A stretch of 64,000 bases of DNA from a virus (Duplodnaviria > Caudoviricetes), in IMG/VR virus record IMGVR_UViG_3300020463_000001, positions 1 through 64,000 of that record, one strand, 5' to 3'. The notes under the pieces were generated by a model. It searched no databases and was not told the origin of the DNA. It saw nothing but the letters and a program-made list of their open reading frames with translations. Shown piece by piece: positions 1 to 64,000 of this stretch. Numbering within the stretch: position 1 is the stretch's first letter; each line of letters begins with the position of its first letter. Position numbers and translations under genes: made by a program.

Positions 1-359
1 TTCCATCAACCATCAACACTGTTCCTGATGAATTGAATGGATCAAAGCTATTGGAGATGCTGAAGTTGCTATGGACATTAGAAGCCCATCTAGAGGTTGT
101 ATCAACGTCTCCACCAACAGTCGTTCCACCAGTTGATTGTGTTCCATCAACCATCAACACTGTTCCTGATGAATTGAATGGATCAAAGCTATTGGAGATG
201 CTGAAGTTGCTATGGACATTAGAAGCCCATCTAGAGGTTGTATCAACGTCTCCACCAACAGTCGTTCCACCAGTTGATTGTGTTCCATCAACCATCAACA
301 CTGTTCCTGATGAATTGAATGGATCAAAGCTATTGGAGATGCTGAAGTTGCTATGGACA
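1..359. repeat. Perfect 141-bp tandem repeat (47-aa unit, about 2.5 copies visible)
   Basis: ttccatcaaccatcaacac starts at 1, 142 and 283; identity ends at 359; unit on minus strand VHSNFSISNSFDPFNSSGTVLMVDGTQSTGGTTVGGDVDTTSRWASN. Confidence 0.95.
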
Positions 360-982
360 GCAGATTGCCAATTTCCTCTGTAGATACCAGAGAAGACATC
401 TTGAACAATTGTCCAGAGACTTCCGTTAAAATAATAGACTTCAGAAGTTGCAGTTACATATGCAAGACTTCCCGTTATCGGAGATCCCGGCAAATCTGCT
501 TCTGCTGCATATACTGTGATTGTAAATGTATTTGTTGAGTTCTCAAATTTTCCACTGACACTATTATATACCAGTGATTCCCCAGTAGCGACAGAGGTTA
601 GTTCTAATTCGTCCAGTGTGGTTGTTGTGACTCCACCCCAACTCTTTTGATGACTTCCAGAAGTTCTTAGAAATTTACCGTCCGCGAATCTTTGATCTGG
701 CACAAAACCTTCTCTCCAATCCATCAAAAGATCTGTGCTCTGAGGTTCTAGTAAGTTACCGATTGCCATACCCAAACTTCGCAACTCATTTGCAGTCGCA
801 GTCGGTGCGAGATCTTGTGCTCTCGCGTTGAGAGTTATTTCTAAGTTGGCATTTTCGGTTTGTTCCAGACTAGGGCCAATCCTAGATATATTCAATAACT
901 CTCTCGGATTTGCAGTAGAGGCAACTGCTACCGCTCTATTGGTTACTGAGATTATTGAAGGATCTAAATTTGTATCTGACAT
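1..982 (-). CDS. Virion fibre/adhesin-like protein, 3' end outside window (MSDTNLDPSIISVTNRAVAVASTANPRELL...)
   Basis: Hand-translated from ATG at 982 with an AAATAGGAAA RBS; open to position 1; N-terminal helical domain resembles the three neighbouring paralogs; absent from the ORF track because no stop lies in the window. Confidence 0.8.
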   Translation of the reverse strand, partial: MSDTNLDPSIISVTNRAVAVASTANPRELLNISRIGPSLEQTENANLEITLNARAQDLAPTATANELRSLGMAIGNLLEPQSTDLLMDWREGFVPDQRFADGKFLRTSGSHQKSWGGVTTTTLDELELTSVATGESLVYNSVSGKFENSTNTFTITVYAAEADLPGSPITGSLAYVTATSEVYYFNGSLWTIVQDVFSGIYRGNWQSAVHSNFSISNSFDPFNSSGTVLMVDGTQSTGGTTVGGDVDTTSRWASNVHSNFSISNSFDPFNSSGTVLMVDGTQSTGGTTVGGDVDTTSRWASNVHSNFSISNSFDPFNSSGTVLMVDG

Positions 983-1000
983 CTTGATTTCCTATTTAAA

Positions 1001-3055
1001 TTAATCCGCGAAGAAGTAAACTTTACCAGCGGAGCTGCTTATACCGTTGTTATCTTCCTGTGCTCCAATAGCGATAGTGGTATCTGTTACTTCTATAGAA
1101 GACCCAAAACCCCCGCCCCACGCTGGATTCCACTCATTTGGTAGATACTGACTTGGGGTAGGGTTCTCTATTGTATTGACCAAGGTTCCGGATCTATCGT
1201 AAACATAAACGACACCTTTCCTTGGTTCGCCGTTCGCACCTTGAGACTTTTGCGTGGCTCCCACAAAGAAGAATTGTTGATCATTAGAAATTCCTACTGA
1301 CCATCCGAATCTCTCTCCGTATTCATATGGTGTAGGAGGCACCAGTCGGGTTACTAAGTTTCCGGTTGAAGTATCCCATACAACAGCAATCCCTACTTGA
1401 CCTACACCACCTTCTTCATAAGAAAATCCTCCACCTATTAGAGTGCTTCCTTTGACTTTAATACTGCCAGGATAGTATGCGAATTGTCCATAAGCAGTTG
1501 AAGTAACTCCAGCTACTGATGTAGGATCGTATGATCTAGTGTATGACGGTGATGTCTTGTCTGTGATATCATATTCCCAAATAATCCCTCTGAATGTATT
1601 ATAAGGCCCCTGACCTATAAACAAAGTATTGTTATCATCACTCAATGCTAGAGAACTTCCGAACTGTATGTCTCCATTCGGACAGTGAATTGCTGAAACT
1701 GGGACAGTAGTGGTATCGTGTATTGAAACCATCCCAGAACCTCCAGCAACGGGAACATCATTAGTCTGACCAGTATGTCCGATAATAAAATAGTTACCAT
1801 CAGAAGTCACTTCTACGCACTGTGCATATCTGTTATCGTTTGGATTGTTCCACCCAGCGATTTTACCATCACCCCAAGACCCATCTGATGCGTTGAATGT
1901 GAATACTGCACCGTCTCCACTATGACCTCCATTATCTAAAAATCTTGCGGCGACTGCGATTTTTCCTCCACCGACTGCAACATCCCATGCGAAAGAAATG
2001 CCACCTTGGTCTCCCCTTCCTGTCGCATTCATACCCATAGGATTATCTATTTCATATAAGAGAGTTCCGGAATGATCATATACATAGACTCTTCCTCTAT
2101 AGGAATATCCCCCCTGATAATGACCATATGCACCCACTACTATATAATTATCATCTGACGCCATACTATATCCGAACGCATGAGAATTACTTTCAGTGCT
2201 AGTACTCGTAACGGTTCCAGAATGTGTTGGACTTGACCAGTCTACCGCAAATGCTAATGTGAAACTTGAAACTGCAGTTGCGACATTCACTGAGTCATTT
2301 GCCGAAAATGTTAATTCGAATGTCGCAGGAAGAACTCCGTGTGGAGTAATTGTAAACACATTATCGTTTTGTGTGACTGTGGTTCCATTCAATGCTCCGT
2401 TGGTCACTGAATGTGAGAATGATACAGGATCATTCTCTGGATCCGTAGCGGTCAGTGTGATGACTGTAGGTGTCCCATCAGTCGCTAAAGTATATGCCGC
2501 ATCGTTTCCTGATACTGTTGGTGCAGTGTTAATTAATGCAACAGCGTACCATCCCTCTGCAGTTTTGATATATAATTTATTATTGGATTGAACAACTGCC
2601 TGATCCCCGGCACTTGCTCCAGCAGGCAAATCACCCACTGTTGCAACAACTTGTAGTGCGGCTGATGTCGGGGTAGTATAAGAAACTACACCATTATCAT
2701 ATGATAAGTCTCCGGTGACACTTATTGCCGGTTGAACACTATTTGCGTTTAGAAATTTTCTAGAACCCTCTACCATTTGATCTGTAGAAGTCATTCCTCC
2801 CAATGCTGGTCTTCTGTCTCTTAATTCATTAATTCCTTCAGAGAGTGATACTAGATCATCTATGGACGCTGCAGGAATTGCAGAGGCCATTTGAGTGTCC
2901 AGTTCTGTTTCTACTTCTGAATCATCTATAAGACCAACAAATCTAGCAGACTTAGCGAGTCTTCCTAGATCTCTTGGAGTTGTACTAATTGCTGCTCGGT
3001 TTCGAATCCGAGACTTCATATTAGTTTTAGCGTTTTCTAAATTAGTATTAGGCAT
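1001..3055 (-). CDS. Fibre/adhesin-like protein: shared N-terminal domain, Ig/cadherin-like domain, C-terminal FG-GAP-type beta-propeller
   Basis: Repeated FGxSxAxxxxxIVVGA ... G.VYVY motifs; APTVSG...VITLTATDPENDPV Ig-like segment. Confidence 0.7.
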   Translation of the reverse strand: MPNTNLENAKTNMKSRIRNRAAISTTPRDLGRLAKSARFVGLIDDSEVETELDTQMASAIPAASIDDLVSLSEGINELRDRRPALGGMTSTDQMVEGSRKFLNANSVQPAISVTGDLSYDNGVVSYTTPTSAALQVVATVGDLPAGASAGDQAVVQSNNKLYIKTAEGWYAVALINTAPTVSGNDAAYTLATDGTPTVITLTATDPENDPVSFSHSVTNGALNGTTVTQNDNVFTITPHGVLPATFELTFSANDSVNVATAVSSFTLAFAVDWSSPTHSGTVTSTSTESNSHAFGYSMASDDNYIVVGAYGHYQGGYSYRGRVYVYDHSGTLLYEIDNPMGMNATGRGDQGGISFAWDVAVGGGKIAVAARFLDNGGHSGDGAVFTFNASDGSWGDGKIAGWNNPNDNRYAQCVEVTSDGNYFIIGHTGQTNDVPVAGGSGMVSIHDTTTVPVSAIHCPNGDIQFGSSLALSDDNNTLFIGQGPYNTFRGIIWEYDITDKTSPSYTRSYDPTSVAGVTSTAYGQFAYYPGSIKVKGSTLIGGGFSYEEGGVGQVGIAVVWDTSTGNLVTRLVPPTPYEYGERFGWSVGISNDQQFFFVGATQKSQGANGEPRKGVVYVYDRSGTLVNTIENPTPSQYLPNEWNPAWGGGFGSSIEVTDTTIAIGAQEDNNGISSSAGKVYFFAD

Positions 3056-3076
3056 TATTGTTTCCTATTTGTATTA

Positions 3077-4426
3077 TTAACCACCAGCAAAAATTGGAAA
3101 TATTGAACTGTTATATCTCGCTGGCCCTCGGTAATCGGGCCCAGTGCCGTACAGTTCGAATTTGAATTTATTAATTCTTACGCCCGTATCTCCATATGCC
3201 CATTGAGGCATTAAATTAGTATTTAATGTATGACCAGCAGTGAAAAGACTTGGAGCTCCGTATTTGTAACCCTCGTAAGTCGGATAAAGTGTAATTACTT
3301 CCCATTGATTGGTATCTACATTAAAAACTGATGTCCGGTTAGTCCCTCCGTAGGGAGTACCTCCACCGCCGCCCGGAGTCCACTGCATACCAGTAACAAA
3401 TCCCAATAATGTCGCAGTTGTTCCCAAATTCACTATTACGCCAGAATTGACTCTAGGATTATATACCATATATCTAATTGCTTTGATGTGATTCTCTTTT
3501 TCGGAGTAGGTCAATGCCCCCCACTCATCAAAACTGGAAATTCCTTCTGCAGCAGTCCAATGATAGTAAGAACTGTATTGGCCGTATTCCAAGTAATGAC
3601 CAGAAAAATCTGGAGCAAAATTTAACGAAAAACTTGATGCACTCGTTGTCGCAACATTCACGGTGTCATCTGCAGAGAATGTTAAATCGAATGTCGCCGG
3701 ATTAGCATTGTGTGGTGTCACAGTGAACACATTGTCATTTTGTGTGACTGTGGTTCCATTAAGATCTCCACTAGATACTGAATGTGAGAATGTTACTGGA
3801 TCGTTCTCTGGATCCGTAGCAGTCAATGTAATAACTGTAGGAGTTTCATCAGTTGCAAGAGTGTATGATGCATCGTTTCCAGATACTGTTGGTGCGGTGT
3901 TAATCAGTGCGACTGCATACCAACCATCAGCGGTTCTAATATATAAGTTATTGTTCGCAGTAACGACTGCTTGTGTCCCTGCAGTTGCGTCTAGTGGTAA
4001 ATCTCCGACTGTTGCAACTACTTGAAGTGCCGCTGCAGTAGGAGCAGTGTATGAAACAACACCACTGTCATACGATAAATCACCAGCGACACTTATTTGT
4101 GGTTGTACATTCGCTGCTTTGAGAAACTTATTGCCACCTTCTGTCAAGTTATCTGTTGTTGCAACCTGACCCATATCTGCAGAACTACCTCTGAGTTCTT
4201 TAATTCCTTCTGACATCTCTACGAGATCATCTACAGTCGCGGCAGGAATCGCTGCGCTCATTTGAGTGTCGATATCTGTTTCTACTTCAGCATCATCTAA
4301 AAGACCAACGAACCTCGCAGACTTCGCAAGTCTACCTAGATCTCTTGGTGTTTGACCAGCTTGGACTCGGTTTCTAATACGAGTCTTCATGTTAGTCTTT
4401 GAGTTTTCTAAATTAGTATTAGGCAT
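3077..4426 (-). CDS. Fibre/adhesin-like paralog with beta-sandwich (discoidin/lectin-like) C-terminus
   Basis: First ~270 aa closely match 1001-3055; C-terminus closely matches 4445-5803. Confidence 0.7.
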   Translation of the reverse strand: MPNTNLENSKTNMKTRIRNRVQAGQTPRDLGRLAKSARFVGLLDDAEVETDIDTQMSAAIPAATVDDLVEMSEGIKELRGSSADMGQVATTDNLTEGGNKFLKAANVQPQISVAGDLSYDSGVVSYTAPTAAALQVVATVGDLPLDATAGTQAVVTANNNLYIRTADGWYAVALINTAPTVSGNDASYTLATDETPTVITLTATDPENDPVTFSHSVSSGDLNGTTVTQNDNVFTVTPHNANPATFDLTFSADDTVNVATTSASSFSLNFAPDFSGHYLEYGQYSSYYHWTAAEGISSFDEWGALTYSEKENHIKAIRYMVYNPRVNSGVIVNLGTTATLLGFVTGMQWTPGGGGGTPYGGTNRTSVFNVDTNQWEVITLYPTYEGYKYGAPSLFTAGHTLNTNLMPQWAYGDTGVRINKFKFELYGTGPDYRGPARYNSSIFPIFAGG

Positions 4427-4444
4427 TATTGTTTCCTATTTAAA

Positions 4445-5803
4445 TTATCCGAATATCGGGAATATTGCTCTTGGACATTGTGCATATGTGTTTGATGGAA
4501 TGGTCGAACTGCTGTGTTTTTCTCTCGCACGAATTCGTATTTTACTAATCCTTACTCCCGTCTCGCCGTATGCCCAAGCGGGATCATTATTTGTTGTACT
4601 ATGACCAGCAGTGAAAAGACTTGGTGCTCCATATTTTACATTGCTGACATTGCTATTTTTTGCAACAGTTTCCCACTGATTTGTATCTACATTAAAAACT
4701 TGTATCCAATCCAGCCCACCAAATGCATTAGAACCATTGTTTGCAGGACTAGTCCAGTTACTTAAAGTGACAAATCCCTTTAATGTGGCAACTGTTCCCA
4801 GATTTACATCTATTCCATTATTGGGCTGAGTACGGGGTTTAATTATCACTGCTCTAATTGCTTTACCAGAATTATTTTTATCTACTATTGCGTCATATTC
4901 ATCAAAACTGGAAACTCCTTCCGCATCATCCCAAAAATAGTAAGAACCGTTGATAGCACTTTCCGCAGAATGTCCAGAGAAATCTGGAGCAAAGCTGATC
5001 GTAAACTCTGAAGGAGTAGTTGTAGATACATTAGTTCCATCTGATGCACTAAATGTTATTGAAAATGGCGCGGTATCTGCCGGATCTGAACTTCCTGTAA
5101 TTGTGAAGACATTATCTGATTGTGCGACAGAAGAACCACCTAAAGCCCCTGCAGTTACTTGGTGACTATATGTGATAGGATCTCCTTGTGGATCAGTAGC
5201 GGACAATGTAATGACTGTCGCCTCGCCAGTTGATAATGCATAAGATCCATCTGGATTTGAATCAAAACTTGGTTTCTGATCAACCAGACCTACGCCAACC
5301 CACGATGCACCAGTAAAGACATAAAGTCTTTTGTTTTCTTCTACTATTCCCTTTGCGCCAGCAGCAACTCCACTTGATGGAAGATCTGCGACTGTTGCGT
5401 AAACCGTTAATGCATCCGGTAGTGCTGTGTAAGATAAGACTCCAGTTCCGGAATTATATGATAAGTCTCCAGATGCACTGAATGAACCTCTGACTCTATC
5501 CTGAGTGACATAAAGGTTACTAGAACCTTCTGCAACCATAGTAGATGTAGGAACGCCAGCACCTTCTGGTGTTCTGAGTTTCTTAACTCCGAATGCAAGT
5601 TTTTCTAAATCTTCTGGTTCTGCCGAGCCTGCAAGTGAAGATACTTTCGTATCTAATGCAGTCTCTAAGTCTGCATCATCGTCAAGATTTGCCTTTTCTA
5701 TTGATCTAGATAACTTGACAATTTTATCTGCAGTATTTGCTGCGTTAATCGCAGCAAGTAGTTTTGTTTTGAGTGTGTTTCTTGAACTGAATGTGTTGCC
5801 CAT
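4445..5803 (-). CDS. Fibre/adhesin-like paralog
   Basis: Same architecture; shares APDFSGH, FNVDTNQWE, KYGAPSLFTAGH and IFPIF with 3077-4426. Confidence 0.7.
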   Translation of the reverse strand: MGNTFSSRNTLKTKLLAAINAANTADKIVKLSRSIEKANLDDDADLETALDTKVSSLAGSAEPEDLEKLAFGVKKLRTPEGAGVPTSTMVAEGSSNLYVTQDRVRGSFSASGDLSYNSGTGVLSYTALPDALTVYATVADLPSSGVAAGAKGIVEENKRLYVFTGASWVGVGLVDQKPSFDSNPDGSYALSTGEATVITLSATDPQGDPITYSHQVTAGALGGSSVAQSDNVFTITGSSDPADTAPFSITFSASDGTNVSTTTPSEFTISFAPDFSGHSAESAINGSYYFWDDAEGVSSFDEYDAIVDKNNSGKAIRAVIIKPRTQPNNGIDVNLGTVATLKGFVTLSNWTSPANNGSNAFGGLDWIQVFNVDTNQWETVAKNSNVSNVKYGAPSLFTAGHSTTNNDPAWAYGETGVRISKIRIRAREKHSSSTIPSNTYAQCPRAIFPIFG

Positions 5804-5846
5804 GTAATCCTCTCTCCGAATTAGTTGGTCTAGGTGTGTTTCGAAA

Positions 5847-5854
5847 TATTTATA
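5847..5854 (-). promoter_or_regulatory. T4-type late promoter TATAAATA for the fibre array
   Basis: Exact consensus about 45 nt upstream of the ATG at 5803. Confidence 0.75.
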
Positions 5855-5892
5855 ATTATAAATTACTTTAGTACAAGAAATAGGAGTATTAA

Positions 5893-6108
5893 ATGCAAAA
5901 AAAATCTAAGATAATTCGCATCTCAGAATTTAATGCAGAAAAACGGAAAGATAAAGAACTTATTTATTATAATGAACAATTATCCAAACTGAATTTACGA
6001 CTATCTATAATTATGTCAGAGATAAAACTGACCAAAGAAATCATTGATATGATAGAAAATGAAAAACTGATGGACTTTGCAAAGAGACTCAATCAAGATA
6101 CTGAATAG
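5893..6108 (+). CDS. Hypothetical coiled-coil protein
   Basis: AGGAG RBS; 71 aa; converges on the cyclase stop. Confidence 0.7.
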   Translation: MQKKSKIIRISEFNAEKRKDKELIYYNEQLSKLNLRLSIIMSEIKLTKEIIDMIENEKLMDFAKRLNQDTE

Positions 6109-7919
6109 ATTCTGATTGGTTCTTCTTTGCCTTTAACCTTTATTGTGCCTATAGATTTCTTATTGTAAGTATCTGGTAGTTGCGAAACTGTGTATTCAGA
6201 CACTATAGTTTTATAATCTATATAATCCCCCCGAGCGGCAGTGGACTCAAGCCGTGCGGCGAGGTTGACTGCATCTCCAATAACCGAATAGTCAAATCTG
6301 GATTCACTGCCCATGTTACCGACAATACAATCACCGGAGTTAATACCAGTACCAACACTAATGTCAGGCAAATTGCGCTCTTTGTAGATTCTTTTAAGTT
6401 CATTTACTTCTTTTTCTATTTCTATTGATGATTTGACTGCAAGTTCCGCATGGTTCTCACACGGCAATGGCGCATTCCAAAAGGCCATTATACAGTCTCC
6501 CATATATTTATCTATCGTTCCACCGTTGTCTAGGATAATGTTGGACATTTTATTTAGAAATTCGTTGACCAACTCCACTAATCCTTCGGGGTCATCATTG
6601 TTTTTATAATGTTCAGATATGGGCGTAAATCCACATATATCCATAAAGAGGAAAGTCATCTCCTTTCTCTCCCCTCCCAGTTTAAGCAACTCTGGATTCT
6701 TCTGTAAAAGTGCAACTTGTCTTGGGTCAAGGTATGTCTCAAATTGTTTCTTAATTTGTTGACGCAACTTAAACTGACGATAGAATTCAATAAACGCAGT
6801 ATGACCAAATATTAGTATTCCTCCTAAGAGTATCATCACTGGACTGAATAACATATAGTGGGCATTGAATAGATACCCAGAACCTATTACGGATCCAGTA
6901 GACAATAAAAGGAACACCATACCACTCAACCACATAGGAGTTTTACGCAATAGAAGGACAAATAAACCTCCCAATAGAACCATTGTAAGCAGTTCTAAGA
7001 ACGCGAAATAGTCTGGTCTAGTAATGACAGTGTTCTTTACAATCGTCTCTATGAGGTTCGCTTGTACCTCATGAGGGAACATTCCACCCACTGGAGTACT
7101 AATAATATTAGAACCAGCGAATGTCGGCCCTATAATAACAATACTACCTTCTGGTATCCATAGATTTCCCAGATCCGATATAGATGCCCTCTGAAACTTA
7201 TTCCAGTAGGAGTTATACACCGCACCGTTGTCTGATGTGGTGATGGGTTTATAGGCAGGAATTCTCACCCATTCTATTCCTGTTTCCGTTGTCTTTATCT
7301 GGAAAGAAATATCTCCCACTGCTACTCTTATAGTTTCTAATGCAAATGATGGAAATATCTCTCCATGAGCTCCGACAATGATTGGAACCTCTCTCACTAC
7401 ACCATCAATAGATGGTTCTGCAGTTAACGCACCAAATCCATTAATGAATTGTGCAAGTTCCGGAATAGGGGTAAGAATCCCTTTGTAATCTTTAACGAAA
7501 TCTATTGCATCTCTGGGGCCTAGTGTAGTTGTCCCGATATGCATTTGTGGTTCGAATTCATAATCATCAATAACCTGTGTCGCAACGACTATCGGTTTCC
7601 TTACAAATGCCTCTGCGAGGAATATATCAGAGTTTCCTCTTCCTCGTTCTGAGAGAAGTACATTGAGTGCGATGAGAGTATTGTCTGGTAGTTTGTTGAT
7701 TTCTTTTGCAAGGACATCACGATCCCATGGCCATCTACCATTCTTCTTTATAGATTTCTCATCTATGTCTAATAGAATAATTTGTTCTGACTTATTCTCT
7801 TCATGGTTTCTCTGGAGTAAGTCAAAGTAGTTTAGTTGTGTTGCTTCTAAGATGTATGGATTGAGAACTTTAACCAGTATACATAATAAAAAAGTAATTC
7901 CAATATGGTATAATTTCAT
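6093..7919 (-). CDS. CHASE2-domain membrane class III adenylate cyclase
   Basis: N-terminal TM; CHASE2 motifs (LLDIDEKSI..GRWPWDR, DGVVREVP, P.GG...HEVQAN); 3 TMs; catalytic FMDICGFT, IDKYMGD, GINSG..IVGNMGS, DYSVIGDAVNLAARLE. Confidence 0.93.
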   Translation of the reverse strand: MKLYHIGITFLLCILVKVLNPYILEATQLNYFDLLQRNHEENKSEQIILLDIDEKSIKKNGRWPWDRDVLAKEINKLPDNTLIALNVLLSERGRGNSDIFLAEAFVRKPIVVATQVIDDYEFEPQMHIGTTTLGPRDAIDFVKDYKGILTPIPELAQFINGFGALTAEPSIDGVVREVPIIVGAHGEIFPSFALETIRVAVGDISFQIKTTETGIEWVRIPAYKPITTSDNGAVYNSYWNKFQRASISDLGNLWIPEGSIVIIGPTFAGSNIISTPVGGMFPHEVQANLIETIVKNTVITRPDYFAFLELLTMVLLGGLFVLLLRKTPMWLSGMVFLLLSTGSVIGSGYLFNAHYMLFSPVMILLGGILIFGHTAFIEFYRQFKLRQQIKKQFETYLDPRQVALLQKNPELLKLGGERKEMTFLFMDICGFTPISEHYKNNDDPEGLVELVNEFLNKMSNIILDNGGTIDKYMGDCIMAFWNAPLPCENHAELAVKSSIEIEKEVNELKRIYKERNLPDISVGTGINSGDCIVGNMGSESRFDYSVIGDAVNLAARLESTAARGDYIDYKTIVSEYTVSQLPDTYNKKSIGTIKVKGKEEPIRIYSVS

Positions 7920-8647
7920 TGCTGTGTTACGCTAATACTACATCCTGCTGCATTTTGACATAACTGAGAGATCGTATATGATTGTGCAGTTGTGCCTTGT
8001 TGTGATAAAGAGAAGTTAGTACCATAAGTACCGTCCAGTGTTACATTCGCAGTATGCGATGCATTTCCTAATTGATCAATACTCGCGGTATTATCTGAGT
8101 TATATACTGTCAAATTGAGAGTCTTGTTACTGTCATCTTTTTGAGATGTCCATATGTCGTTTCCACTACCAGCCATATGGAGATGATATGTATGAGAACC
8201 GCTGCCATTACTCTCTTGATAACCTACGACATCGTTATTATTGCCGTATATCTCATATCTCGCGGTATGCCCTCCACTTCCAACACCATCATATGTAAAT
8301 GAAGTATCATTTTTATCAGTCAGAGACGCTCCTTGTCCGTGTCTTAGTGTGTTGCTGCTTCCTGTTATCTCATTAATATTTATAGTGTTCTGTGAACCCA
8401 CATTTTGTTGATGGAAATGTACATTCCAGTTAGCTCCAGTAAAGTATGAAGATCCTGAGAACATCTTGATTTCATTATTTGAACCAATCTGATCCACATC
8501 AAATGTAAGATTAGTTCCACTCTGAGTAATATCTATTTTATTATCCCCATATGATTTTAATGTGATACACATGAGAAATGAGAATATCAGTAGAGTTCCT
8601 AGAATAGTACCTATACGATCTTTAGTAATCTTGTAATGGAATGCCAT
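7916..8647 (-). CDS. Curlin-like repeat secreted protein
   Basis: Signal peptide then DNKIDITQSG / DQIGSNN / DQLGN repeats (QxGxxN); G/S/N/T-rich; C-terminal Cx5C. Confidence 0.7.
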   Translation of the reverse strand: MAFHYKITKDRIGTILGTLLIFSFLMCITLKSYGDNKIDITQSGTNLTFDVDQIGSNNEIKMFSGSSYFTGANWNVHFHQQNVGSQNTININEITGSSNTLRHGQGASLTDKNDTSFTYDGVGSGGHTARYEIYGNNNDVVGYQESNGSGSHTYHLHMAGSGNDIWTSQKDDSNKTLNLTVYNSDNTASIDQLGNASHTANVTLDGTYGTNFSLSQQGTTAQSYTISQLCQNAAGCSISVTQQ

Positions 8648-9750
8648 TATCCCCCCTGTTGACGAATGGTGATACTGTTTCCGCCATCCCCAAGTTTTAT
8701 AATAGAAGGTCTTTCGTCTGTATAGGTATATATATCAAAATTAGCATCTGATTCAAATTTCAAACTAATGACACCAGTAACTTGACGATAAAACCATACA
8801 GTCCCTGCTGCTTTATCTATGATAGTATTATACTGCGTTTGTGGGTCATAACCTAACATTGTTCCCTCTATGTTTACCCTACCAGTTTTCTTCTTAAGAC
8901 TTAGGGGATCTCGTATATCCAGCACCAACAATAAGTCTTGTAAGAAGTCTACATTGAGAAGATCTATGTCTAGTTCGCTGTATTCGTCCAGAGTTTCGCC
9001 TATGTCCTTGAAGTAGTCTCTTTCCAACTCATTAAACTCTAGGAAGTCTACATCAAGTATATTAGAATCAGAACTATCAGATTGTTCTTCATCTATAGCT
9101 TGTTCTATTTCATCTGGAGGTGATACGATAAACATATTGTCTATCTGGGAGACTGTGATATTTTCTACTTTTACTGGTTGTACGGGCGGACTGGATATAG
9201 TAGACACTGATGTTGCTTCAAATGCCTCGTCTAGGACTACGGTTCCTGCCTCGTTAGTGACTGTTATTTCACCTGAGGCTGCTCCAGTTGCGTCTGGTAG
9301 TAGAATAATAAGAGATCGTCCTAGTTCATCGATAGTAGTAGTGAAGTCAGTTCCCCTGATACCGATAGTGGCAACCGGAGTATTGATTCGTATATTGGAC
9401 TTATTCATCAACGCAAGTTTACCAGAGGCAAACCTCGCGGTTCCCTGTGCAAAGTTGAGAACCATTTTAGACTTGTCTGGATTGGGGTCATAGATGACAG
9501 AATCTATGACCACTTCACTATGTTCTGTAAGACGCAAATTTGACTCATCGAGGAAGGTGATAGCCATACGCCCATTATTAGTCACGGCAACATCATTCAA
9601 CAGAATATCCAGACCGGAAGATACCGATAAGTCAGAGGCAGATCTACTTATAGATGTTTCGCCTGTAAATTCTGTTATGTCGCCAATAGTGAATCCAAAA
9701 CAACAAAGAATACCGCTAGTCGCCAGTATCTTTTTGAACAATCGTAACAT
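8647..9750 (-). CDS. FecR-domain secreted/periplasmic protein
   Basis: T..GRMAITFLDES.LRLTEHSEVVID ... G.ARF.SG ... TPVATIGIRGTDF FecR signature. Confidence 0.85.
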   Translation of the reverse strand: MLRLFKKILATSGILCCFGFTIGDITEFTGETSISRSASDLSVSSGLDILLNDVAVTNNGRMAITFLDESNLRLTEHSEVVIDSVIYDPNPDKSKMVLNFAQGTARFASGKLALMNKSNIRINTPVATIGIRGTDFTTTIDELGRSLIILLPDATGAASGEITVTNEAGTVVLDEAFEATSVSTISSPPVQPVKVENITVSQIDNMFIVSPPDEIEQAIDEEQSDSSDSNILDVDFLEFNELERDYFKDIGETLDEYSELDIDLLNVDFLQDLLLVLDIRDPLSLKKKTGRVNIEGTMLGYDPQTQYNTIIDKAAGTVWFYRQVTGVISLKFESDANFDIYTYTDERPSIIKLGDGGNSITIRQQGG

Positions 9751-10456
9751 TTGCGCTATTTGAGTTCAGTTGTAGATCAATGTAACCCTTACATGATGCG
9801 ATTCCACTACAGGTTCCAGAAGACTGAGTAAAACTACCAGTTCCTCCAGTTCCCGTCCAGTTAACCTTCATGTAATGACCAGTAGAATCTGATTGGACTG
9901 ATGTGAAATCGTTATTTCCGCCAATAACATCCCAATCCCATGTGGCGTTAGCTGAGTTTATATCTACATCAAAATCATTATCATCACCACCAGTGATGTC
10001 TAAATCGAAATTTAGGTTATTTGCTGCTGATGATCCTGCTATATCTAAGTCCATGTCACTATTACTTGATGTAATATCGACATCCATATCCATATCATCC
10101 GCATCGTTGCTGCCTGCTCCGATATTCCAGTCCCAAGTGTTGGTGTTACCTGTCCACTTAAGGTCTATCGTAGACGTATCTAGGATAATTGGCCCGAATA
10201 AGTCGTTGTTGTTACCAACTTGGTCTATATTCATCGTCAATGTGGTAGCGGTAATCAACATATCTGTTGCGACTACTCCACTAGACAATGTACCCCCGAC
10301 TTTGTTTCCGTAACCAAACTGGTCAAACGTAGCAATAAATGTATTACCTGATTGTTGTATCCAGATTTCGTTATCTGTCGCTGCTGCGCCGAACACACTC
10401 GACGGCAATAATATAGCCATAACAAAAAATAACATTTTGTTAAATTTATTAAGCAT
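9716..10456 (-). CDS. Curlin-like repeat secreted protein
   Basis: Signal peptide then DNEIWIQQSG, DQFGYGN, DQVGNNN repeats; D/N/S/T-rich beta-solenoid pattern; C-terminal Cx5C. Confidence 0.7.
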   Translation of the reverse strand: MLNKFNKMLFFVMAILLPSSVFGAAATDNEIWIQQSGNTFIATFDQFGYGNKVGGTLSSGVVATDMLITATTLTMNIDQVGNNNDLFGPIILDTSTIDLKWTGNTNTWDWNIGAGSNDADDMDMDVDITSSNSDMDLDIAGSSAANNLNFDLDITGGDDNDFDVDINSANATWDWDVIGGNNDFTSVQSDSTGHYMKVNWTGTGGTGSFTQSSGTCSGIASCKGYIDLQLNSNSANVTIVQKDTGD

Positions 10457-11354
10457 TGCTTTCTTCCTCTCTGTCGTATTCAGAAGATGGAGTTCTGCCC
10501 TCTATCTTCCAAAATCCCCTGTCGTTACCTTGATATATCATCTCTAAGACTGCTGCTTCTATTGCGGTTCTTGTCGCATAGGTAACACTCTCATTTTCTG
10601 ATACACCATCTTCCAACTCTACCAGTTTGGTGTCCATGTCTATAAATTTGAACACATCAACGCCTCCACCTACTGATAGTATAGTCTTTCGACTTTGTAC
10701 GTTCAACAATACCTCTCCTGTGAGTGTGCTAACTGCCCTTAGACTTATCACTACAGAGTCTCTCCTGTATTGTCTCGTAAATCCTATTCCTAAGTATCTT
10801 GCTCCCTTACCCCCAGTTTCTATGTTGGTATCGTAGCCTATAATACCTCCTTCTATTATCATTCCAGCAAATAGTAATGGTTGTATATTTGCCTTCGGAC
10901 TATCTTCTGACTGATGTTTCTTTCTTGTAGAGAGTATTATCTGTCTTTCTCTCACCAGATGATCTATACCATTTCTCTCTACAACCCGAAACCATCTACC
11001 TTTCCCTGCAGTCTTGAGCGCATCTATTAACATCTCTGTTGCGCCCTGAGTAACCGCTGTCGAGAAAGATGCGACATTATCCTGTCTCTTTCTTTGCCCT
11101 GTCTTGTCTGCGAAGTTATATACTGCGACAATAGGCATTTTCTCTGCTGGAGGCAAGTTCAGAAGCTTCTGATAACTAGGAAGTTTAACAACTTCCGGTT
11201 CCTCCACGCACTCCAGAAAATCCATCTTTCGCCATTCCCCTTCCTGATTCTTGAAGGGGGCCAACTTACACCCCAATCCCTCTTTGGTAAAAAGAGGAAG
11301 ACTAGAACATCCCATCAGAAGAATGGACATTATGAGCAATGCCGCTATCTTCAT
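10449..11354 (-). CDS. csgG: Curli secretion channel CsgG (lipoprotein)
   Basis: Lipobox LLMGC; VAVYNFADKTGQRK, FSTAVTQGA, WFRVVER.G, ERQII, LLFAGMIIEGGIIGYDTN, GGKGARYLGIG. Confidence 0.93.
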   Translation of the reverse strand: MKIAALLIMSILLMGCSSLPLFTKEGLGCKLAPFKNQEGEWRKMDFLECVEEPEVVKLPSYQKLLNLPPAEKMPIVAVYNFADKTGQRKRQDNVASFSTAVTQGATEMLIDALKTAGKGRWFRVVERNGIDHLVRERQIILSTRKKHQSEDSPKANIQPLLFAGMIIEGGIIGYDTNIETGGKGARYLGIGFTRQYRRDSVVISLRAVSTLTGEVLLNVQSRKTILSVGGGVDVFKFIDMDTKLVELEDGVSENESVTYATRTAIEAAVLEMIYQGNDRGFWKIEGRTPSSEYDREEESNA

Positions 11355-11839
11355 TAGAAACCTCCGGTGCCTATAGGTATTTCTATAACAGTTTCTGTCC
11401 CATCATCGTCTACAATTGTCATTCTAATGACTTCGCTTCCATCCTCACTAGTAACCACTTCGTAAGTGACCATATTACCTTCTAGTGCGAATGATCCAAA
11501 CCTAGCACCTTCTTCGTTGTTAAACATATTATCCACTAATTGTTTGGATAATTGTGCGTAGATTCTACTCTCCAAGTTCCTTATAAACTTAGCGAGGGTA
11601 GTATTGTCTGCTTCTCTCTCAGCTGACCTTTGGGCCGACTCTAGAGATTCTTCTATATCTTGTTTTCTACTAAACTGTTGGTTCTCTATCGTAAGATAGT
11701 GTGAACCAGTTCCTCTCCCAGAGAACGATGGAGACTTAAATTGATGTACAATTTCGTCTCCGTGTACTTCCACAGAAATAGGCATTGTCAGAAATCCGAC
11801 AATTAAAACTAATACTACCTTGGATATTGCAGTATCCAT
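11354..11839 (-). CDS. csgF: Curli assembly protein CsgF
   Basis: Signal peptide then EIVHQFKSPSFSG, AENQ-like IENQ, LESRIYAQLSKQL; directly upstream of csgG. Confidence 0.85.
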   Translation of the reverse strand: MDTAISKVVLVLIVGFLTMPISVEVHGDEIVHQFKSPSFSGRGTGSHYLTIENQQFSRKQDIEESLESAQRSAEREADNTTLAKFIRNLESRIYAQLSKQLVDNMFNNEEGARFGSFALEGNMVTYEVVTSEDGSEVIRMTIVDDDGTETVIEIPIGTGGF

Positions 11840-11864
11840 ACCAAACTCCTCTCTCCCCTAAAAA

Positions 11865-12167
11865 TTATTCAGTATCTTTTTCTAATAATTCTAAGGCTCT
11901 TTTTTCTTTTTGATCTCTGATTATCGCTTCTTTCTCACGATACTCTAAGACTACATTTACCTTTTGTTGTAATCGAATAAGGTCTTGATCCATCATTCTA
12001 GTTTGATCAATAACCCTAATCAATGCCTTATGCATTGTTCCTAGTGAGACGTTTATCTTATTATTGATAAACCACCACACATAGTAAACAAAATAACCCA
12101 TTCCTACTGCCATGATTATGGGAAACCCAAAATCAGATACAGCAGTAGACAACATCTTCATATCCAT
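11865..12167 (-). CDS. Small membrane protein (TM plus coiled coil; YvrJ/BhlA-like)
   Basis: DFGFPII.A.GMGYF TM then heptad helix; paralog of 12342-12638. Confidence 0.65.
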   Translation of the reverse strand: MDMKMLSTAVSDFGFPIIMAVGMGYFVYYVWWFINNKINVSLGTMHKALIRVIDQTRMMDQDLIRLQQKVNVVLEYREKEAIIRDQKEKRALELLEKDTE

Positions 12168-12178
12168 AAATCTATCCG

Positions 12179-12319
12179 TTATCTAAATCTTCTATCACCA
12201 CCACTAATCATCAACCTCTTTGTTGCACATTTAGAACAAAGTGTTTTATTCCATATAAAGGCCATTTCTAAGACAGTTCCCTTGAACTTACAATCGTGAC
12301 ATTTAAGTAAATCGCTCAC
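12179..12319 (-). CDS. 46-aa zinc-ribbon protein (MSDLLKCHDCKF...LCSKCATK...)
   Basis: Hand-found; GTG start with AGGAGG RBS; CxxC...CxxC. Confidence 0.7.
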   Translation of the reverse strand: MSDLLKCHDCKFKGTVLEMAFIWNKTLCSKCATKRLMISGGDRRFR

Positions 12320-12341
12320 GACTCTTACCTCCTAAAAAATG

Positions 12342-12638
12342 TTAATCTCTCCTTACGTCGAGTTTCTCATCCTCTATGAAATTTTCTGCCCTAGCAACTC
12401 TGTCTATGTCTGGTTTTAATTCTAGTGCGCTACTTACTAATAAATCAATCTTCAATATTTCATTACTCATCACTCTCGCTCTATTCTCAAGCGATTCCGC
12501 AAAACTAGTCAGAGTTCCCAAAGTAGAAATAATTCCGTCCATCAATTGTTTCAGTACTAACATGATAAAGACACCCATCACCAGAGCCCCGGCGATAGGT
12601 ATACCCACATCTTTTGCAAATATTAAAAATGCTTCCAT
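12342..12638 (-). CDS. Small membrane protein (TM plus coiled coil)
   Basis: DVGIPIA.A.VMGVF; paralog of 11865-12167. Confidence 0.65.
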   Translation of the reverse strand: MEAFLIFAKDVGIPIAGALVMGVFIMLVLKQLMDGIISTLGTLTSFAESLENRARVMSNEILKIDLLVSSALELKPDIDRVARAENFIEDEKLDVRRD

Positions 12639-12666
12639 TATGTCTCTTCCATTACATACGTCACAC

Positions 12667-12674
12667 TATTTATA
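12667..12674 (-). promoter_or_regulatory. T4 late promoter TATAAATA for the curli-cyclase operon
   Basis: Exact consensus 28 nt upstream of the ATG at 12638. Confidence 0.75.
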
Positions 12675-12691
12675 AAAAAACACATAAATAA

Positions 12692-12720
12692 TTGACAAAT
12701 CCTCGTTTATTTGATATGGT
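12692..12720 (+). promoter_or_regulatory. sigma70-type early promoter
   Basis: TTGACA-17-TATGGT. Confidence 0.6.
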
Positions 12721-12730
12721 ATACGGTAAT

Positions 12731-12925
12731 ATGGAAATGAGTAAAGAAGATCTGTTGAAACTCCTCTGGTTACAACAGAAGAAAATAGAACTACTTGAGA
12801 AAGAAAAGGGTAGGGATGATGGTTTGGATTATACTGCTAAGATTGCACATGATCCGAATACAGTGGAATCTAATGAGTCGGTTGAAGTAATTGGAGAGGT
12901 TCATGAGCCGGATAGCAAATCTTGA
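12731..12925 (+). CDS. Hypothetical protein
   Basis: ORF track; start moved to ATG at 12731. Confidence 0.6.
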   Translation: MEMSKEDLLKLLWLQQKKIELLEKEKGRDDGLDYTAKIAHDPNTVESNESVEVIGEVHEPDSKS

Positions 12926-13088
12926 GAAATCAAGAAAATTGATTGATGATATAAAGAGAAACCATGATCTCTTGAGGGCCATGGTTGCATTGGAAGAAGT
13001 GAGGTTCAGTACTTCTGAAATACTCAAACAAGAGACTGAGATGATAGGTTCTGTCAAGAATCTATATGATCATTTGGGGAAGAAATAA
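12891..13088 (+). CDS. Hypothetical coiled-coil protein
   Basis: ORF track; overlaps neighbours. Confidence 0.55.
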   Translation: MERFMSRIANLEKSRKLIDDIKRNHDLLRAMVALEEVRFSTSEILKQETEMIGSVKNLYDHLGKK

Positions 13089-13222
13089 TGTCAGAATCCC
13101 TATATAATAGAAGAATTGGTGCTGCATTGCGTCTTGCAATGAAGAGTAAAGAGGGTACTTGGGCAAACGAGTACTGGAATAGAGTTGTAGAACAACTCAA
13201 GAAGAACAAAAATGCCGAGTGA
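13088..13222 (+). CDS. 44-aa hypothetical protein (MSESLYNRRIGAALRLAMKSKEGTWANEYW...)
   Basis: Hand-translated; coupled start/stop. Confidence 0.6.
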   Translation: MSESLYNRRIGAALRLAMKSKEGTWANEYWNRVVEQLKKNKNAE

Positions 13223-13358
13223 TGATGATATTGTGACTCTGAGAAGACTCTTAACGCAACAAACTGCTGTTGTGGAATTGTCTGACGAAAGAAGAATGCG
13301 AGTTCTTATGATGTTACTATCTATTATCAGAAAAAATAATATACAGTTGAGGGTATAA
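13212..13358 (+). CDS. 48-aa hypothetical protein
   Basis: Hand-translated; fills the gap in the operon. Confidence 0.5.
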   Translation: MPSDDDIVTLRRLLTQQTAVVELSDERRMRVLMMLLSIIRKNNIQLRV

Positions 13359-13359
13359 T

Positions 13360-13542
13360 ATGGAACGAGATATGGAACAATTCTGTGCTAAACTTGATGC
13401 GGTTGCCAGTAAGGCCCAACAAATTAAAGATTTACTCGCGAAAGGTAAAGAGGCCTCCAATGTCAATTTTGCGATTGATGATCTACATCAATTATCAACC
13501 GAACTCAAACATTCTAAGATAGATGATAGTTCCGCCGGTTAA
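13360..13542 (+). CDS. Hypothetical protein
   Basis: ORF track; GAGG RBS. Confidence 0.6.
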   Translation: MERDMEQFCAKLDAVASKAQQIKDLLAKGKEASNVNFAIDDLHQLSTELKHSKIDDSSAG

Positions 13543-13640
13543 TCCAGTCTATATGATGTCCGATAGGATACGAAAGTATAGATTTAACGTCTATACTACG
13601 GACATCCGCACTCACCAAAAACCATTCCGACAAAAAGTAC

Positions 13641-13669
13641 TTGACATATTGGTCTAAATTTAGTATCAT
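13641..13669 (+). promoter_or_regulatory. sigma70-type early promoter
   Basis: TTGACA-17-TATCAT. Confidence 0.65.
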
Positions 13670-13676
13670 GTGTAAC

Positions 13677-14111
13677 ATGAAAAAAATAATCCTAACAGCA
13701 CTTCTGGTGCCTGTCATCGCACACTCGCAAGAACCTTACTGTGACTACGAGAATAATGTCAAGACATTCTATGAAAATAGAATACAGTCTGTGTCTATGG
13801 TTAAGAAGTCGGTTACACCGTATATAGACGATCTTAGAATGTGTCATATATCTGCAAAGATAAAGTTAAATGAAGAATGGCACTGGGCTGATGGTAAATA
13901 CGCATTTAATACTGATATGTCAGAAGAGGATGCGTGTAGTCGAGCACTCCATAAAGCGAAAGAACAAGTCATGAGAGAGAAATCTCTTGAATTTATAACA
14001 TCTAACTCCGACATGATGTGTAAGAACACACAATCTATTGCTGTAAATTATAATAACAGTGGTAGAATGTCATGTCGAAAAAACCACAATGGAGTGTATT
14101 TTTGTAGGTAA
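13677..14111 (+). CDS. Secreted Cys-containing hypothetical protein
   Basis: MKKIILTALLVPVIAHS signal peptide; start moved to 13677. Confidence 0.7.
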   Translation: MKKIILTALLVPVIAHSQEPYCDYENNVKTFYENRIQSVSMVKKSVTPYIDDLRMCHISAKIKLNEEWHWADGKYAFNTDMSEEDACSRALHKAKEQVMREKSLEFITSNSDMMCKNTQSIAVNYNNSGRMSCRKNHNGVYFCR

Positions 14112-14113
14112 TT

Positions 14114-14263
14114 ATGAAAAAATTATTAATCGGATTTGTTCTGGGTATGATCGTATCGGCGTATTATCCAAACATAGGGTCAGATTTGGTTCAAGCAACT
14201 AGAGATAGGTTTGTTGAGACTGGTCTGAAAGACAGAATCATTAATAAACTTGAGGAAATATAA
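14114..14263 (+). CDS. Small membrane protein (MKKLLIGFVLGMIVSAYYP...)
   Basis: Hand-translated; one TM. Confidence 0.6.
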   Translation: MKKLLIGFVLGMIVSAYYPNIGSDLVQATRDRFVETGLKDRIINKLEEI

Positions 14264-14838
14264 TGATGAAACGCGAAATTCTTGCAGCGGCGGCTGTATC
14301 ACTCTTTGTACTTGGCGGTTGTGCTAGTAACTCCGCGAAGGTTGCAAAGGCAAACTACAAACAGGCAGTCAAGTCTACTAAATCGGTAATGAAGAGTATC
14401 CCTAGTTGGTATGTTGATTTACCCAAAGATGAAGTTTCAGTATACTCTTCTGGTTCTGCAACTTCTCCTGATTTGCAGATGTCAGTTGATATTGCAATAA
14501 TGAACGCAAAGAGAACTCTTGCGGATCGTCTGAATGGCAAATTGCGGTCACAGACAAAATCTTATTTGTCTAGTGTAGGTAATTCTGCAGAGAATGTCAA
14601 TCTTCTTACAAATATTGAGAGAACATCTAAGAACTTAATTGCAGATACAGTCGTATCGGGTTATACTGTAGATAAGACTGAGATTATACAAGAAGGCCCA
14701 CGATATCGTGTATATGTTCTTCTTAAGTATAATGATGCCCGATTGAGCATGGCACTAAACAGTGGCCAGGGTAGTGCAGAACTGCTTGCGTCTAGTTCTT
14801 TTGATGAATTGGATTCTAGTGTAGAAGGGGGTCAATAA
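14263..14838 (+). CDS. LPP20-like lipoprotein
   Basis: Lipobox LGGC; IPSWY, YSSGSATSPDLQ, A...AKRTLA pattern. Confidence 0.65.
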   Translation: MMKREILAAAAVSLFVLGGCASNSAKVAKANYKQAVKSTKSVMKSIPSWYVDLPKDEVSVYSSGSATSPDLQMSVDIAIMNAKRTLADRLNGKLRSQTKSYLSSVGNSAENVNLLTNIERTSKNLIADTVVSGYTVDKTEIIQEGPRYRVYVLLKYNDARLSMALNSGQGSAELLASSSFDELDSSVEGGQ

Positions 14839-15170
14839 TGAAACGAATGAGTGCTGCTCAACGGACTCGACATATCGCAAACGCGAAAAGGAGTCTCAAA
14901 GAAACTCGTAGGCGCAAAATTACCCTACGAAAAAATAGAAATGAACTATTCTTTTCTAAAAAACGTATCAGAGACCAGATAAAAGGACTTCAGGCACTAC
15001 ATGATGCTGGATTTACTGATGAACAAATTGCAGAGTTATTCTCTGGAAATAAACGACAGGCTGTAGAGGATAAAGTCCGTGATGACTATAACTCTACCTA
15101 TGTTACTCCAGAGGATTCTGAAGGAGTATCTGATGCTGAATTTACGGAAGAACCTATTGAGGAAAAGTAA
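14838..15170 (+). CDS. Hypothetical protein (basic N-terminus, acidic tail)
   Basis: ORF track; coupled start. Confidence 0.65.
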   Translation: MKRMSAAQRTRHIANAKRSLKETRRRKITLRKNRNELFFSKKRIRDQIKGLQALHDAGFTDEQIAELFSGNKRQAVEDKVRDDYNSTYVTPEDSEGVSDAEFTEEPIEEK

Positions 15171-15370
15171 TGGAATTATTCTTGGGAGTAACCTGTGTAA
15201 TCATAGGAGTTGCCTACACATCATACAGAACTGGACTACATAGAGGGGCAGAATGGACTTTGCAGTCTTTACATGAAAGGAAAATCATCATCTTTGATCG
15301 ATGGGGAAATCCAGAACCAAACTTTATGTTGATCAATAAGGATACATTCCAAGAAACGCCCCCCGATTAA
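15170..15370 (+). CDS. Small membrane protein
   Basis: N-terminal TM; coupled start. Confidence 0.6.
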   Translation: MELFLGVTCVIIGVAYTSYRTGLHRGAEWTLQSLHERKIIIFDRWGNPEPNFMLINKDTFQETPPD

Positions 15371-15473
15371 CGAATAATTGAGGTAAAATGGAAAAACAAT
15401 TGAGATATATAGTATGTCGGTAAAAATTGTGACAAACTTTTGACATCGGCGAGAGAAACTAAGGAGAAAACTT

Positions 15474-16100
15474 ATGAAAATCTCAACAAAACTTGTTGTG
15501 CTATTTGGATTGTTATTCGGTTCAGTATCCGCCAACGCAGTGGAAATGTCCACAACAATCGGACTTGGGTCTGATTACTTCTGGAGAGGCGTATCCCAAA
15601 ACTCAGGTAACCCAGCATTAAGTGGTGGCACAGAAATCTCTCAAGGAGGATTCTATGTCGGCGTGTGGGGTAGTCAAGTTGATTTTGGTGACGATGCGTC
15701 ATATGAATACGATCTATACGGCGGATATGGAGTTTCTTTAACAGAAGAAATATCTGTAGGCGTAGGAATGGTTCGATATATGTATGACCATAGTTACGAT
15801 GCGGCTGAGGAAGTTTTTGTAACTGGCTCGTACAGATCACTTGATGTTGAATATTACAGAAATCGTGATCGTTCACTGTCGGATTTGGACTACTTTTCAG
15901 TAAGTACAGTCTTGCCTGGCATTTCTGTGGTAGATGTATCAGTACAATATGGACAATTTGGAGATGGCACAGACCATAAAGGAGTTACATTATCTAAGTC
16001 TTTGACTGATAAGGTTGATGTATCTCTCTTGGTAAGATCTACAGTTAGATCTGACCAATTCTGGGATGACGCCGCAGTGAGTATCTCGTATACTTTCTAA
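15474..16100 (+). CDS. TorF/TIGR02001 (gcw_chp)-family putative outer-membrane porin
   Basis: Signal peptide; SDYFWRGVSQ, PALSGG, GFYVGVWGS.VDF, EYDLYGGY; C-terminal YTF. Confidence 0.85.
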   Translation: MKISTKLVVLFGLLFGSVSANAVEMSTTIGLGSDYFWRGVSQNSGNPALSGGTEISQGGFYVGVWGSQVDFGDDASYEYDLYGGYGVSLTEEISVGVGMVRYMYDHSYDAAEEVFVTGSYRSLDVEYYRNRDRSLSDLDYFSVSTVLPGISVVDVSVQYGQFGDGTDHKGVTLSKSLTDKVDVSLLVRSTVRSDQFWDDAAVSISYTF

Positions 16101-16110
16101 AATATGATTT

Positions 16111-16148
16111 TATGTTTGTGGGCCTTCGGGCCCATAAACATATTTTTA
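16111..16148 (+). terminator. Rho-independent terminator with cUUCGg tetraloop
   Basis: tatgtttgtgggcc-ttcg-ggcccataaacata followed by a T tract. Confidence 0.85.
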
Positions 16149-16159
16149 TAAGGTAGATA

Positions 16160-16390
16160 ATGATAGAAAAGAAACGCAATAGATGGGTTTACACCGATGA
16201 AACTACTGGTGCAAGATTTCGACTGTCAAAAGAAGAACTGCATAATCATTCAATAGCATTAAGACCTTCTCACATATATATAGTAGAGAATCCTAATAAG
16301 ATTCCTACATCAGAGCTCAAAGAACAACTCATAGAAAGTTGGTTTGGTTCTGAGAATGAAATGTATAAGAAGGTGAAAAATGAAAAGTAA
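16160..16390 (+). CDS. Hypothetical protein
   Basis: ORF track; AGGT RBS. Confidence 0.6.
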   Translation: MIEKKRNRWVYTDETTGARFRLSKEELHNHSIALRPSHIYIVENPNKIPTSELKEQLIESWFGSENEMYKKVKNEK

Positions 16391-16943
16391 AGTTATTCAC
16401 GATCCGATATTCGATACGCAAATGATTTGCGATTATTATACAGAGAAAGATGGTGCAAAGGTAATGTATGTTTGTACTACAGACTTCTCTGTTCCTAATG
16501 TTCCAGTGGATGTATTCTATCGAAGGAGAAAGGTTAAAGGCCTTTCAAGATATTTTGGTTTGTTTATTAATCCAGAAACCGAAGGATTGATGGTCACAGA
16601 CCTAGATGATCTCATGGACTTTGAAATCCCTATGGTCAAGGATGACGAAGGCGATTACAGATATTCGCGTCAAGAATCAGATAATAAAGAATTCAGAAAT
16701 GGTAATTTTGTCGCTGGTGGCAGAATTACTACAAGATGGGGCCCAAGGGGCATCATATGTAATGTGGAAAAGGGTAAATTCTCACTGATAAAGTTCCCCG
16801 ATCAAGATGAAGAGCACAATGATTGTGGAACAGATGATTGTTGTGGTGAATGTGTGGATGATGTCCTAGATAATCTTGCCGCATCTAGAAGTGAACCAGA
16901 AGAAATAGTATCTGTTGCCTCCCTTGCAACTGACGCAAAGTAA
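16380..16943 (+). CDS. Hypothetical protein with C-terminal HxxCxxxxCCxxC Cys cluster
   Basis: HNDCGTDDCCGEC near the C-terminus. Confidence 0.7.
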   Translation: MKSKVIHDPIFDTQMICDYYTEKDGAKVMYVCTTDFSVPNVPVDVFYRRRKVKGLSRYFGLFINPETEGLMVTDLDDLMDFEIPMVKDDEGDYRYSRQESDNKEFRNGNFVAGGRITTRWGPRGIICNVEKGKFSLIKFPDQDEEHNDCGTDDCCGECVDDVLDNLAASRSEPEEIVSVASLATDAK

Positions 16944-17164
16944 TGTTGGTGTTGATACAAGTAGTAATACAAGCAATTATGTTTGGAGTACATGAATTAT
17001 GGAAGGGATTGACATTAACTGGATCGGCATTCTTGTATTTGCTGGGACTAGTATTGGCTCTATTATTTTTATCTTTTTTGCTACCTTTCTCCTTGTTGAA
17101 AGAAAAAATCCACTGGACTATTTTAGAAAAAAGGATGTTAAGAAGGTAAACTCTGGAGCCAAAT

Positions 17165-17449
17165 TTGGATAATAAACGGCTGAAACAAAAAATCAATAGA
17201 TTCAAGAGAGATATGGAGAATCATTCCAAGGAATTAATGGATCGATCTGAAGACTGGTGGCAAAATGCATCAGATGAGGAACGAGAAGATGCATTTCTTG
17301 CAGTCATGTCCAGATTGTATGATGGTGCGATAGTAGATAAAAAGTCTATATCCGATACATTGTCTGATATATTTGAGTTTGATTATCATATGGAAGTTTT
17401 TTGTATGGTATGTGGATTCGATGAATTATATGAAAAAATGGAGAATTGA
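17165..17449 (+). CDS. Hypothetical protein
   Basis: ORF track; GGAG RBS. Confidence 0.6.
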   Translation: MDNKRLKQKINRFKRDMENHSKELMDRSEDWWQNASDEEREDAFLAVMSRLYDGAIVDKKSISDTLSDIFEFDYHMEVFCMVCGFDELYEKMEN

Positions 17450-17658
17450 TTATGTTATTATCTGAATATTTTAGTGATGAAACTAATTCTAGTGGAAATC
17501 GTCTGCGAACAGCAGAAGTAAAAAAGAACATAAATGGTTATTACATCGATTGTTATGAGAATGGACATAAGGTTCTTTCTAGTAAATTGTATGAACACTC
17601 CGAATCATATGCAGAAGATGCCGCGGAAAATTGGGTATTAGGAATACTCAAGTTATGA
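17446..17658 (+). CDS. Hypothetical protein of a type common in T4-like phages (YAEDAAENWVLG)
   Basis: Recognisable C-terminal motif. Confidence 0.65.
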   Translation: MIMLLSEYFSDETNSSGNRLRTAEVKKNINGYYIDCYENGHKVLSSKLYEHSESYAEDAAENWVLGILKL

Positions 17659-17852
17659 GAGCTGTAATATTCCTTTTATTATTTGGATTATTATTTGTAG
17701 CAGTATCTGGTTGCGCGACGAATGATCCTTCAGTATCTGAAGTTCTAACAGAAACCAAAACGAAACGACAATCAGAAGTCAATTGTCCAAGAGGAACCAT
17801 TAAGGCCTGCATTGGGCCACCAAGAGAATGCGCCTGTTATAAGAGAGACTAA
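17655..17852 (+). CDS. Small Cys-rich lipoprotein
   Basis: VSGC lipobox; start moved to ATG 17655. Confidence 0.6.
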   Translation: MRAVIFLLLFGLLFVAVSGCATNDPSVSEVLTETKTKRQSEVNCPRGTIKACIGPPRECACYKRD

Positions 17853-18043
17853 TGAAACTAAAAGATATCACAAATATTTTATGGGGCAAAAAAACAACGC
17901 AGGAAGAAGATGATAAATCTCTTTCAATAGACAACGCATATAAAACCAGATGGGTATGGTATCATACAATCCTAGGCATAGAATTATTGATAGTAATTTT
18001 AGTGCAATTATCAATTCTTGTCCTTCTTGCGGTCAAGTTATAG
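17852..18043 (+). CDS. Small membrane protein
   Basis: C-terminal TM. Confidence 0.6.
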   Translation: MKLKDITNILWGKKTTQEEDDKSLSIDNAYKTRWVWYHTILGIELLIVILVQLSILVLLAVKL

Positions 18044-18066
18044 TTAAGTTTTAGACCATAAAAAGT

Positions 18067-18095
18067 TGGACAACGCACCTAAATAGTGTTATAAT
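18067..18095 (+). promoter_or_regulatory. sigma70-type promoter upstream of the respiratory module
   Basis: TGGACA-17-TATAAT. Confidence 0.6.
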
Positions 18096-18107
18096 ATTGG
18101 ACATAAT

Positions 18108-18227
18108 ATGGAATTTCCCGAAGATATACATTTAAGAAAGATGGAAAAATCTCTCGCTAAAATTGAGAGAATGATTTGGGGATTGTATATTATTATACCG
18201 TTGTTCTATTTTGCTAGTACATTATAG
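18108..18227 (+). CDS. 39-aa membrane peptide
   Basis: Hand-translated MEFPEDIHLRKMEKSLAKIERMIWGLYIIIPLFYFASTL. Confidence 0.5.
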   Translation: MEFPEDIHLRKMEKSLAKIERMIWGLYIIIPLFYFASTL

Positions 18228-18259
18228 TTCCAATAATTAATTTGTAGGAATATAAAGAA

Positions 18260-18622
18260 ATGAAAAATGCATTAATTTGGTTTTATTACTCTTGGGATAG
18301 TATTATGAATCTAAAATATAATCCCATAAGCTATATCAGAGATGTAAGTCTCCAGATGTACTTCATGATTGCTCTGTCTCTTTTATGGACACTGACTTTC
18401 TGTGGATTAATTGCTGGGTGGGCCAATGTGATACCACTGGTGTATGGTCACGTTGGATTTGTCTTCGCGATATTTATGACATATGGAGTGTTTAAAGACG
18501 CTGAGAGAGATAGACCAAACTGGTTTGAGAAATGGAACACCGAATATCTTGCGGATCGTGCATTTAAGAACAGAGACAAAACCAAAAACTCTTGTCAGTG
18601 GAATTTGGAGATCGAAGCATAA
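18260..18622 (+). CDS. Hypothetical membrane protein with 2-3 TMs and a TM histidine
   Basis: WDSIMNLKYNPI motif; hydrophobic segments; YGHVG. Confidence 0.7.
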   Translation: MKNALIWFYYSWDSIMNLKYNPISYIRDVSLQMYFMIALSLLWTLTFCGLIAGWANVIPLVYGHVGFVFAIFMTYGVFKDAERDRPNWFEKWNTEYLADRAFKNRDKTKNSCQWNLEIEA

Positions 18623-18624
18623 GA

Positions 18625-18632
18625 TATAAATA
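18625..18632 (+). promoter_or_regulatory. T4 late promoter TATAAATA upstream of sufT-sdhB-aox
   Basis: Exact consensus. Confidence 0.65.
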
Positions 18633-18661
18633 ATTATAATTTCTTATAAGAGGATATTATA

Positions 18662-18907
18662 ATGGAAAAACTGTCTTATTGGTGGAATTTTAGGGAAGGC
18701 AAAGAGTCAACAATTGTAATTATTATGTCTTTTGTGATCGGGAGTGTTGGTTTTCTTTTAGCAAGCCAACCAGAAGAACCAAAAGATCCAGACATTTGTA
18801 CATCTTTTTGTATTAGAGACATAAACGATGTTCCCAGACATCCGCATTTTTTCGAAGATAATCCAGATCTAATGCCCGAAAAGTTGAAAAAAGAACTTAG
18901 AGGTTAA
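18662..18907 (+). CDS. Small membrane protein
   Basis: One TM; GAGG RBS. Confidence 0.6.
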   Translation: MEKLSYWWNFREGKESTIVIIMSFVIGSVGFLLASQPEEPKDPDICTSFCIRDINDVPRHPHFFEDNPDLMPEKLKKELRG

Positions 18908-19240
18908 ATGGAAACTATATCTCGACCAGAGATACAAGAATCTGATATCGTTGCCTGTATGAAAATGGTTTACGATCCTGAGATTCCTGTCAACATTTAT
19001 GATCTTGGTCTTATATACGAAATAAACATATTCCAAGTAGCATCAGCGGTACATATAGTAATGACTCTGACTAGTGCTGGTTGTCCGGTTGCAGGAGAAA
19101 TGCCAGAATGGGTTAAGAGTGCAGCATTAATGGCTCATGGAGTGGAAAAGGTAGACGTAGAATTAGTATTCGATCCGCCTTGGGATCTTACCATGATGTC
19201 AGATGAAGCAAAATTAGAACTAAACGTATACGGTTATTAA
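18908..19240 (+). CDS. sufT: SufT/PaaD (DUF59) Fe-S cluster maturation protein
   Basis: VYDPEIPVNIYDLGLIYEI, MTLTSAGCPVAG, VELVFDPPW...MSDEAKLEL. Confidence 0.9.
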   Translation: METISRPEIQESDIVACMKMVYDPEIPVNIYDLGLIYEINIFQVASAVHIVMTLTSAGCPVAGEMPEWVKSAALMAHGVEKVDVELVFDPPWDLTMMSDEAKLELNVYGY

Positions 19241-19959
19241 TGAAAGTAAGTTTATACAGATACAATCCAGACATAGACGAAGTTCCGTATATGGAAGATT
19301 TTGAGTTTGCTCGCCCAGAGAAAGATATATTTGTACTTGATCTTTTGCATACGTTAAAGGAACGTGACTCTACTATAACCTATAGAAGAAGTTGCAGGGA
19401 AGGTGTGTGCGGTTCTGATGGTCTAAACATGAATGGCAAGAACGGACTTGCCTGTATAACTCCTCTGTCACAAGTAGTAAAGCGGAATAAACTGGTATTA
19501 AGACCATTGCCGGGCTTACCTGTTATCCGTGATCTTGTGATAGACATGACACAATTTTACGAGCAATATGAAAAAGTTACACCCTACCTCATCAACAAAG
19601 AACCGCCTCCAGAGAAGGAGAGATTACAATCACCAGAAGATAGAGAAAAGCTGGACGGACTCTATGAGTGTATATTGTGCGCTTGTTGTTCTACAAGCTG
19701 TCCTTCTTTTTGGTGGAATCCAGATAAATTCATCGGCCCAGCAGGATTACTCGCAAGTTATCGATTCCTCGCTGACACTAGAGATACAGCGACAGATCAA
19801 AGATTAGACGCACTAGATGATCCATTTAGTGTATTTCGATGTAGAGGTATTATGAATTGTGTCAGTGTCTGTCCTAAAGGACTTAATCCAACCAGAGCAA
19901 TCGGAAAGATTCGTTCTATGTTAATATCTAGGCCAAAACGAAAAACAGTAAATGAATAA
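19240..19959 (+). CDS. sdhB: Succinate dehydrogenase iron-sulfur subunit
   Basis: RRSCREGVCGSDG, PLPGLPVIRDLVIDM, ECILCACCSTSCPSFWWN, FRCRGIMNCVSVCPKGLNP; proteobacterial (gamma-like) type. Confidence 0.97.
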   Translation: MKVSLYRYNPDIDEVPYMEDFEFARPEKDIFVLDLLHTLKERDSTITYRRSCREGVCGSDGLNMNGKNGLACITPLSQVVKRNKLVLRPLPGLPVIRDLVIDMTQFYEQYEKVTPYLINKEPPPEKERLQSPEDREKLDGLYECILCACCSTSCPSFWWNPDKFIGPAGLLASYRFLADTRDTATDQRLDALDDPFSVFRCRGIMNCVSVCPKGLNPTRAIGKIRSMLISRPKRKTVNE

Positions 19960-20530
19960 AATATCAAATTGGGTCGCAATGTCAATGACTAGGTTCTTTC
20001 GCCTTGTCGCAGACACCTTTTTTGCGAAAAGATATGGTCATAGGGCAGTAGTTTTAGAGACAATTGCGGGTGTGCCGGGCATGGTTGCCGGAATGTGGGT
20101 TCATTTACGCAGTTTGCGACAAATGAAGACCGGATATGGGCCTATGATAAGAGAACTTCTTGCAGAGGCCGAGAATGAAAGAATGCATTTGATGTTCTTC
20201 GTTGAGATAACTAAACCAAATCTATTTGAGAGACTCTTAGTGTTGCTCGCTCAGGGGTCATTCTGGATGTTTTATTTTGTTCTATATGTGATCTTTCCCA
20301 AGACTGCACATAAAATGATACACTATTTTGAGGAAGAGGCAGTAAAGAGTTATACGGAATACCTAAAAATGGTAGAATCTGGAGAAGTAGAGAATATCCC
20401 AGCACCAGAAATCGCAATTGAGTACTATGGAATGGATTCCGATGCAAAATTATCAGATCTCATCATCAATGTAAGAGCAGATGAGGCAAAACACAGCGAA
20501 GTGAACCTAAGATATGCAGAAACCGACTGA
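19952..20530 (+). CDS. aox: Alternative oxidase (ubiquinol oxidase, di-iron)
   Basis: LETIAGVPGMV, EAENERMHL, FEEEAVKSYT, RADEAKH. Confidence 0.95.
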   Translation: MNKISNWVAMSMTRFFRLVADTFFAKRYGHRAVVLETIAGVPGMVAGMWVHLRSLRQMKTGYGPMIRELLAEAENERMHLMFFVEITKPNLFERLLVLLAQGSFWMFYFVLYVIFPKTAHKMIHYFEEEAVKSYTEYLKMVESGEVENIPAPEIAIEYYGMDSDAKLSDLIINVRADEAKHSEVNLRYAETD

Positions 20531-20696
20531 AACAGCCGACCAAGAACGAATAAAAGAGTGGCATGAAGAAGACTATTGGATGAAAATGGACTTTAGTCCT
20601 ACATGGATCTTTATTCTTCCAAGCATTATGTTAATCTCTGTTCTGGGTATCGCATTGTTCATAGGAAGTGTGCTAATCGCCTCCGCAACATCATAA
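20514..20696 (+). CDS. Small membrane protein
   Basis: C-terminal TM; overlaps the aox stop. Confidence 0.5.
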   Translation: MQKPTETADQERIKEWHEEDYWMKMDFSPTWIFILPSIMLISVLGIALFIGSVLIASATS

Positions 20697-20710
20697 AAAA
20701 AGCAAAATCA

Positions 20711-20739
20711 TTGACAAATGTTTCCTAAAAGACTATAAT
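20711..20739 (+). promoter_or_regulatory. sigma70-type early promoter
   Basis: TTGACA-17-TATAAT perfect. Confidence 0.85.
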
Positions 20740-20765
20740 ATAGGGATATTTTTTTAGGAAATATT

Positions 20766-21419
20766 ATGAAAAATGAACTGAAGTATCGTACAGTTGACGG
20801 AGAACCGGAATTGGTTAATAAACCGGCCGGAGTAGATTCATTAATGAATGGTTTACTTTCTCCTTTTAAGGAAATTGCACCAACAATAACCAACTCTTGG
20901 TGGTCTCGGTCGAGCGGAATGACGAAATATAGTTGGAATAGTATTACATCAATACAGGGACGGATCGTTGAAAAATTTTTCAACGATCTCCTACAAGAAG
21001 CCGGCGTCTGTCTGAAATATAAACTCAAGGACAAAAAACACGGCGGTTCCATTAGAATTAAGAATGGCGAGGTGAAACAAGTTGATATCTTGTTCAAGTC
21101 TAAACGAGGTAAAGTAATTTATCATGAATGCAAACTCAATCTTGATCTTGACTCTGGGAAGAGAAAAAAGTCTAACGAAACAATTATGGCAATAACAGAG
21201 GAATTGAAACCTGATCTTAGTGGTTATTTTGTGCCACTCACCCGAGCTGAAATTCAAAAAGCCGGATGGTTCAATAGTTATAAGAAGCAAGGAATTGTTG
21301 TTTATCCTATAGAATGGTTGATAGATCAATTCGATTGCCCATTCACTCTAAACGATTGGTGTGATTTTTGGAAGACTGATGAAGCTACGGAACTCTCCAA
21401 ATCTTGGGGATATCGTTGA
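20766..21419 (+). CDS. Putative type II restriction endonuclease (PD-(D/E)xK)
   Basis: E...VDILF...ECK pattern; overlaps the MTase gene. Confidence 0.55.
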   Translation: MKNELKYRTVDGEPELVNKPAGVDSLMNGLLSPFKEIAPTITNSWWSRSSGMTKYSWNSITSIQGRIVEKFFNDLLQEAGVCLKYKLKDKKHGGSIRIKNGEVKQVDILFKSKRGKVIYHECKLNLDLDSGKRKKSNETIMAITEELKPDLSGYFVPLTRAEIQKAGWFNSYKKQGIVVYPIEWLIDQFDCPFTLNDWCDFWKTDEATELSKSWGYR

Positions 21420-22237
21420 AACCAGTAGTTAAGTATCAGGGCGGAAAGGGAAGGGAATTACTCAGTATCAAGAAAAGAATGCCTTCTATTTTTGATGGTT
21501 TCAATATAGATAGAGTTGTTGAACCGTTTTGCGGTGGCGCAGCGTTATCTTTTGATCAAGAAAGACCAGCAATTTTGAATGATGTCAATCATCAAGTCAT
21601 TAACTTATATAAAGTGATTGCAGATAGACAACAGTATTCTCAACTGAAATCTCAAATAGATCAATATAAAGAGTATGATCATGATAAGTTGTCGGATTTA
21701 TTTTATCGATCCAGAGATATTATCAATCAACAAAAGACAGAAAACGGTTGTCTAGAAAAGGCAATCGCATATATTATAGTAAGACAACTCTGTTTTTCTG
21801 GAATGGAAAGATATAATTCTCTGGGCGAATTCAATGTTCCGTTTGGTCATTATAAAAAACTAACGTGCAATTTGTCTGACGGGCATCATAAATTCCTACA
21901 AAGATGTGATATAAGAGAGGGATCTTTTGTTGATGTATTTGAAGAATTAGCAGAAGAAGATTTTGTGTTCATCGATCCGCCTTATCTTGATCGACTTGGC
22001 TACATAACTGGTGATGGTGGCGACAGGCTGCATGAAGATTTGTTGGAGTGTTGTAAGAATACTAAATCAAATTGGATGATTGTTCATTCGGATCATGAGT
22101 TTTATCGAGACTCATACAAAGATTTTAATATAATTTGCGAAGATTTCTCGTATAGTCAAATATTTGGGAAAAATAGAGATCATTCTAATGCCAAAGTCAA
22201 GCATCTCTACATAACTAATTATTCTGTAACAATTTGA
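21404..22237 (+). CDS. N6-adenine DNA methyltransferase (Dam/D12 class)
   Basis: KYQGGK, EPFCGGAA (motif I), ILND.N, YNSLGEFNVPFG, FIDPPY (motif IV). Confidence 0.92.
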   Translation: MGISLKPVVKYQGGKGRELLSIKKRMPSIFDGFNIDRVVEPFCGGAALSFDQERPAILNDVNHQVINLYKVIADRQQYSQLKSQIDQYKEYDHDKLSDLFYRSRDIINQQKTENGCLEKAIAYIIVRQLCFSGMERYNSLGEFNVPFGHYKKLTCNLSDGHHKFLQRCDIREGSFVDVFEELAEEDFVFIDPPYLDRLGYITGDGGDRLHEDLLECCKNTKSNWMIVHSDHEFYRDSYKDFNIICEDFSYSQIFGKNRDHSNAKVKHLYITNYSVTI

Positions 22238-22241
22238 TACA
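22225..22241. promoter_or_regulatory. Palindromic operator-like site TGTAACA-att-TGATACA
   Basis: Matches 26634-26650; 19 bp upstream of a -35. Confidence 0.5.
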
Positions 22242-22260
22242 AAATAATTGTAAAAAAATG

Positions 22261-22289
22261 TTGACAAGTCCCTTATAATCCCCTATACT
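22261..22289 (+). promoter_or_regulatory. sigma70-type early promoter
   Basis: TTGACA-17-TATACT. Confidence 0.8.
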
Positions 22290-22318
22290 ATAAGAGAATC
22301 AAAAAACAAGAGATAAAT

Positions 22319-22630
22319 ATGGTAATAGGAGAAACAGAAGTCACCGTAACTGAGTCTGGTACTTACACTGGTGTTCCTTCAGAGCAAATCCGTCATGCCT
22401 TCTACGAGTATATGTACTTTGACCGCATTGGACACATCCGCCAACGCAAGTGCAAGTTAGTTCCTCACGCAGAGTGGCTCGCTGACTTTGTGACCGAAGG
22501 TCTGATTGACGGCATGACCGCCGAGATCTCTCTCAATGCGCTAGAATCAGAACGCAACCCTGCTGTCCGTCGATACGCAGAAGTGTCCGGAATGTTTGAA
22601 GAGCCCGTTAGACTGTCTTTGGTAGTTTAA
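22319..22630 (+). CDS. Hypothetical early protein
   Basis: ORF track. Confidence 0.65.
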   Translation: MVIGETEVTVTESGTYTGVPSEQIRHAFYEYMYFDRIGHIRQRKCKLVPHAEWLADFVTEGLIDGMTAEISLNALESERNPAVRRYAEVSGMFEEPVRLSLVV

Positions 22631-23046
22631 TGGGATACTGGGTTTTAGAAAGAGATACAAGAGGAAAAATTATGGCTCGTAAATTACCACTTTGGGAACA
22701 AAAGATTAATAAGTTCGAATCGATTTTTTGGGATACTCACACTCTAGACGATCTAGTTGAAGCAGTGAATAAGGAACTGCCTTCTTCTGGTGCAAGTGAA
22801 ATTCCTGAGTTAGAAGAATGGCGTCTGGCTCAGAATTTACTCTACGATATTTACAACAATGGAGGCGCTAATTGCATTGATCTCGCTGGATCTAATTCCA
22901 AGGAACAGTTTGGTGTTGGTAAGGCTCGTGCAAGTCAGCTACGAGGATCACCAGAAGAACTTGAGAACCGAACTCTGAAAGCACTTGAAACTGCTGCTGA
23001 GTTTCTAGGTCTTGAGGATGAGTTGGTCGCAATACAGCCTAGTTAA
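22630..23046 (+). CDS. Hypothetical early protein (NLLYDIYNNG motif)
   Basis: ORF track. Confidence 0.65.
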   Translation: MGYWVLERDTRGKIMARKLPLWEQKINKFESIFWDTHTLDDLVEAVNKELPSSGASEIPELEEWRLAQNLLYDIYNNGGANCIDLAGSNSKEQFGVGKARASQLRGSPEELENRTLKALETAAEFLGLEDELVAIQPS

Positions 23047-23061
23047 AAAAGGAAAAAAAAC

Positions 23062-23427
23062 ATGGGACAGGTAGTAGATCTCAGCTCTGGAGAGGTTCTA
23101 GAGCAAGAAGGCAAGGTGCCCATAACCATCTGCTTCGCTGGCACTAAGACTGTGTGGGTAGAAAAGGAGAAGCTCAATAGCGATGAAATTGGAATTCTCT
23201 GTGCAGAGGCTTCAGAAGCAACTACAGATAACATCAATGAAGGTTCAGTCACGGTTGGTTTTTATTCTCCAGATGTGGACTTTATCAATGTTCTACAAGC
23301 AGTCTGTGAGTTAGGCCCCCAAACTCTGACGTTTTGTGATCCTGAGATCGCAAAGATGCTGGAAGATATGCCTAATTGGGGCGATATGAAGGATATGTCC
23401 TTCATGGACGAAGATGAAGATGAGTGA
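23062..23427 (+). CDS. Acidic hypothetical protein
   Basis: ORF track; AAGG RBS. Confidence 0.65.
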   Translation: MGQVVDLSSGEVLEQEGKVPITICFAGTKTVWVEKEKLNSDEIGILCAEASEATTDNINEGSVTVGFYSPDVDFINVLQAVCELGPQTLTFCDPEIAKMLEDMPNWGDMKDMSFMDEDEDE

Positions 23428-23749
23428 ACGAAAGGAAACTTATTTACCTCTTCCCAAAGAATTGACAATCAGTTCTAGTCCAATTCATGGTCTGGGACTT
23501 TTTGCAACTGAGGATATAGATGCTGCGCTATATATTGGCACAACACATATCCAATACCGTGGAGACTGGGTAAGGACTCCGTTAGGTGGATTCATTAATC
23601 ACAATGAAAATCCTAATGCAGTTATTATTGAATGCTCTACAGACATGGAACGTCAACTCTTCACGATAAAGCCCATTAGTGCTGGTCAGGAATTGACAAT
23701 ATATTATACACTCTATAAAGTGTCTCAAAAATATGAAAGGATTGGTTAA
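23414..23749 (+). CDS. SET-domain protein (putative lysine methyltransferase)
   Basis: SSPIHGLGLFA..DI, GGFINH.E.PN, I.AGQELTI.Y. Confidence 0.85.
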   Translation: MKMSERKETYLPLPKELTISSSPIHGLGLFATEDIDAALYIGTTHIQYRGDWVRTPLGGFINHNENPNAVIIECSTDMERQLFTIKPISAGQELTIYYTLYKVSQKYERIG

Positions 23750-24030
23750 TGGACAAAAATCGGGAAATCAAAATCAAGGGTGCAGTCACTGAGATTGCTA
23801 ATTCACTTTTACGGATTGATGCGGAACGTGATCTCATAAAAGAGATTGTCGATAAACTGGCCGCCGAGGAAGATCTGAACAAGAAAACTCTTCGTAAGTT
23901 AGGGCGGACTTACTATAAACAAAATTATGGTGAAGAGCAACAGTCCTTTGATGAATTCTCTGATCTTTATGAATCGGTCTTTGAGACAACTTCAACTAAT
24001 CCACTAGAAGAGGCCGCTAACGCACTATGA
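23749..24030 (+). CDS. dsbA: T4 DsbA-like dsDNA-binding protein
   Basis: LIKEI...L.KK.LRKL..TYYKQNY.EE...F..LYESVF pattern. Confidence 0.7.
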   Translation: MDKNREIKIKGAVTEIANSLLRIDAERDLIKEIVDKLAAEEDLNKKTLRKLGRTYYKQNYGEEQQSFDEFSDLYESVFETTSTNPLEEAANAL

Positions 24031-24233
24031 GAATTCTAATATTGTTGGTGGTGATGTATAGTATGATGGGCTGTGCATCTCTCAAAGGACATCTTACGGA
24101 GCCAAGGAACAAAAACTACTATGAACAGTTCGGCCCCGATGATGTTCATTGTCACTCTCGAGCGGAAATGAAGGTGTGCCGCCAGTACGGAATATATCTC
24201 ATATGTGAGTGCTACTCTAAGAAAAGACTCTAA
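24027..24233 (+). CDS. Small Cys-rich lipoprotein
   Basis: MMGC lipobox. Confidence 0.6.
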   Translation: MRILILLVVMYSMMGCASLKGHLTEPRNKNYYEQFGPDDVHCHSRAEMKVCRQYGIYLICECYSKKRL

Positions 24234-24281
24234 GAATTAATGTTACGCGAAAGACTAAAATAAAAAATAAGGAAATATATT

Positions 24282-25304
24282 ATGAATAATGTCGCACAAA
24301 TAAAAACAAACACGCAATCTCTAGCAATAGGAGAAGGAATACTAGATATTGCTAATAAAATCAAAGATGGTTCATGGCCCCGAGTGGAGGAAAAGATGGA
24401 TCTGTCACAATTTGTGAAAACAGCGATTGCCTCGTATATTCTGCGTACAGAAAAACAGTTGCAGTCAAGAACCAGATCTATTAACATGGATTTTTGTGGT
24501 ATGATGATTTCGGGGATCGAAGAGAATCCAGAGCAAATAAAACATCTCAAAATGCCAGTTGTTGTTTGGTTCAAAAACGAGGTAGAATATGAAGGAGATA
24601 TTTTCCCAGCAAACAGCTACGGTCTTTTGGACGGAAATCATGGTGTTGTCATTAAGACCAATGTTGGTATTATGCAGTATGATGCATATTGTGTTCATTT
24701 TGAATTAGATCTCAATGGCGAACTGGCAAATATTCAACTTCTTGGAAATTTTCTTAATATAGAAGAAGAGAGAACTGTCGGATTGGCCAAAGAAGATATT
24801 GCTAAGTCTTATTATGCAATGATTGATGGTGCAATTGCGAGAGGGGATAACGCTCCAAGCTTACTTGAGGATGAAATTTTCATTGCATCTTTCTCCAGTT
24901 ATGGAATAAACAATCGTACTGTGGGACAATGGAGATCAAATCATGAGGATGGTGCAAGATCTAAAAAGTCTATTAAAGAATACGACAAAGAAATGCTAGA
25001 AGCAGAGTTGGAAAGAATTAAAAATATGAAGGCATATAAAGATGTTGGTTGGGCTGTTATGGCTCCATCTACTATACCAGCATATAATGGTGCTGCACTG
25101 GGTAATATGTTGAAAAACCTCACACAGCAAGACGTATATAAGTGCGTCATGATATTCTATGCTGCGGATGATAGACAAAAAATAGGCATGGACACAAACG
25201 ACAAGGTTTACGGTTATACTCATGTCAAAAAGTTTTTTGATAATGTACAGGACTGGTTCGGCAATGGTTGCAAAATCGAAGTTATATACCTCGCCACGTC
25301 TTAG
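24282..25304 (+). CDS. Hypothetical protein with ParB/Srx-like N-terminal motif
   Basis: PVVV...YGLLDGNH. Confidence 0.55.
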   Translation: MNNVAQIKTNTQSLAIGEGILDIANKIKDGSWPRVEEKMDLSQFVKTAIASYILRTEKQLQSRTRSINMDFCGMMISGIEENPEQIKHLKMPVVVWFKNEVEYEGDIFPANSYGLLDGNHGVVIKTNVGIMQYDAYCVHFELDLNGELANIQLLGNFLNIEEERTVGLAKEDIAKSYYAMIDGAIARGDNAPSLLEDEIFIASFSSYGINNRTVGQWRSNHEDGARSKKSIKEYDKEMLEAELERIKNMKAYKDVGWAVMAPSTIPAYNGAALGNMLKNLTQQDVYKCVMIFYAADDRQKIGMDTNDKVYGYTHVKKFFDNVQDWFGNGCKIEVIYLATS

Positions 25305-25448
25305 GATTATATATGAACCATCCCGAAGACTTAGATATTATCGTAATTGTGCTCGTCCTGCTCGCTCTCGCATCTTATCTTGCAACCAATTAGAGAGTAT
25401 CGGAGATACGCGGCTGAGAAACGCCCTAATTTTTTTAAGGAAAACACT

Positions 25449-25664
25449 ATGCAAAGAAACGCAAAGACACATTCTACTGGAGTGAAAGCAGATTCAATCA
25501 ACCTCATGTCACTCACAATATTCTTTAAGGAAACAAGGACAGTATTGGAAAAACGTGGCGAGTATCGTGAAGCTTTCTACTTTGAACAACTGGAATCGCA
25601 TCTACGCGAAGGTGGGTCTCTCAGTTCATCGCCCAAGGATATTGCGAGGATACTTGGATTATGA
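25449..25664 (+). CDS. Hypothetical protein
   Basis: Start moved to ATG 25449 (AAGG RBS). Confidence 0.6.
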   Translation: MQRNAKTHSTGVKADSINLMSLTIFFKETRTVLEKRGEYREAFYFEQLESHLREGGSLSSSPKDIARILGL

Positions 25665-25900
25665 AATACACTCTGTTTAAGGATAATGAAGCTGGATGCA
25701 CAGAGGCCAAACATTATCTCATATCAATCGGGAAATGGAGTAATGACATCGAACGCCGCGATGGCTGGGAAATTGTTTCTATAGCAAACAAAGAAATACA
25801 AAATCATAATGATCTACAGGATTTCGATACACTGTCTAATGGTGAATGGGGAAGTCTTATAGATGATAGTGAGGATTGGAAGCCATACAATGACATATAA
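25661..25900 (+). CDS. Hypothetical protein
   Basis: ORF track; coupled. Confidence 0.6.
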   Translation: MKYTLFKDNEAGCTEAKHYLISIGKWSNDIERRDGWEIVSIANKEIQNHNDLQDFDTLSNGEWGSLIDDSEDWKPYNDI

Positions 25901-26090
25901 AGTATACGATGCAAGAGAGTTTTTAAGAAAAGTTGGTTCTGGATCAGGAACTAACCTTCCTCATATCACTGATGAATATGCAAAGACTCTTGCAAAGGAT
26001 GTTTCTGATTATTTTAAAAAAAATAATATGAATAAGGGTGCATGGGATGTGGAGTATATTGACTTGGATGAAGAGAATTCTGAGGAATGA
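25890..26090 (+). CDS. Hypothetical protein
   Basis: Start moved to ATG 25890. Confidence 0.55.
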   Translation: MTYKVYDAREFLRKVGSGSGTNLPHITDEYAKTLAKDVSDYFKKNNMNKGAWDVEYIDLDEENSEE

Positions 26091-26320
26091 GAACGATTGC
26101 ACTAGGAGAATATTTTAGAGTCTTAGAACATAGAGTCTTTGGAATTAATATGAGCCCCTTTCGGTATTATATTCTAGAGGATTATAGAAACTGGTCTAAG
26201 GTGGCTGGTGTTGACTATAATGTTAAACTTACATACTTCTATTGGTATACAGAACCTCAGATAAAACTATATTGTCATGAGATATATTCAGATGTCTTTA
26301 AGAAGGGTGTCTGGAAATGA
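26087..26320 (+). CDS. Hypothetical protein
   Basis: ORF track; coupled. Confidence 0.55.
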   Translation: MRTIALGEYFRVLEHRVFGINMSPFRYYILEDYRNWSKVAGVDYNVKLTYFYWYTEPQIKLYCHEIYSDVFKKGVWK

Positions 26321-26481
26321 GTCAATGGATACTGAATAAACTCTCACCATATCTTCTCAAATTCAGAGAGTGGTCAAAAGGAAAAATTTGGATAAAAATT
26401 CCTCTCTGGATTCTGATATTATGGGGGTTAGGACTCGGAAATGCATACTGGTGTGTGTATCCTGTGTGCTGGGTAGTTTGA
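26317..26481 (+). CDS. 54-aa Trp-rich membrane protein
   Basis: Hand-translated MSQWILNKLSPYLLKFREWSKGKIWIKIPLWILILWGLGLG... Confidence 0.55.
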   Translation: MSQWILNKLSPYLLKFREWSKGKIWIKIPLWILILWGLGLGNAYWCVYPVCWVV

Positions 26482-26633
26482 GAGAGAAATCTTAGTGATT
26501 TTGAGTGGGTCTTTGTGGGGAAAAGTGTCGATTCTGATGCAGAAACATATGGTTCGTATGTCCGACTAAATCTGCGGATAATTTTCTGAAAACACTCGGC
26601 GGCCCGCCCAAAACACACTGGATATGCCAACTC

Positions 26634-26650
26634 TGTAACACTTTGTTACA
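26634..26650. promoter_or_regulatory. Perfect palindrome TGTAACA-ctt-TGTTACA
   Basis: 20 bp upstream of a -35. Confidence 0.55.
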
Positions 26651-26670
26651 AAAAACTTTAAATAAAGCCC

Positions 26671-26699
26671 TTGACTTATCTCTGAGTATACTTTATAAT
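26671..26699 (+). promoter_or_regulatory. sigma70-type early promoter
   Basis: TTGACT-17-TATAAT. Confidence 0.8.
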
Positions 26700-26726
26700 G
26701 CTCATATATTAATCAGAGAGGTCTCT

Positions 26727-26939
26727 ATGATCATATCCAAAACCACTAAGCGTCAACTCTTGGAAATCTTCAAGGGATTCGGAGTCAAGCAATCCTGTGC
26801 AATGCAGTTTATTGCAGACAATCAAAACAAGCTTGTCGCAACCGGAGAGGCCTTTGATGAGATGACTCTAGAGGAACTCAAAGCGGTTAAGAAACTGGTT
26901 CAGTTCTCTATCCATGAGCGTGAAGGAGTGGCAGTATAG
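26727..26939 (+). CDS. Hypothetical early protein
   Basis: Start moved to ATG 26727 (GAGG RBS). Confidence 0.65.
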   Translation: MIISKTTKRQLLEIFKGFGVKQSCAMQFIADNQNKLVATGEAFDEMTLEELKAVKKLVQFSIHEREGVAV

Positions 26940-26941
26940 CA

Positions 26942-27175
26942 ATGCAAGGACATCTTATTGATGAGATAGGCATTAATCCTATCGAAGAGGAACCAAGATA
27001 TCAGTTTTTCTCTGAGGGAGAACTGAAGGGCTCTGGAACTTCTGTTGAGTTCGCTGCATGGTTGATCAATACCTGTGGTGGTGTGAAGAACTTTGTTTAC
27101 GAAAACGAGTCTTGGAAAGAGCACTATCAAGAGGAAGATGACCTCTGGTGGCGACAGGTCTGTAAATTAATCTAA
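26942..27175 (+). CDS. Hypothetical early protein
   Basis: ORF track. Confidence 0.6.
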   Translation: MQGHLIDEIGINPIEEEPRYQFFSEGELKGSGTSVEFAAWLINTCGGVKNFVYENESWKEHYQEEDDLWWRQVCKLI

Positions 27176-27185
27176 GGAACTTACT

Positions 27186-27359
27186 ATGCTATTCTCACAC
27201 GACACCATCACTCAAAACTTTCCATCTACTGCTGGTATGGTGTTGGGTGAGATTAGAACTGTCAAAAATGTTCCTGCATCCCATCGCCCCAAAGGCACTA
27301 CTACACTTCGTATCATTCGACGCACAGAAGAACACTATAAAGTCTACGAAATAATTTAA
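27186..27359 (+). CDS. 57-aa hypothetical early protein
   Basis: Hand-translated; AAGG RBS. Confidence 0.55.
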   Translation: MLFSHDTITQNFPSTAGMVLGEIRTVKNVPASHRPKGTTTLRIIRRTEEHYKVYEII

Positions 27360-27378
27360 ATTATTTTGGCTAAAAGCC

Positions 27379-27406
27379 TTGACTTATTCTCAGATTGTGG
27401 TATTAT
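27379..27406 (+). promoter_or_regulatory. sigma70-type early promoter
   Basis: TTGACT-16-TATTAT with TG extension. Confidence 0.65.
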
Positions 27407-27433
27407 AGCTACATCAACTAGAGAGAGAACACT

Positions 27434-27703
27434 ATGATTGGAAAAGAAATCTTTGCGAACTACGGCGCGATGATCGAGCCTCACTATGGTATGGTGACTG
27501 GTGTGAAGACCACAACTATCCAGAGAACTGGTGAGTCCGTGAAAGAAGTCAAAGTCTGGTGGTTCGAAGCCGGAGAGTCTACTGGTGAAACTCAGTGGAT
27601 TCCTGAGTGTACTATTCGTACCGAAGGTGGTGGTGAGACTATCGAAGGTAGTCCTATTGGATTCTACTGGAGTCCAGTTCCAATTCTTGAAAGATATTTG
27701 TAA
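27434..27703 (+). CDS. Hypothetical early protein
   Basis: ORF track. Confidence 0.65.
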   Translation: MIGKEIFANYGAMIEPHYGMVTGVKTTTIQRTGESVKEVKVWWFEAGESTGETQWIPECTIRTEGGGETIEGSPIGFYWSPVPILERYL

Positions 27704-27711
27704 AAAAGTTC

Positions 27712-27740
27712 TTGACAAAACCTTCGAGAACCTTTATAAT
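27712..27740 (+). promoter_or_regulatory. sigma70-type early promoter
   Basis: TTGACA-17-TATAAT perfect. Confidence 0.85.
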
Positions 27741-27745
27741 AGCTT

Positions 27746-28140
27746 TGTATTCATTTAAGGATAACTCCAATTAATTAAAAAGTTACTCCACAAAAACCGG
27801 CACACTCACCTAGTACGAGGGTATGGGTGCCTATGGAGAAGGGTTGGTACTAGGGAGATCTGGAAGAAGTCCTGTCCGGATCTTAATGTAAAGGAGCGCC
27901 ACTCTAAATGTGCCAGGCAGTACTAGGAGATCTCCGAGTCACTTCGCTAAATTGCTATTAATTGCTATGGAGTGATTCGGAAAGTACTCCGAGTGAATGA
28001 GAATTCGGCCCCCCCTCCGAGACTGTGGGCTGAAGGTTTAGTTTTATGGGACTCCTAAAATAAATGACCAAAGTCTATAAGAGGCCACCCCCCAAATCCT
28101 AGAGTGATTCTAAAAGGAATTCTCAAAAAAAAATTTCTTA
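27746..28140 (+). ncRNA. Candidate structured ncRNA (or origin-like element) in a 400-nt gene-free stretch
   Basis: Directly downstream of a perfect promoter; several inverted repeats; no convincing ORF. Confidence 0.45.
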
Positions 28141-28150
28141 GGTAGCAAAC

Positions 28151-28384
28151 ATGGCAGAATCCAAAAAGATCAATATGTACGAGAATGAACACTACAGATA
28201 TTGTGGTTCTCAGATCGAAGATAGAATCAATCATAAGTTCCTAGTGAAGGCCACTGGTGAGACTTACACATTGGTTCAGAGTCCATTCTATTCTTTTCAG
28301 AGTGATGACTTTGAGTACACTTGCAATTGTTTCGAAGAGAATCGGCTCAAGTATTCCTCTATAGAGTATCGATCTCATTATTGA
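28151..28384 (+). CDS. Hypothetical protein
   Basis: ORF track. Confidence 0.6.
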   Translation: MAESKKINMYENEHYRYCGSQIEDRINHKFLVKATGETYTLVQSPFYSFQSDDFEYTCNCFEENRLKYSSIEYRSHY

Positions 28385-28389
28385 GTTTC

Positions 28390-28408
28390 TTAGATCAAAT
28401 CGGTCTAA
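28390..28408. promoter_or_regulatory. 19-bp palindromic box TTAGATCAAATCGGTCTAA (copy 1 of 4)
   Basis: Consensus TTAGAYYRAAWYRRTCTAA; upstream of an early promoter. Confidence 0.7.
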
Positions 28409-28426
28409 AAATAACATAAAAAAGAT

Positions 28427-28455
28427 TTGACTCAACCTCAGAAATCGATTATAAT
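28427..28455 (+). promoter_or_regulatory. sigma70-type early promoter
   Basis: TTGACT-17-TATAAT. Confidence 0.8.
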
Positions 28456-28483
28456 ACACACATCAATTAAGGAAAGAACCAAC

Positions 28484-28909
28484 ATGGCGTATGTATCTAA
28501 AGAAACCAAACAAGTCCTCGCTCCTGAGATCAAGCGAGTCTTGTCTAAGTGGAAGATGAAGGGATCGATTTCGGGTCAGGGTTCTGCAACTCTGAAAGTC
28601 ACGATCAACGAAGGCCCTTTCACTCTTCCGAAGACTGCAACCAACCATTACTCCACTGGGTATGAATACTACCAAGTGAATCCGTATTGGTATCAGGAAG
28701 CGGAAGGTCTCTCTGGATCTTGGAAGGGTTTCTTAGTTGAATTAGAAGCAGCCATGAAGGGTTCGATTTGGTTTGACAAGTCAGACTCTATGACTGACTA
28801 CTTCCACACTGCATACTATATTGATATGCAGATTGGATCCGGCGTTCGCGAATATCGGTTTGAACCTAAACTCCGAAAGGCTCTGTTAAAGTCTGCAGGA
28901 ATCGCATAA
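28484..28909 (+). CDS. Hypothetical early protein (SDSMTDYF motif)
   Basis: Start moved to ATG 28484 (AAGG RBS). Confidence 0.7.
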   Translation: MAYVSKETKQVLAPEIKRVLSKWKMKGSISGQGSATLKVTINEGPFTLPKTATNHYSTGYEYYQVNPYWYQEAEGLSGSWKGFLVELEAAMKGSIWFDKSDSMTDYFHTAYYIDMQIGSGVREYRFEPKLRKALLKSAGIA

Positions 28910-28918
28910 GGAAAAATT

Positions 28919-29110
28919 ATGACTGAATTGGAAATTTATCTAGACCATTGGCACATATTCAAAGCCGATGGGACATTCGTTCTCAACGGTGCGTACTATG
29001 AGTACATCGAAGGTCTCAAGCGTCTTTTCGAAAAGGAGCGAATAGATACTTTGGATCGCGCAACGAAGGCTGTCGCGATGTTGAAAGTTGGAGAACAACA
29101 TGGAGAGTAA
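28919..29110 (+). CDS. Hypothetical protein, paralog of 29100-29264
   Basis: TELEIYLDHWHIF vs TELEIFLEHWFVF. Confidence 0.65.
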   Translation: MTELEIYLDHWHIFKADGTFVLNGAYYEYIEGLKRLFEKERIDTLDRATKAVAMLKVGEQHGE

Positions 29111-29264
29111 GACCGAACTGGAAATCTTTCTGGAACATTGGTTTGTCTTTGATGCAAATCGTGGATCGTATATGTTGAAGGGTTCTCCTAGAGACTTCAA
29201 AGAAGCTTTGTCTCGACTGGTGAACCAGTGTGTCCGATCTCAACTAGTTTTTGATTTTAAATAG
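29100..29264 (+). CDS. 54-aa hypothetical protein, paralog of 28919-29110
   Basis: Hand-translated MESKTELEIFLEHWFVFDANRGSYMLKG... Confidence 0.6.
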   Translation: MESKTELEIFLEHWFVFDANRGSYMLKGSPRDFKEALSRLVNQCVRSQLVFDFK

Positions 29265-29273
29265 GAGAACTAC

Positions 29274-29507
29274 ATGGATAGTTTAGGTATGATCAAGACG
29301 GAAGTTCTAGAACAACTTCTGACCATCGAAAAGCGACTTCGCGCAATAGAGGATTCTCTTGAAGGGATTCCTCAGATTTCTCAGTTGAACGGACAGAAAA
29401 TTGCTTACGAACACGTTCTGAAGCTTCTGGATATTCACGCAGAGTATCAGGTGAAGATGTCTGAAATTTCAACTTGCGAGGGAGGTGAGTATGTCACAGG
29501 ACGTTAA
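29274..29507 (+). CDS. Hypothetical coiled-coil protein
   Basis: AGGAG RBS. Confidence 0.65.
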   Translation: MDSLGMIKTEVLEQLLTIEKRLRAIEDSLEGIPQISQLNGQKIAYEHVLKLLDIHAEYQVKMSEISTCEGGEYVTGR

Positions 29508-29742
29508 TTACTACAGAAGCGCTCTGGGCGGAATGCGAAAGGCTCTTTTGGAGGAATTAGATTTCGCTCAGAGTTTTCTGGACGAAGGTGTTCAGAATAA
29601 AGATTTTCTTGCGAGACTCTCTGCATCCACTGAGGTTCTGCATTCTGTCATTGAGATGGTCGATGATATCTTGGTTGAATCGGTTGAGTCCGATACTGAA
29701 CGGAATGCGAGAAGGTCTACTCCACATGGTCAGGAAAATTAG
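29485..29742 (+). CDS. Hypothetical protein
   Basis: GGAGG RBS. Confidence 0.6.
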   Translation: MSMSQDVNYYRSALGGMRKALLEELDFAQSFLDEGVQNKDFLARLSASTEVLHSVIEMVDDILVESVESDTERNARRSTPHGQEN

Positions 29743-29796
29743 CGGGAAAACCAGCGCGTTTTCCCTAAATAGTTTTCTAAGTTGTCGGAGTTGAAA

Positions 29797-31125
29797 ATGG
29801 CTTATAATTATAGACCAAAATCGGTAGAAGATATTGTCAACCTTGGATTGCCAAGAGCAAAAGAAGAATCCGTGGTGGCCCTGTTCAAAGAAATGGAAGC
29901 AAACTTTGGAAGATCTCGCGATGAATTCATCTCCATTGATACGGATAGAGCTAAATTCGGAAACACAAATATTCTCAGAGAGTTTACTAGAGAAGTAGAC
30001 ATAAACTCATATAGGAAAACATACGCAGGAATAGCACTCAAATTTGGAAACGGATCTAATCCCAATTCTACTGCCCCCTCTACTCAACAACAAGAATTAA
30101 TTAGTCTTAAAATATTCGAAGAATTATTATCCAGCAAGACAAAGAACTATAAGAAGTTTGAACAATTACTTCCTACTCTTCTGGAAATATATCCAAATCT
30201 TCCATACGAAAAGAGCTGGTTTAAATCCTTCGAATTGCAATTTTATGAGATCGTCAACGAAACTAAACTTCCCAATAGTAAATTTGATGTTTACAATCGG
30301 GACGGTGGGTTTATGGATTATATAACCAGATTGGTGAACAGTAAATTTCAGATAGCAAAAAAAGACTCTTGGAATCCTGCTGATATATGGTTGATAAGAT
30401 CATCCAACTTTAGAGAGTATGAAAAAAAATTAGATGATGCAATAAGTGTTTTAGAATGTAATGCAATACTAGTTTCTGCATTTGAGAAAAATCATATTAT
30501 TGGAATTTCTTTAAAGAAGAATGACGGAAGGAAATTAAACTACGATCTCGTAAATTTAAAAACCGTGGCGAAAGATAGTCCGGTGTTGTACTCAAAATTT
30601 CTATTGAATATTCCTTATGATGAAAGAAAAAAATCTTTCACATCAGTCTCCAGTAAACTACAAGTCACTTATCAAAGTAAAATATTTGAAATGGGAGTGA
30701 AGAGTAATCAGGCTGGGTTGGCAAACATTACATATGAATTTGTTGCCAAGGGAGGAGCTGCATTTCTAGGGAAGGTTCCTAAAGATATGTTAAAGATTGA
30801 ATTGAAAAAAAATAACCATCAAATGCCAGAACATAAACATTATATGAAATTTGATAGAAAAGATTTCGAAAGAAAAATATCGACTATAAAATCAAATAAA
30901 TCTCTATTTCAAGTTGTCGGCGATTTAAATAAATTTGTAGATCAACTTGAAGAATCGTGGACGAAGGGAAGATCAAAAGATAATGTCATTATATCTCAGA
31001 TTGTGTGTTTTGCATATATTATAGCGAGTTTATCCAAAACCAAAAGAGAAGAATTTATAAGAGATTTATTTTTTATGTCTCAAAAGAAGGGAACTCTGTT
31101 TGGCCCATTTGGCAAATTATACTAG
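29797..31125 (+). CDS. Putative nuclease-like protein (WNPADIW ... GISLKK)
   Basis: T.QQE, KDSWNPADIWL and IGISLKK motifs suggest a PD-(D/E)xK variant; start moved to ATG 29797. Confidence 0.5.
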   Translation: MAYNYRPKSVEDIVNLGLPRAKEESVVALFKEMEANFGRSRDEFISIDTDRAKFGNTNILREFTREVDINSYRKTYAGIALKFGNGSNPNSTAPSTQQQELISLKIFEELLSSKTKNYKKFEQLLPTLLEIYPNLPYEKSWFKSFELQFYEIVNETKLPNSKFDVYNRDGGFMDYITRLVNSKFQIAKKDSWNPADIWLIRSSNFREYEKKLDDAISVLECNAILVSAFEKNHIIGISLKKNDGRKLNYDLVNLKTVAKDSPVLYSKFLLNIPYDERKKSFTSVSSKLQVTYQSKIFEMGVKSNQAGLANITYEFVAKGGAAFLGKVPKDMLKIELKKNNHQMPEHKHYMKFDRKDFERKISTIKSNKSLFQVVGDLNKFVDQLEESWTKGRSKDNVIISQIVCFAYIIASLSKTKREEFIRDLFFMSQKKGTLFGPFGKLY

Positions 31126-31136
31126 GAGATGGGAAG

Positions 31137-31223
31137 ATGGCACAACCACAACAACAACAACCACAACCTACAGAAGAAGAACTGGAGGAATTGAAACGAC
31201 AAGCTGAAGAAGGAGGCTTTTAA
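31137..31223 (+). CDS. 28-aa Q/E-rich peptide (MAQPQQQQPQPTEEELEELKRQAEEGGF)
   Basis: AGGAG upstream; coupled to the next ATG. Confidence 0.45.
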   Translation: MAQPQQQQPQPTEEELEELKRQAEEGGF

Positions 31224-31396
31224 TGTATCGCGATGTAATGATTGGCATAGGAAATTCCCTAAAAGATCTTATTGAATTCCATAAACGAGTCTTCGATAGG
31301 TTCATGGAGGAATTGAATCTGGATGAATACGAACTCTCGTGGGTAAGTTTCTTCACTGGAGTTGCAGTCACACTACTGTTCACGGCATTCGTATGA
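31223..31396 (+). CDS. 57-aa membrane protein
   Basis: Hand-translated; AGGAGG RBS; C-terminal TM. Confidence 0.6.
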   Translation: MYRDVMIGIGNSLKDLIEFHKRVFDRFMEELNLDEYELSWVSFFTGVAVTLLFTAFV

Positions 31397-31623
31397 TATA
31401 TCAAGACTTTTTAGATGAAAATCTTTCAAGGTATGAGGTAATCAAGTCCACTGACGACTGGATTAAAGGAATGTCGGATAAAAATGTCGTATCTCTTGCA
31501 GAAGAACGAAAATTTGATACAGGAAGTTGGTCTGTCGAAGAGTTGAGAGAGATGTTATCTTCTGATATCGCCGCAGATAAGCTGGAACGCAGAAAAAAGA
31601 AGAAAGAAAATGGCAAAACGTAG
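31393..31623 (+). CDS. Hypothetical protein
   Basis: Start moved to ATG 31393. Confidence 0.6.
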   Translation: MIYQDFLDENLSRYEVIKSTDDWIKGMSDKNVVSLAEERKFDTGSWSVEELREMLSSDIAADKLERRKKKKENGKT

Positions 31624-31786
31624 AAGAAGCAGGATAACTATCGGAAAAACTTCCGAAGATCCTGCGAAAAATCCACTAAACAACTATGTTGCGAAGTATG
31701 CTCACCAATTTGGTGCGACCGCAAAGACGCACAGGGACAAAACTAAGTATCATAGGCCCGATAGTTATGAAGAAGAAGAGTCTTAG
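31610..31786 (+). CDS. 58-aa basic protein (NYVAKYAHQF...HRDKTKY.R)
   Basis: Hand-translated; motif common in small phage proteins. Confidence 0.65.
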   Translation: MAKRRRSRITIGKTSEDPAKNPLNNYVAKYAHQFGATAKTHRDKTKYHRPDSYEEEES

Positions 31787-31801
31787 ATCGAATTAATCTA
31801 A
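31783..31801. promoter_or_regulatory. 19-bp palindromic box TTAGATCGAATTAATCTAA (copy 2)
   Basis: Same consensus. Confidence 0.7.
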
Positions 31802-31830
31802 AAAAAGTTATTATATTTGATAAAATATAG

Positions 31831-31859
31831 TTGACATATAACTCAATATACCGTATAAT
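31831..31859 (+). promoter_or_regulatory. sigma70-type early promoter
   Basis: TTGACA-17-TATAAT perfect. Confidence 0.85.
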
Positions 31860-31900
31860 TGTATTTCACTTGGTAAGATTGTAAGGAAAGAGAGAAAAAA

Positions 31901-32134
31901 ATGTCTATCGCAACTGAAATGACAACTAAAGAGGAGGCCGTTGGAAAAACTGCCTGTGCCTTGTACATTGGAGAGTTCCCGATAGAGGGAACTGTGATTG
32001 GACGCCGTATCTTTTACGGAGGCAAGATCGAATTAGAGATTGAGTTGACAAAAGAAGTCAGCATCATGGGTACGATTCGTCCGGTTGGGACTATCATGCC
32101 TGTTTACGCAGAAGAAATCGTGGAGATTGTGTAG
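31901..32134 (+). CDS. Hypothetical early protein
   Basis: ORF track. Confidence 0.65.
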   Translation: MSIATEMTTKEEAVGKTACALYIGEFPIEGTVIGRRIFYGGKIELEIELTKEVSIMGTIRPVGTIMPVYAEEIVEIV

Positions 32135-32400
32135 TGATTAAGTCATCTAAAGGAACTCAATTAGAACTTTTTGCCATTTCTGGCGAACAAGATCAGAAAC
32201 TGGAAGAATTTATTGAGTACGTTCTCGATTTTTACAGTCCTGAGTCTGAACTTTATCCCGAAATGCAATTCACTAGGGAAGAAGTTGTTGCTGGTTACGA
32301 GGAACGACTTATTCGCCACCAAGAACATGAGTTCGAAGGCGACACTATAGACCGCGAATGGGTTCGCGACATCGTTTTAGAAATGCGAGAGGCAGCATAA
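32134..32400 (+). CDS. Acidic hypothetical protein (FEGDTIDRE.VRD)
   Basis: ORF track. Confidence 0.65.
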   Translation: MIKSSKGTQLELFAISGEQDQKLEEFIEYVLDFYSPESELYPEMQFTREEVVAGYEERLIRHQEHEFEGDTIDREWVRDIVLEMREAA

Positions 32401-32612
32401 TGTTTACTAGAGAATATCTCCGCAAAGAATTAGAAACTCTAAAGTCAGAAGGCAAAGAATTTGGTGGTGAATTTTATTACAAGGAAAATATACATTCTTG
32501 TAATAAGAACTTAGTTTCTTTTTGGAATAAACAAGAACTAAGAGAAGAGATTCCGGAGATGGAATACTACACTTTAGACTCTAATCACGGGTTAGGATGG
32601 GAGTATTCGTAA
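32400..32612 (+). CDS. Hypothetical protein
   Basis: Start moved to ATG 32400 (coupled). Confidence 0.6.
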   Translation: MFTREYLRKELETLKSEGKEFGGEFYYKENIHSCNKNLVSFWNKQELREEIPEMEYYTLDSNHGLGWEYS

Positions 32613-32851
32613 TGGAAACAATTTCCGCTGGACAATTTGTCAATCCCCTTACAGTCACCAAACTTAAGGTATACGAAACCGTAGATGGTTCGGAGATTAT
32701 TGCTGGATCATCTCGCGGGCCCAGTGGAACTTGGGTTGCCGTCTATGATTGGAACAAGGAAGATAATACGCTCTACCGCATATGCAATCTTACCTATTCA
32801 GAGAACAAAACTCTGATCGAACTTGCGGATTCTCTTTATTACGGAGAATAG
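32612..32851 (+). CDS. Hypothetical protein
   Basis: Start moved to ATG 32612. Confidence 0.6.
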   Translation: METISAGQFVNPLTVTKLKVYETVDGSEIIAGSSRGPSGTWVAVYDWNKEDNTLYRICNLTYSENKTLIELADSLYYGE

Positions 32852-32853
32852 TC

Positions 32854-33117
32854 ATGGGGAATATCATAGATTTCCCCGGCGGAGATAAACCGAAGACAGA
32901 CGAAGATCTGACAGAAGAGGAAAAAAGATTAGAGGCCGAGAAGTATGAAACTTTTCTGCGATACATACATTCTATCCGCGAAAGAATCTATGCAAAGAAT
33001 GAATTGGATCGTCAAACAGCAGAAGTTTATATCGCAGCAATCAATACAATATTTCCAGAATTGAGAGAAGCGATTAAGTACGCAATGGAAACTGAGATTG
33101 ACTGGAAGAAAAAATAA
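32854..33117 (+). CDS. Hypothetical protein
   Basis: Start moved to ATG 32854 (GGAG RBS). Confidence 0.6.
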   Translation: MGNIIDFPGGDKPKTDEDLTEEEKRLEAEKYETFLRYIHSIRERIYAKNELDRQTAEVYIAAINTIFPELREAIKYAMETEIDWKKK

Positions 33118-33118
33118 A

Positions 33119-33307
33119 ATGGAAAGTATTTGGAAATGTTTTGAAGTTTTTGATTCCAAACCAGAACGAGCCCATCGTGTATTTGAACTCCAGAGATATG
33201 CAAAGAAGAAACATTTGACTCTCAAATATGAGTTAAAACAAAACGACAGAGATGTTGTTTTATATTATCAATTTTTTGAAAACAAGGAAGAAAGTCAGTA
33301 TAAATAA
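33119..33307 (+). CDS. Hypothetical protein
   Basis: Start moved to ATG 33119. Confidence 0.55.
   Translation: MESIWKCFEVFDSKPERAHRVFELQRYAKKKHLTLKYELKQNDRDVVLYYQFFENKEESQYK
33299..33306 (+). promoter_or_regulatory. T4 late promoter TATAAATA for the tRNA cluster
   Basis: Exact consensus. Confidence 0.7.
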
Positions 33308-33311
33308 TATG

Positions 33312-33485
33312 ACAGAATCGGCGATAGAGTCGAATACTCAACCAGTGATTGCATGGAGTTCTGCAGACTCCACCTACTAGGCTAGACTTTTCGTTCTCCG
33401 TTTTATTAAGGAGATCCCTAGAGGTAACAATCGTCTGAGTGTTGAGGATGACCTGAGTAAGTCATCTAGGATAAAACTGCTCACT
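33312..33485 (+). ncRNA. Candidate structured ncRNA ahead of tRNA-Gly
   Basis: Hairpins 33355-33371, 33396-33413 and 33447-33466; long-range ctcaac/gttgag pair. Confidence 0.35.
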
Positions 33486-33488
33486 TTT

Positions 33489-33563
33489 GCGGGTATCGTA
33501 TAAAGGCTATTACGTCAGCCTTCCAAGCTGATCATCTGAGTTCGATTCTCAGTACCCGCTCCA
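33489..33563 (+). tRNA. trnG: tRNA-Gly(TCC)
   Basis: Cloverleaf GCGGGTA/TACCCGC, anticodon arm TCAGC-CTTCCAA-GCTGA, TTCGATT loop, encoded CCA. Confidence 0.95.
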
Positions 33564-33579
33564 AAGAGAGACTTTTGTA

Positions 33580-33801
33580 ATGGATACAATTGAAAACCTG
33601 TTGAAGACCCTTAGTTTGGGCACAGCAAAAATCACTTACAAAACTGTCAACTCTGGTAGAACGGAGTCTGTGATCGGAACCATGAAAGGTAAACCGATGC
33701 ATCAGAATTCTACTAGTGATGTTATTGTGGTACAAAATACAGAAACTAAACAGTATCAAGATATACGAGTTTCTACAATAAAGGATTGGAAAAAAATATA
33801 G
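33580..33801 (+). CDS. Small SH3-fold protein (WYL_2/DUF2693-like)
   Basis: AKITYKT..GR.R-type start and V.DTE..QY..IRV..I C-terminal pattern. Confidence 0.5.
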   Translation: MDTIENLLKTLSLGTAKITYKTVNSGRTESVIGTMKGKPMHQNSTSDVIVVQNTETKQYQDIRVSTIKDWKKI

Positions 33802-33807
33802 AATAAT

Positions 33808-33973
33808 GAGGCGTCTGCGATTTGAGGAAATGCTCTATAGAGAGCCTGAGTCAATTGCCCCCTAGTACTTCAGAGATGGCATTAATCGTGTGGGCAACAC
33901 GGTTCCTGTACTACGCACTGAGGATAGGATACGACAAGTTTTCCGATGGGTTGGATTCCCATCCGCCTCTACC
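33808..33973 (+). ncRNA. 166-nt tRNA-like/tmRNA-like RNA
   Basis: GAGGCG/CGCCTC acceptor-like stem; T-arm GATGGG-TTGGATT-CCCATC; ends ACC; sits between tRNAs. Confidence 0.6.
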
Positions 33974-33979
33974 CTCTTT

Positions 33980-34055
33980 GCCGGTTTAGCTCAGCAGGTA
34001 GAGCAACTCACTTGTAATGAGAAGGTCGGGAGTTCGATTCTCTCAACCGGCACCA
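33980..34055 (+). tRNA. trnT: tRNA-Thr(TGT)
   Basis: GCCGGTT/AACCGGC, anticodon loop CTTGTAA, TTCGATT, encoded CCA. Confidence 0.96.
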
Positions 34056-34070
34056 AATATCGGAGATTCC

Positions 34071-34214
34071 GTGATCATATTACGAAAGTGTAAAAGGTGT
34101 GAGGAATTAAAAGATGTAGATCTCTTCGTTATCGCGCATTATTCACAACTCGGCCCAATACATGGTACAATATGTAGACAGTGCGACGAACCAACCAAAA
34201 CCCCACCCAAATAG
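34071..34214 (+). CDS. 47-aa zinc-finger-like protein
   Basis: GTG start after GGAG; CKRC...CRQC. Confidence 0.55.
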   Translation: MIILRKCKRCEELKDVDLFVIAHYSQLGPIHGTICRQCDEPTKTPPK

Positions 34215-34263
34215 AGATTCTAAATACTTATTGATTATAAATTAAGAGTATAGGGAATCTATT

Positions 34264-34740
34264 ATGGAAAACGAACAAGGCTCTAAAAAGAAAGATACCG
34301 GAAACAACTCTTCGCATTTGACGATGCGAACGCTTATGAGTGCGGATAATGTTTTCTTTGACGATCCTAAAGTTAAAATAGAAAGAATTCCTAGAAATGT
34401 CGCTGACAAATATATTGTGAGAGTAAGTTATGAACCTGTGTGGGTGAATTCAACTGGCGACTTCAATTCAACTGGCGAGATAGAAGATGTATTTGACATC
34501 ACTAGACAAGTCAACCAAATTCAAACTATCTTTAAGATTATAGAAAGAGATGATAAGACATATAAGACTGGATACGAAGCATATGAAATGCATTGTCCTA
34601 CTCTTTTGAAAATCGGGAAAGAACTCAATGAAATGTTTGGAGTCTGGTTGCTATACGCAGTATCTAAAATAATCCATTCAAAGAGCGAAAATCATTATAA
34701 TTTATTATGCGAGGCCTGGGAACCATTGAATCACTGGTAA
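34264..34740 (+). CDS. Hypothetical protein
   Basis: ORF track. Confidence 0.65.
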   Translation: MENEQGSKKKDTGNNSSHLTMRTLMSADNVFFDDPKVKIERIPRNVADKYIVRVSYEPVWVNSTGDFNSTGEIEDVFDITRQVNQIQTIFKIIERDDKTYKTGYEAYEMHCPTLLKIGKELNEMFGVWLLYAVSKIIHSKSENHYNLLCEAWEPLNHW

Positions 34741-34746
34741 AAAAAC

Positions 34747-34775
34747 TTGACAACTGCAGATTAAATCTGTATAGT
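34747..34775 (+). promoter_or_regulatory. sigma70-type promoter
   Basis: TTGACA-17-TATAGT. Confidence 0.8.
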
Positions 34776-34823
34776 GTATTCTAAGAAATGAAAAAACCTC
34801 AATTTCTTTTTTGTTATTAATTA

Positions 34824-34965
34824 TGAACGAGGTGGCTGCGGAACTATACCTTCCAGTTCTAAAATAAGGGTATAGGGTTGGTTGCCAAAAGACCGCGACA
34901 ACTGTGGGTGATAGAGACTTTCCTCTCTCCCTCATCAACGCTCTTGATCCCACATTGTCGCACTT
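34824..34965 (+). ncRNA. Candidate structured leader RNA/sRNA upstream of the guaC operon
   Basis: ctatacc/gggtatag hairpin; GCGACAA.TGTGGG/CCCACATTGTCGC stem. Confidence 0.45.
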
Positions 34966-34985
34966 ATTAATATATAGGAAATTCG

Positions 34986-35168
34986 ATGTCTGACGATGAT
35001 GATGGAAAGTATGAAGGGCCTGAAATGTCTGATGAAGAATTACTTCTCATCAAAATGGCGTTAGACTTAGTTGCGAAGAAGAGAGAAAGAAGAGAAAAAA
35101 ATAATGTCGTACATATTGAGAGATGGAGAGATAAGAACAAAAAAGACGAGCTCCCCGAAGAAAGATAG
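34986..35168 (+). CDS. Hypothetical charged protein
   Basis: ORF track. Confidence 0.6.
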   Translation: MSDDDDGKYEGPEMSDEELLLIKMALDLVAKKRERREKNNVVHIERWRDKNKKDELPEER

Positions 35169-35406
35169 ATTTAATTTAGAACAAGACATACAACAATGCT
35201 GGTTTATTACAGAAGATATTGATTTGCTCATGGAGTATATTCTTGAAAATCCGAAGTATCCTATGTCTCCCCAAGTAGAAGATTACGTCGCGAATAAGTT
35301 GCTGGGAATCCGAGAGTTGTATGAAATGAGATTTGAAAGATTGTGGGATACATTCCTGCAGTGTTATAAACTAACTCCCTACGGAGAGGATGTTAATGAT
35401 AATTGA
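35104..35406 (+). CDS. Hypothetical protein (DRFNLEQDIQQCW...D)
   Basis: ORF track; start uncertain. Confidence 0.6.
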   Translation: MSYILRDGEIRTKKTSSPKKDRFNLEQDIQQCWFITEDIDLLMEYILENPKYPMSPQVEDYVANKLLGIRELYEMRFERLWDTFLQCYKLTPYGEDVNDN

Positions 35407-36523
35407 TGAGACGTTGAAGTATGACTTCGATGATGTTTTGATTAGGCCTAAAAGGTCTGCCCTTAAGTCCAGAGAAGATGTAGATCTTTTTAGACTTCAC
35501 ACATTTAGGAACTATGAGGTTCCCTCACAATACGCTCCTAACTATCCAGAGTTTCTTAAGATAGAAGATTTTCCTTGTTGTCTAGGTCGAGAACCAAATC
35601 AAGAATTCCAGTATAAGGGAGTTCCGATAATGGCTGCGAATATGGATGGAGTTGGAACTATGAAGATGGCATCGACTCTATCTCATTCTGGAATATTTAC
35701 TTGTCTCAAGAAAAATTATAGTGCAGAAGAATTAATAAATTTCTTTAATGAAGAAACTCACCTAACGGAATGTGTCGCAGTAACCATTGGAATGACTCTA
35801 GAAGATAAAGAGAAGTTGGAACGAGTATATTCTGAAACAAAAATAAAGTATGTCTGTATTGATGTAGCAAATGGATATACGGAAAGTTTCTGTGACTATG
35901 TAGAAGATATTCGAAATACGTTTCCACACTTAGTTATCATCGCAGGCAATGTTGCAACTGCAGACCAAACTGGAGAACTGATTCTCAGAGGAGCGGATAT
36001 CGTCAAGGTCGGTATTGGGCCAGGATCTGTATGTACAACTAGAATTAAAACTGGAGTCGGGTATCCCCAGCTCTCCGCAATAATAGAATGTGCGGATGCC
36101 GCACATGGTTTGGGTGGCCATATTATTGCAGATGGTGGATGCCGCACTCCAGCAGATATTGCAAAGGCATTTTGCGCTGGTGCAGATTTTGTTATGGTCG
36201 GAGGAATGTTATCTGGTCATAAACAAGGTTTAGAAGATGACGCAGAAATAACTGATGGTAATATCACATTCTACGGAATGAGCTCCAAGACTGCAAATGA
36301 AACTCACAACGGCGGTCTCAAAGACTATCGTAGCGCAGAAGGAAGAGAAGTATTGATAAAGTATAGGGGAAATGTAGAACCTACCTTACATGACATTCTG
36401 GGGGGTCTGAGATCTACCTGTAGTTATATCGGAGCAAAGACACTCAAGGATATGTCCAAGTGCTGCACGTTCATCCGTACTACTCGACAATATAATACGG
36501 TGTATGAGCAAAACACCATATAA
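35390..36523 (+). CDS. guaC: GMP reductase
   Basis: YDFDDVLIRPKRS, PIMAANMDGVG, CIDVANGY, GIGPGSVCTTR, DGGC, FYGMSS, GGLRSTCSY.GA. Confidence 0.95.
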   Translation: MLMIIDETLKYDFDDVLIRPKRSALKSREDVDLFRLHTFRNYEVPSQYAPNYPEFLKIEDFPCCLGREPNQEFQYKGVPIMAANMDGVGTMKMASTLSHSGIFTCLKKNYSAEELINFFNEETHLTECVAVTIGMTLEDKEKLERVYSETKIKYVCIDVANGYTESFCDYVEDIRNTFPHLVIIAGNVATADQTGELILRGADIVKVGIGPGSVCTTRIKTGVGYPQLSAIIECADAAHGLGGHIIADGGCRTPADIAKAFCAGADFVMVGGMLSGHKQGLEDDAEITDGNITFYGMSSKTANETHNGGLKDYRSAEGREVLIKYRGNVEPTLHDILGGLRSTCSYIGAKTLKDMSKCCTFIRTTRQYNTVYEQNTI

Positions 36524-36526
36524 ATA
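36519..36526 (+). promoter_or_regulatory. T4 late promoter TATAAATA
   Basis: Exact consensus upstream of the fibre gene. Confidence 0.75.
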
Positions 36527-36543
36527 GTTCTTTAGGAATTATT

Positions 36544-38700
36544 ATGGCCGAAGCATATAACAACACCGTAACTACTTTACCAGAAATCACGGAAGATTTT
36601 TTCGCGTTTCTTGTTGTGCCTCCGGTCACATATTTTCGAAATCTTCAAACAACGGCAAGAGGGGTTTTGAGAGAAGACAGCTTTCTCAGAGTAACATCTA
36701 CTCAAGAAGAAGCAGAAAGTGTTAGAACATATCTGAAAGATAACTATGGCGTAGACACGCAAGTAGTTCCCCTCTCAGTAAATTTTAGAGAGGATTCAAA
36801 CGTGACATTATCACTAAAAAGATTAGTAGACGTAGAAGCAATAGATCGCGAACCAGATATCGGAGATTTAATCCAATACACTGGTAATCGCATGTTAATC
36901 CAAGGAGTAGATTCTCCAAGATATAATTTTGGAAGAATAGATACTCAATACGTCGATGAACATCCATCAAATTTATACTACACCAATTCCAGAGTCTCTT
37001 CTCATATAGGAACAACGTCACTAGATACTTTAACTCCAGATGAAGGTGATAACTCGACTAAAGTTGCAACAACGCAATATACTGATAGAGCAATCGCTAG
37101 TCTGATAGATTCTGCTCCGTCTACACTAGATACACTCAATGAACTCGCAGCAGCAATTAATGATGATGCGGATTTCCATACAACGGTATTGAGTGCGAAT
37201 GCAGCACTTCAGACTGAATTGGATACTACTCAGGCGGGGGCTGGTTTAACCGGAACCGGATTATACGAAGAAGATTCTAATACAACCTATCTTCGAGCCG
37301 CATCATCACTAAAGAATGCCGATTCTCTTTTAGATTCAGCATTATTTTCAATAGCGCAAGATTTAGATAGGACGCAAGCATCCGTTGGTTTAGATAGTGA
37401 CGGGGCTTTCATTTCTTTCTCAGATACTAATTACATAGATACTGCAACGACGATGAAAGATGCGGATGAGAAATTAGATGCACAGGCGAAAGTAAACGAA
37501 GATGCAATCGCAAACGAAGCGGTAACAAGGCAAAATGCGGATAGTGGGTTACAGATAGAATTAGATACAACTCAATCCGGAGCAGGACTAAGTGTATCTG
37601 GCCAATATTTCGCAAATAATTCTAGTACTCATTTGACCGCAGCAACGAGTCTCAAAGATGCGGATAATAAACTTGATGCCGCGTTGGTACAAGAAACTTC
37701 TGACAGAGCATCTGCAGATACTACCTTACAAACTAATATAGATTCCGAGGCATCTACAAGAGCATCTGCAGACACCGCATTGGATACTAGAATAGATAAT
37801 CTCCACGCAGTCGCAAGCTCTGGAAGTTACAATGATCTAATTAATAAACCAAGTCTGTTCTCTGGATCTTATAATGACTTGTCCAATAAACCAAGTTTGT
37901 TCTCTGGATCTTATAATGACTTGTCCAATAAACCAAGTTTATTCTCCGGTAACTATAGTGACTTGTCCAGTAAACCAAGTCTTTTCTCTGGATCTTATAA
38001 TGACTTGACCGATGTTCCCGCTGGAACAGACCTAACTGGTTATGCCACAGAAACATATGTCAATACTGCAGTTTCTAATTTAGTAGACTCTGCCCCTTCC
38101 GCACTAAACACATTGAATGAACTGGCAGCGGCACTGGGAGATGATTCTAACTTTAGCACAACAATAACAAATGCCCTTGCAAACAAAGCAAATACTTCAG
38201 ATATTTTTTCTGGCAACTATAATGACTTATCTAATAAACCATCTATTCCATCCGCATATAGTTTGCCAACTGCATCTAGTAGTACAAAGGGGGGTATTAC
38301 TACCAACTATACAACAAACGGAAAAAATTACGCAGTCCAGATGTCTGGTACAAACGCATATGTAAATGTTCCTTGGGTTTCTTCTACTGGTGGCGGTTTC
38401 TCTGGTGCGTATGCAGATCTTACCGGAAAACCTACTATCCCTACAAATAACAATCAACTGACAAATGGTGCTGGATATATTACTTCATCAAGTATCCCAT
38501 CAGTTCCCACGCACACTAGTCATTTGACTAATAATTCTGGATTTATTACTGCATCAAGTATCCCATCAGTTCCTACAAATAACAATCAACTAACAAATGG
38601 TGCTGGGTATATTTCTTCGATCCCTGCAGCCACTTCCCAAGCATTGGGTGGAGTCAAAGTATCATTCAGTAATGGCAATCTGTATATTTCGACAACATAA
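36544..38700 (+). CDS. Tail fibre-like protein with coiled coil and SGSYNDL repeats
   Basis: Two DSAPxxLxTLNELAAA motifs; SGSYNDLSNKP repeats; LTNGAGYIT repeats; ATTSxxGG motif. Confidence 0.8.
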   Translation: MAEAYNNTVTTLPEITEDFFAFLVVPPVTYFRNLQTTARGVLREDSFLRVTSTQEEAESVRTYLKDNYGVDTQVVPLSVNFREDSNVTLSLKRLVDVEAIDREPDIGDLIQYTGNRMLIQGVDSPRYNFGRIDTQYVDEHPSNLYYTNSRVSSHIGTTSLDTLTPDEGDNSTKVATTQYTDRAIASLIDSAPSTLDTLNELAAAINDDADFHTTVLSANAALQTELDTTQAGAGLTGTGLYEEDSNTTYLRAASSLKNADSLLDSALFSIAQDLDRTQASVGLDSDGAFISFSDTNYIDTATTMKDADEKLDAQAKVNEDAIANEAVTRQNADSGLQIELDTTQSGAGLSVSGQYFANNSSTHLTAATSLKDADNKLDAALVQETSDRASADTTLQTNIDSEASTRASADTALDTRIDNLHAVASSGSYNDLINKPSLFSGSYNDLSNKPSLFSGSYNDLSNKPSLFSGNYSDLSSKPSLFSGSYNDLTDVPAGTDLTGYATETYVNTAVSNLVDSAPSALNTLNELAAALGDDSNFSTTITNALANKANTSDIFSGNYNDLSNKPSIPSAYSLPTASSSTKGGITTNYTTNGKNYAVQMSGTNAYVNVPWVSSTGGGFSGAYADLTGKPTIPTNNNQLTNGAGYITSSSIPSVPTHTSHLTNNSGFITASSIPSVPTNNNQLTNGAGYISSIPAATSQALGGVKVSFSNGNLYISTT
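37819..38010 (+). repeat. 42-bp coding tandem repeat (SGSYNDLSNKPSLF, about 4.5 copies)
   Basis: Units start at 37819, 37861, 37903, 37945 and 37987. Confidence 0.9.
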
Positions 38701-39368
38701 TGACTAAATTTCATTATAATAACGGAGTACCTACTAATGTTTACTACAATAACCAAGTGGTAAATAAAGTATTCTATACAGACGCAAATGGAAACAATAC
38801 CGAAGTGTGGCCATTAACTCCTGCTACCCCGACTACTCCTGTTGCCCCGACTACTTCAATTGGAACTGCATTGACTGAGGTAGAAGTAACCTCAACTGGA
38901 TCGGGTCAACCTTTTATGCGAATTATTGTGAATTTTTTGGAGAATGGATTTATAGAAATTCGATCTCAGGAAGTAACCGCAATATCTGGTCATTCATTAA
39001 ATACAACTCCGATGCACTCTTCGTCTATTGGATACAGCGAACCTGATCCAACAATGTTTATTCAAGAATCGATTCTTCGAGAATTTAAGTGGACAACATC
39101 CGCAGCATCTAGTTTTTCTGGTTATCAATTTAAGTGCAGCGATAACCAAGGTACGGGATCTTCTTTGACTGAAGGCGGAGTTCTATCTAACTTCGATAAT
39201 TATTATACCTACGCTTACCAAGGCCCAGGCACGTTGGGATTTGTGCAGCTTAGGTTAGATAAAAACGGAATGGGCGATGCATCAAACACACATAAGTTTA
39301 CAATAAAAGATCCAACTGGAAATGAGGCTTCATTTAGTATTGATTTTTCAATTGAGATATCAGCATAA
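38700..39368 (+). CDS. Putative virion/fibre-associated protein
   Basis: Coupled to the fibre gene; N-terminal VYYNNQVV.KVFY motif; beta-rich. Confidence 0.55.
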   Translation: MTKFHYNNGVPTNVYYNNQVVNKVFYTDANGNNTEVWPLTPATPTTPVAPTTSIGTALTEVEVTSTGSGQPFMRIIVNFLENGFIEIRSQEVTAISGHSLNTTPMHSSSIGYSEPDPTMFIQESILREFKWTTSAASSFSGYQFKCSDNQGTGSSLTEGGVLSNFDNYYTYAYQGPGTLGFVQLRLDKNGMGDASNTHKFTIKDPTGNEASFSIDFSIEISA

Positions 39369-39395
39369 ATAGTTTTTTAATCGGAGGATTATAAT

Positions 39396-39848
39396 ATGGG
39401 ATTTAATTTATCATCAAGATCATTGAAGAGACTAGACGGAGTTGATCCGGATTTAGTCCAAGTAGTAAAATATGCAATCAAAGAAACCAAGATTGATTTT
39501 GGAGTCATCGAAGGTGTCCGTTCTATTCAGAAACAAGAAGAACTGGTTGCTGCTGGTGCATCACAAACAATGAAGTCAAAACACCTAGAAGGTCGCGCAG
39601 TCGATCTCATGGCTTATATCGGTAGTCGCGGAAGTTGGGAACTCAATGTCTATGATGAAATCGCAGACGCAATGAAAATCGGTGCGGAGAAAGTTGGTGT
39701 TGCGATTCGTTGGGGTGCTGCATGGACTATCAGTGATATCGGTGACTGGGATGGAACGATGGAAGATGCGATGAACTCTTACATCGATACGAGACGATCT
39801 CAGGGTAGAAGACCGTTCATTGATGCCCCTCACTTTGAGTTAATGTAG
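39396..39848 (+). CDS. M15-family peptidoglycan endopeptidase (endolysin)
   Basis: SSRSLKRLDGVDPDL, GVRS..KQ, SKHLEGRAVDL, DAPHFEL; CATAAATA at 39364. Confidence 0.9.
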   Translation: MGFNLSSRSLKRLDGVDPDLVQVVKYAIKETKIDFGVIEGVRSIQKQEELVAAGASQTMKSKHLEGRAVDLMAYIGSRGSWELNVYDEIADAMKIGAEKVGVAIRWGAAWTISDIGDWDGTMEDAMNSYIDTRRSQGRRPFIDAPHFELM

Positions 39849-39851
39849 GGA

Positions 39852-39908
39852 CTGTCATAATTCTGTAACATTTTTTTATATATAGTATAGTTGTCACAAT
39901 TTTGTAAC
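39852..39908 (+). promoter_or_regulatory. Two Pho-box-like direct-repeat sites flanking a TATAGT -10
   Basis: CTGTCAT-AATT-CTGTAAC (39852-69) and TTGTCAC-AATT-TTGTAAC (39891-908); 11-bp period. Confidence 0.6.
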
Positions 39909-39928
39909 AATTATATTAGGAGTAAAAA

Positions 39929-40012
39929 ATGTCTAATGTTGCCCTGCTACGGATTCTCAGTCCAATTGCACTTTTTATGGTGTCACCATTCATCTGCGCG
40001 ATGGTATTATAG
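39929..40012 (+). CDS. 27-aa hydrophobic peptide (MSNVALLRILSPIALFMVSPFICAMVL)
   Basis: AGGAG RBS; directly downstream of the Pho-like boxes. Confidence 0.55.
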   Translation: MSNVALLRILSPIALFMVSPFICAMVL

Positions 40013-40030
40013 TTATATCAACTATCACTC

Positions 40031-40049
40031 TTAGACCAAATCGGTCTAA
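40031..40049. promoter_or_regulatory. 19-bp palindromic box TTAGACCAAATCGGTCTAA (copy 3)
   Basis: Same consensus. Confidence 0.7.
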
Positions 40050-40077
40050 AAAAACTTAAATTATTTTCAAAAAGTCC

Positions 40078-40106
40078 TTGACATTATCTCTCAAATCATT
40101 CATAAT
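40078..40106 (+). promoter_or_regulatory. sigma70-type early promoter
   Basis: TTGACA-17-CATAAT. Confidence 0.75.
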
Positions 40107-40138
40107 ATACCCAAGTTAGTTGATTTGAGAGATAAAAT

Positions 40139-40432
40139 ATGCGAATGAAAGGTATTCCAGAACTTCCCCAATCGATGATAAATCAGATGACTCGTAAAGA
40201 GGCTTCTCGGATTGTCAATCGATTCGGTGGATTCGAAGGTGCCTCCAATGGTTCCTATGAGATGCGCCTTAAGTATCTGATGTTGTGCGATAAGTACGGC
40301 GAAGAAAGTGAAAAGGTCGATGACTGGATCATGTACTGGAGGCGCGAACTCAACGCACTCATCAAGCTTCACACTCCCAGAACTCTTTGGGAAAAGATGC
40401 TTTCTAAAATTGGTATTCACATCAAGATATAA
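40139..40432 (+). CDS. Hypothetical early protein
   Basis: ORF track. Confidence 0.65.
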   Translation: MRMKGIPELPQSMINQMTRKEASRIVNRFGGFEGASNGSYEMRLKYLMLCDKYGEESEKVDDWIMYWRRELNALIKLHTPRTLWEKMLSKIGIHIKI

Positions 40433-40442
40433 GGAGACTTTT

Positions 40443-40796
40443 ATGGGTTATACCGCAAGCTTTGTGACTGGTCAGACTGGTCACTATTCAATCCAAGAGA
40501 TCGATGGTGATCTCTTTGACCTCACCAATATGCAAGTAGGAGAGATTGGAACTAAGTTCGAACTTCCCGAAATGAAGTTTTTCAAGTCGGTTCAGTTAAA
40601 TGAACTGATCAGTGTCACCAAGGCGTGGGCTGAATCTTGGAATCTTCTTGCAACCAAGGTTATGGAAGAGGGTGTGGAGTTGACTGAAACTGTCGAACTC
40701 TATCGCGAAGCTTCTTCCGGAACCAGAGGTTGGAAGTGCATCGAATTTGGCGGAGTCAAGTACGCCATCAAGAGTGGAAAGTACCTTATCTTATGA
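40443..40796 (+). CDS. Hypothetical early protein
   Basis: Start moved to ATG 40443 (AAGGAG RBS). Confidence 0.65.
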   Translation: MGYTASFVTGQTGHYSIQEIDGDLFDLTNMQVGEIGTKFELPEMKFFKSVQLNELISVTKAWAESWNLLATKVMEEGVELTETVELYREASSGTRGWKCIEFGGVKYAIKSGKYLIL

Positions 40797-41011
40797 GGAA
40801 GTTTCCCACTGATCTAGATCTCTATGAAGAATATAGAGATTTTGATCAACCGCCTAGTGCTGTGGATGACGCAGCACAGGCGATGATGGAGTCTGCGACT
40901 CCAGAAGAGGAAGAAGAATTGCCCACTTGGGGTGAGATCATGAGAGATTCAGAAACGTGGCCAATACTTGCTGTTATAGTATTGACTTTAATTTTAAACT
41001 TTACTTGGTAG
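40793..41011 (+). CDS. Acidic protein with C-terminal TM
   Basis: Start moved to ATG 40793. Confidence 0.6.
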   Translation: MRKFPTDLDLYEEYRDFDQPPSAVDDAAQAMMESATPEEEEELPTWGEIMRDSETWPILAVIVLTLILNFTW

Positions 41012-41014
41012 AAC

Positions 41015-41230
41015 ATGAGATATCGACAAGAAATAACGGAATGGGATGAGAGTGACGGAAAAGTTTCTAACCACATCTACATCACATCAGGCAGTTCTCT
41101 AATGGGGTATATCCCAGTAGGAACTAAAACTCCTAAATATTTTTCAAAGCCACCATCCAATTGGAGTGTTTCGCGAAGAAAATTTAGGGATCTTACCAAA
41201 AAGGAATTACTGGAGTTGGACTTAGATTAA
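41015..41230 (+). CDS. Hypothetical protein (NHIYI...F.KP...W...RRKF)
   Basis: ORF track; motif common in T4-like marine phages. Confidence 0.65.
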   Translation: MRYRQEITEWDESDGKVSNHIYITSGSSLMGYIPVGTKTPKYFSKPPSNWSVSRRKFRDLTKKELLELDLD

Positions 41231-41240
41231 AATAATCTAA
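41222..41240. promoter_or_regulatory. 19-bp palindromic box TTAGATTAAAATAATCTAA (copy 4)
   Basis: Same consensus. Confidence 0.7.
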
Positions 41241-41248
41241 AAAAAGTC

Positions 41249-41277
41249 TTGACTCGACTCTCAATATATGAGAGAAT
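41249..41277 (+). promoter_or_regulatory. sigma70-type early promoter
   Basis: TTGACT-17-GAGAAT with TG extension. Confidence 0.6.
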
Positions 41278-41309
41278 AGCTCAGTAAGTTGATAGAGAGA
41301 TCCAAAAAT

Positions 41310-41753
41310 ATGTCCAATGTTTATTCTGTAAGAGGCGGCCTGAAAGGTGAATCTGAGATCGCTAGGATTACAGTTGAATGGTGTGCAAAAAAACTTCTTT
41401 CAAGATTCAGAACTCTTGATATTGAAGTCATCTTTAAAAATTTTGCAGACGGAACTCATGCAGAATGTCATCATATCGACAAAAATGAGTTTGAGATTCG
41501 TATCCAGAAAGGTATGAAAATCTTTGATTTGATATCTGCACTTTGTCATGAAATGGTTCATGTTAAACAGTACGCTCGTAAGGAATTGCGAGATGTTTAT
41601 GATGGCCCTTGGCACGTTGGAACGATGTGGAAAAAGTCTCCGAAAAACTGGGATAACGTCGAGTACATGGAACAACCTTGGGAAAAGGAGGCATATCGAT
41701 TGGAAGTGCCTTTAGCAATGGAGTGTTTTTGTGAAGCACACTCTGATTTCTAG
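41310..41753 (+). CDS. HExxH zinc metallopeptidase-like protein
   Basis: ALCHEMVHVKQY ... QPWEKEAY. Confidence 0.75.
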   Translation: MSNVYSVRGGLKGESEIARITVEWCAKKLLSRFRTLDIEVIFKNFADGTHAECHHIDKNEFEIRIQKGMKIFDLISALCHEMVHVKQYARKELRDVYDGPWHVGTMWKKSPKNWDNVEYMEQPWEKEAYRLEVPLAMECFCEAHSDF

Positions 41754-41763
41754 GAGAGAAAAT

Positions 41764-41928
41764 ATGACAGGTTTCGATGAATGGGTACTGATTATGTACA
41801 ACGAGAACTGCAAAGAAAGAATGCATTATCAACTTCCGCGTTTTGAAAGACTTCAAGATTATATTGAGGCAAATAAAGAGTTTTTGGAAAAGAAATATCA
41901 GGAGATCCTTGATGCGAAAACCCCATAA
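41764..41928 (+). CDS. Hypothetical protein
   Basis: AGGAG RBS; start moved to 41764. Confidence 0.55.
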   Translation: MTGFDEWVLIMYNENCKERMHYQLPRFERLQDYIEANKEFLEKKYQEILDAKTP

Positions 41929-42469
41929 TTATTATGTAGCAATCTATGCAACCATAATCTTTGCAACTGTTTTCATAACAAATGCGGTTCATGGTGCGGA
42001 GTTAATCGAAGCAGAAGTTATATCTTCTGAGCCCGTATATTACGAAGTGGTTAATAAAAGACCACAAAGAATATGTAGGGATGTTTTGGTTCCTATTGAA
42101 AGATATCGTTCTGGTGGCGGAAGAATCGGTCAATCTGTAGAACGTGAATTCGGGTCTACGGGGGGTCTAGTTGGCGCTGTAATAGGTGGCGGTTTGGGGA
42201 GTAGAGTTGGTGAGGGTAAAGGTAAAGTCCTTGCTACGATCACTGGAGTCGTTATAGGTGCCCGTGTTGGAGATAGGGTAGAACAAAATCGCAGAGAAAG
42301 GAACGCAGAATACAAAACTGTGAACCATTGCGAGACTGTTTTTACTGAAGAAGTATTTCAGAAAGTGGACTACTATAGAGTTACTGTAGAGGTAGACGGA
42401 ATGTATACTACTACTAACTCCAAGAGGCAGCCAGGAGTTGGAAGCAAGATTAAGGTACTAATGAAATAA
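41912..42469 (+). CDS. Glycine-zipper 2TM domain exported protein
   Basis: GLVGAVIGGGLGSRVGEGKGKVLATITGVVIGARVG; signal peptide. Confidence 0.8.
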   Translation: MRKPHNYYVAIYATIIFATVFITNAVHGAELIEAEVISSEPVYYEVVNKRPQRICRDVLVPIERYRSGGGRIGQSVEREFGSTGGLVGAVIGGGLGSRVGEGKGKVLATITGVVIGARVGDRVEQNRRERNAEYKTVNHCETVFTEEVFQKVDYYRVTVEVDGMYTTTNSKRQPGVGSKIKVLMK

Positions 42470-42894
42470 TGTTTGGACGGAAAAGAATTATAATGGATAG
42501 GGACAATGTACGTCCCTATATGATCCGGTGGCAATTGATAAAAGATAAAACCAGTACCTTGGGAGAAAGCAGGGATTTGAAGTTTAACATTTATCTTCAT
42601 AAGATTATGTTATCTGATGAGCCGGTTCTTCACGATCATCCTTGGGATTACTTCACATTCATTCTCTGGGGCGGATACTGGGAACATACACCAGAAGGAA
42701 AATTCTGGAGAGGGACAGGTCATTGGAGATTTGCCAAAGCAGAATCTTTACACTGGATAGAAATTCCGGAAGGATCTTACGCACTGAGTCTCTTTATGAG
42801 AACTAAGAAAACTCGCACTTGGGGGTTTAATACCAACAAGGGATGGGTGGACTATAAAAAATATTTAACAGAGCGAGCAACAAATGGGTCTTGA
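42469..42894 (+). CDS. Cupin-fold protein
   Basis: YLHKI..SD..LHDHPW.Y.TFILWGGYWE. Confidence 0.7.
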   Translation: MFGRKRIIMDRDNVRPYMIRWQLIKDKTSTLGESRDLKFNIYLHKIMLSDEPVLHDHPWDYFTFILWGGYWEHTPEGKFWRGTGHWRFAKAESLHWIEIPEGSYALSLFMRTKKTRTWGFNTNKGWVDYKKYLTERATNGS

Positions 42895-43093
42895 GTACGC
42901 AGAAAAAAATTGGAATACATTAACTCAGTTGATAAAACAAATTGAGTCAGATGGAAAGGAGAAGATTAAAGATTATACTGGAATGCATATAATCACAAAT
43001 AAGTTTACTTATGGTCTTGTTCATGGCCGTCTTAGTGTATATGACAAGAAAGACAATTTACTCAATCCCATAGTCGGTGATCCTTTGGAGTGA
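42884..43093 (+). CDS. Hypothetical protein
   Basis: ORF track. Confidence 0.6.
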   Translation: MGLEYAEKNWNTLTQLIKQIESDGKEKIKDYTGMHIITNKFTYGLVHGRLSVYDKKDNLLNPIVGDPLE

Positions 43094-43151
43094 TTTTGGA
43101 TCGGGGTGTTGTTTCCACGCAACACTAGAAAGGTGAATAAACATCAAAATT

Positions 43152-43427
43152 ATGTTCACATTTCACACTATTTTTACCTCCTTATTTATAAATAATTTCG
43201 TTACTCAGAGTAACGAAGTGACGTTACACAAAGTAACTCAACCCTATGTCTTAAAGGAGGCAAAAAATAAAACAAGAATGAGAAATATTGAGGAAAATCT
43301 GGTAAGTCAACAATCTAACAGTTGGATTTTCACAGATAATTTCGGAAGAAAGTTAGAATATTTTATGTATATCGCGATTGGGTTTGGCCCATCTATCGCC
43401 GCGTTACACGCGCTAGGAAATATGTAA
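43152..43427 (+). CDS. Hypothetical protein with C-terminal TM (true start probably internal)
   Basis: ORF track; promoter lies inside the annotated 5' part. Confidence 0.4.
   Translation: MFTFHTIFTSLFINNFVTQSNEVTLHKVTQPYVLKEAKNKTRMRNIEENLVSQQSNSWIFTDNFGRKLEYFMYIAIGFGPSIAALHALGNM
43183..43194. promoter_or_regulatory. Palindromic bidirectional late promoter TATTTATAAATA
   Basis: TATAAATA on both strands. Confidence 0.55.
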
Positions 43428-43684
43428 TGATCAGAAGAATAATAATCTCTGCAGTTGCATTCATCACCCTGACAGGATGCACAACCTCGACTACCAGCGA
43501 TCTCTCCAGATATGGATTTTCGAATATAAGTCCACAAAGAGAGATGCTCGGTAAATGTCTAAGTAAATACGGTATTCAGTACAGAAAAAAGACAGGAAGA
43601 GACTTAGTTTTCATTAACGGATACAGCGTATTTGATTATTGTAGAGTAATAGTAGCTAACACAGATTTCGGTGTTGCTGGTTAA
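43427..43684 (+). CDS. Small lipoprotein
   Basis: LTGC lipobox. Confidence 0.65.
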   Translation: MIRRIIISAVAFITLTGCTTSTTSDLSRYGFSNISPQREMLGKCLSKYGIQYRKKTGRDLVFINGYSVFDYCRVIVANTDFGVAG

Positions 43685-43708
43685 AACTCCATTTTATCTT
43701 CAGAACCG

Positions 43709-43740
43709 CCCCGATTTGGGAGACTGAATCGGGGTTTTTC
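43709..43740 (+). terminator. Rho-independent terminator
   Basis: ccccgatt...aatcgggg followed by ttttt. Confidence 0.75.
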
Positions 43741-43767
43741 TAAAAAATAAAATACTAAATATTTTTC

Positions 43768-44364
43768 ATGTCAAATTTTAATGATAGACTTTTCTACAAA
43801 AGATTGAAATTGATAGAAGCTCCTCACAATATTCTAACGACTAAAGTGAAGAAATTCGATTTTAAATTATACGATGCTCCACAATTAAGCGTGGAGATGA
43901 TAGATATCATGTTATTTCACGCTGGTCGAGGTCTTAGCGCGAACCAACTCAACCTAGACGCTCGAATATTTGTTATGCAGAAAAGTTCTGGCGAATACAT
44001 TACAGCAATTAATCCCAAAATAATATCCAAATCCAAAAAGACTCAATTAGACACGGAAGGCTGTTTGAGTTACCCCAATATATTCTTAGAAATATCTAGA
44101 CCAAAATCTGTCGAAGTAGAGTATTATGACGAACATGAAAACAAAGTAACTGAGTTTTTGGCCGGAATCGATGCAAGATGTTTTCAACATGAATTAGATC
44201 ATTTGAACGGCGTTGTCTATACATCGAAGGTATCCAGTCTGAAACTGCAGAGGGCGAAAAATCGTGCGAAGAAACAAACGAAAAATAATTATACTATAAA
44301 TAATAGTAATATTATGGGGGTTCATAATGGAACTGGATCTAAAAACAGAATTCGAAAAATATAA
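43768..44364 (+). CDS. def: Peptide deformylase
   Basis: GRGLSANQ, EGCLS, QHELDHLNG. Confidence 0.95.
   Translation: MSNFNDRLFYKRLKLIEAPHNILTTKVKKFDFKLYDAPQLSVEMIDIMLFHAGRGLSANQLNLDARIFVMQKSSGEYITAINPKIISKSKKTQLDTEGCLSYPNIFLEISRPKSVEVEYYDEHENKVTEFLAGIDARCFQHELDHLNGVVYTSKVSSLKLQRAKNRAKKQTKNNYTINNSNIMGVHNGTGSKNRIRKI
44295..44302 (+). promoter_or_regulatory. T4 late promoter TATAAATA upstream of the lipase
   Basis: Exact consensus inside the def 3' end. Confidence 0.6.
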
Positions 44365-45121
44365 AACTATCGAAAAGATAGGTGAGTATTCTACATCTGT
44401 CGCTAAACAACTAGCACTCTTTTCAACCCTAGTGTACAAGACTGATAACAAGCACTTTCTAGAGAATGCGTTATCCGGTTACACTAAATCACACTTTAAA
44501 ACTTTTGATAACGATGGTACAGAAGCACTCGTAGTAAAGACTGGAACTTGCATTGTTCTTTCTTTTCGCGGAACTGAACCAACAGAACTCAAAGATATCT
44601 TAGCCGATATCAATATCATTCCAAAAAAATCCGAAGAAAGACAGGGGATTGTCCATAGTGGTTTCGCAGAAGCCCTAGATAAAATTTGGGATGATGTGGA
44701 ACTCTATCTGGACTCAATCCATGCGTCCGGAGATCTGGTCTACATATGCGGTCACAGTCTTGGTGGGGCTCTTGCGACTGTCGCAGCTGCTAGATCGAAG
44801 TATCTTTGTCAAGTGTATACTTATGGCCAACCTAGAGTTGGAAATAGGAAATATGCAAAGAATGTAAAATCAACTATCTACCGTCATGTACAAGGAGCTG
44901 ATATAGTTCCTGCCGTTCCGTTACCTATGCTTTTCTATAGACATATCGGAGACATAAAAGTGGTAGACAAACAGAAAAAAATAGTATACACTACAAAGTC
45001 TTTAATAAATTTTGATTGGATTAGATTTAAACTTATGGTAGGATCAATCTTTTCCAAAATACCGTTAATGTCATTGGTCAAAGACCACAACATAACGGAT
45101 TATTATGATAATATTGCATAA
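44327..45121 (+). CDS. Class 3 lipase (alpha/beta hydrolase)
   Basis: SFRGTE, VHSGF, CGHSLGGALA, YTYGQPRVG, DIVPAVP, C-terminal DH. Confidence 0.92.
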   Translation: MELDLKTEFEKYKTIEKIGEYSTSVAKQLALFSTLVYKTDNKHFLENALSGYTKSHFKTFDNDGTEALVVKTGTCIVLSFRGTEPTELKDILADINIIPKKSEERQGIVHSGFAEALDKIWDDVELYLDSIHASGDLVYICGHSLGGALATVAAARSKYLCQVYTYGQPRVGNRKYAKNVKSTIYRHVQGADIVPAVPLPMLFYRHIGDIKVVDKQKKIVYTTKSLINFDWIRFKLMVGSIFSKIPLMSLVKDHNITDYYDNIA

Positions 45122-45129
45122 GGAATAAT

Positions 45130-45372
45130 ATGCCAACATACACTTATATTTGCAATTCATGTAATTATAGATTTGAGAAAATGCTGAAAATATCCGAAAG
45201 AAAAAGACCTCTACAGGAACCATGTGAAACGTGCGGAGAAAATACAGTATCTCAAACTATATTGCAAGTGAATGTCGGCGATCCGATTGCATTAGGTGTC
45301 AAGAAGATACCAAAAGACTTTAAAGAAGGAGTTTTAGATAAAGCCAGAAAAGTGCCAGGCGCTGCGATTTGA
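45130..45372 (+). CDS. FmdB-family zinc-ribbon protein
   Basis: MPTYTYICNSC ... PCETCG. Confidence 0.85.
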   Translation: MPTYTYICNSCNYRFEKMLKISERKRPLQEPCETCGENTVSQTILQVNVGDPIALGVKKIPKDFKEGVLDKARKVPGAAI

Positions 45373-45382
45373 GTTTTACATT

Positions 45383-46129
45383 ATGGAATATTATGGGATG
45401 GTGCTTAACACAAGGAGCCATTTCATGGGTAAACATAGAAGGAAAACTGCGAGGTTCGCATTGAACGAGTCACACTTTAATTTAGTTGACATTCATCCAA
45501 TGACCGCGAATCAGAGCAGAGTATTTGAAGACTTTGAAGACGGAAAACACCTGTTTTTACATGGTGTCGCTGGAACAGGAAAGACTTACATTTCATTGTA
45601 TCTAGCATCAAGAGAACTATTTGACTTAGGCCCGAGATATAAAAATTTAAGCATAGTAAGGAGTATTGTACCTACAAGAGATATCGGGTTTTTGCCAGGC
45701 TCGGAAGAACAAAAGATGGAAGTCTATGAGTCTCCATATAAATCAATCTTCTCTGATTTATTTTGCAGAGGGGATGCGTACCAACTACTGAAAAAGAAGG
45801 GTGCGATTAATTTCATGACTACCTCATTCATCAGGGGAGTCACATTAAACGACACCATCATTTTAGTAGATGAGTGTCAGAATATGAATTTCCATGAGTT
45901 GGATTCAATTATTACGAGATTAGGAAAGAATTGTAGAATTATATTTTGTGGCGATTTCAGACAAAGCGATTTCACCAAAACAAATGATAAGGATGGCATA
46001 CTACAATTCATGAATATTATGAAGAACATGACGGATGTAGGATTTACAGAATTCGAAGAACACGATATTGTGAGAAGTTGTTTTGTTAAATCCTATATAC
46101 TCAATAAATTGCAGGCTGGAATAGTCTAA
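45383..46129 (+). CDS. phoH: PhoH-family ATPase
   Basis: GVAGTGKT, GFLPG...K, FIRGVTL, DECQN, RLGKNCRIIFCGD..QSD, DIVRS; likely start at 45426. Confidence 0.93.
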   Translation: MEYYGMVLNTRSHFMGKHRRKTARFALNESHFNLVDIHPMTANQSRVFEDFEDGKHLFLHGVAGTGKTYISLYLASRELFDLGPRYKNLSIVRSIVPTRDIGFLPGSEEQKMEVYESPYKSIFSDLFCRGDAYQLLKKKGAINFMTTSFIRGVTLNDTIILVDECQNMNFHELDSIITRLGKNCRIIFCGDFRQSDFTKTNDKDGILQFMNIMKNMTDVGFTEFEEHDIVRSCFVKSYILNKLQAGIV

Positions 46130-46139
46130 GGAGTTACCG

Positions 46140-46466
46140 ATGGGCGATTTAGTAGATGCAAGAGATGTATTCGCGGTTAGGAAACATATCAACGCAAAAG
46201 ATTTGGAAGGTATTCAGAATTATATGAAAGCAGAGGAATATTCTAGAAATATATCTCATAGTCTGATGGAGAATATCATAGACGCAATTGATCAGTCTGG
46301 ATTTAATATATCAGAAAGAAAAATGCTAGATGATTTGACGTTTATTAGTATGGCAATAACTGCCAGTCTGGATAGACAGTTAGGTGTGGATAATCAATTT
46401 TACGAACATATCGGAAAAATGATTAAGAAAATTAAGTCTGAGATAGTTAAGGCTGAAATAAAATAA
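46140..46466 (+). CDS. Hypothetical protein
   Basis: AAGGAG RBS. Confidence 0.7.
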   Translation: MGDLVDARDVFAVRKHINAKDLEGIQNYMKAEEYSRNISHSLMENIIDAIDQSGFNISERKMLDDLTFISMAITASLDRQLGVDNQFYEHIGKMIKKIKSEIVKAEIK

Positions 46467-46479
46467 GGAGGCACATAAC

Positions 46480-46524
46480 ATGAATTGCAAATGCTGCGAA
46501 TGTTGTAATTGTGATTGTTGTTAG
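46480..46524 (+). CDS. 14-aa Cys-rich micropeptide MNCKCCECCNCDCC (metallothionein-like)
   Basis: Perfect TAAGGAGG RBS 8 nt upstream; fills the gap between two genes; 8 of 14 residues are Cys. Confidence 0.65.
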   Translation: MNCKCCECCNCDCC

Positions 46525-46531
46525 ATAAATT

Positions 46532-47254
46532 ATGTTTAATCATGTGGAGTTTGAGTCTGATGACTTTGAACTTAAAACTGTGAATGAAGATGGAAAAAGA
46601 TGGTATGTTACTGATAGTGGTGGGAGATATCCATCCATCACTACAGTAATTTCTTACTTTAGTAAGGCCGCCATCATGGCGTGGAGAAAACGAGTCGGAG
46701 AAGCAGAGGCAAATAAAGTCTCTCTCAAAGCATCTCGTAGAGGAACCAACGTCCACTTAATGTGCGAAGACTATATTAACAATCTTCCTACAAAAAAAGA
46801 AGCGATGCCAAGTGACTTAGAAATGTTTCATATTATGAAACCAGTCCTTGACGAAAGAATTGGAAATGTCTACGCTCAAGAGTATGCGATGTATTCCGAT
46901 CATCTGGGAATAGCAGGACGATGTGACTGTATTGCGGAATTCGATGGTAAACTGTCCATCATAGATTTTAAAACGTCTAAGAGACCTCTCAGTGCGTTTG
47001 GTGGAGAGAAATTAGACAAGTATCTGAGACAGGCCTCGGGGTATGCAGTGATGTTTGAAGAACGAACTAAAATACCTGTTTCTCAGGTCGTTATTATCGC
47101 TGCAGTAGATAATGAATTACATCCGGAAGTTCATGTCTCAAAAAGAGACAAACATATCGGAGATTTGATTGGAATGATTGATGAATATTATGTCAAAAAT
47201 GGTCTGACAAATAATAATAACCATCAATTAAAAAAAGGAATAATTGGGAAGTAA
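46532..47254 (+). CDS. PD-(D/E)xK exonuclease conserved in T4-like marine phages
   Basis: RYPSITTV, RGTNVH...E.Y, AGRCDCIAEFDG, IIDFKTS, Q.SGYA. Confidence 0.85.
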   Translation: MFNHVEFESDDFELKTVNEDGKRWYVTDSGGRYPSITTVISYFSKAAIMAWRKRVGEAEANKVSLKASRRGTNVHLMCEDYINNLPTKKEAMPSDLEMFHIMKPVLDERIGNVYAQEYAMYSDHLGIAGRCDCIAEFDGKLSIIDFKTSKRPLSAFGGEKLDKYLRQASGYAVMFEERTKIPVSQVVIIAAVDNELHPEVHVSKRDKHIGDLIGMIDEYYVKNGLTNNNNHQLKKGIIGK

Positions 47255-47321
47255 TGATTTCCAAATATTCCTCATTTATTTCACGGTTTTTTGACGAAAA
47301 TCGGAAGGTGAGGTACTAAAT

Positions 47322-47567
47322 ATGTGGGTATGGTTAATTCAAGCTATCGCTGGAAGTATAATCGGAAGTGCTACAAGCAGTTGGTTTCAGAACACTGCAG
47401 CAGGGAAATGGTTCTTTGCAAAAGTATCTTCACTATACGACTGGGCCGCAGTGCGGTATAATTTAAAAGTCTTGGACGCAGAAGATACATGGAGAAAAAA
47501 GTATCCAAATGTTTCTGCTAAAATGGACGAATTAGAAAGTAGATTGGAGGCGCTAGAAGAAAAATAA
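47322..47567 (+). CDS. Small membrane-associated protein
   Basis: Hydrophobic N-terminus; GAGG RBS. Confidence 0.65.
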   Translation: MWVWLIQAIAGSIIGSATSSWFQNTAAGKWFFAKVSSLYDWAAVRYNLKVLDAEDTWRKKYPNVSAKMDELESRLEALEEK

Positions 47568-47590
47568 TTCACAAATTAAGGACACTCACA

Positions 47591-47821
47591 GTGGAAAACT
47601 ACAGACAACTTCAAGCAAGTCTAACAGACCTCAATTGGGATGGAGAAGATTACGAAGAGACTGTCGTGATATTTCCGACAGAACGCAATATCAAATCCGT
47701 AAAATCGATAACATCAGATTATACTAAATACTTTGATGTGATTAAGAACGCTGTGAGAAACTCCGCCTCGGTGAATTATGATCCAGACCTAGAGCCTATC
47801 GCAGTCTTATCTACAAACTAA
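47591..47821 (+). CDS. Hypothetical protein
   Basis: ORF track. Confidence 0.55.
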   Translation: MENYRQLQASLTDLNWDGEDYEETVVIFPTERNIKSVKSITSDYTKYFDVIKNAVRNSASVNYDPDLEPIAVLSTN

Positions 47822-47832
47822 TGTAGAACTTA

Positions 47833-47861
47833 TTGACAAACCCTTCGTTATGTTATATAAT
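47833..47861 (+). promoter_or_regulatory. sigma70-type promoter
   Basis: TTGACA-17-TATAAT perfect. Confidence 0.85.
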
Positions 47862-47897
47862 TGTTGAGTTATTTAACATAGCACAGGAATATTGCAT

Positions 47898-48440
47898 ATG
47901 AAATTTACGCTTCTGTTTGCCGTGGCGTTGGGAATATTTACACCCAATAAAGTGGCTACTAGTGTTCTGGATAGAGATGCATCAATTGAAGAAGAAGTTC
48001 GATGTCTTGCAGAGAACGTCTACTTTGAATCAAGAAATGAGAGTGTTATGGGACAAATCGCTGTCGCATATGTTACTCTCAATCGTGTTTTTGCACCAAA
48101 ACATCCAGACACTATTTGTGGCGTAGTCCGTCAGGGAGAATACAAAGAATCTTGGAAAACTAGGGCAACCAAAGATCCAAATGATGCGGTATTCATCCCT
48201 GTAAAGGACAGATGTCAATTTTCTTGGTACTGTGATGGTAAATCTGACAAAATACTTGATTTGACTGCATGGAAAAGTGCAGTCAATGTAGCCGCAATGG
48301 TTACAGTCGAGTACGGATCAGAACGACATAGTGATCCTACAGACGGAGCATTATGGTATCATGCAGACTATGTTCAATCCAAATTCCATTCTAAGTTGGT
48401 CTATACCACTAAGATTGGAACTCACATATTCTACCGATAG
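47898..48440 (+). CDS. SleB/Hydrolase_2 cell-wall hydrolase
   Basis: CLAENVYFESRNE, GQIAVAYVTLNRV, CQFSWYCDG, DPTDGALWYHA, IGTHIFY. Confidence 0.92.
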   Translation: MKFTLLFAVALGIFTPNKVATSVLDRDASIEEEVRCLAENVYFESRNESVMGQIAVAYVTLNRVFAPKHPDTICGVVRQGEYKESWKTRATKDPNDAVFIPVKDRCQFSWYCDGKSDKILDLTAWKSAVNVAAMVTVEYGSERHSDPTDGALWYHADYVQSKFHSKLVYTTKIGTHIFYR

Positions 48441-48452
48441 GAAAAAACTAGT

Positions 48453-48677
48453 ATGCTAAAGACTATGACTCAGAAAGAGTTCAGCGAAGAAATTGAAAAG
48501 TATGTAAAAATATCAAGAGAATCTTACATGGATTCCGTTATTATGTATTGTAAAGAGAATGATATGGACTATGAGAATATTAATTCTCTTATGAGTACGG
48601 TACTCAAACAAAAAATACAATTTGAGGCGGAAAACCTCAACATGATGGCAAAAACTGCTAATCAATTACCCCTGTGA
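48453..48677 (+). CDS. 33: gp33 late-transcription co-activator
   Basis: FSEEIE...YMDSVI.YC.EN......L.QKIQFEAENLNM. Confidence 0.9.
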   Translation: MLKTMTQKEFSEEIEKYVKISRESYMDSVIMYCKENDMDYENINSLMSTVLKQKIQFEAENLNMMAKTANQLPL

Positions 48678-49378
48678 GGTCGGGTCTGGTCATGGCCAGC
48701 AGAAAAATGGATGATTTTGAATGTTATAAGATGTTTATAGCAATGAAAAATCATTTCTCCACAAAAAACGACTCCTATGATTACATAAAATATCGTGGAA
48801 GAGTCTCTATACCCGAAAATACCTACCTAAAACGAAAAGATCGTGCGATTTTCAAGGATTTGAGTAAAAAATACACTCGCAAAGAGTTGGAAAATTACTT
48901 TTTATCTGTATTTCTGTCTTCTAACGAAAATGGAACAGCAATTGCGAGAGGAGAATTCTTGAATTCTTCGGATTTACTCTCAGAAGAGACTCAAGATTAC
49001 TATAAACTCTGGAAAACGAGAAATCAGAGTCTTTCGTATCTGTTTGAGGAAGATTTTGGTAAAATTATGGACTCTGCTTTGGAAAATCAGTTAAATTTTA
49101 ACGAAATTTTCGAATGTATCGACGGAGATTATCCTTTGGTCATGCAAATGGAACGTAGAGGATTGATTTCTATTGAAACATTAGTGATTTTAGACAAAAT
49201 TCTCGATTTTTTGGACAATGTTAAGATACAGGATACGATATACTGGCCAATATACAAACGAAAGTGTAAAAAGTACTCAGGATTTTTAGTCATAAATAAT
49301 AAAACCTATACTAAAAAGGTGAGGAAAATACTAATAGAAGATTATTACGAAGAGTATGGTAAATCACTAGAGAAGTAA
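48674..49378 (+). CDS. 59: gp59 helicase loader
   Basis: CYKMFIAMKNHF...YDYIKYRG, KRKDR..F, ISIETLVILD. Confidence 0.9.
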   Translation: MRSGLVMASRKMDDFECYKMFIAMKNHFSTKNDSYDYIKYRGRVSIPENTYLKRKDRAIFKDLSKKYTRKELENYFLSVFLSSNENGTAIARGEFLNSSDLLSEETQDYYKLWKTRNQSLSYLFEEDFGKIMDSALENQLNFNEIFECIDGDYPLVMQMERRGLISIETLVILDKILDFLDNVKIQDTIYWPIYKRKCKKYSGFLVINNKTYTKKVRKILIEDYYEEYGKSLEK

Positions 49379-49379
49379 A

Positions 49380-50720
49380 ATGCATTTAGCAGTAATTACA
49401 CTTTTGTCGGCACTTGCAATCAGTGGAGTCGCCGCTTATTATTCTATATTTGGATTGGCAAAGATATTTTCTGCAGCCGTTCTTCCAATTATCATTATGG
49501 GTGTTGTTCTTGAGGTAGGTAAACTCGTAACTGCATCTTGGTTATACCGAAACTGGAAAACTTGTCCATTATTGCTCAAGAGTTACTTTGTAAGTGCGGT
49601 AGTAGTCTTGATGTTCATAACATCTATGGGCATATTCGGGTTCTTATCGTCTGCACACATAGAACAGACATTAGGGAATCAAGAGAATCAATCTAAGATA
49701 CTCAGAGTAGAAGAAGAAATTCAACGGACAGATTATCTTATTGACGCATCCGAGGCAAAGATAAAAGATCTAGAGACTGCGGACATAGATTTCTCTGATG
49801 GGATACAGAGTCAAATAGATAGAGAACAACAACGAATCGATACCGCATATGAACGTGCGGATCCCCAAATAAAATCTCAAATGGCTATTATCGAAAGAGA
49901 GAATGAGATAATCGAAAATAGAGTCAAACCCTACAGAGATGAAATTGCAAATATCGATTCTCGCGTAGAACAACTAGACGAAGCCATAAAAGAGAATAAC
50001 GTAAGAATAATCCAAAGAATTGTCGGTACTATTGTTGATGGTTCTTATGGAGAAGAAACTGCATCTAAAGTAGACTATTTCAGAGATCAACAATTAGAAG
50101 AAAGAGACAAACTTCTGGAAAAAATTGACGAACTAAGAAACAAGGATAATCAAAATGTAGACTCCGCAATGGATCAAATTGCAGATATAAGAGAAACTGT
50201 GCGTCAGGAGATAACTGACTCCAATGCTCTCATACAACGTCTTAGATCGCAACTGGGTGCGCCTGTGAACGATAATAAATTAGAGTTGGTTGCAGAACAA
50301 AGAAATATTATAGATACCTTAGAAGACAAACTGGACGATCTGAACCTAGAAAAATTTGATCTGGAAACCAGTTATCGACAACTGGAAGCAGAAGTCGGGC
50401 CAATTAAGTATATTGCAGAACTTGCTATTGGGAATAACGCATCAGAAGAAGCATTAGAGAACGCAGTCAAGTGGATAATACTTCTTATCGTATTTGTATT
50501 TGATCCTCTTGCGGTACTTCTTTTGATTGCCGCGAATATGAACTTGGTGCAAGTTAAGAATGCAAAACTCGTAGAAGGGGGCATACTTGCCCATGTTCCA
50601 GATTTTGATGATGCGGAAAATGTACTAATGAAAACCTCTGATGGATGGCAGAGGCTTGATAGAACAGAGAAACGTCGAAGAGATCTCAACGAAACTTTGA
50701 AAGAAAATAAAGAAACTTAA
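49380..50720 (+). CDS. Membrane-anchored long coiled-coil protein conserved in T4-like marine phages
   Basis: ISGVAAYYSIFGLAKIF, LEVGKLVTASWLY, EAEVGPIKYIA, VFDPLAVLLL. Confidence 0.75.
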   Translation: MHLAVITLLSALAISGVAAYYSIFGLAKIFSAAVLPIIIMGVVLEVGKLVTASWLYRNWKTCPLLLKSYFVSAVVVLMFITSMGIFGFLSSAHIEQTLGNQENQSKILRVEEEIQRTDYLIDASEAKIKDLETADIDFSDGIQSQIDREQQRIDTAYERADPQIKSQMAIIERENEIIENRVKPYRDEIANIDSRVEQLDEAIKENNVRIIQRIVGTIVDGSYGEETASKVDYFRDQQLEERDKLLEKIDELRNKDNQNVDSAMDQIADIRETVRQEITDSNALIQRLRSQLGAPVNDNKLELVAEQRNIIDTLEDKLDDLNLEKFDLETSYRQLEAEVGPIKYIAELAIGNNASEEALENAVKWIILLIVFVFDPLAVLLLIAANMNLVQVKNAKLVEGGILAHVPDFDDAENVLMKTSDGWQRLDRTEKRRRDLNETLKENKET

Positions 50721-50734
50721 GGAGAAATTATATT

Positions 50735-50959
50735 ATGCCAATAAAATATCAGAAAAGCGCGACAAACGTGAATCGACAAACAAAAAAGAAAACAATAAAA
50801 CATTATTATATGAAGAGCCTCAGCAAAGATGAGGTTTTGGACAAATACTATACAGCAAATAAACCGAAACTAAAACAAAAATTCCGAAATGAGTTAATCT
50901 CAAAGCGGGGTTTCACACAAGAATCTCTTCAACTTGCGGAAGCAAGTAGGGATAATTAG
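50735..50959 (+). CDS. Small basic hypothetical protein
   Basis: AAGGAG RBS. Confidence 0.7.
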   Translation: MPIKYQKSATNVNRQTKKKTIKHYYMKSLSKDEVLDKYYTANKPKLKQKFRNELISKRGFTQESLQLAEASRDN

Positions 50960-50962
50960 TAG

Positions 50963-50991
50963 TTGACAAACCAATATTACTTTGGTATGAT
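50963..50991 (+). promoter_or_regulatory. sigma70-type promoter for gene 32
   Basis: TTGACA-17-TATGAT. Confidence 0.8.
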
Positions 50992-51053
50992 ACTACACAA
51001 TATCATAATGATGATATTAACATACAAAAATACTACGAATATAAGGAAATATA

Positions 51054-51959
51054 ATGTCGAATGCATTCGCAAAACTCAAAAAAGGAAAGGACTTCAGCAA
51101 GCTCACTGCTGAGTTAGAGAAGATCCAATCCCCCCAACAAACTTCTTCCAACAGGGATGATCGTTTCTGGAAGCCAACTACAGACAAAACCGGAAATGGT
51201 TATGCTGTAATCCGTTTCTTGCCGCCTCCTGCGGATGAAGATTTGCCTTGGGTTCGCGTCTTTACTCATGGGTTCAAAGGCCCAGGCGGTTGGTTCATTG
51301 AGAACTCTTTGACAACCTTGGGTAAGAAGTGCCCTGTCAGTGAAGCAAACACTGAATTGTGGAACACTGGAACTACGGAAAACCAAAACCTTGCGAGAGA
51401 ACGCAAGCGTAAGTTGAAGTATTTCTCAAACATCTATGTGGTGAGTGATCCCGCTCATCCAGAAAATGAAGGTAAGGTATTCTTATACCAGTTTGGTAAA
51501 AAGATCTTTGATAAGGTCTCTGACATCATGCAGCCTGCGTTTGAGGATGAAGAACCTACAAACCCATTTGATTTATGGGAAGGTGCGAACTTCAAGTTGA
51601 AGATTCGAACTGTAGACGGTTATATCAACTATGACAAGTCTGAGTTTGACTCTGTTAGTGCATTGTCTGATGATGATGAGGAATTAGAAGCAGTTTTTAA
51701 CAAAGAGTATTCTTTGCAAGAGTTTGTTTCTCCTGATTCATTCAAGACTTATGAACAGTTAAAGGAACGTCTTGATAGAGTTCTTGGTACTGTATCTGTG
51801 ACTAGGACTGCTGCAGAGGATATGGTTGAAGACACAATGGAAGTTCCATTCGCTGTCGAAACTCCGGCTCCTGCTCCTGCTAGGGAAAAGGTCGCAACCA
51901 TAGAAGATGAGGAAGATGATGCCTTATCTTACTTTGAGAAGTTAGCAAACGAGGATTAA
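51054..51959 (+). CDS. 32: gp32 ssDNA-binding protein
   Basis: DDRFWKP..DK.GNGYAVIRFLP, WFIENSLTT, YQFGKKIFDK, NYDKSEF, acidic tail. Confidence 0.97.
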   Translation: MSNAFAKLKKGKDFSKLTAELEKIQSPQQTSSNRDDRFWKPTTDKTGNGYAVIRFLPPPADEDLPWVRVFTHGFKGPGGWFIENSLTTLGKKCPVSEANTELWNTGTTENQNLARERKRKLKYFSNIYVVSDPAHPENEGKVFLYQFGKKIFDKVSDIMQPAFEDEEPTNPFDLWEGANFKLKIRTVDGYINYDKSEFDSVSALSDDDEELEAVFNKEYSLQEFVSPDSFKTYEQLKERLDRVLGTVSVTRTAAEDMVEDTMEVPFAVETPAPAPAREKVATIEDEEDDALSYFEKLANED

Positions 51960-51968
51960 TATCTCTCA

Positions 51969-51998
51969 GGGGCGAGGAAACTCGCCCCATTCTTTCTT
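51969..51998 (+). terminator. Rho-independent terminator (GAAA loop)
   Basis: ggggcgag-gaaa-ctcgcccc followed by attctttctt. Confidence 0.75.
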
Positions 51999-52000
51999 GC

Positions 52001-52085
52001 GGCGGGGTTCCCGAGCGGTCAAAGGGATCAGACTGTAAATCTGACGGCTATGCCTTCGAAGGTTCGAATCCTTCCCCCGCCACCA
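52001..52085 (+). tRNA. trnY: tRNA-Tyr(GTA)
   Basis: GGCGGGG/CCCCGCC, TCAGA-CTGTAAA-TCTGA, long variable arm, TTCGAAT, CCA. Confidence 0.96.
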
Positions 52086-52087
52086 TC

Positions 52088-52267
52088 TTATCCCTTCTTA
52101 TAAATCTTATAAGCACCATACAGAATCGCTGCGTATGCAATGTACGCAACAATAGATTTAACAAACAATACTGCAACGCCGGCGGCGATTAATACTGCTC
52201 CATCCCATGTAGAAGCTTCTCCTACTTTCTCTTTCAGTTTTGCTTTTAGATATTCTAATTGTAACAT
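52088..52267 (-). CDS. Small membrane protein (EASTWDGAVLIA)
   Basis: Start moved to ATG 52267 (AAGGAG RBS); two TMs. Confidence 0.7.
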   Translation of the reverse strand: MLQLEYLKAKLKEKVGEASTWDGAVLIAAGVAVLFVKSIVAYIAYAAILYGAYKIYKKG

Positions 52268-52277
52268 AAGATTCTCC

Positions 52278-54752
52278 TTATACTGCACCGGATAGTGCTG
52301 AGTTGATTTTGTTAAAGCTGTTTTCAGTATTGTATGCTTTTGTTGGAATTACAGTACTGCTTGAATTTGATACATTATTGTTAGTAACATTTGACAGATT
52401 ATTGAGTATGGGACTGATATTGGTCGCTGCAACTTTTTCTATCGCGTTCTCCTTCATGGTCATCGCGGCCGCATTCTTCATTCCGGCCGAAGGTGAACTT
52501 ATATTTCCTAATTCTTGCGTAGGAGCCCCAGAAACTTGTTGCATGGGTGTGGATTCTCTAGCAGGAATAACTGCACCCCCACTGTCTCCAACACTCTGAG
52601 AAGAACTCTGTGTTCCTTGAGCGAGTTCTGTGGGTATGATCGATACATTTGCGTTCTCAGGAGAAGATAAATCTGGTGAAATTCCTGTTACATTTTGGTT
52701 CACTGGGGTACTGGATCCATCTACAGAAACTCCATCTCTTATCGCAGTAACATTTTCTTGATTAGTATTTTCTGTTGTCGCTGGAGTTATATTTGATTGG
52801 GGTTCGTCATCTCCGCCGAAACCCAGAAAGTTTGATACACTATCTCCCACATTACCTATAGCATCTCCTACTTTTCCTGCAACTTCTTTTCCTGTTTCTA
52901 GTGCCTTTTGTGCTCCATCTTTTATATTATTTCCGACATTTTTTACGGCGTCCACGGGGCCCTTAATAATACCTAATACTTTTTCTACTAAGTTGCTAAA
53001 AAATTCTTTGATAGAATCAAATGCGGAACTTATCGCCCCGCTGACTTTTTCTGGAATTGATGAAATAAATTCACCAATCTTTTGAGGAAAATCTGAAGTT
53101 ATAAACGCAACTGCGGCAGCAATTCCAGCGCCTACTGCCATTATTTTTAATGCAACTGGACTGAACAACATAGAAAGAACTCTAGGAATTCCCATCAAAA
53201 ATCTCAAAACTCCCTTAAACATACCAATGCCACCGGCAATTGATTCAAATGCCCCCTTACTTTCTTCTCTTGATTCTTCTGCACTCTCTATCGAATCTTC
53301 TAGAAGAGATGATTGTTTTCTTTCTACTCGTAAATTTGCTTGGTCAGATCTCTTTTTTTCTCTTTGAGTTTCTATTGCACTGAGTTCTCCTTCCGATTGT
53401 TGAGACCCCAAATATTCTAATAAATCTCGTATCTCTTGAAGAAAGGGGGAACTCACAGGTACTTCAGAATCTCCGGAAGATTCTTCTGTTCTAACTGGTG
53501 TTATTTGTGGAACCTCAGACGAAGATTCTATTGTTTCTCTAGTGATACTTTGCTCGCCCGCAGCACCAGCGACAGTTTCTCTAGAAATATCAGACACATT
53601 GGATATATTATTATCTGCTCCTTCTCTGATAGTTGATACTTGAGAGGTATCTATAGTATTACTTTGTTCGCCCGGAGCTCCTGTAATAGTTTCTCTAATA
53701 GTTGATACTTGAGAGGTATCTATAGTATTACTTTGTTCGCCCGGAGCTCCTGTAATAGTTTCTCTAGAAGTATCAGAGACATTGGATACATTATTGTCTG
53801 CCCCTTCTCTTGTAGATGATATTCGAGTTGTGTCTGTAGATTGCCCAGAAATTTGAGTTATATCTGGCGCAGTTTGATTTGTTATTTGATTTACCTCTGC
53901 CGAGTCTGCTTCAATTTCTGTTATAGGAGAAACTCTTTCTTGGTCTGTAGGTTGCAAATCTAATCCTACACTGTCTCTCAGTTCCTGTATCCTTTTTTGT
54001 TCCGCTTGGGCGTTTTCTCTTTGTTCTTTTGCAATCTTGGATTGTTCTATAATTCTGTCTCTTTCTTCATTATAGATTTGTTCTCTGGTCTTATTAGCCT
54101 CTTCTGCCTTCTTTTGTATATCTTCTTCGGAGAGATTTAATTTATTTTGGACATCAGATTCTGAAATCTGTTCTCTCAGAATTCTTCTTTCTTCTGAATC
54201 AATTCTTTCCTGCTCTCTAAAAAGTTCTCTTTGTTTTTCTCTAATTTCTTTTTCTTGACGTTTCTTCTTTCTGAAATTTCGGAACGCAACTACCCCCTTT
54301 CTTACACTATCGCCCAAGAATTTAACTCCTAACGCAAGGATAGGACTATCGGAAACCACACCAGCGACTACCGCACTAATATTAGTTACGCCTTCAGTGA
54401 GAGTATCTGTAATCTTTGCGCCGACATCATTCATCAACGAAGAATCCGATTTAACTCGTTGGTCATGCATTTGGATTAGTGATTGAAATCTTTGTTTGTC
54501 AGAATCCCCGACTTCTTTGGAGTCTCCAATTAACTTTGCAATATTCGCCATTTCCTTTCTACTGGCTCTGCGCTCTTTTGCGTCCATGTCTCCCTGTTTT
54601 GATATCAGTTCTGATACTTGTCGCAGAGCCTCATTTGTGGTATTGGATTCCATTTCGCCAGAGGCTTTGTCTAGACTCTCAGACAGACCCCGATAGTCCA
54701 TATTTACGGATTCTAATTTATCGATTACTGAGTCTAGACTTGCTTCAGCCAT
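52278..54752 (-). CDS. Tape-measure/baseplate-hub-like protein (T4 gp29 position)
   Basis: Long helical coiled coil, amphipathic segments, C-terminal NNVTNNNVSNS motif; downstream of gp26/gp51. Confidence 0.55.
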   Translation of the reverse strand: MAEASLDSVIDKLESVNMDYRGLSESLDKASGEMESNTTNEALRQVSELISKQGDMDAKERRASRKEMANIAKLIGDSKEVGDSDKQRFQSLIQMHDQRVKSDSSLMNDVGAKITDTLTEGVTNISAVVAGVVSDSPILALGVKFLGDSVRKGVVAFRNFRKKKRQEKEIREKQRELFREQERIDSEERRILREQISESDVQNKLNLSEEDIQKKAEEANKTREQIYNEERDRIIEQSKIAKEQRENAQAEQKRIQELRDSVGLDLQPTDQERVSPITEIEADSAEVNQITNQTAPDITQISGQSTDTTRISSTREGADNNVSNVSDTSRETITGAPGEQSNTIDTSQVSTIRETITGAPGEQSNTIDTSQVSTIREGADNNISNVSDISRETVAGAAGEQSITRETIESSSEVPQITPVRTEESSGDSEVPVSSPFLQEIRDLLEYLGSQQSEGELSAIETQREKKRSDQANLRVERKQSSLLEDSIESAEESREESKGAFESIAGGIGMFKGVLRFLMGIPRVLSMLFSPVALKIMAVGAGIAAAVAFITSDFPQKIGEFISSIPEKVSGAISSAFDSIKEFFSNLVEKVLGIIKGPVDAVKNVGNNIKDGAQKALETGKEVAGKVGDAIGNVGDSVSNFLGFGGDDEPQSNITPATTENTNQENVTAIRDGVSVDGSSTPVNQNVTGISPDLSSPENANVSIIPTELAQGTQSSSQSVGDSGGAVIPARESTPMQQVSGAPTQELGNISSPSAGMKNAAAMTMKENAIEKVAATNISPILNNLSNVTNNNVSNSSSTVIPTKAYNTENSFNKINSALSGAV
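53629..53766. repeat. Perfect 69-bp tandem duplication (23 aa) with flanking diverged duplication
   Basis: 53629-53697 equals 53698-53766; ~53577-53627 resembles ~53761-53811. Confidence 0.9.
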
Positions 54753-55072
54753 TATTTTTCGCCGTTAAAGGATTTGTTTGATTTACTTGTTCCGGCATAC
54801 AGACCAAACCAGGCAGCACCCGCCCCAACAATCACTGAGATAAGACCGGATTGTTCCATAGATGGTGCTGGAAGATCCATATACCAAAGAACTGTTTTGT
54901 ATAATAAGAATATATATACAGATAAGAATAATCTTGGAAAAATTCTCCAAGCATCTACTGCAGCAGCAAGATGAATCATTTTTTTGTATGGATTACTTCC
55001 GCTGTTTACTGTATCTGTGTCAATTTCTAGATCTATTTTAACTTTTTTTGTTAAAGGTTTTTCTACTGCCAT
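54752..55072 (-). CDS. Two-TM membrane protein (possible holin-like)
   Basis: AVDAWRIFPRLFL ... GAGAAWFGLY. Confidence 0.65.
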   Translation of the reverse strand: MAVEKPLTKKVKIDLEIDTDTVNSGSNPYKKMIHLAAAVDAWRIFPRLFLSVYIFLLYKTVLWYMDLPAPSMEQSGLISVIVGAGAAWFGLYAGTSKSNKSFNGEK

Positions 55073-55081
55073 AATAATTTC

Positions 55082-55201
55082 CTATTTTTTCATTCTATCT
55101 TTTTCTTCTTGTAGATAGTTCAAGAGCATTGATACATAGATTTCTCTTTCCCACGGCATCATGTTCTCTAATTCTGTCAGACTATATTTATGGTGTTGCA
55201 T
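55082..55201 (-). CDS. 51: gp51 baseplate hub assembly protein (possibly the -1 frameshift extension of gp26)
   Basis: Hand-translated MQHHKYSLTELENMMPWEREIYVSMLLNYLQEEKDRMKK. Confidence 0.85.
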   Translation of the reverse strand: MQHHKYSLTELENMMPWEREIYVSMLLNYLQEEKDRMKK

Positions 55202-55251
55202 CAATGCGAAGTTCGTCTGATAGAGAGAATATAATGTTTCATGATATAAAC

Positions 55252-55983
55252 CTATACGAAAAAATCGGTGATTCCTCGTAGTTTAAAGGTATTTGTCCAT
55301 CCACAATCAGGACATTTCACAACTGCATCAGTTACGCACTGAGGCATAGTCTCAAAAAAAGTATTTATCTTCTGAAACTGCATTTGCGACAAAGATTCTA
55401 GAAATTCAGAAACTTCTTCATCATTAGAATCCGCAATATCATAAACTTCATCGCCATCATAGATATATTCGATACAATTTTTTAACATTTTCATTGTATC
55501 TTCAAATGTATTCAGATTCTGAACACCCTTAAGGATTTTAAAATCTGGATACTTCATTATCACACCAATAGTATCTGTTAAATCAATTCTATTTGTATGA
55601 TCCTCATTATTTTCAATTTCAACATTGTCGAGATTGATATCAAATCTAACATCTTTCTCAGTAGTTGATCCGTCTTCGGAACCAGCCGGACAGTCATGTT
55701 TATAATTTAACTGTACGATGTTTCCTACAGACTTACTACGAATGTTGACAAACAAATACTCTATATCAAATGTCGCAAGACTTTCAATCTTTACGCCTTT
55801 GGTAATAATGCAGTTCGCAATAATTTGTTTTGCTGCATCTACTTGTTCTTCAACATCGTCTCCTTCGTTAGCCATCAATAGAATCTTTTCTTCCCTAACC
55901 AAAAAAGGTCTAAACTTGATTTTTTTCTTGGTTGACGGAATTGTAAGATTATAAGTTGGCGTATCTAACTTAGGTAGAGCCAT
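55252..55983 (-). CDS. 26: gp26 baseplate hub assembly chaperone
   Basis: MALPKLDTPTY.L.IPS, FRPFLVREEKILL, FDIEYLF..IRSKSVG, G..DFF. Confidence 0.92.
   Translation of the reverse strand: MALPKLDTPTYNLTIPSTKKKIKFRPFLVREEKILLMANEGDDVEEQVDAAKQIIANCIITKGVKIESLATFDIEYLFVNIRSKSVGNIVQLNYKHDCPAGSEDGSTTEKDVRFDINLDNVEIENNEDHTNRIDLTDTIGVIMKYPDFKILKGVQNLNTFEDTMKMLKNCIEYIYDGDEVYDIADSNDEEVSEFLESLSQMQFQKINTFFETMPQCVTDAVVKCPDCGWTNTFKLRGITDFFV
55258..55264 (-). other. Slippery heptamer T-TTT-TTC at the gp26 3' end
   Basis: X XXY YYZ in frame with gp26; -1 frame continues into gp51. Confidence 0.6.
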
Positions 55984-56022
55984 TCTAATCTCCTATAATA
56001 AAAAATAAGTCACTACTATTAT

Positions 56023-56688
56023 TTAGTCTGACTTTCTCCACTTGCGATATGCCATTGTGACAGGTAAACTTGCAATTTCTTCTGATGCGTATGCGTAGGT
56101 TATCTGTCCAATAGAAATCGGGTATGCCTCTTCAAAGGTCACAGAATAATTTGAAAAGTGTTCTAGTCCTTTATCTTCTAAACTTCCAAGTGTTTGTTTA
56201 ACTTTATCTGTTGTAGACTGAGATTCATTTTGATTTGAAGTTCTATCATATGAGTAGAATGTACAGTCTTTGACGATATCATCGTAGTATGACACATATG
56301 CAGTTTTATAACTTATCGCCAAATCCATCCATGCACTGAAGAAATCTCTTTCTTTCAAATTTTTACTTAAATATACATTGAATGACAAATCTTCATATAT
56401 CATTCCGTATGCGGATTTTCTTGGTGGGCCATAATATTGAACTTCTTCTGTAGCGAGTTGTTTGCCAGGCAGTTCTAGATTATCAATCCTTAGAGTCAAG
56501 TTTTCTGTCATTCCATCTCTAAGAGTAGATGGAAGTCCATCTGGATACGGTATACTTAATGCATAAGTATTGGGTATTAATAAGTCATTAGATACTCTAG
56601 AAGTAAAATTGTCTATACTAAATTTTCCTCCTCTTTTGAGGATAGTACCTCCGTAAAGGTTACTACTTGTTGGTGAATTCCCTGCCAT
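56023..56688 (-). CDS. 54: gp54-like tail tube initiator
   Basis: LELPGKQL.T, Y...SF.VY....L.ERDFF.AW, FEEAYPISIG, LPVTMAYR.W. Confidence 0.7.
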   Translation of the reverse strand: MAGNSPTSSNLYGGTILKRGGKFSIDNFTSRVSNDLLIPNTYALSIPYPDGLPSTLRDGMTENLTLRIDNLELPGKQLATEEVQYYGPPRKSAYGMIYEDLSFNVYLSKNLKERDFFSAWMDLAISYKTAYVSYYDDIVKDCTFYSYDRTSNQNESQSTTDKVKQTLGSLEDKGLEHFSNYSVTFEEAYPISIGQITYAYASEEIASLPVTMAYRKWRKSD

Positions 56689-56690
56689 TC

Positions 56691-57287
56691 TTATCCTCTC
56701 GCGGAATCAGACCAGACTTTACTCGCGCTGGCCTTTTTGAATCTTTGTACTGGAAGGAATATTGCAATATCCCATTCATTTGCGTCTATCGTCACAAAAC
56801 TACTTCTCATATTATTGTATAAGTATCTTTTAATGCATGGTTTAATTGTACTGAACTTACTTGCACCCTGTAAGACTCTGTATGATAAAGCAAGTCTAGT
56901 AGTGGAGTCGTAGTTTTTATTTGTAGCAATATTACTCAGACTATTCATGATCAACATTCTGTTTCTAGGAGATACATAATGCAAATTCATCCCCAGAAAT
57001 CCTCTAGGGAAGTAATCCACTGCGAATATCAACGGAAACTCATCGTAGTACGGCAATTTGTCCTTAAACTTCGGATCGTAATTATAGAAATACATTTTTC
57101 CTATCTGTGGAGTTGCTGCCTTTCTATCTGAGTCAGATAAAAGACTTCTCCTACCCGGCTGTCGGGACAATGCACTTGTTACTGCACTCTGTCTCACCTT
57201 TTTGCTAAACCACTCTCTAGCCGCCGATGAGTTCGGTTGTATACCCTTCTGGGCCAGTCGTTTGAGTAGTGGTCTAAAGTCTGCCAT
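56691..57287 (-). CDS. 2: gp2 DNA end protector
   Basis: S.AAREWF, IGKMYFYNYDPKFK..LPYYDEFPL, GFLGMNLHY, KPCIKRYL, FLPV..FKKAS. Confidence 0.95.
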   Translation of the reverse strand: MADFRPLLKRLAQKGIQPNSSAAREWFSKKVRQSAVTSALSRQPGRRSLLSDSDRKAATPQIGKMYFYNYDPKFKDKLPYYDEFPLIFAVDYFPRGFLGMNLHYVSPRNRMLIMNSLSNIATNKNYDSTTRLALSYRVLQGASKFSTIKPCIKRYLYNNMRSSFVTIDANEWDIAIFLPVQRFKKASASKVWSDSARG

Positions 57288-57300
57288 GTTCTATTTATGT

Positions 57301-58695
57301 TTATTTTCGATAAACTTTCACAGGAAGTTCAGTATAACCTCTGACAAATGATGAAAAAGTGCGTTTCTCTTCTCCTACAACCTCTATTCGATCAAATCTT
57401 TTCATAATTTCTTCCCAGAGAACCTTGAGTTGTAGTTCTGCGGTTCTGTTTCCCATACAACGATGGATTCCAAAACCAAATGATAAATGATTACGAGCAT
57501 TCTCTCTATCAATGATTAGATCTTCTCCATTGGGGAAAACTTCTTCGTCACGATTTCCGGAAAGATACCACATTAGTATCTGGTCATGTTTTTTGATTTC
57601 TTTGTCTCTGATCATGCAGTCATTGTTTGCGGTTCGTCTCATATATGCGAGAGGGGTTTGCCATCTAATAATTTCTGATACCATATTCGGTATCAATCCT
57701 AGATCTCCTTTTAGTTTTTCGTATTCTGACGGAAACAGGTTAAGTCCATGAACACCAGCAGTCATAGAATTTCTTGTAGTATCATTTCCTCCCACAATCA
57801 GTAGAATAAGATTACCTAGAAACTCCATTGGCTCCATATCTTTTGTGTGTTCTCCCTTGACCATCATAGAAACAAAGTCATTTGTGGGTTCTTTCTTTCT
57901 CATTTCCCAGATTTCGGTAAAATACTGAAGACATTCTACTAATTCGTCAATTCTTTGTTGTTCGGTATCGATAATTCCTGCGCCAGGCACTGCAGTCGCA
58001 ACATCAGACCATCGTGTTAACTTTCTGCGTTCTTCGAATGGAAAATCAAAGAGAGTTGCGAGCATTTGTGTAGTCAGTTCAATAGAAACTTTGTCTACCC
58101 AATTAAATGTCTCATCTTCGGGCAAAGAATCTAAAACTGCACCAGTCCTTTCTCTTATCATGGGTTCTAGTCCCATCATACTTCTCATAGAGACTACCGG
58201 AGCAACTGTTCGTCGTTGCAGATCATGTTTGGGCGGATCCATTGCGATAAACAAAGAGATATCTAACGAACCTTCTGGACGGGGACTTCCGACAGGATAC
58301 CCTATTGTTATCATTGGTTCAGAAGAAAACTCTTGGTGATTCATATCAACTTTTTTGATATCATCATATTTTGTCAATGACCAGAATCTTCCAGCAACTT
58401 CTGTCTCATTAAAGTGTATTGGATCTTCTTCTCTAAGTCTTTTAAACATTTCAAGACTTTTGTTTTCTTCAAAGAGTCTATTCCATACTGGGTTGAGTGT
58501 CTCTAGAGGAACATCGTATGCGGAAGGAATTTCACCAGTAAATTCATCTTGTTCTGATCCTGCTCTGGCAAATCCCGCAGCTGCAGCGGATTCTCTTTCT
58601 TCTAGTACCGCATAGTGTTCGCCATCATTGCCATTACTACCGATGACATCCATTCTTTTCTCATCTTCGTCTGTCCACATTGGTTCGTTGCTCAT
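57301..58695 (-). CDS. Cytochrome P450, CYP153-like (alkane hydroxylase family)
   Basis: FIAMDPPKHD.QR, VSIELTTQMLATLFDFPFE.RRKLTRWSD, LLIVGGNDTTRNSM, EIIRWQTPL.YMRRTA, HLSFGFGIHRCMG. Confidence 0.95.
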   Translation of the reverse strand: MSNEPMWTDEDEKRMDVIGSNGNDGEHYAVLEERESAAAAGFARAGSEQDEFTGEIPSAYDVPLETLNPVWNRLFEENKSLEMFKRLREEDPIHFNETEVAGRFWSLTKYDDIKKVDMNHQEFSSEPMITIGYPVGSPRPEGSLDISLFIAMDPPKHDLQRRTVAPVVSMRSMMGLEPMIRERTGAVLDSLPEDETFNWVDKVSIELTTQMLATLFDFPFEERRKLTRWSDVATAVPGAGIIDTEQQRIDELVECLQYFTEIWEMRKKEPTNDFVSMMVKGEHTKDMEPMEFLGNLILLIVGGNDTTRNSMTAGVHGLNLFPSEYEKLKGDLGLIPNMVSEIIRWQTPLAYMRRTANNDCMIRDKEIKKHDQILMWYLSGNRDEEVFPNGEDLIIDRENARNHLSFGFGIHRCMGNRTAELQLKVLWEEIMKRFDRIEVVGEEKRTFSSFVRGYTELPVKVYRK

Positions 58696-58709
58696 AATGC
58701 CTCCATATT

Positions 58710-59150
58710 TTAACTATTTAGTTTGGGTAAAATATGTTTTTCGGTGATGATCTTAAAATCCCATCCCTTCATTTCGCAGTATTTCTCTGCGGCCTTCCAT
58801 TTTGCTTCATTGACACCCCAAGTCTTCATCTCATTGATATATCTTTTCTGATTTTTCTTTTTTCTGGGTGGTTTTGTTTCTCGATTTGGTTTGATTTCAA
58901 TCATACTAACTTTATCTTTCGTTTTTACTATAAAGTCTGGATAATATCTATGTATTTTATGATCTATGGGAGACAAATAGGGAATTACAATTTCTTCACT
59001 TGCCCATGAAAGAATGAGGGGATTTCTATCGCAATAGATCATAAATCTTCTCTCCCAACTGGAGCGATACACTATTTTCGATAGATCACCTATGTATTTT
59101 TTGGGATTCTCTGGAGTATATCTACCTTTGTAGGTAAATTTCCGCAACAT
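58710..59150 (-). CDS. 4: gp4 head completion nuclease
   Basis: YKGRY.P.NPKKYIGD, YRSSWER, WASEE..IPY, RYYPDF, IEIKP, NEAKW.AA. Confidence 0.95.
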   Translation of the reverse strand: MLRKFTYKGRYTPENPKKYIGDLSKIVYRSSWERRFMIYCDRNPLILSWASEEIVIPYLSPIDHKIHRYYPDFIVKTKDKVSMIEIKPNRETKPPRKKKNQKRYINEMKTWGVNEAKWKAAEKYCEMKGWDFKIITEKHILPKLNS

Positions 59151-59162
59151 TCAAAAACCTCA

Positions 59163-59193
59163 TATAAATAATAGGTGTAAATAATTATTTATA
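59163..59193. promoter_or_regulatory. Overlapping divergent T4 late promoters
   Basis: TATAAATA + strand at 59163-70; - strand at 59186-93. Confidence 0.8.
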
Positions 59194-59213
59194 AAAAATA
59201 AAACGGACTAGTT

Positions 59214-60128
59214 ATGGCAGAAGAAACTACACAAACTAAGATGCGTGATACTGTAGAACGGGCGGTCGATAAAGCCAGATCGCCGACCACAAGTCTAAAA
59301 TTTCCTAGTAGGTTGGGAGAAGGGGGTACAGAACTTCAGAGTTTCATAGAATTTAGAATTCTAAAAGAATCTAACACTAGGGAACAGACACAAAAGAAAC
59401 TCATGGAAAGTTTTGGAAGGGGGGGTGAACCCGAAACCCCTGATCCGACAACCACTAAGATAAACACTCGCGTCGAATCTGGTTCAGTGATAAGTCTATT
59501 CATTCCCGAAAATCTTGCAACCCCTACTGCTGCACAGTATGATTCGCAGACAATGGGCTCAATTGGTGGTTCATTGACTAACCTAGTTGGAGGAAGTTTT
59601 GCAGACCTCAAAGATGTCGGTGCCGGAGGAAATATGGGGGCCACTGCGTTAAACGAAGTAGTACAAACAGCGGGCAATCTTCTCGGCGGTGGAGCGGGAG
59701 ATGTTATCAATCAGGCAGTTTTTAACCGAGCCGCAAATGCAGCAAAATATCTACTCTTCAAAGGAATAGATTTTAGAAAATTTCAATTTCAATATAATTT
59801 TGTACCACAAAATTTACAAGAGTCTAAAAATCTTGAAGAAATAATTAAGATATTCAGACAGGCAATGTTGCCAGATATTGTTTCTGTGGGGTTTTATGAT
59901 ATACCGCAATCTTTTCAAATCCAATATGTCATTAAAAAGGCAGATGGAAACCCTGCACCCATAATACATCAATTTAAACCATGCAATCTTGAAGAATGTA
60001 ATGTATCATATGGAGCGAATGGAAGATTCACTTTGACAGAGGCTGGTTATCCTGCTAATATTCAGTTATCTTTGACCTTTTCTGAAAATGAGCAGGTTAC
60101 GAGAAAAGATGTAGACGAAGGATTTTAA
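59214..60128 (+). CDS. 48: gp48 baseplate tail tube cap
   Basis: LKFP, I.LFIP, LLFKGIDFRKFQF.YNF.PQN..ES..I..IIK.FR..MLP, C.L....VSY, LSLTFSE. Confidence 0.88.
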   Translation: MAEETTQTKMRDTVERAVDKARSPTTSLKFPSRLGEGGTELQSFIEFRILKESNTREQTQKKLMESFGRGGEPETPDPTTTKINTRVESGSVISLFIPENLATPTAAQYDSQTMGSIGGSLTNLVGGSFADLKDVGAGGNMGATALNEVVQTAGNLLGGGAGDVINQAVFNRAANAAKYLLFKGIDFRKFQFQYNFVPQNLQESKNLEEIIKIFRQAMLPDIVSVGFYDIPQSFQIQYVIKKADGNPAPIIHQFKPCNLEECNVSYGANGRFTLTEAGYPANIQLSLTFSENEQVTRKDVDEGF

Positions 60129-60130
60129 GA

Positions 60131-60676
60131 ATGGCAGGTAAAAGTTTATTTAATAAGGTTCCCTATACAAACTATGACATATTTCTCAACAATAAAAATA
60201 GAGTTGTAAAGAATATATTTAAAGTTGCTCAAGTTGTAGAGAAATATCAAGTAGAACCATCATCTTCATATGAATATATCGTAAAAGACGGAGATACTCC
60301 AGAAATCATTTCTCAGTTATATTATGGTTCTCCTTTATATCACTGGACAATATTAGTATTTAATAATGTAATAAGTTTTTATGACGAATGGCCATTAAAT
60401 TCTTCTGCATTTGCAACCATGATAGCAGAAAAATATGGAGATGTCCTTACTGCAGAAACTACTCCGCACTGTTATGTACATAAAACGAATTCTACAAAAA
60501 TAAGTCCAGAAACTTATAATTTTTTTACCGAAGATTTTGAACGAACACAATATGACTTATATTCTAAGTTTGAATATGAGAATGAACTAAATGAAAAAAA
60601 TAGAGTTATCCGAGTCATAAGAGATGATGTTGTAGATGATTTTGTGAAAGAATATGAAAGAGTTATTAGGTTATGA
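60131..60676 (+). CDS. 53: gp53 baseplate wedge
   Basis: Y.VKDGDTPEIIS..YYGS..YHWTILVFN, EWPL, YE.E.NE..R.I. Confidence 0.9.
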   Translation: MAGKSLFNKVPYTNYDIFLNNKNRVVKNIFKVAQVVEKYQVEPSSSYEYIVKDGDTPEIISQLYYGSPLYHWTILVFNNVISFYDEWPLNSSAFATMIAEKYGDVLTAETTPHCYVHKTNSTKISPETYNFFTEDFERTQYDLYSKFEYENELNEKNRVIRVIRDDVVDDFVKEYERVIRL

Positions 60677-61878
60677 AATTTGCTGGCCAGTATGATGTAA
60701 AAAGTTTTAAAGTATATCAAACTGAAGACATGGGAATTGATCTTGGTGGTGTATTTTTAGAATTATCAATTTATGAGAATATATTCTCTCAGAGTCTGTC
60801 TGTTCGGGCAACTATAGTGGATACTTATGATTTTATAAAATTAATACCCATTATTGGTCAAGAGTCGGTAGAATTGGAACTAGAAATGACATCTGAACCA
60901 GAAGAAGAGCCAATAGATCCAATAAAACTAGATTTGGTTATCTATAACATAACTAACATAGAACAAGAAGGAGAAAATATTACTTATGTATTAGATATGA
61001 CAACTAAAGATTTCATTACAAATTTTGAAAAAAGAATTTGCACTGGACACAGAGATGAGAGCTCGTCTTCAATAGTTAAGAGAGTGTTTGGAGAACTAAG
61101 TTCAAAAAAAGAATTAAACATTACTTCAAGTAACGACAGTCAATCTTTAGTAGTACCAAATATGACTCCCTTCAGGGCAATAAATTGGTTGAAAGATAAA
61201 TCATTTTCTGATACTTATTCTGCCCCCTATTATTTTTTCGAAACTGTTAATGAATATAGATTTAAACCTCTTTTGCAGATGGCAGAATCAGAATCTAAAA
61301 GGGAGTATGTTAAAGCAGTTCCAAACACAGAAAATCCCGCTGCAGAGGAAACAAAATTATTAGATTACTCAGTAATATCCAAATTTTCTGTATTGGATAA
61401 TATAACATCCGGAATGTATGCAACAAAGGCAAGAACTGTAGATTTAATAGGAAGAACATATGAACAGTTTGATCATAACTATTGGAAAAATAATTATTCC
61501 CCAAAACTCGCAGAGAATAAATTACAATCAAGTTCTGCATATAATTACTCTCCCACAAATGAATATTTACTTCCGGAAAACTTTCTCAATCCATATCAAC
61601 AGGATAAATTTTACCTACAGTCAAAAGCAAACGAACAAATATTCAAAAACTTTAAAATAAAAATAGATGTTTTTGGTGACAATCGAATTTCTTCTGGTGA
61701 CGTAATTAAATTAGTATTTCCAGAAATATCTCCGCCAGAAGACGAGAGAGGCAGAGAAGAAGATAAACATTATAGTGGAAATTGGTTGATAGTCGCAATA
61801 AAACATACCTTTGGGAAAAGAAACTACACCATGACTATGGAGTTAGTCAAGGATGGTTCCGGAGTCAGTTATGGATAG
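60673..61878 (+). CDS. Baseplate hub protein (gp27-like)
   Basis: SIYENIFS, IPIIGQE, VPNMTPFRAI, YFFET, YSGNWLI.AIKH.F; between 53 and 5. Confidence 0.75.
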   Translation: MKFAGQYDVKSFKVYQTEDMGIDLGGVFLELSIYENIFSQSLSVRATIVDTYDFIKLIPIIGQESVELELEMTSEPEEEPIDPIKLDLVIYNITNIEQEGENITYVLDMTTKDFITNFEKRICTGHRDESSSSIVKRVFGELSSKKELNITSSNDSQSLVVPNMTPFRAINWLKDKSFSDTYSAPYYFFETVNEYRFKPLLQMAESESKREYVKAVPNTENPAAEETKLLDYSVISKFSVLDNITSGMYATKARTVDLIGRTYEQFDHNYWKNNYSPKLAENKLQSSSAYNYSPTNEYLLPENFLNPYQQDKFYLQSKANEQIFKNFKIKIDVFGDNRISSGDVIKLVFPEISPPEDERGREEDKHYSGNWLIVAIKHTFGKRNYTMTMELVKDGSGVSYG

Positions 61879-62716
61879 TCTAATTAACTCCAACCTTATT
61901 TGGTGGCAAGGTACTGTTCAAGATGTCGATGATCCAGAGAAGATTGGACGAGTCAAGGTTAGGATATTTGGATATCATACAGAAGAAGTAGATATCGATT
62001 TATTACCTTGGGCTTCACCGATACTACCAATTACTTCTGCAAGTATTGGTGGTCTTGGAACATCTCCGACTGGTGTAGTTACTGGTGCATGGGTAATTGG
62101 TTTTTTTCGCGATGGGTCTTCTGCAGAAGATCCGATTATATTTGGTACAGTTCCGGGCAAACCACAAAATGAGATAAACAAAGAAAATAAATTTTCTGAT
62201 CCTGCTGGACTTTATCCTACAGAGAATAAAGATTCTTTGTTACCCAATGGTAGTGTTCTTAGGGAATCTGATGTCAATAGACTTGCGACTGGAGACAATA
62301 CTTCAGAGACGATTGTACAGGAAAAGAAGGATTCACTAGACTCAAAGTCAGGAGAACCATCCACACCATATGCGGCAGAATACCCACACAACAATGTAAT
62401 CAGTACTAAGTCAGGTCATCATGTGGAGTTCGATGATACGCCAGGCGCAGAAAGAATACACATCTATCATAAATCAGGAACATTCATAGAAATTCACCCA
62501 GACGGTACTACAGTTAAGAAGTCAAAAAGTGACGATTATGAGATAGTAGAGGGAGATAAGACAGTCCATATTACAGGTAATTATAAGATGATAGTAGATG
62601 GAAAAATTTCTGTTGATGTAGGTTCGTCTGCGGAGTATAAATATGGTGGAACACATAAAGTAAATTCGGGAGGAACTCACACGATTGAGGCCCCCAAACT
62701 AGACTTAAATCCGTAA
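61871..62716 (+). CDS. 5: gp5 baseplate spike (OB-fold plus beta-helix, no lysozyme domain)
   Basis: WWQGTV.DV.DP.KIGRVKVRIFGYH, LPWA, EYPHNNV..T.SGH..EFDDTPG.ERI..YHKSGT; start moved to 61871. Confidence 0.92.
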   Translation: MDSLINSNLIWWQGTVQDVDDPEKIGRVKVRIFGYHTEEVDIDLLPWASPILPITSASIGGLGTSPTGVVTGAWVIGFFRDGSSAEDPIIFGTVPGKPQNEINKENKFSDPAGLYPTENKDSLLPNGSVLRESDVNRLATGDNTSETIVQEKKDSLDSKSGEPSTPYAAEYPHNNVISTKSGHHVEFDDTPGAERIHIYHKSGTFIEIHPDGTTVKKSKSDDYEIVEGDKTVHITGNYKMIVDGKISVDVGSSAEYKYGGTHKVNSGGTHTIEAPKLDLNP

Positions 62717-62722
62717 AACATC

Positions 62723-63154
62723 ATGGCATATTCAAACACATCATCAGAAAATAGAATTGGTTTGCTCGGGGGCGATCAGTATCTAGATATTGATTTGTCC
62801 TTTAAAAGAAACCCTATTACTAACGATGTAATGATGAAAAAAAATGTTAATGCGGTAAACCAGTCATTGAGAAATCTTCTTCTAACAAATAGATTCGAAA
62901 GACAATTCTCTCCATCTTTTGGGGGAAATATATACAATTCTTTATTCGAGCCCCAAGACGAATTTACGGCAAGAGATTTAGAAGATAGAATTTCTAAAAC
63001 TATTACTAACTTTGAAAAAAGAGTTCAAGTTGTGGGTGTTTCCGTAGAATATCCAGAACTCTACCAAAATTCGGCAAAAATACAAGTAGTTTATGTCTTG
63101 ATTGCAACTGATGAGGAAGTGACAACTACATTTACTATAGAGAGAGTAAGATAA
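62723..63154 (+). CDS. 25: gp25 baseplate wedge
   Basis: DIDLSF..NP.T.D, AV.QSLRNLLLT...ER.F.P.FG, I..FE.RV. Confidence 0.92.
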   Translation: MAYSNTSSENRIGLLGGDQYLDIDLSFKRNPITNDVMMKKNVNAVNQSLRNLLLTNRFERQFSPSFGGNIYNSLFEPQDEFTARDLEDRISKTITNFEKRVQVVGVSVEYPELYQNSAKIQVVYVLIATDEEVTTTFTIERVR

Positions 63155-64000
63155 TGGCAAGAACTATTCAAATATCAGATCTTGATTTTAAAGATATTAA
63201 AAGAAACATAATTTCATATATGAAGGCCGACTCGACTTTTTCGGATTACGATTTTGAGGCTTCTGGTTTGAATACTCTAATGGATATATTATCGTATAAT
63301 ACACATTACACTTCATATTACTTAAATATGGTTGCAAATGAAATGTTCTTGGATACTGCAAGAATCCGAGAGAATGTGGTTTCCAGAGCGAAAATGTTGG
63401 GCTATGAATCCAGATCTAATGTCGCCCCGAAAGCCGTTGTCTCAATTGTTATAGAAAGGGTTGGCCCGTTAGAAAGCGAAACATCTACTGTTCTAATTAA
63501 CAACGAATTCAAGTTTTCTGCAAACTTGGATGGTGTTTCTTATAATTTTTTTCCAGAAGTTCCGAGGTCTGCCCCAGTATTATCGTCCACTGTTGCAAAT
63601 GACGGAATTACTGTAACTACTCGATATTTTTTAGGAGACTTGGTTTTGGTGCAGGGAAATCCAGTCACAGAATTTTTTATAGTAGATACGACTAATCCAA
63701 ATCAAAGATTTATTTTGTCTAATGCAGATGCGGATACTTCTTCAATAAAAGTTACTGTGCGAGAAGATTTGACTACTGACGAATTTACAGAATTCAAAAG
63801 ACCAACAGATACTATGGATTTAAGTGATGTATCTACTTCCTTCTTTGTCCAAGAAGTCGAAAGTGGCTTATATGAAATATTTTTCGGAGACGGAGTATTA
63901 GGAACCTCGTTAGAAAGTGGAAATTTGATTACAGTTGATTATTTAACTACATCCGGAGCAGCTGCAAATGGCATTGCAAAAATAAATACCAGCGCTACAG
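63154..64000 (+). CDS. 6: gp6 baseplate wedge, partial (runs off window)
   Basis: Hand-translated MARTIQISDLDFKDIK.NI..YMK....FSDYDFE.SGL..LMDILSYNTHY...NEMFLDTA. Confidence 0.95.
   Translation, partial: MARTIQISDLDFKDIKRNIISYMKADSTFSDYDFEASGLNTLMDILSYNTHYTSYYLNMVANEMFLDTARIRENVVSRAKMLGYESRSNVAPKAVVSIVIERVGPLESETSTVLINNEFKFSANLDGVSYNFFPEVPRSAPVLSSTVANDGITVTTRYFLGDLVLVQGNPVTEFFIVDTTNPNQRFILSNADADTSSIKVTVREDLTTDEFTEFKRPTDTMDLSDVSTSFFVQEVESGLYEIFFGDGVLGTSLESGNLITVDYLTTSGAAANGIAKINTSAT

Follow-up and report, generated by a model that had tools for sequence, protein, structure and literature searches.

Is a 45-nt open reading frame with eight cysteine codons, lying between two genes of a marine phage, a gene in its own right, and if it is, what would a peptide of only 14 residues do? 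A preliminary description raised this question for the window, that is, the whole stretch of 64,000 nucleotides that was analysed, which is the first 64 kb of a viral genome of 200,733 bp with terminal repeats. The virus is T4-like as seen from a Gp23 match, and psbA is absent from it.

The micro-ORF and its setting in the window

When the sequence was re-read, the Shine-Dalgarno sequence (SD), the 8-nt spacer, the frame from ATG to TAG and the eight-Cys peptide were all found as they had been described. The SD, TAAGGAGG, is at 46464 to 46471 on the plus strand, 8 nt before the ATG at 46480, and the micro-ORF extends on the same strand from 46480 to 46524 with 14 codons and a TAG at 46522 to 46524. 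The TAA within TAAGGAGG is the stop codon of an upstream ORF of 108 aa that belongs to no known family (46140 to 46466, plus strand), and the micro-ORF is operon-internal and SD-led with its ATG 13 nt past this stop. The phoH-exonuclease setting had also been given correctly. A gene for a PhoH-like ATPase (45383 to 46129, plus strand) is the conserved left border of this slot, and a PD-(D/E)XK exonuclease of 240 aa (46532 to 47254, plus strand) begins at an ATG 7 nt after the micro-ORF stop. In this allele, which bears the micro-ORF, the exonuclease gene has no SD of its own.

These genes are in a one-strand run of auxiliary-type genes from 43768 to 48440, namely, a peptide deformylase (43768 to 44364, itself of the auxiliary type), a class-3 lipase that overlaps it by 38 nt (44327 to 45121), PhoH, the exonuclease and, downstream of the latter, a Hydrolase_2 cell-wall hydrolase (47892 to 48440). 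No metal-related neighbour of the micro-ORF and no mer gene was found in the window. The tRNA genes in the window are those for Gly(tcc) at 33489 to 33563, Thr(tgt) at 33980 to 34055 and Tyr(gta) at 52001 to 52085, and there is no tRNA-Cys among them.

The peptide, MNCKCCECCNCDCC, has 8 Cys in 14 aa (57%) as against 0.5% Cys in the long ORFs of the phage. One residue precedes the first Cys and none follows the last, and K, E, N and D are the spacers. It is a member of a C-x-CC-x-CC-x-C-x-CC family, the array here being C-x-CC-x-CC-N-C-x-CC.

Conservation of the reading frame at its slot

It had been argued that eight Cys codons behind a perfect ribosome binding site (RBS) are unlikely by chance. 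Among the 2167 ATG-started ORFs of 8 to 40 codons in the genome the micro-ORF is the only one with eight Cys, and the runner-up among the short ORFs has 6 Cys in 32 aa. When ORFs of up to 40 codons were counted in 30 Markov-1 random genomes, the maximum was 8 Cys in one genome, 7 in another and 5 or 6 in the remaining 28. Since one of the 30 also reached 8 Cys and one reached 7, the within-genome count is only suggestive as evidence against chance, and that part of the argument has to be softened. The RBS is likewise weaker evidence than had been assumed, because of the 12 AAGGAGG sites in the genome only about half precede an ORF at a suitable distance; a strong SD does not prove that the micro-ORF is translated. 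The RNA-library contigs of runs X15, X16, X18 and X20 do not cover the micro-ORF.

It is the conservation of the eight Cys codons that upholds the argument. The preliminary description had proposed that in-frame conservation be looked for at the syntenic position of related phages, and this was done with loci that were gathered via the exonuclease protein and not via the micro-ORF. The intact alleles at the phoH-exonuclease slot keep all eight Cys. Among the close relatives an identical micro-ORF is on three contigs, one relative carries MDCKCCECCNCDCC, with one TGT to TGC change and TAG replaced by TAA, and one carries MDCKCCKCCNCDCC at the slot. Four phages (L002, L008, L009 and L010), with exonucleases that are 88-98% identical, are cleanly without the micro-ORF, the junction being taaggtaggttATG or similar, and in such alleles the exonuclease is served directly by the SD that elsewhere precedes the micro-ORF. 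The indel covers 46469 to 46529 on the plus strand, 61 nt that are replaced by TAGG. A contig of the marine metatranscriptome run X18 has the same ORF-less junction, 46468 being joined to 46530 with TAGG between, and therefore both alleles circulate in nature. Since the micro-ORF is cleanly absent where the exonuclease is 88-98% identical, it is dispensable; it is also mobile.

More distant relatives retain it in a different arrangement. In L577, L571, L492 and L499, whose exonuclease is 47% identical to that of the window, the order is PhoH, micro-ORF, a TTGACA-17-TATTAT promoter and exonuclease. The slot is judged to be old because the micro-ORF is kept there at this degree of divergence, and from the position of the promoter the micro-ORF in these four is taken to close the preceding transcription unit and not to lead the exonuclease. 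In L492 (5331 to 6144, minus strand) and L577 (2226 to 2340) the micro-ORF is followed by a small stem-loop, a sigma-70 promoter that matches at 11 of 12 positions, and the exonuclease. Promoter-early/stem-loop modules have been proposed as mediators of modular shuffling in T4-type genomes, and the stem-loop and promoter of L492 and L577, which resemble such modules, could be a vehicle for moving the micro-ORF.

A second synteny set, gathered via a partner protein of 135 aa, has five intact alleles and many relatives that are cleanly without the micro-ORF; in the latter the downstream gene takes over the same SD. In both sets copies are either intact or cleanly gone, and no decayed copy was seen. 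A further observation on how the element may arrive comes from comparing L591 with L644 and L614 with L606 (upstream of position 2501). The bearing alleles (L591 and L614) start ATG AAC TGT, and TAA and 6 nt then precede a new ATG at which the downstream gene restarts. In relatives of the L644/L606 type, which are without the micro-ORF, the downstream gene starts ATG AAC GGA AAT AAG. It looks as if in L591 and L614 a cassette had been inserted just behind the original start codon, bringing with it a stop, a spacer and a new ATG.

Eight alleles from the two synteny sets, collected via the flanking proteins and hence independently of the micro-ORF, were used for a codon test. There were no changes at the 16 first and second positions of the Cys codons, four changes at the eight third positions, all T to C or C to T, and eight changes at the 12 sites outside the Cys codons. 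The probability of no change at the 16 Cys-codon sites is (20/36)^12, that is, about 9e-4.

The family in other phages and in SAR86

A scan of IMG/VR with the pattern M-x-C-x-CC-x-CC-x-C-x-CC gave 60 loci, and after evident trinucleotide-repeat artefacts were removed five groups with an AAGGAG-type SD and unrelated flanks were left. Wider patterns, run on viral, metagenome and genome collections, gave at least 29 distinct phage or metagenome peptides of 13 to 18 aa, and nearly all phage members have an AAGGAG-type SD 6 to 9 nt upstream. Many pattern matches were discarded because they were TGC/GCA/CAG trinucleotide repeats read off-frame or in antisense, with poly-Cys runs that have neither a start codon nor an SD, and L114 (MSCSCCHCCSCSCC, no SD) and L298 were excluded as doubtful.

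The contexts in phages vary and include the exonuclease, NifU_N/IscU, cytidylyltransferases, T4 gp15 and gp16 (small terminase), an L33-like ORF and a protein of roughly 1,075 aa; in one context there is a DUF5824-like protein and then a protein of 135-158 aa. In L164 (3577 to 4061) the micro-ORF MCKCCKCCNCTCCE and the start of a NifU_N/IscU Fe-S scaffold downstream (E = 1e-37) are 8 nt apart. In a five-member phage group a 67-aa ORF like ribosomal protein L33 follows the micro-ORF (L087, 12071 to 12274; L537, 3533 to 3736), its score of 23.8-24.3 bits being just below the Pfam cut-off of 25. In L563 (7086 to 8308) the micro-ORF MRTCKCCICCKCDCC is in the late structural region, with the tail sheath stabiliser T4 gp15 on one side and a small-terminase-like gene on the other.

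The first cellular match was a single-cell genome of SAR86, a group of uncultured, globally abundant bacteria. The eight-Cys array is present in 28 of 81 species-level SAR86-related genomes, in which it adds 21 distinct peptides to the phage set, whereas the reversed pattern, used as a control on the same 81 genomes, had no match. Of 401 genomes sampled evenly across the class, only two matched, both of them SAR86 relatives. The SAR86 peptides are acidic (for example, MCDCCSCCNCDCCS and MCDCCDCCECSCCSK) and their genes are chromosomal. Since at the SAR86 loci (L671-L698) the ATG is preceded at 6-7 nt by a TATAAT-like box and not by an SD, these copies appear to be leaderless. The gene downstream codes for a GloB-type binuclear-metal hydrolase in 16 genomes, MerC in three, BD-FAE hydrolases in two, TauD in one and Nmad3 in one. 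The three species in which merC (PF03203) is the next gene have diverged peptides. HXXEE proteins are upstream of the micro-ORF in four SAR86 genomes, and four gloB orthologues have no micro-ORF upstream. In the gloB group the three final codons pair with the nucleotides immediately past the stop in an 8-9-bp hairpin (GATTGTTGC/GCAACAAT) that encloses the stop codon; a single compensatory change is seen, in L680 (TGC to TGT opposite GCA to ACA). SAR86 and phage copies are alike in having the same C-x-CC-x-CC-x-C-x-CC array in 13-19 aa and in ending shortly after the last CC; they differ in that the SAR86 copies are leaderless, acidic and at few fixed sites (gloB, merC), whereas those of phages have an SD, are neutral to basic and occupy many slots. 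That SAR86 is the host of the phage does not follow from the shared micro-gene, and the identity between the phage deformylase and those of SAR86 is only about 35%.

Among the matches listed, the 50 distinct peptides have an invariant Cys spacing and none has lost a Cys. Hydrophobic spacer residues are found at 1 of 116 positions in the phage peptides and 2 of 84 in those of SAR86 (3 of 200 in total), as against 49% in the phage proteome; aromatic spacers are found at none of the 200, and the spacers are almost without exception K, E, D, S, T, N, R or Q. Across the family 0-5 residues precede the first Cys, and the micro-ORF ends 0-2 residues past the last CC in 49 of 50 peptides, the exception being a SAR86 peptide with six. 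Since the spacers are hydrophilic, the C-terminal end is near the last CC and the Cys spacing is invariant, the pattern indicates that the peptide itself is constrained and not the Cys codons alone.

Could the micro-ORF be a chance ORF or a selfish or neutral mini-cassette that is of no benefit to the phage and is carried along by modular shuffling in the hyperplastic regions of T4-type genomes? Its presence and absence do vary among near-identical phages, and promoter and stem-loop elements adjoin it in some relatives. Such a cassette would not be expected to keep all eight Cys at a slot where the exonuclease has diverged to 47% identity, to be conserved across 28 species-level SAR86 genomes, to have a strongly non-random spacer composition or to leave no decayed copies, and we therefore regard this explanation as highly improbable. 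Because no copy, whether near-identical or diverged and whether at this slot or in an unrelated context, has lost any of the eight Cys codons, the comparison places the micro-ORF far beyond a chance ORF. The claim that standard gene callers would miss it is borne out as well: it appears to be a genuine micro-gene, it is unannotated, and callers impose a minimum ORF length.

The family is apparently undescribed. Three queries of 20 aa, one of them lengthened by one added K, had no match in Pfam and NCBIfam, nor was there one in PDB, even at E <= 10, although such searches are weak at 20 aa. In cultured phages neither a megablast of the locus nor tblastn of the 135-aa partner protein gave a match, and blastn of the 71-nt element gave chance matches only (E >= 0.6). 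In phage C48C1, which has the best cultured relative of the exonuclease, other small ORFs occupy the slot. In the literature that was searched on Cys-rich peptides of SAR86, on small proteins and metallothioneins of phages and on MerC-linked small ORFs, nothing relevant was found.

Possible roles: regulation of the next gene or a metal-binding peptide

If the micro-ORF is a gene, its function could be in the act of its translation or in its product. In the first case the peptide would be irrelevant; the eight Cys codons would report the supply of charged tRNA-Cys, and thereby of reduced sulfur, and termination-reinitiation or occlusion would set the output of the next gene, which here is the exonuclease. 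The precedent is in mycobacteria, where polycysteine leaderless short ORFs act as cysteine attenuators of a 'Cys ribulon' (Canestrari et al., bioRxiv 10.1101/834739). Our micro-ORFs share with these that they are unannotated, about a dozen codons long, dominated by Cys, with consecutive Cys codons (three CC pairs but no run of three or more), and just upstream of another gene; further likenesses of the SAR86 copies are the leaderless start, the hairpin with its compensatory change over the stop, and gloB or tauD as the next gene. In the majority of phage contexts 0-10 nt separate the micro-ORF from the next start codon. In the window the exonuclease start follows the micro-ORF stop at 7 nt with no SD, while the ORF-less alleles use that SD directly, and the same relation to the SD is seen in the second synteny group. 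Thus, translation of the micro-ORF in the window allele would also deliver ribosomes to the exonuclease start, which probably depends on ribosomes that finish the micro-ORF.

The likeness does not extend much further. The phage copy is SD-led and operon-internal and not a leaderless first cistron, and the genes downstream are mutually unrelated and, in phages, unrelated to sulfur (exonuclease, IscU, L33-like, small terminase and unknowns), those in SAR86 being mixed. A promoter parts the micro-ORF from the exonuclease in L577, L571, L492 and L499; in L550 a GC-rich hairpin comes after the micro-ORF, with no ORF close by; the L090 copy overlaps the stop of the upstream gene (ATGA); and many downstream genes retain their own SD, which overlaps the micro-ORF stop. 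No duplex that would sequester an RBS was found at the window ORF, the fold of 46440 to 46580 having z = -0.72, which is not significant, with 48 of 200 shuffles equal or better. The promoters, L550, L090, the retained SDs and the RNA fold argue against a dedicated attenuator of the mycobacterial type. Moreover, a stalling sensor has no need of invariant Cys spacing, a conserved C-terminal end and hydrophilic spacers, and conserved spacing and spacer chemistry set the family apart from the mycobacterial ORFs. We consider it unlikely that sensing or coupling is what the micro-ORF is for, although this is a serious rival explanation. Since the slot is shared but the micro-ORF is upstream of the exonuclease's own promoter in distant relatives, it is best seen from its arrangement as a free-standing accessory gene that is independent of any one neighbour and not a dedicated leader.

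If the function is in the product, the most likely explanation is that MNCKCCECCNCDCC is a metallothionein-like metal-thiolate peptide, in effect a miniature metallothionein. We favour this because the composition fits the class, because CC pairs are classic ligands of soft metals, and because of the merC, GloB and IscU neighbours. Metallothioneins bind their metal through CC and C-x-C arrays. The peptide has the low molecular weight and very high Cys content of the class (57%, where 15-35% is typical). With the Cu-metallothionein of Neurospora crassa, the CC-x-CC of the mammalian alpha-domain and SmtA/BmtA it shares, besides very high Cys, C-x-C/CC motifs, hydrophilic spacers (K, S, T, D, E, N), a core that is free of aromatic residues, no sequence that would form secondary structure and a cytoplasmic location with no signal peptide. 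The N. crassa protein has about 25 aa and 7 Cys, and to our knowledge the micro-ORF peptide is about half the length of the smallest gene-encoded metallothionein. The family differs from metallothioneins in having no detectable sequence kinship to any recognised metallothionein family and in being carried by phages as a dispensable cassette. Vicinal CC pairs are also the Hg(II) ligands of MerT, MerF and MerA. The CC pairs are thus shared with the vicinal-Cys sites of the mer proteins (MerT, MerF, MerC and the C-terminus of MerA), and three SAR86 copies are directly upstream of merC; the mer sites are within larger membrane proteins or enzymes, whereas the micro-ORF product would be a free peptide. 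The merC and gloB neighbours in SAR86 and the IscU neighbour in one phage are circumstantial links of the family to metal.

The preliminary description had called the peptide phytochelatin-like, and as to kind this is wrong. Phytochelatins are (gamma-Glu-Cys)n-Gly peptides that phytochelatin synthase makes from glutathione, that is, they are made enzymatically and are not gene-encoded, while the micro-ORF peptide has its own gene and would be made on the ribosome with alpha-peptide bonds and no Glu-Cys repeat. What the two share is that they are short, Cys-rich thiol peptides; metal chelation is a property of phytochelatins that the micro-ORF peptide is only presumed to have. A role in defence had also been suggested, and nothing was found that links the peptide to defence.

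The constraints on codons and peptide would be the same if the thiols served an end other than metal, for instance, if the peptide buffered redox changes or electrophiles, carried sulfur, inhibited a protein of the host or were the substrate of a distantly encoded modification enzyme. The glutathione-linked GloB and TauD next to SAR86 copies suggest thiol or sulfur chemistry. However, vicinal CC pairs form disulfides poorly and are typical metal ligands, and in roughly 12 contexts there is no leader-plus-core organisation and no recurring modifying enzyme, transporter or partner; a non-metal thiol peptide is, we think, quite improbable. A RiPP precursor was rejected since there is no leader, only 0-5 residues preceding the first Cys, and no enzyme recurs as a neighbour across contexts.

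The metal-thiolate reading is thus the best supported of those weighed, and we would give it about an even chance of being correct, a small part of the probability being assigned to none of them. According to this reading the 45-nt ORF would be a genuine, translated accessory gene of the phage that is read from its SD, and the eight thiolates would enclose a small metal cluster, the soft ions in question being Zn(II), Cu(I), Cd(II), Hg(II) or possibly Fe. Unless loaded with metal, a free peptide of 14 residues might be degraded quickly. During infection the peptide would buffer, sequester or hand over trace metal or thiol equivalents, presumably in a metal-poor, copper-stressed host of the surface ocean, in whose waters Cu is toxic and Zn, Co, Cd and Fe are in short supply.

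For the family as a whole we propose, tentatively and in the knowledge that it may well prove otherwise, that marine phages and SAR86 share an unannotated auxiliary micro-gene for the smallest ribosomal metallothionein known (13-19 aa, 8 Cys), which phages would shuttle between slots and which would reshape how the infected cell manages trace metals (Zn, Cu, Cd, Hg, Fe) or thiols. Although absent from Pfam and NCBIfam and missed by gene callers, the family is carried by many marine phages that have not been cultured and by roughly one in three of the SAR86 species sampled, and with peptides that are easy to synthesise it offers the 'dark' microproteome a concrete test case. Should it be a cysteine-sensing uORF instead, ribosome-based sensing of amino acids would extend to phages and SAR86. 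If the peptide binds metal, the size limit of a gene-encoded metallothionein would be halved, and the handling of trace metals or thiols would join the auxiliary functions of phages in the surface ocean.
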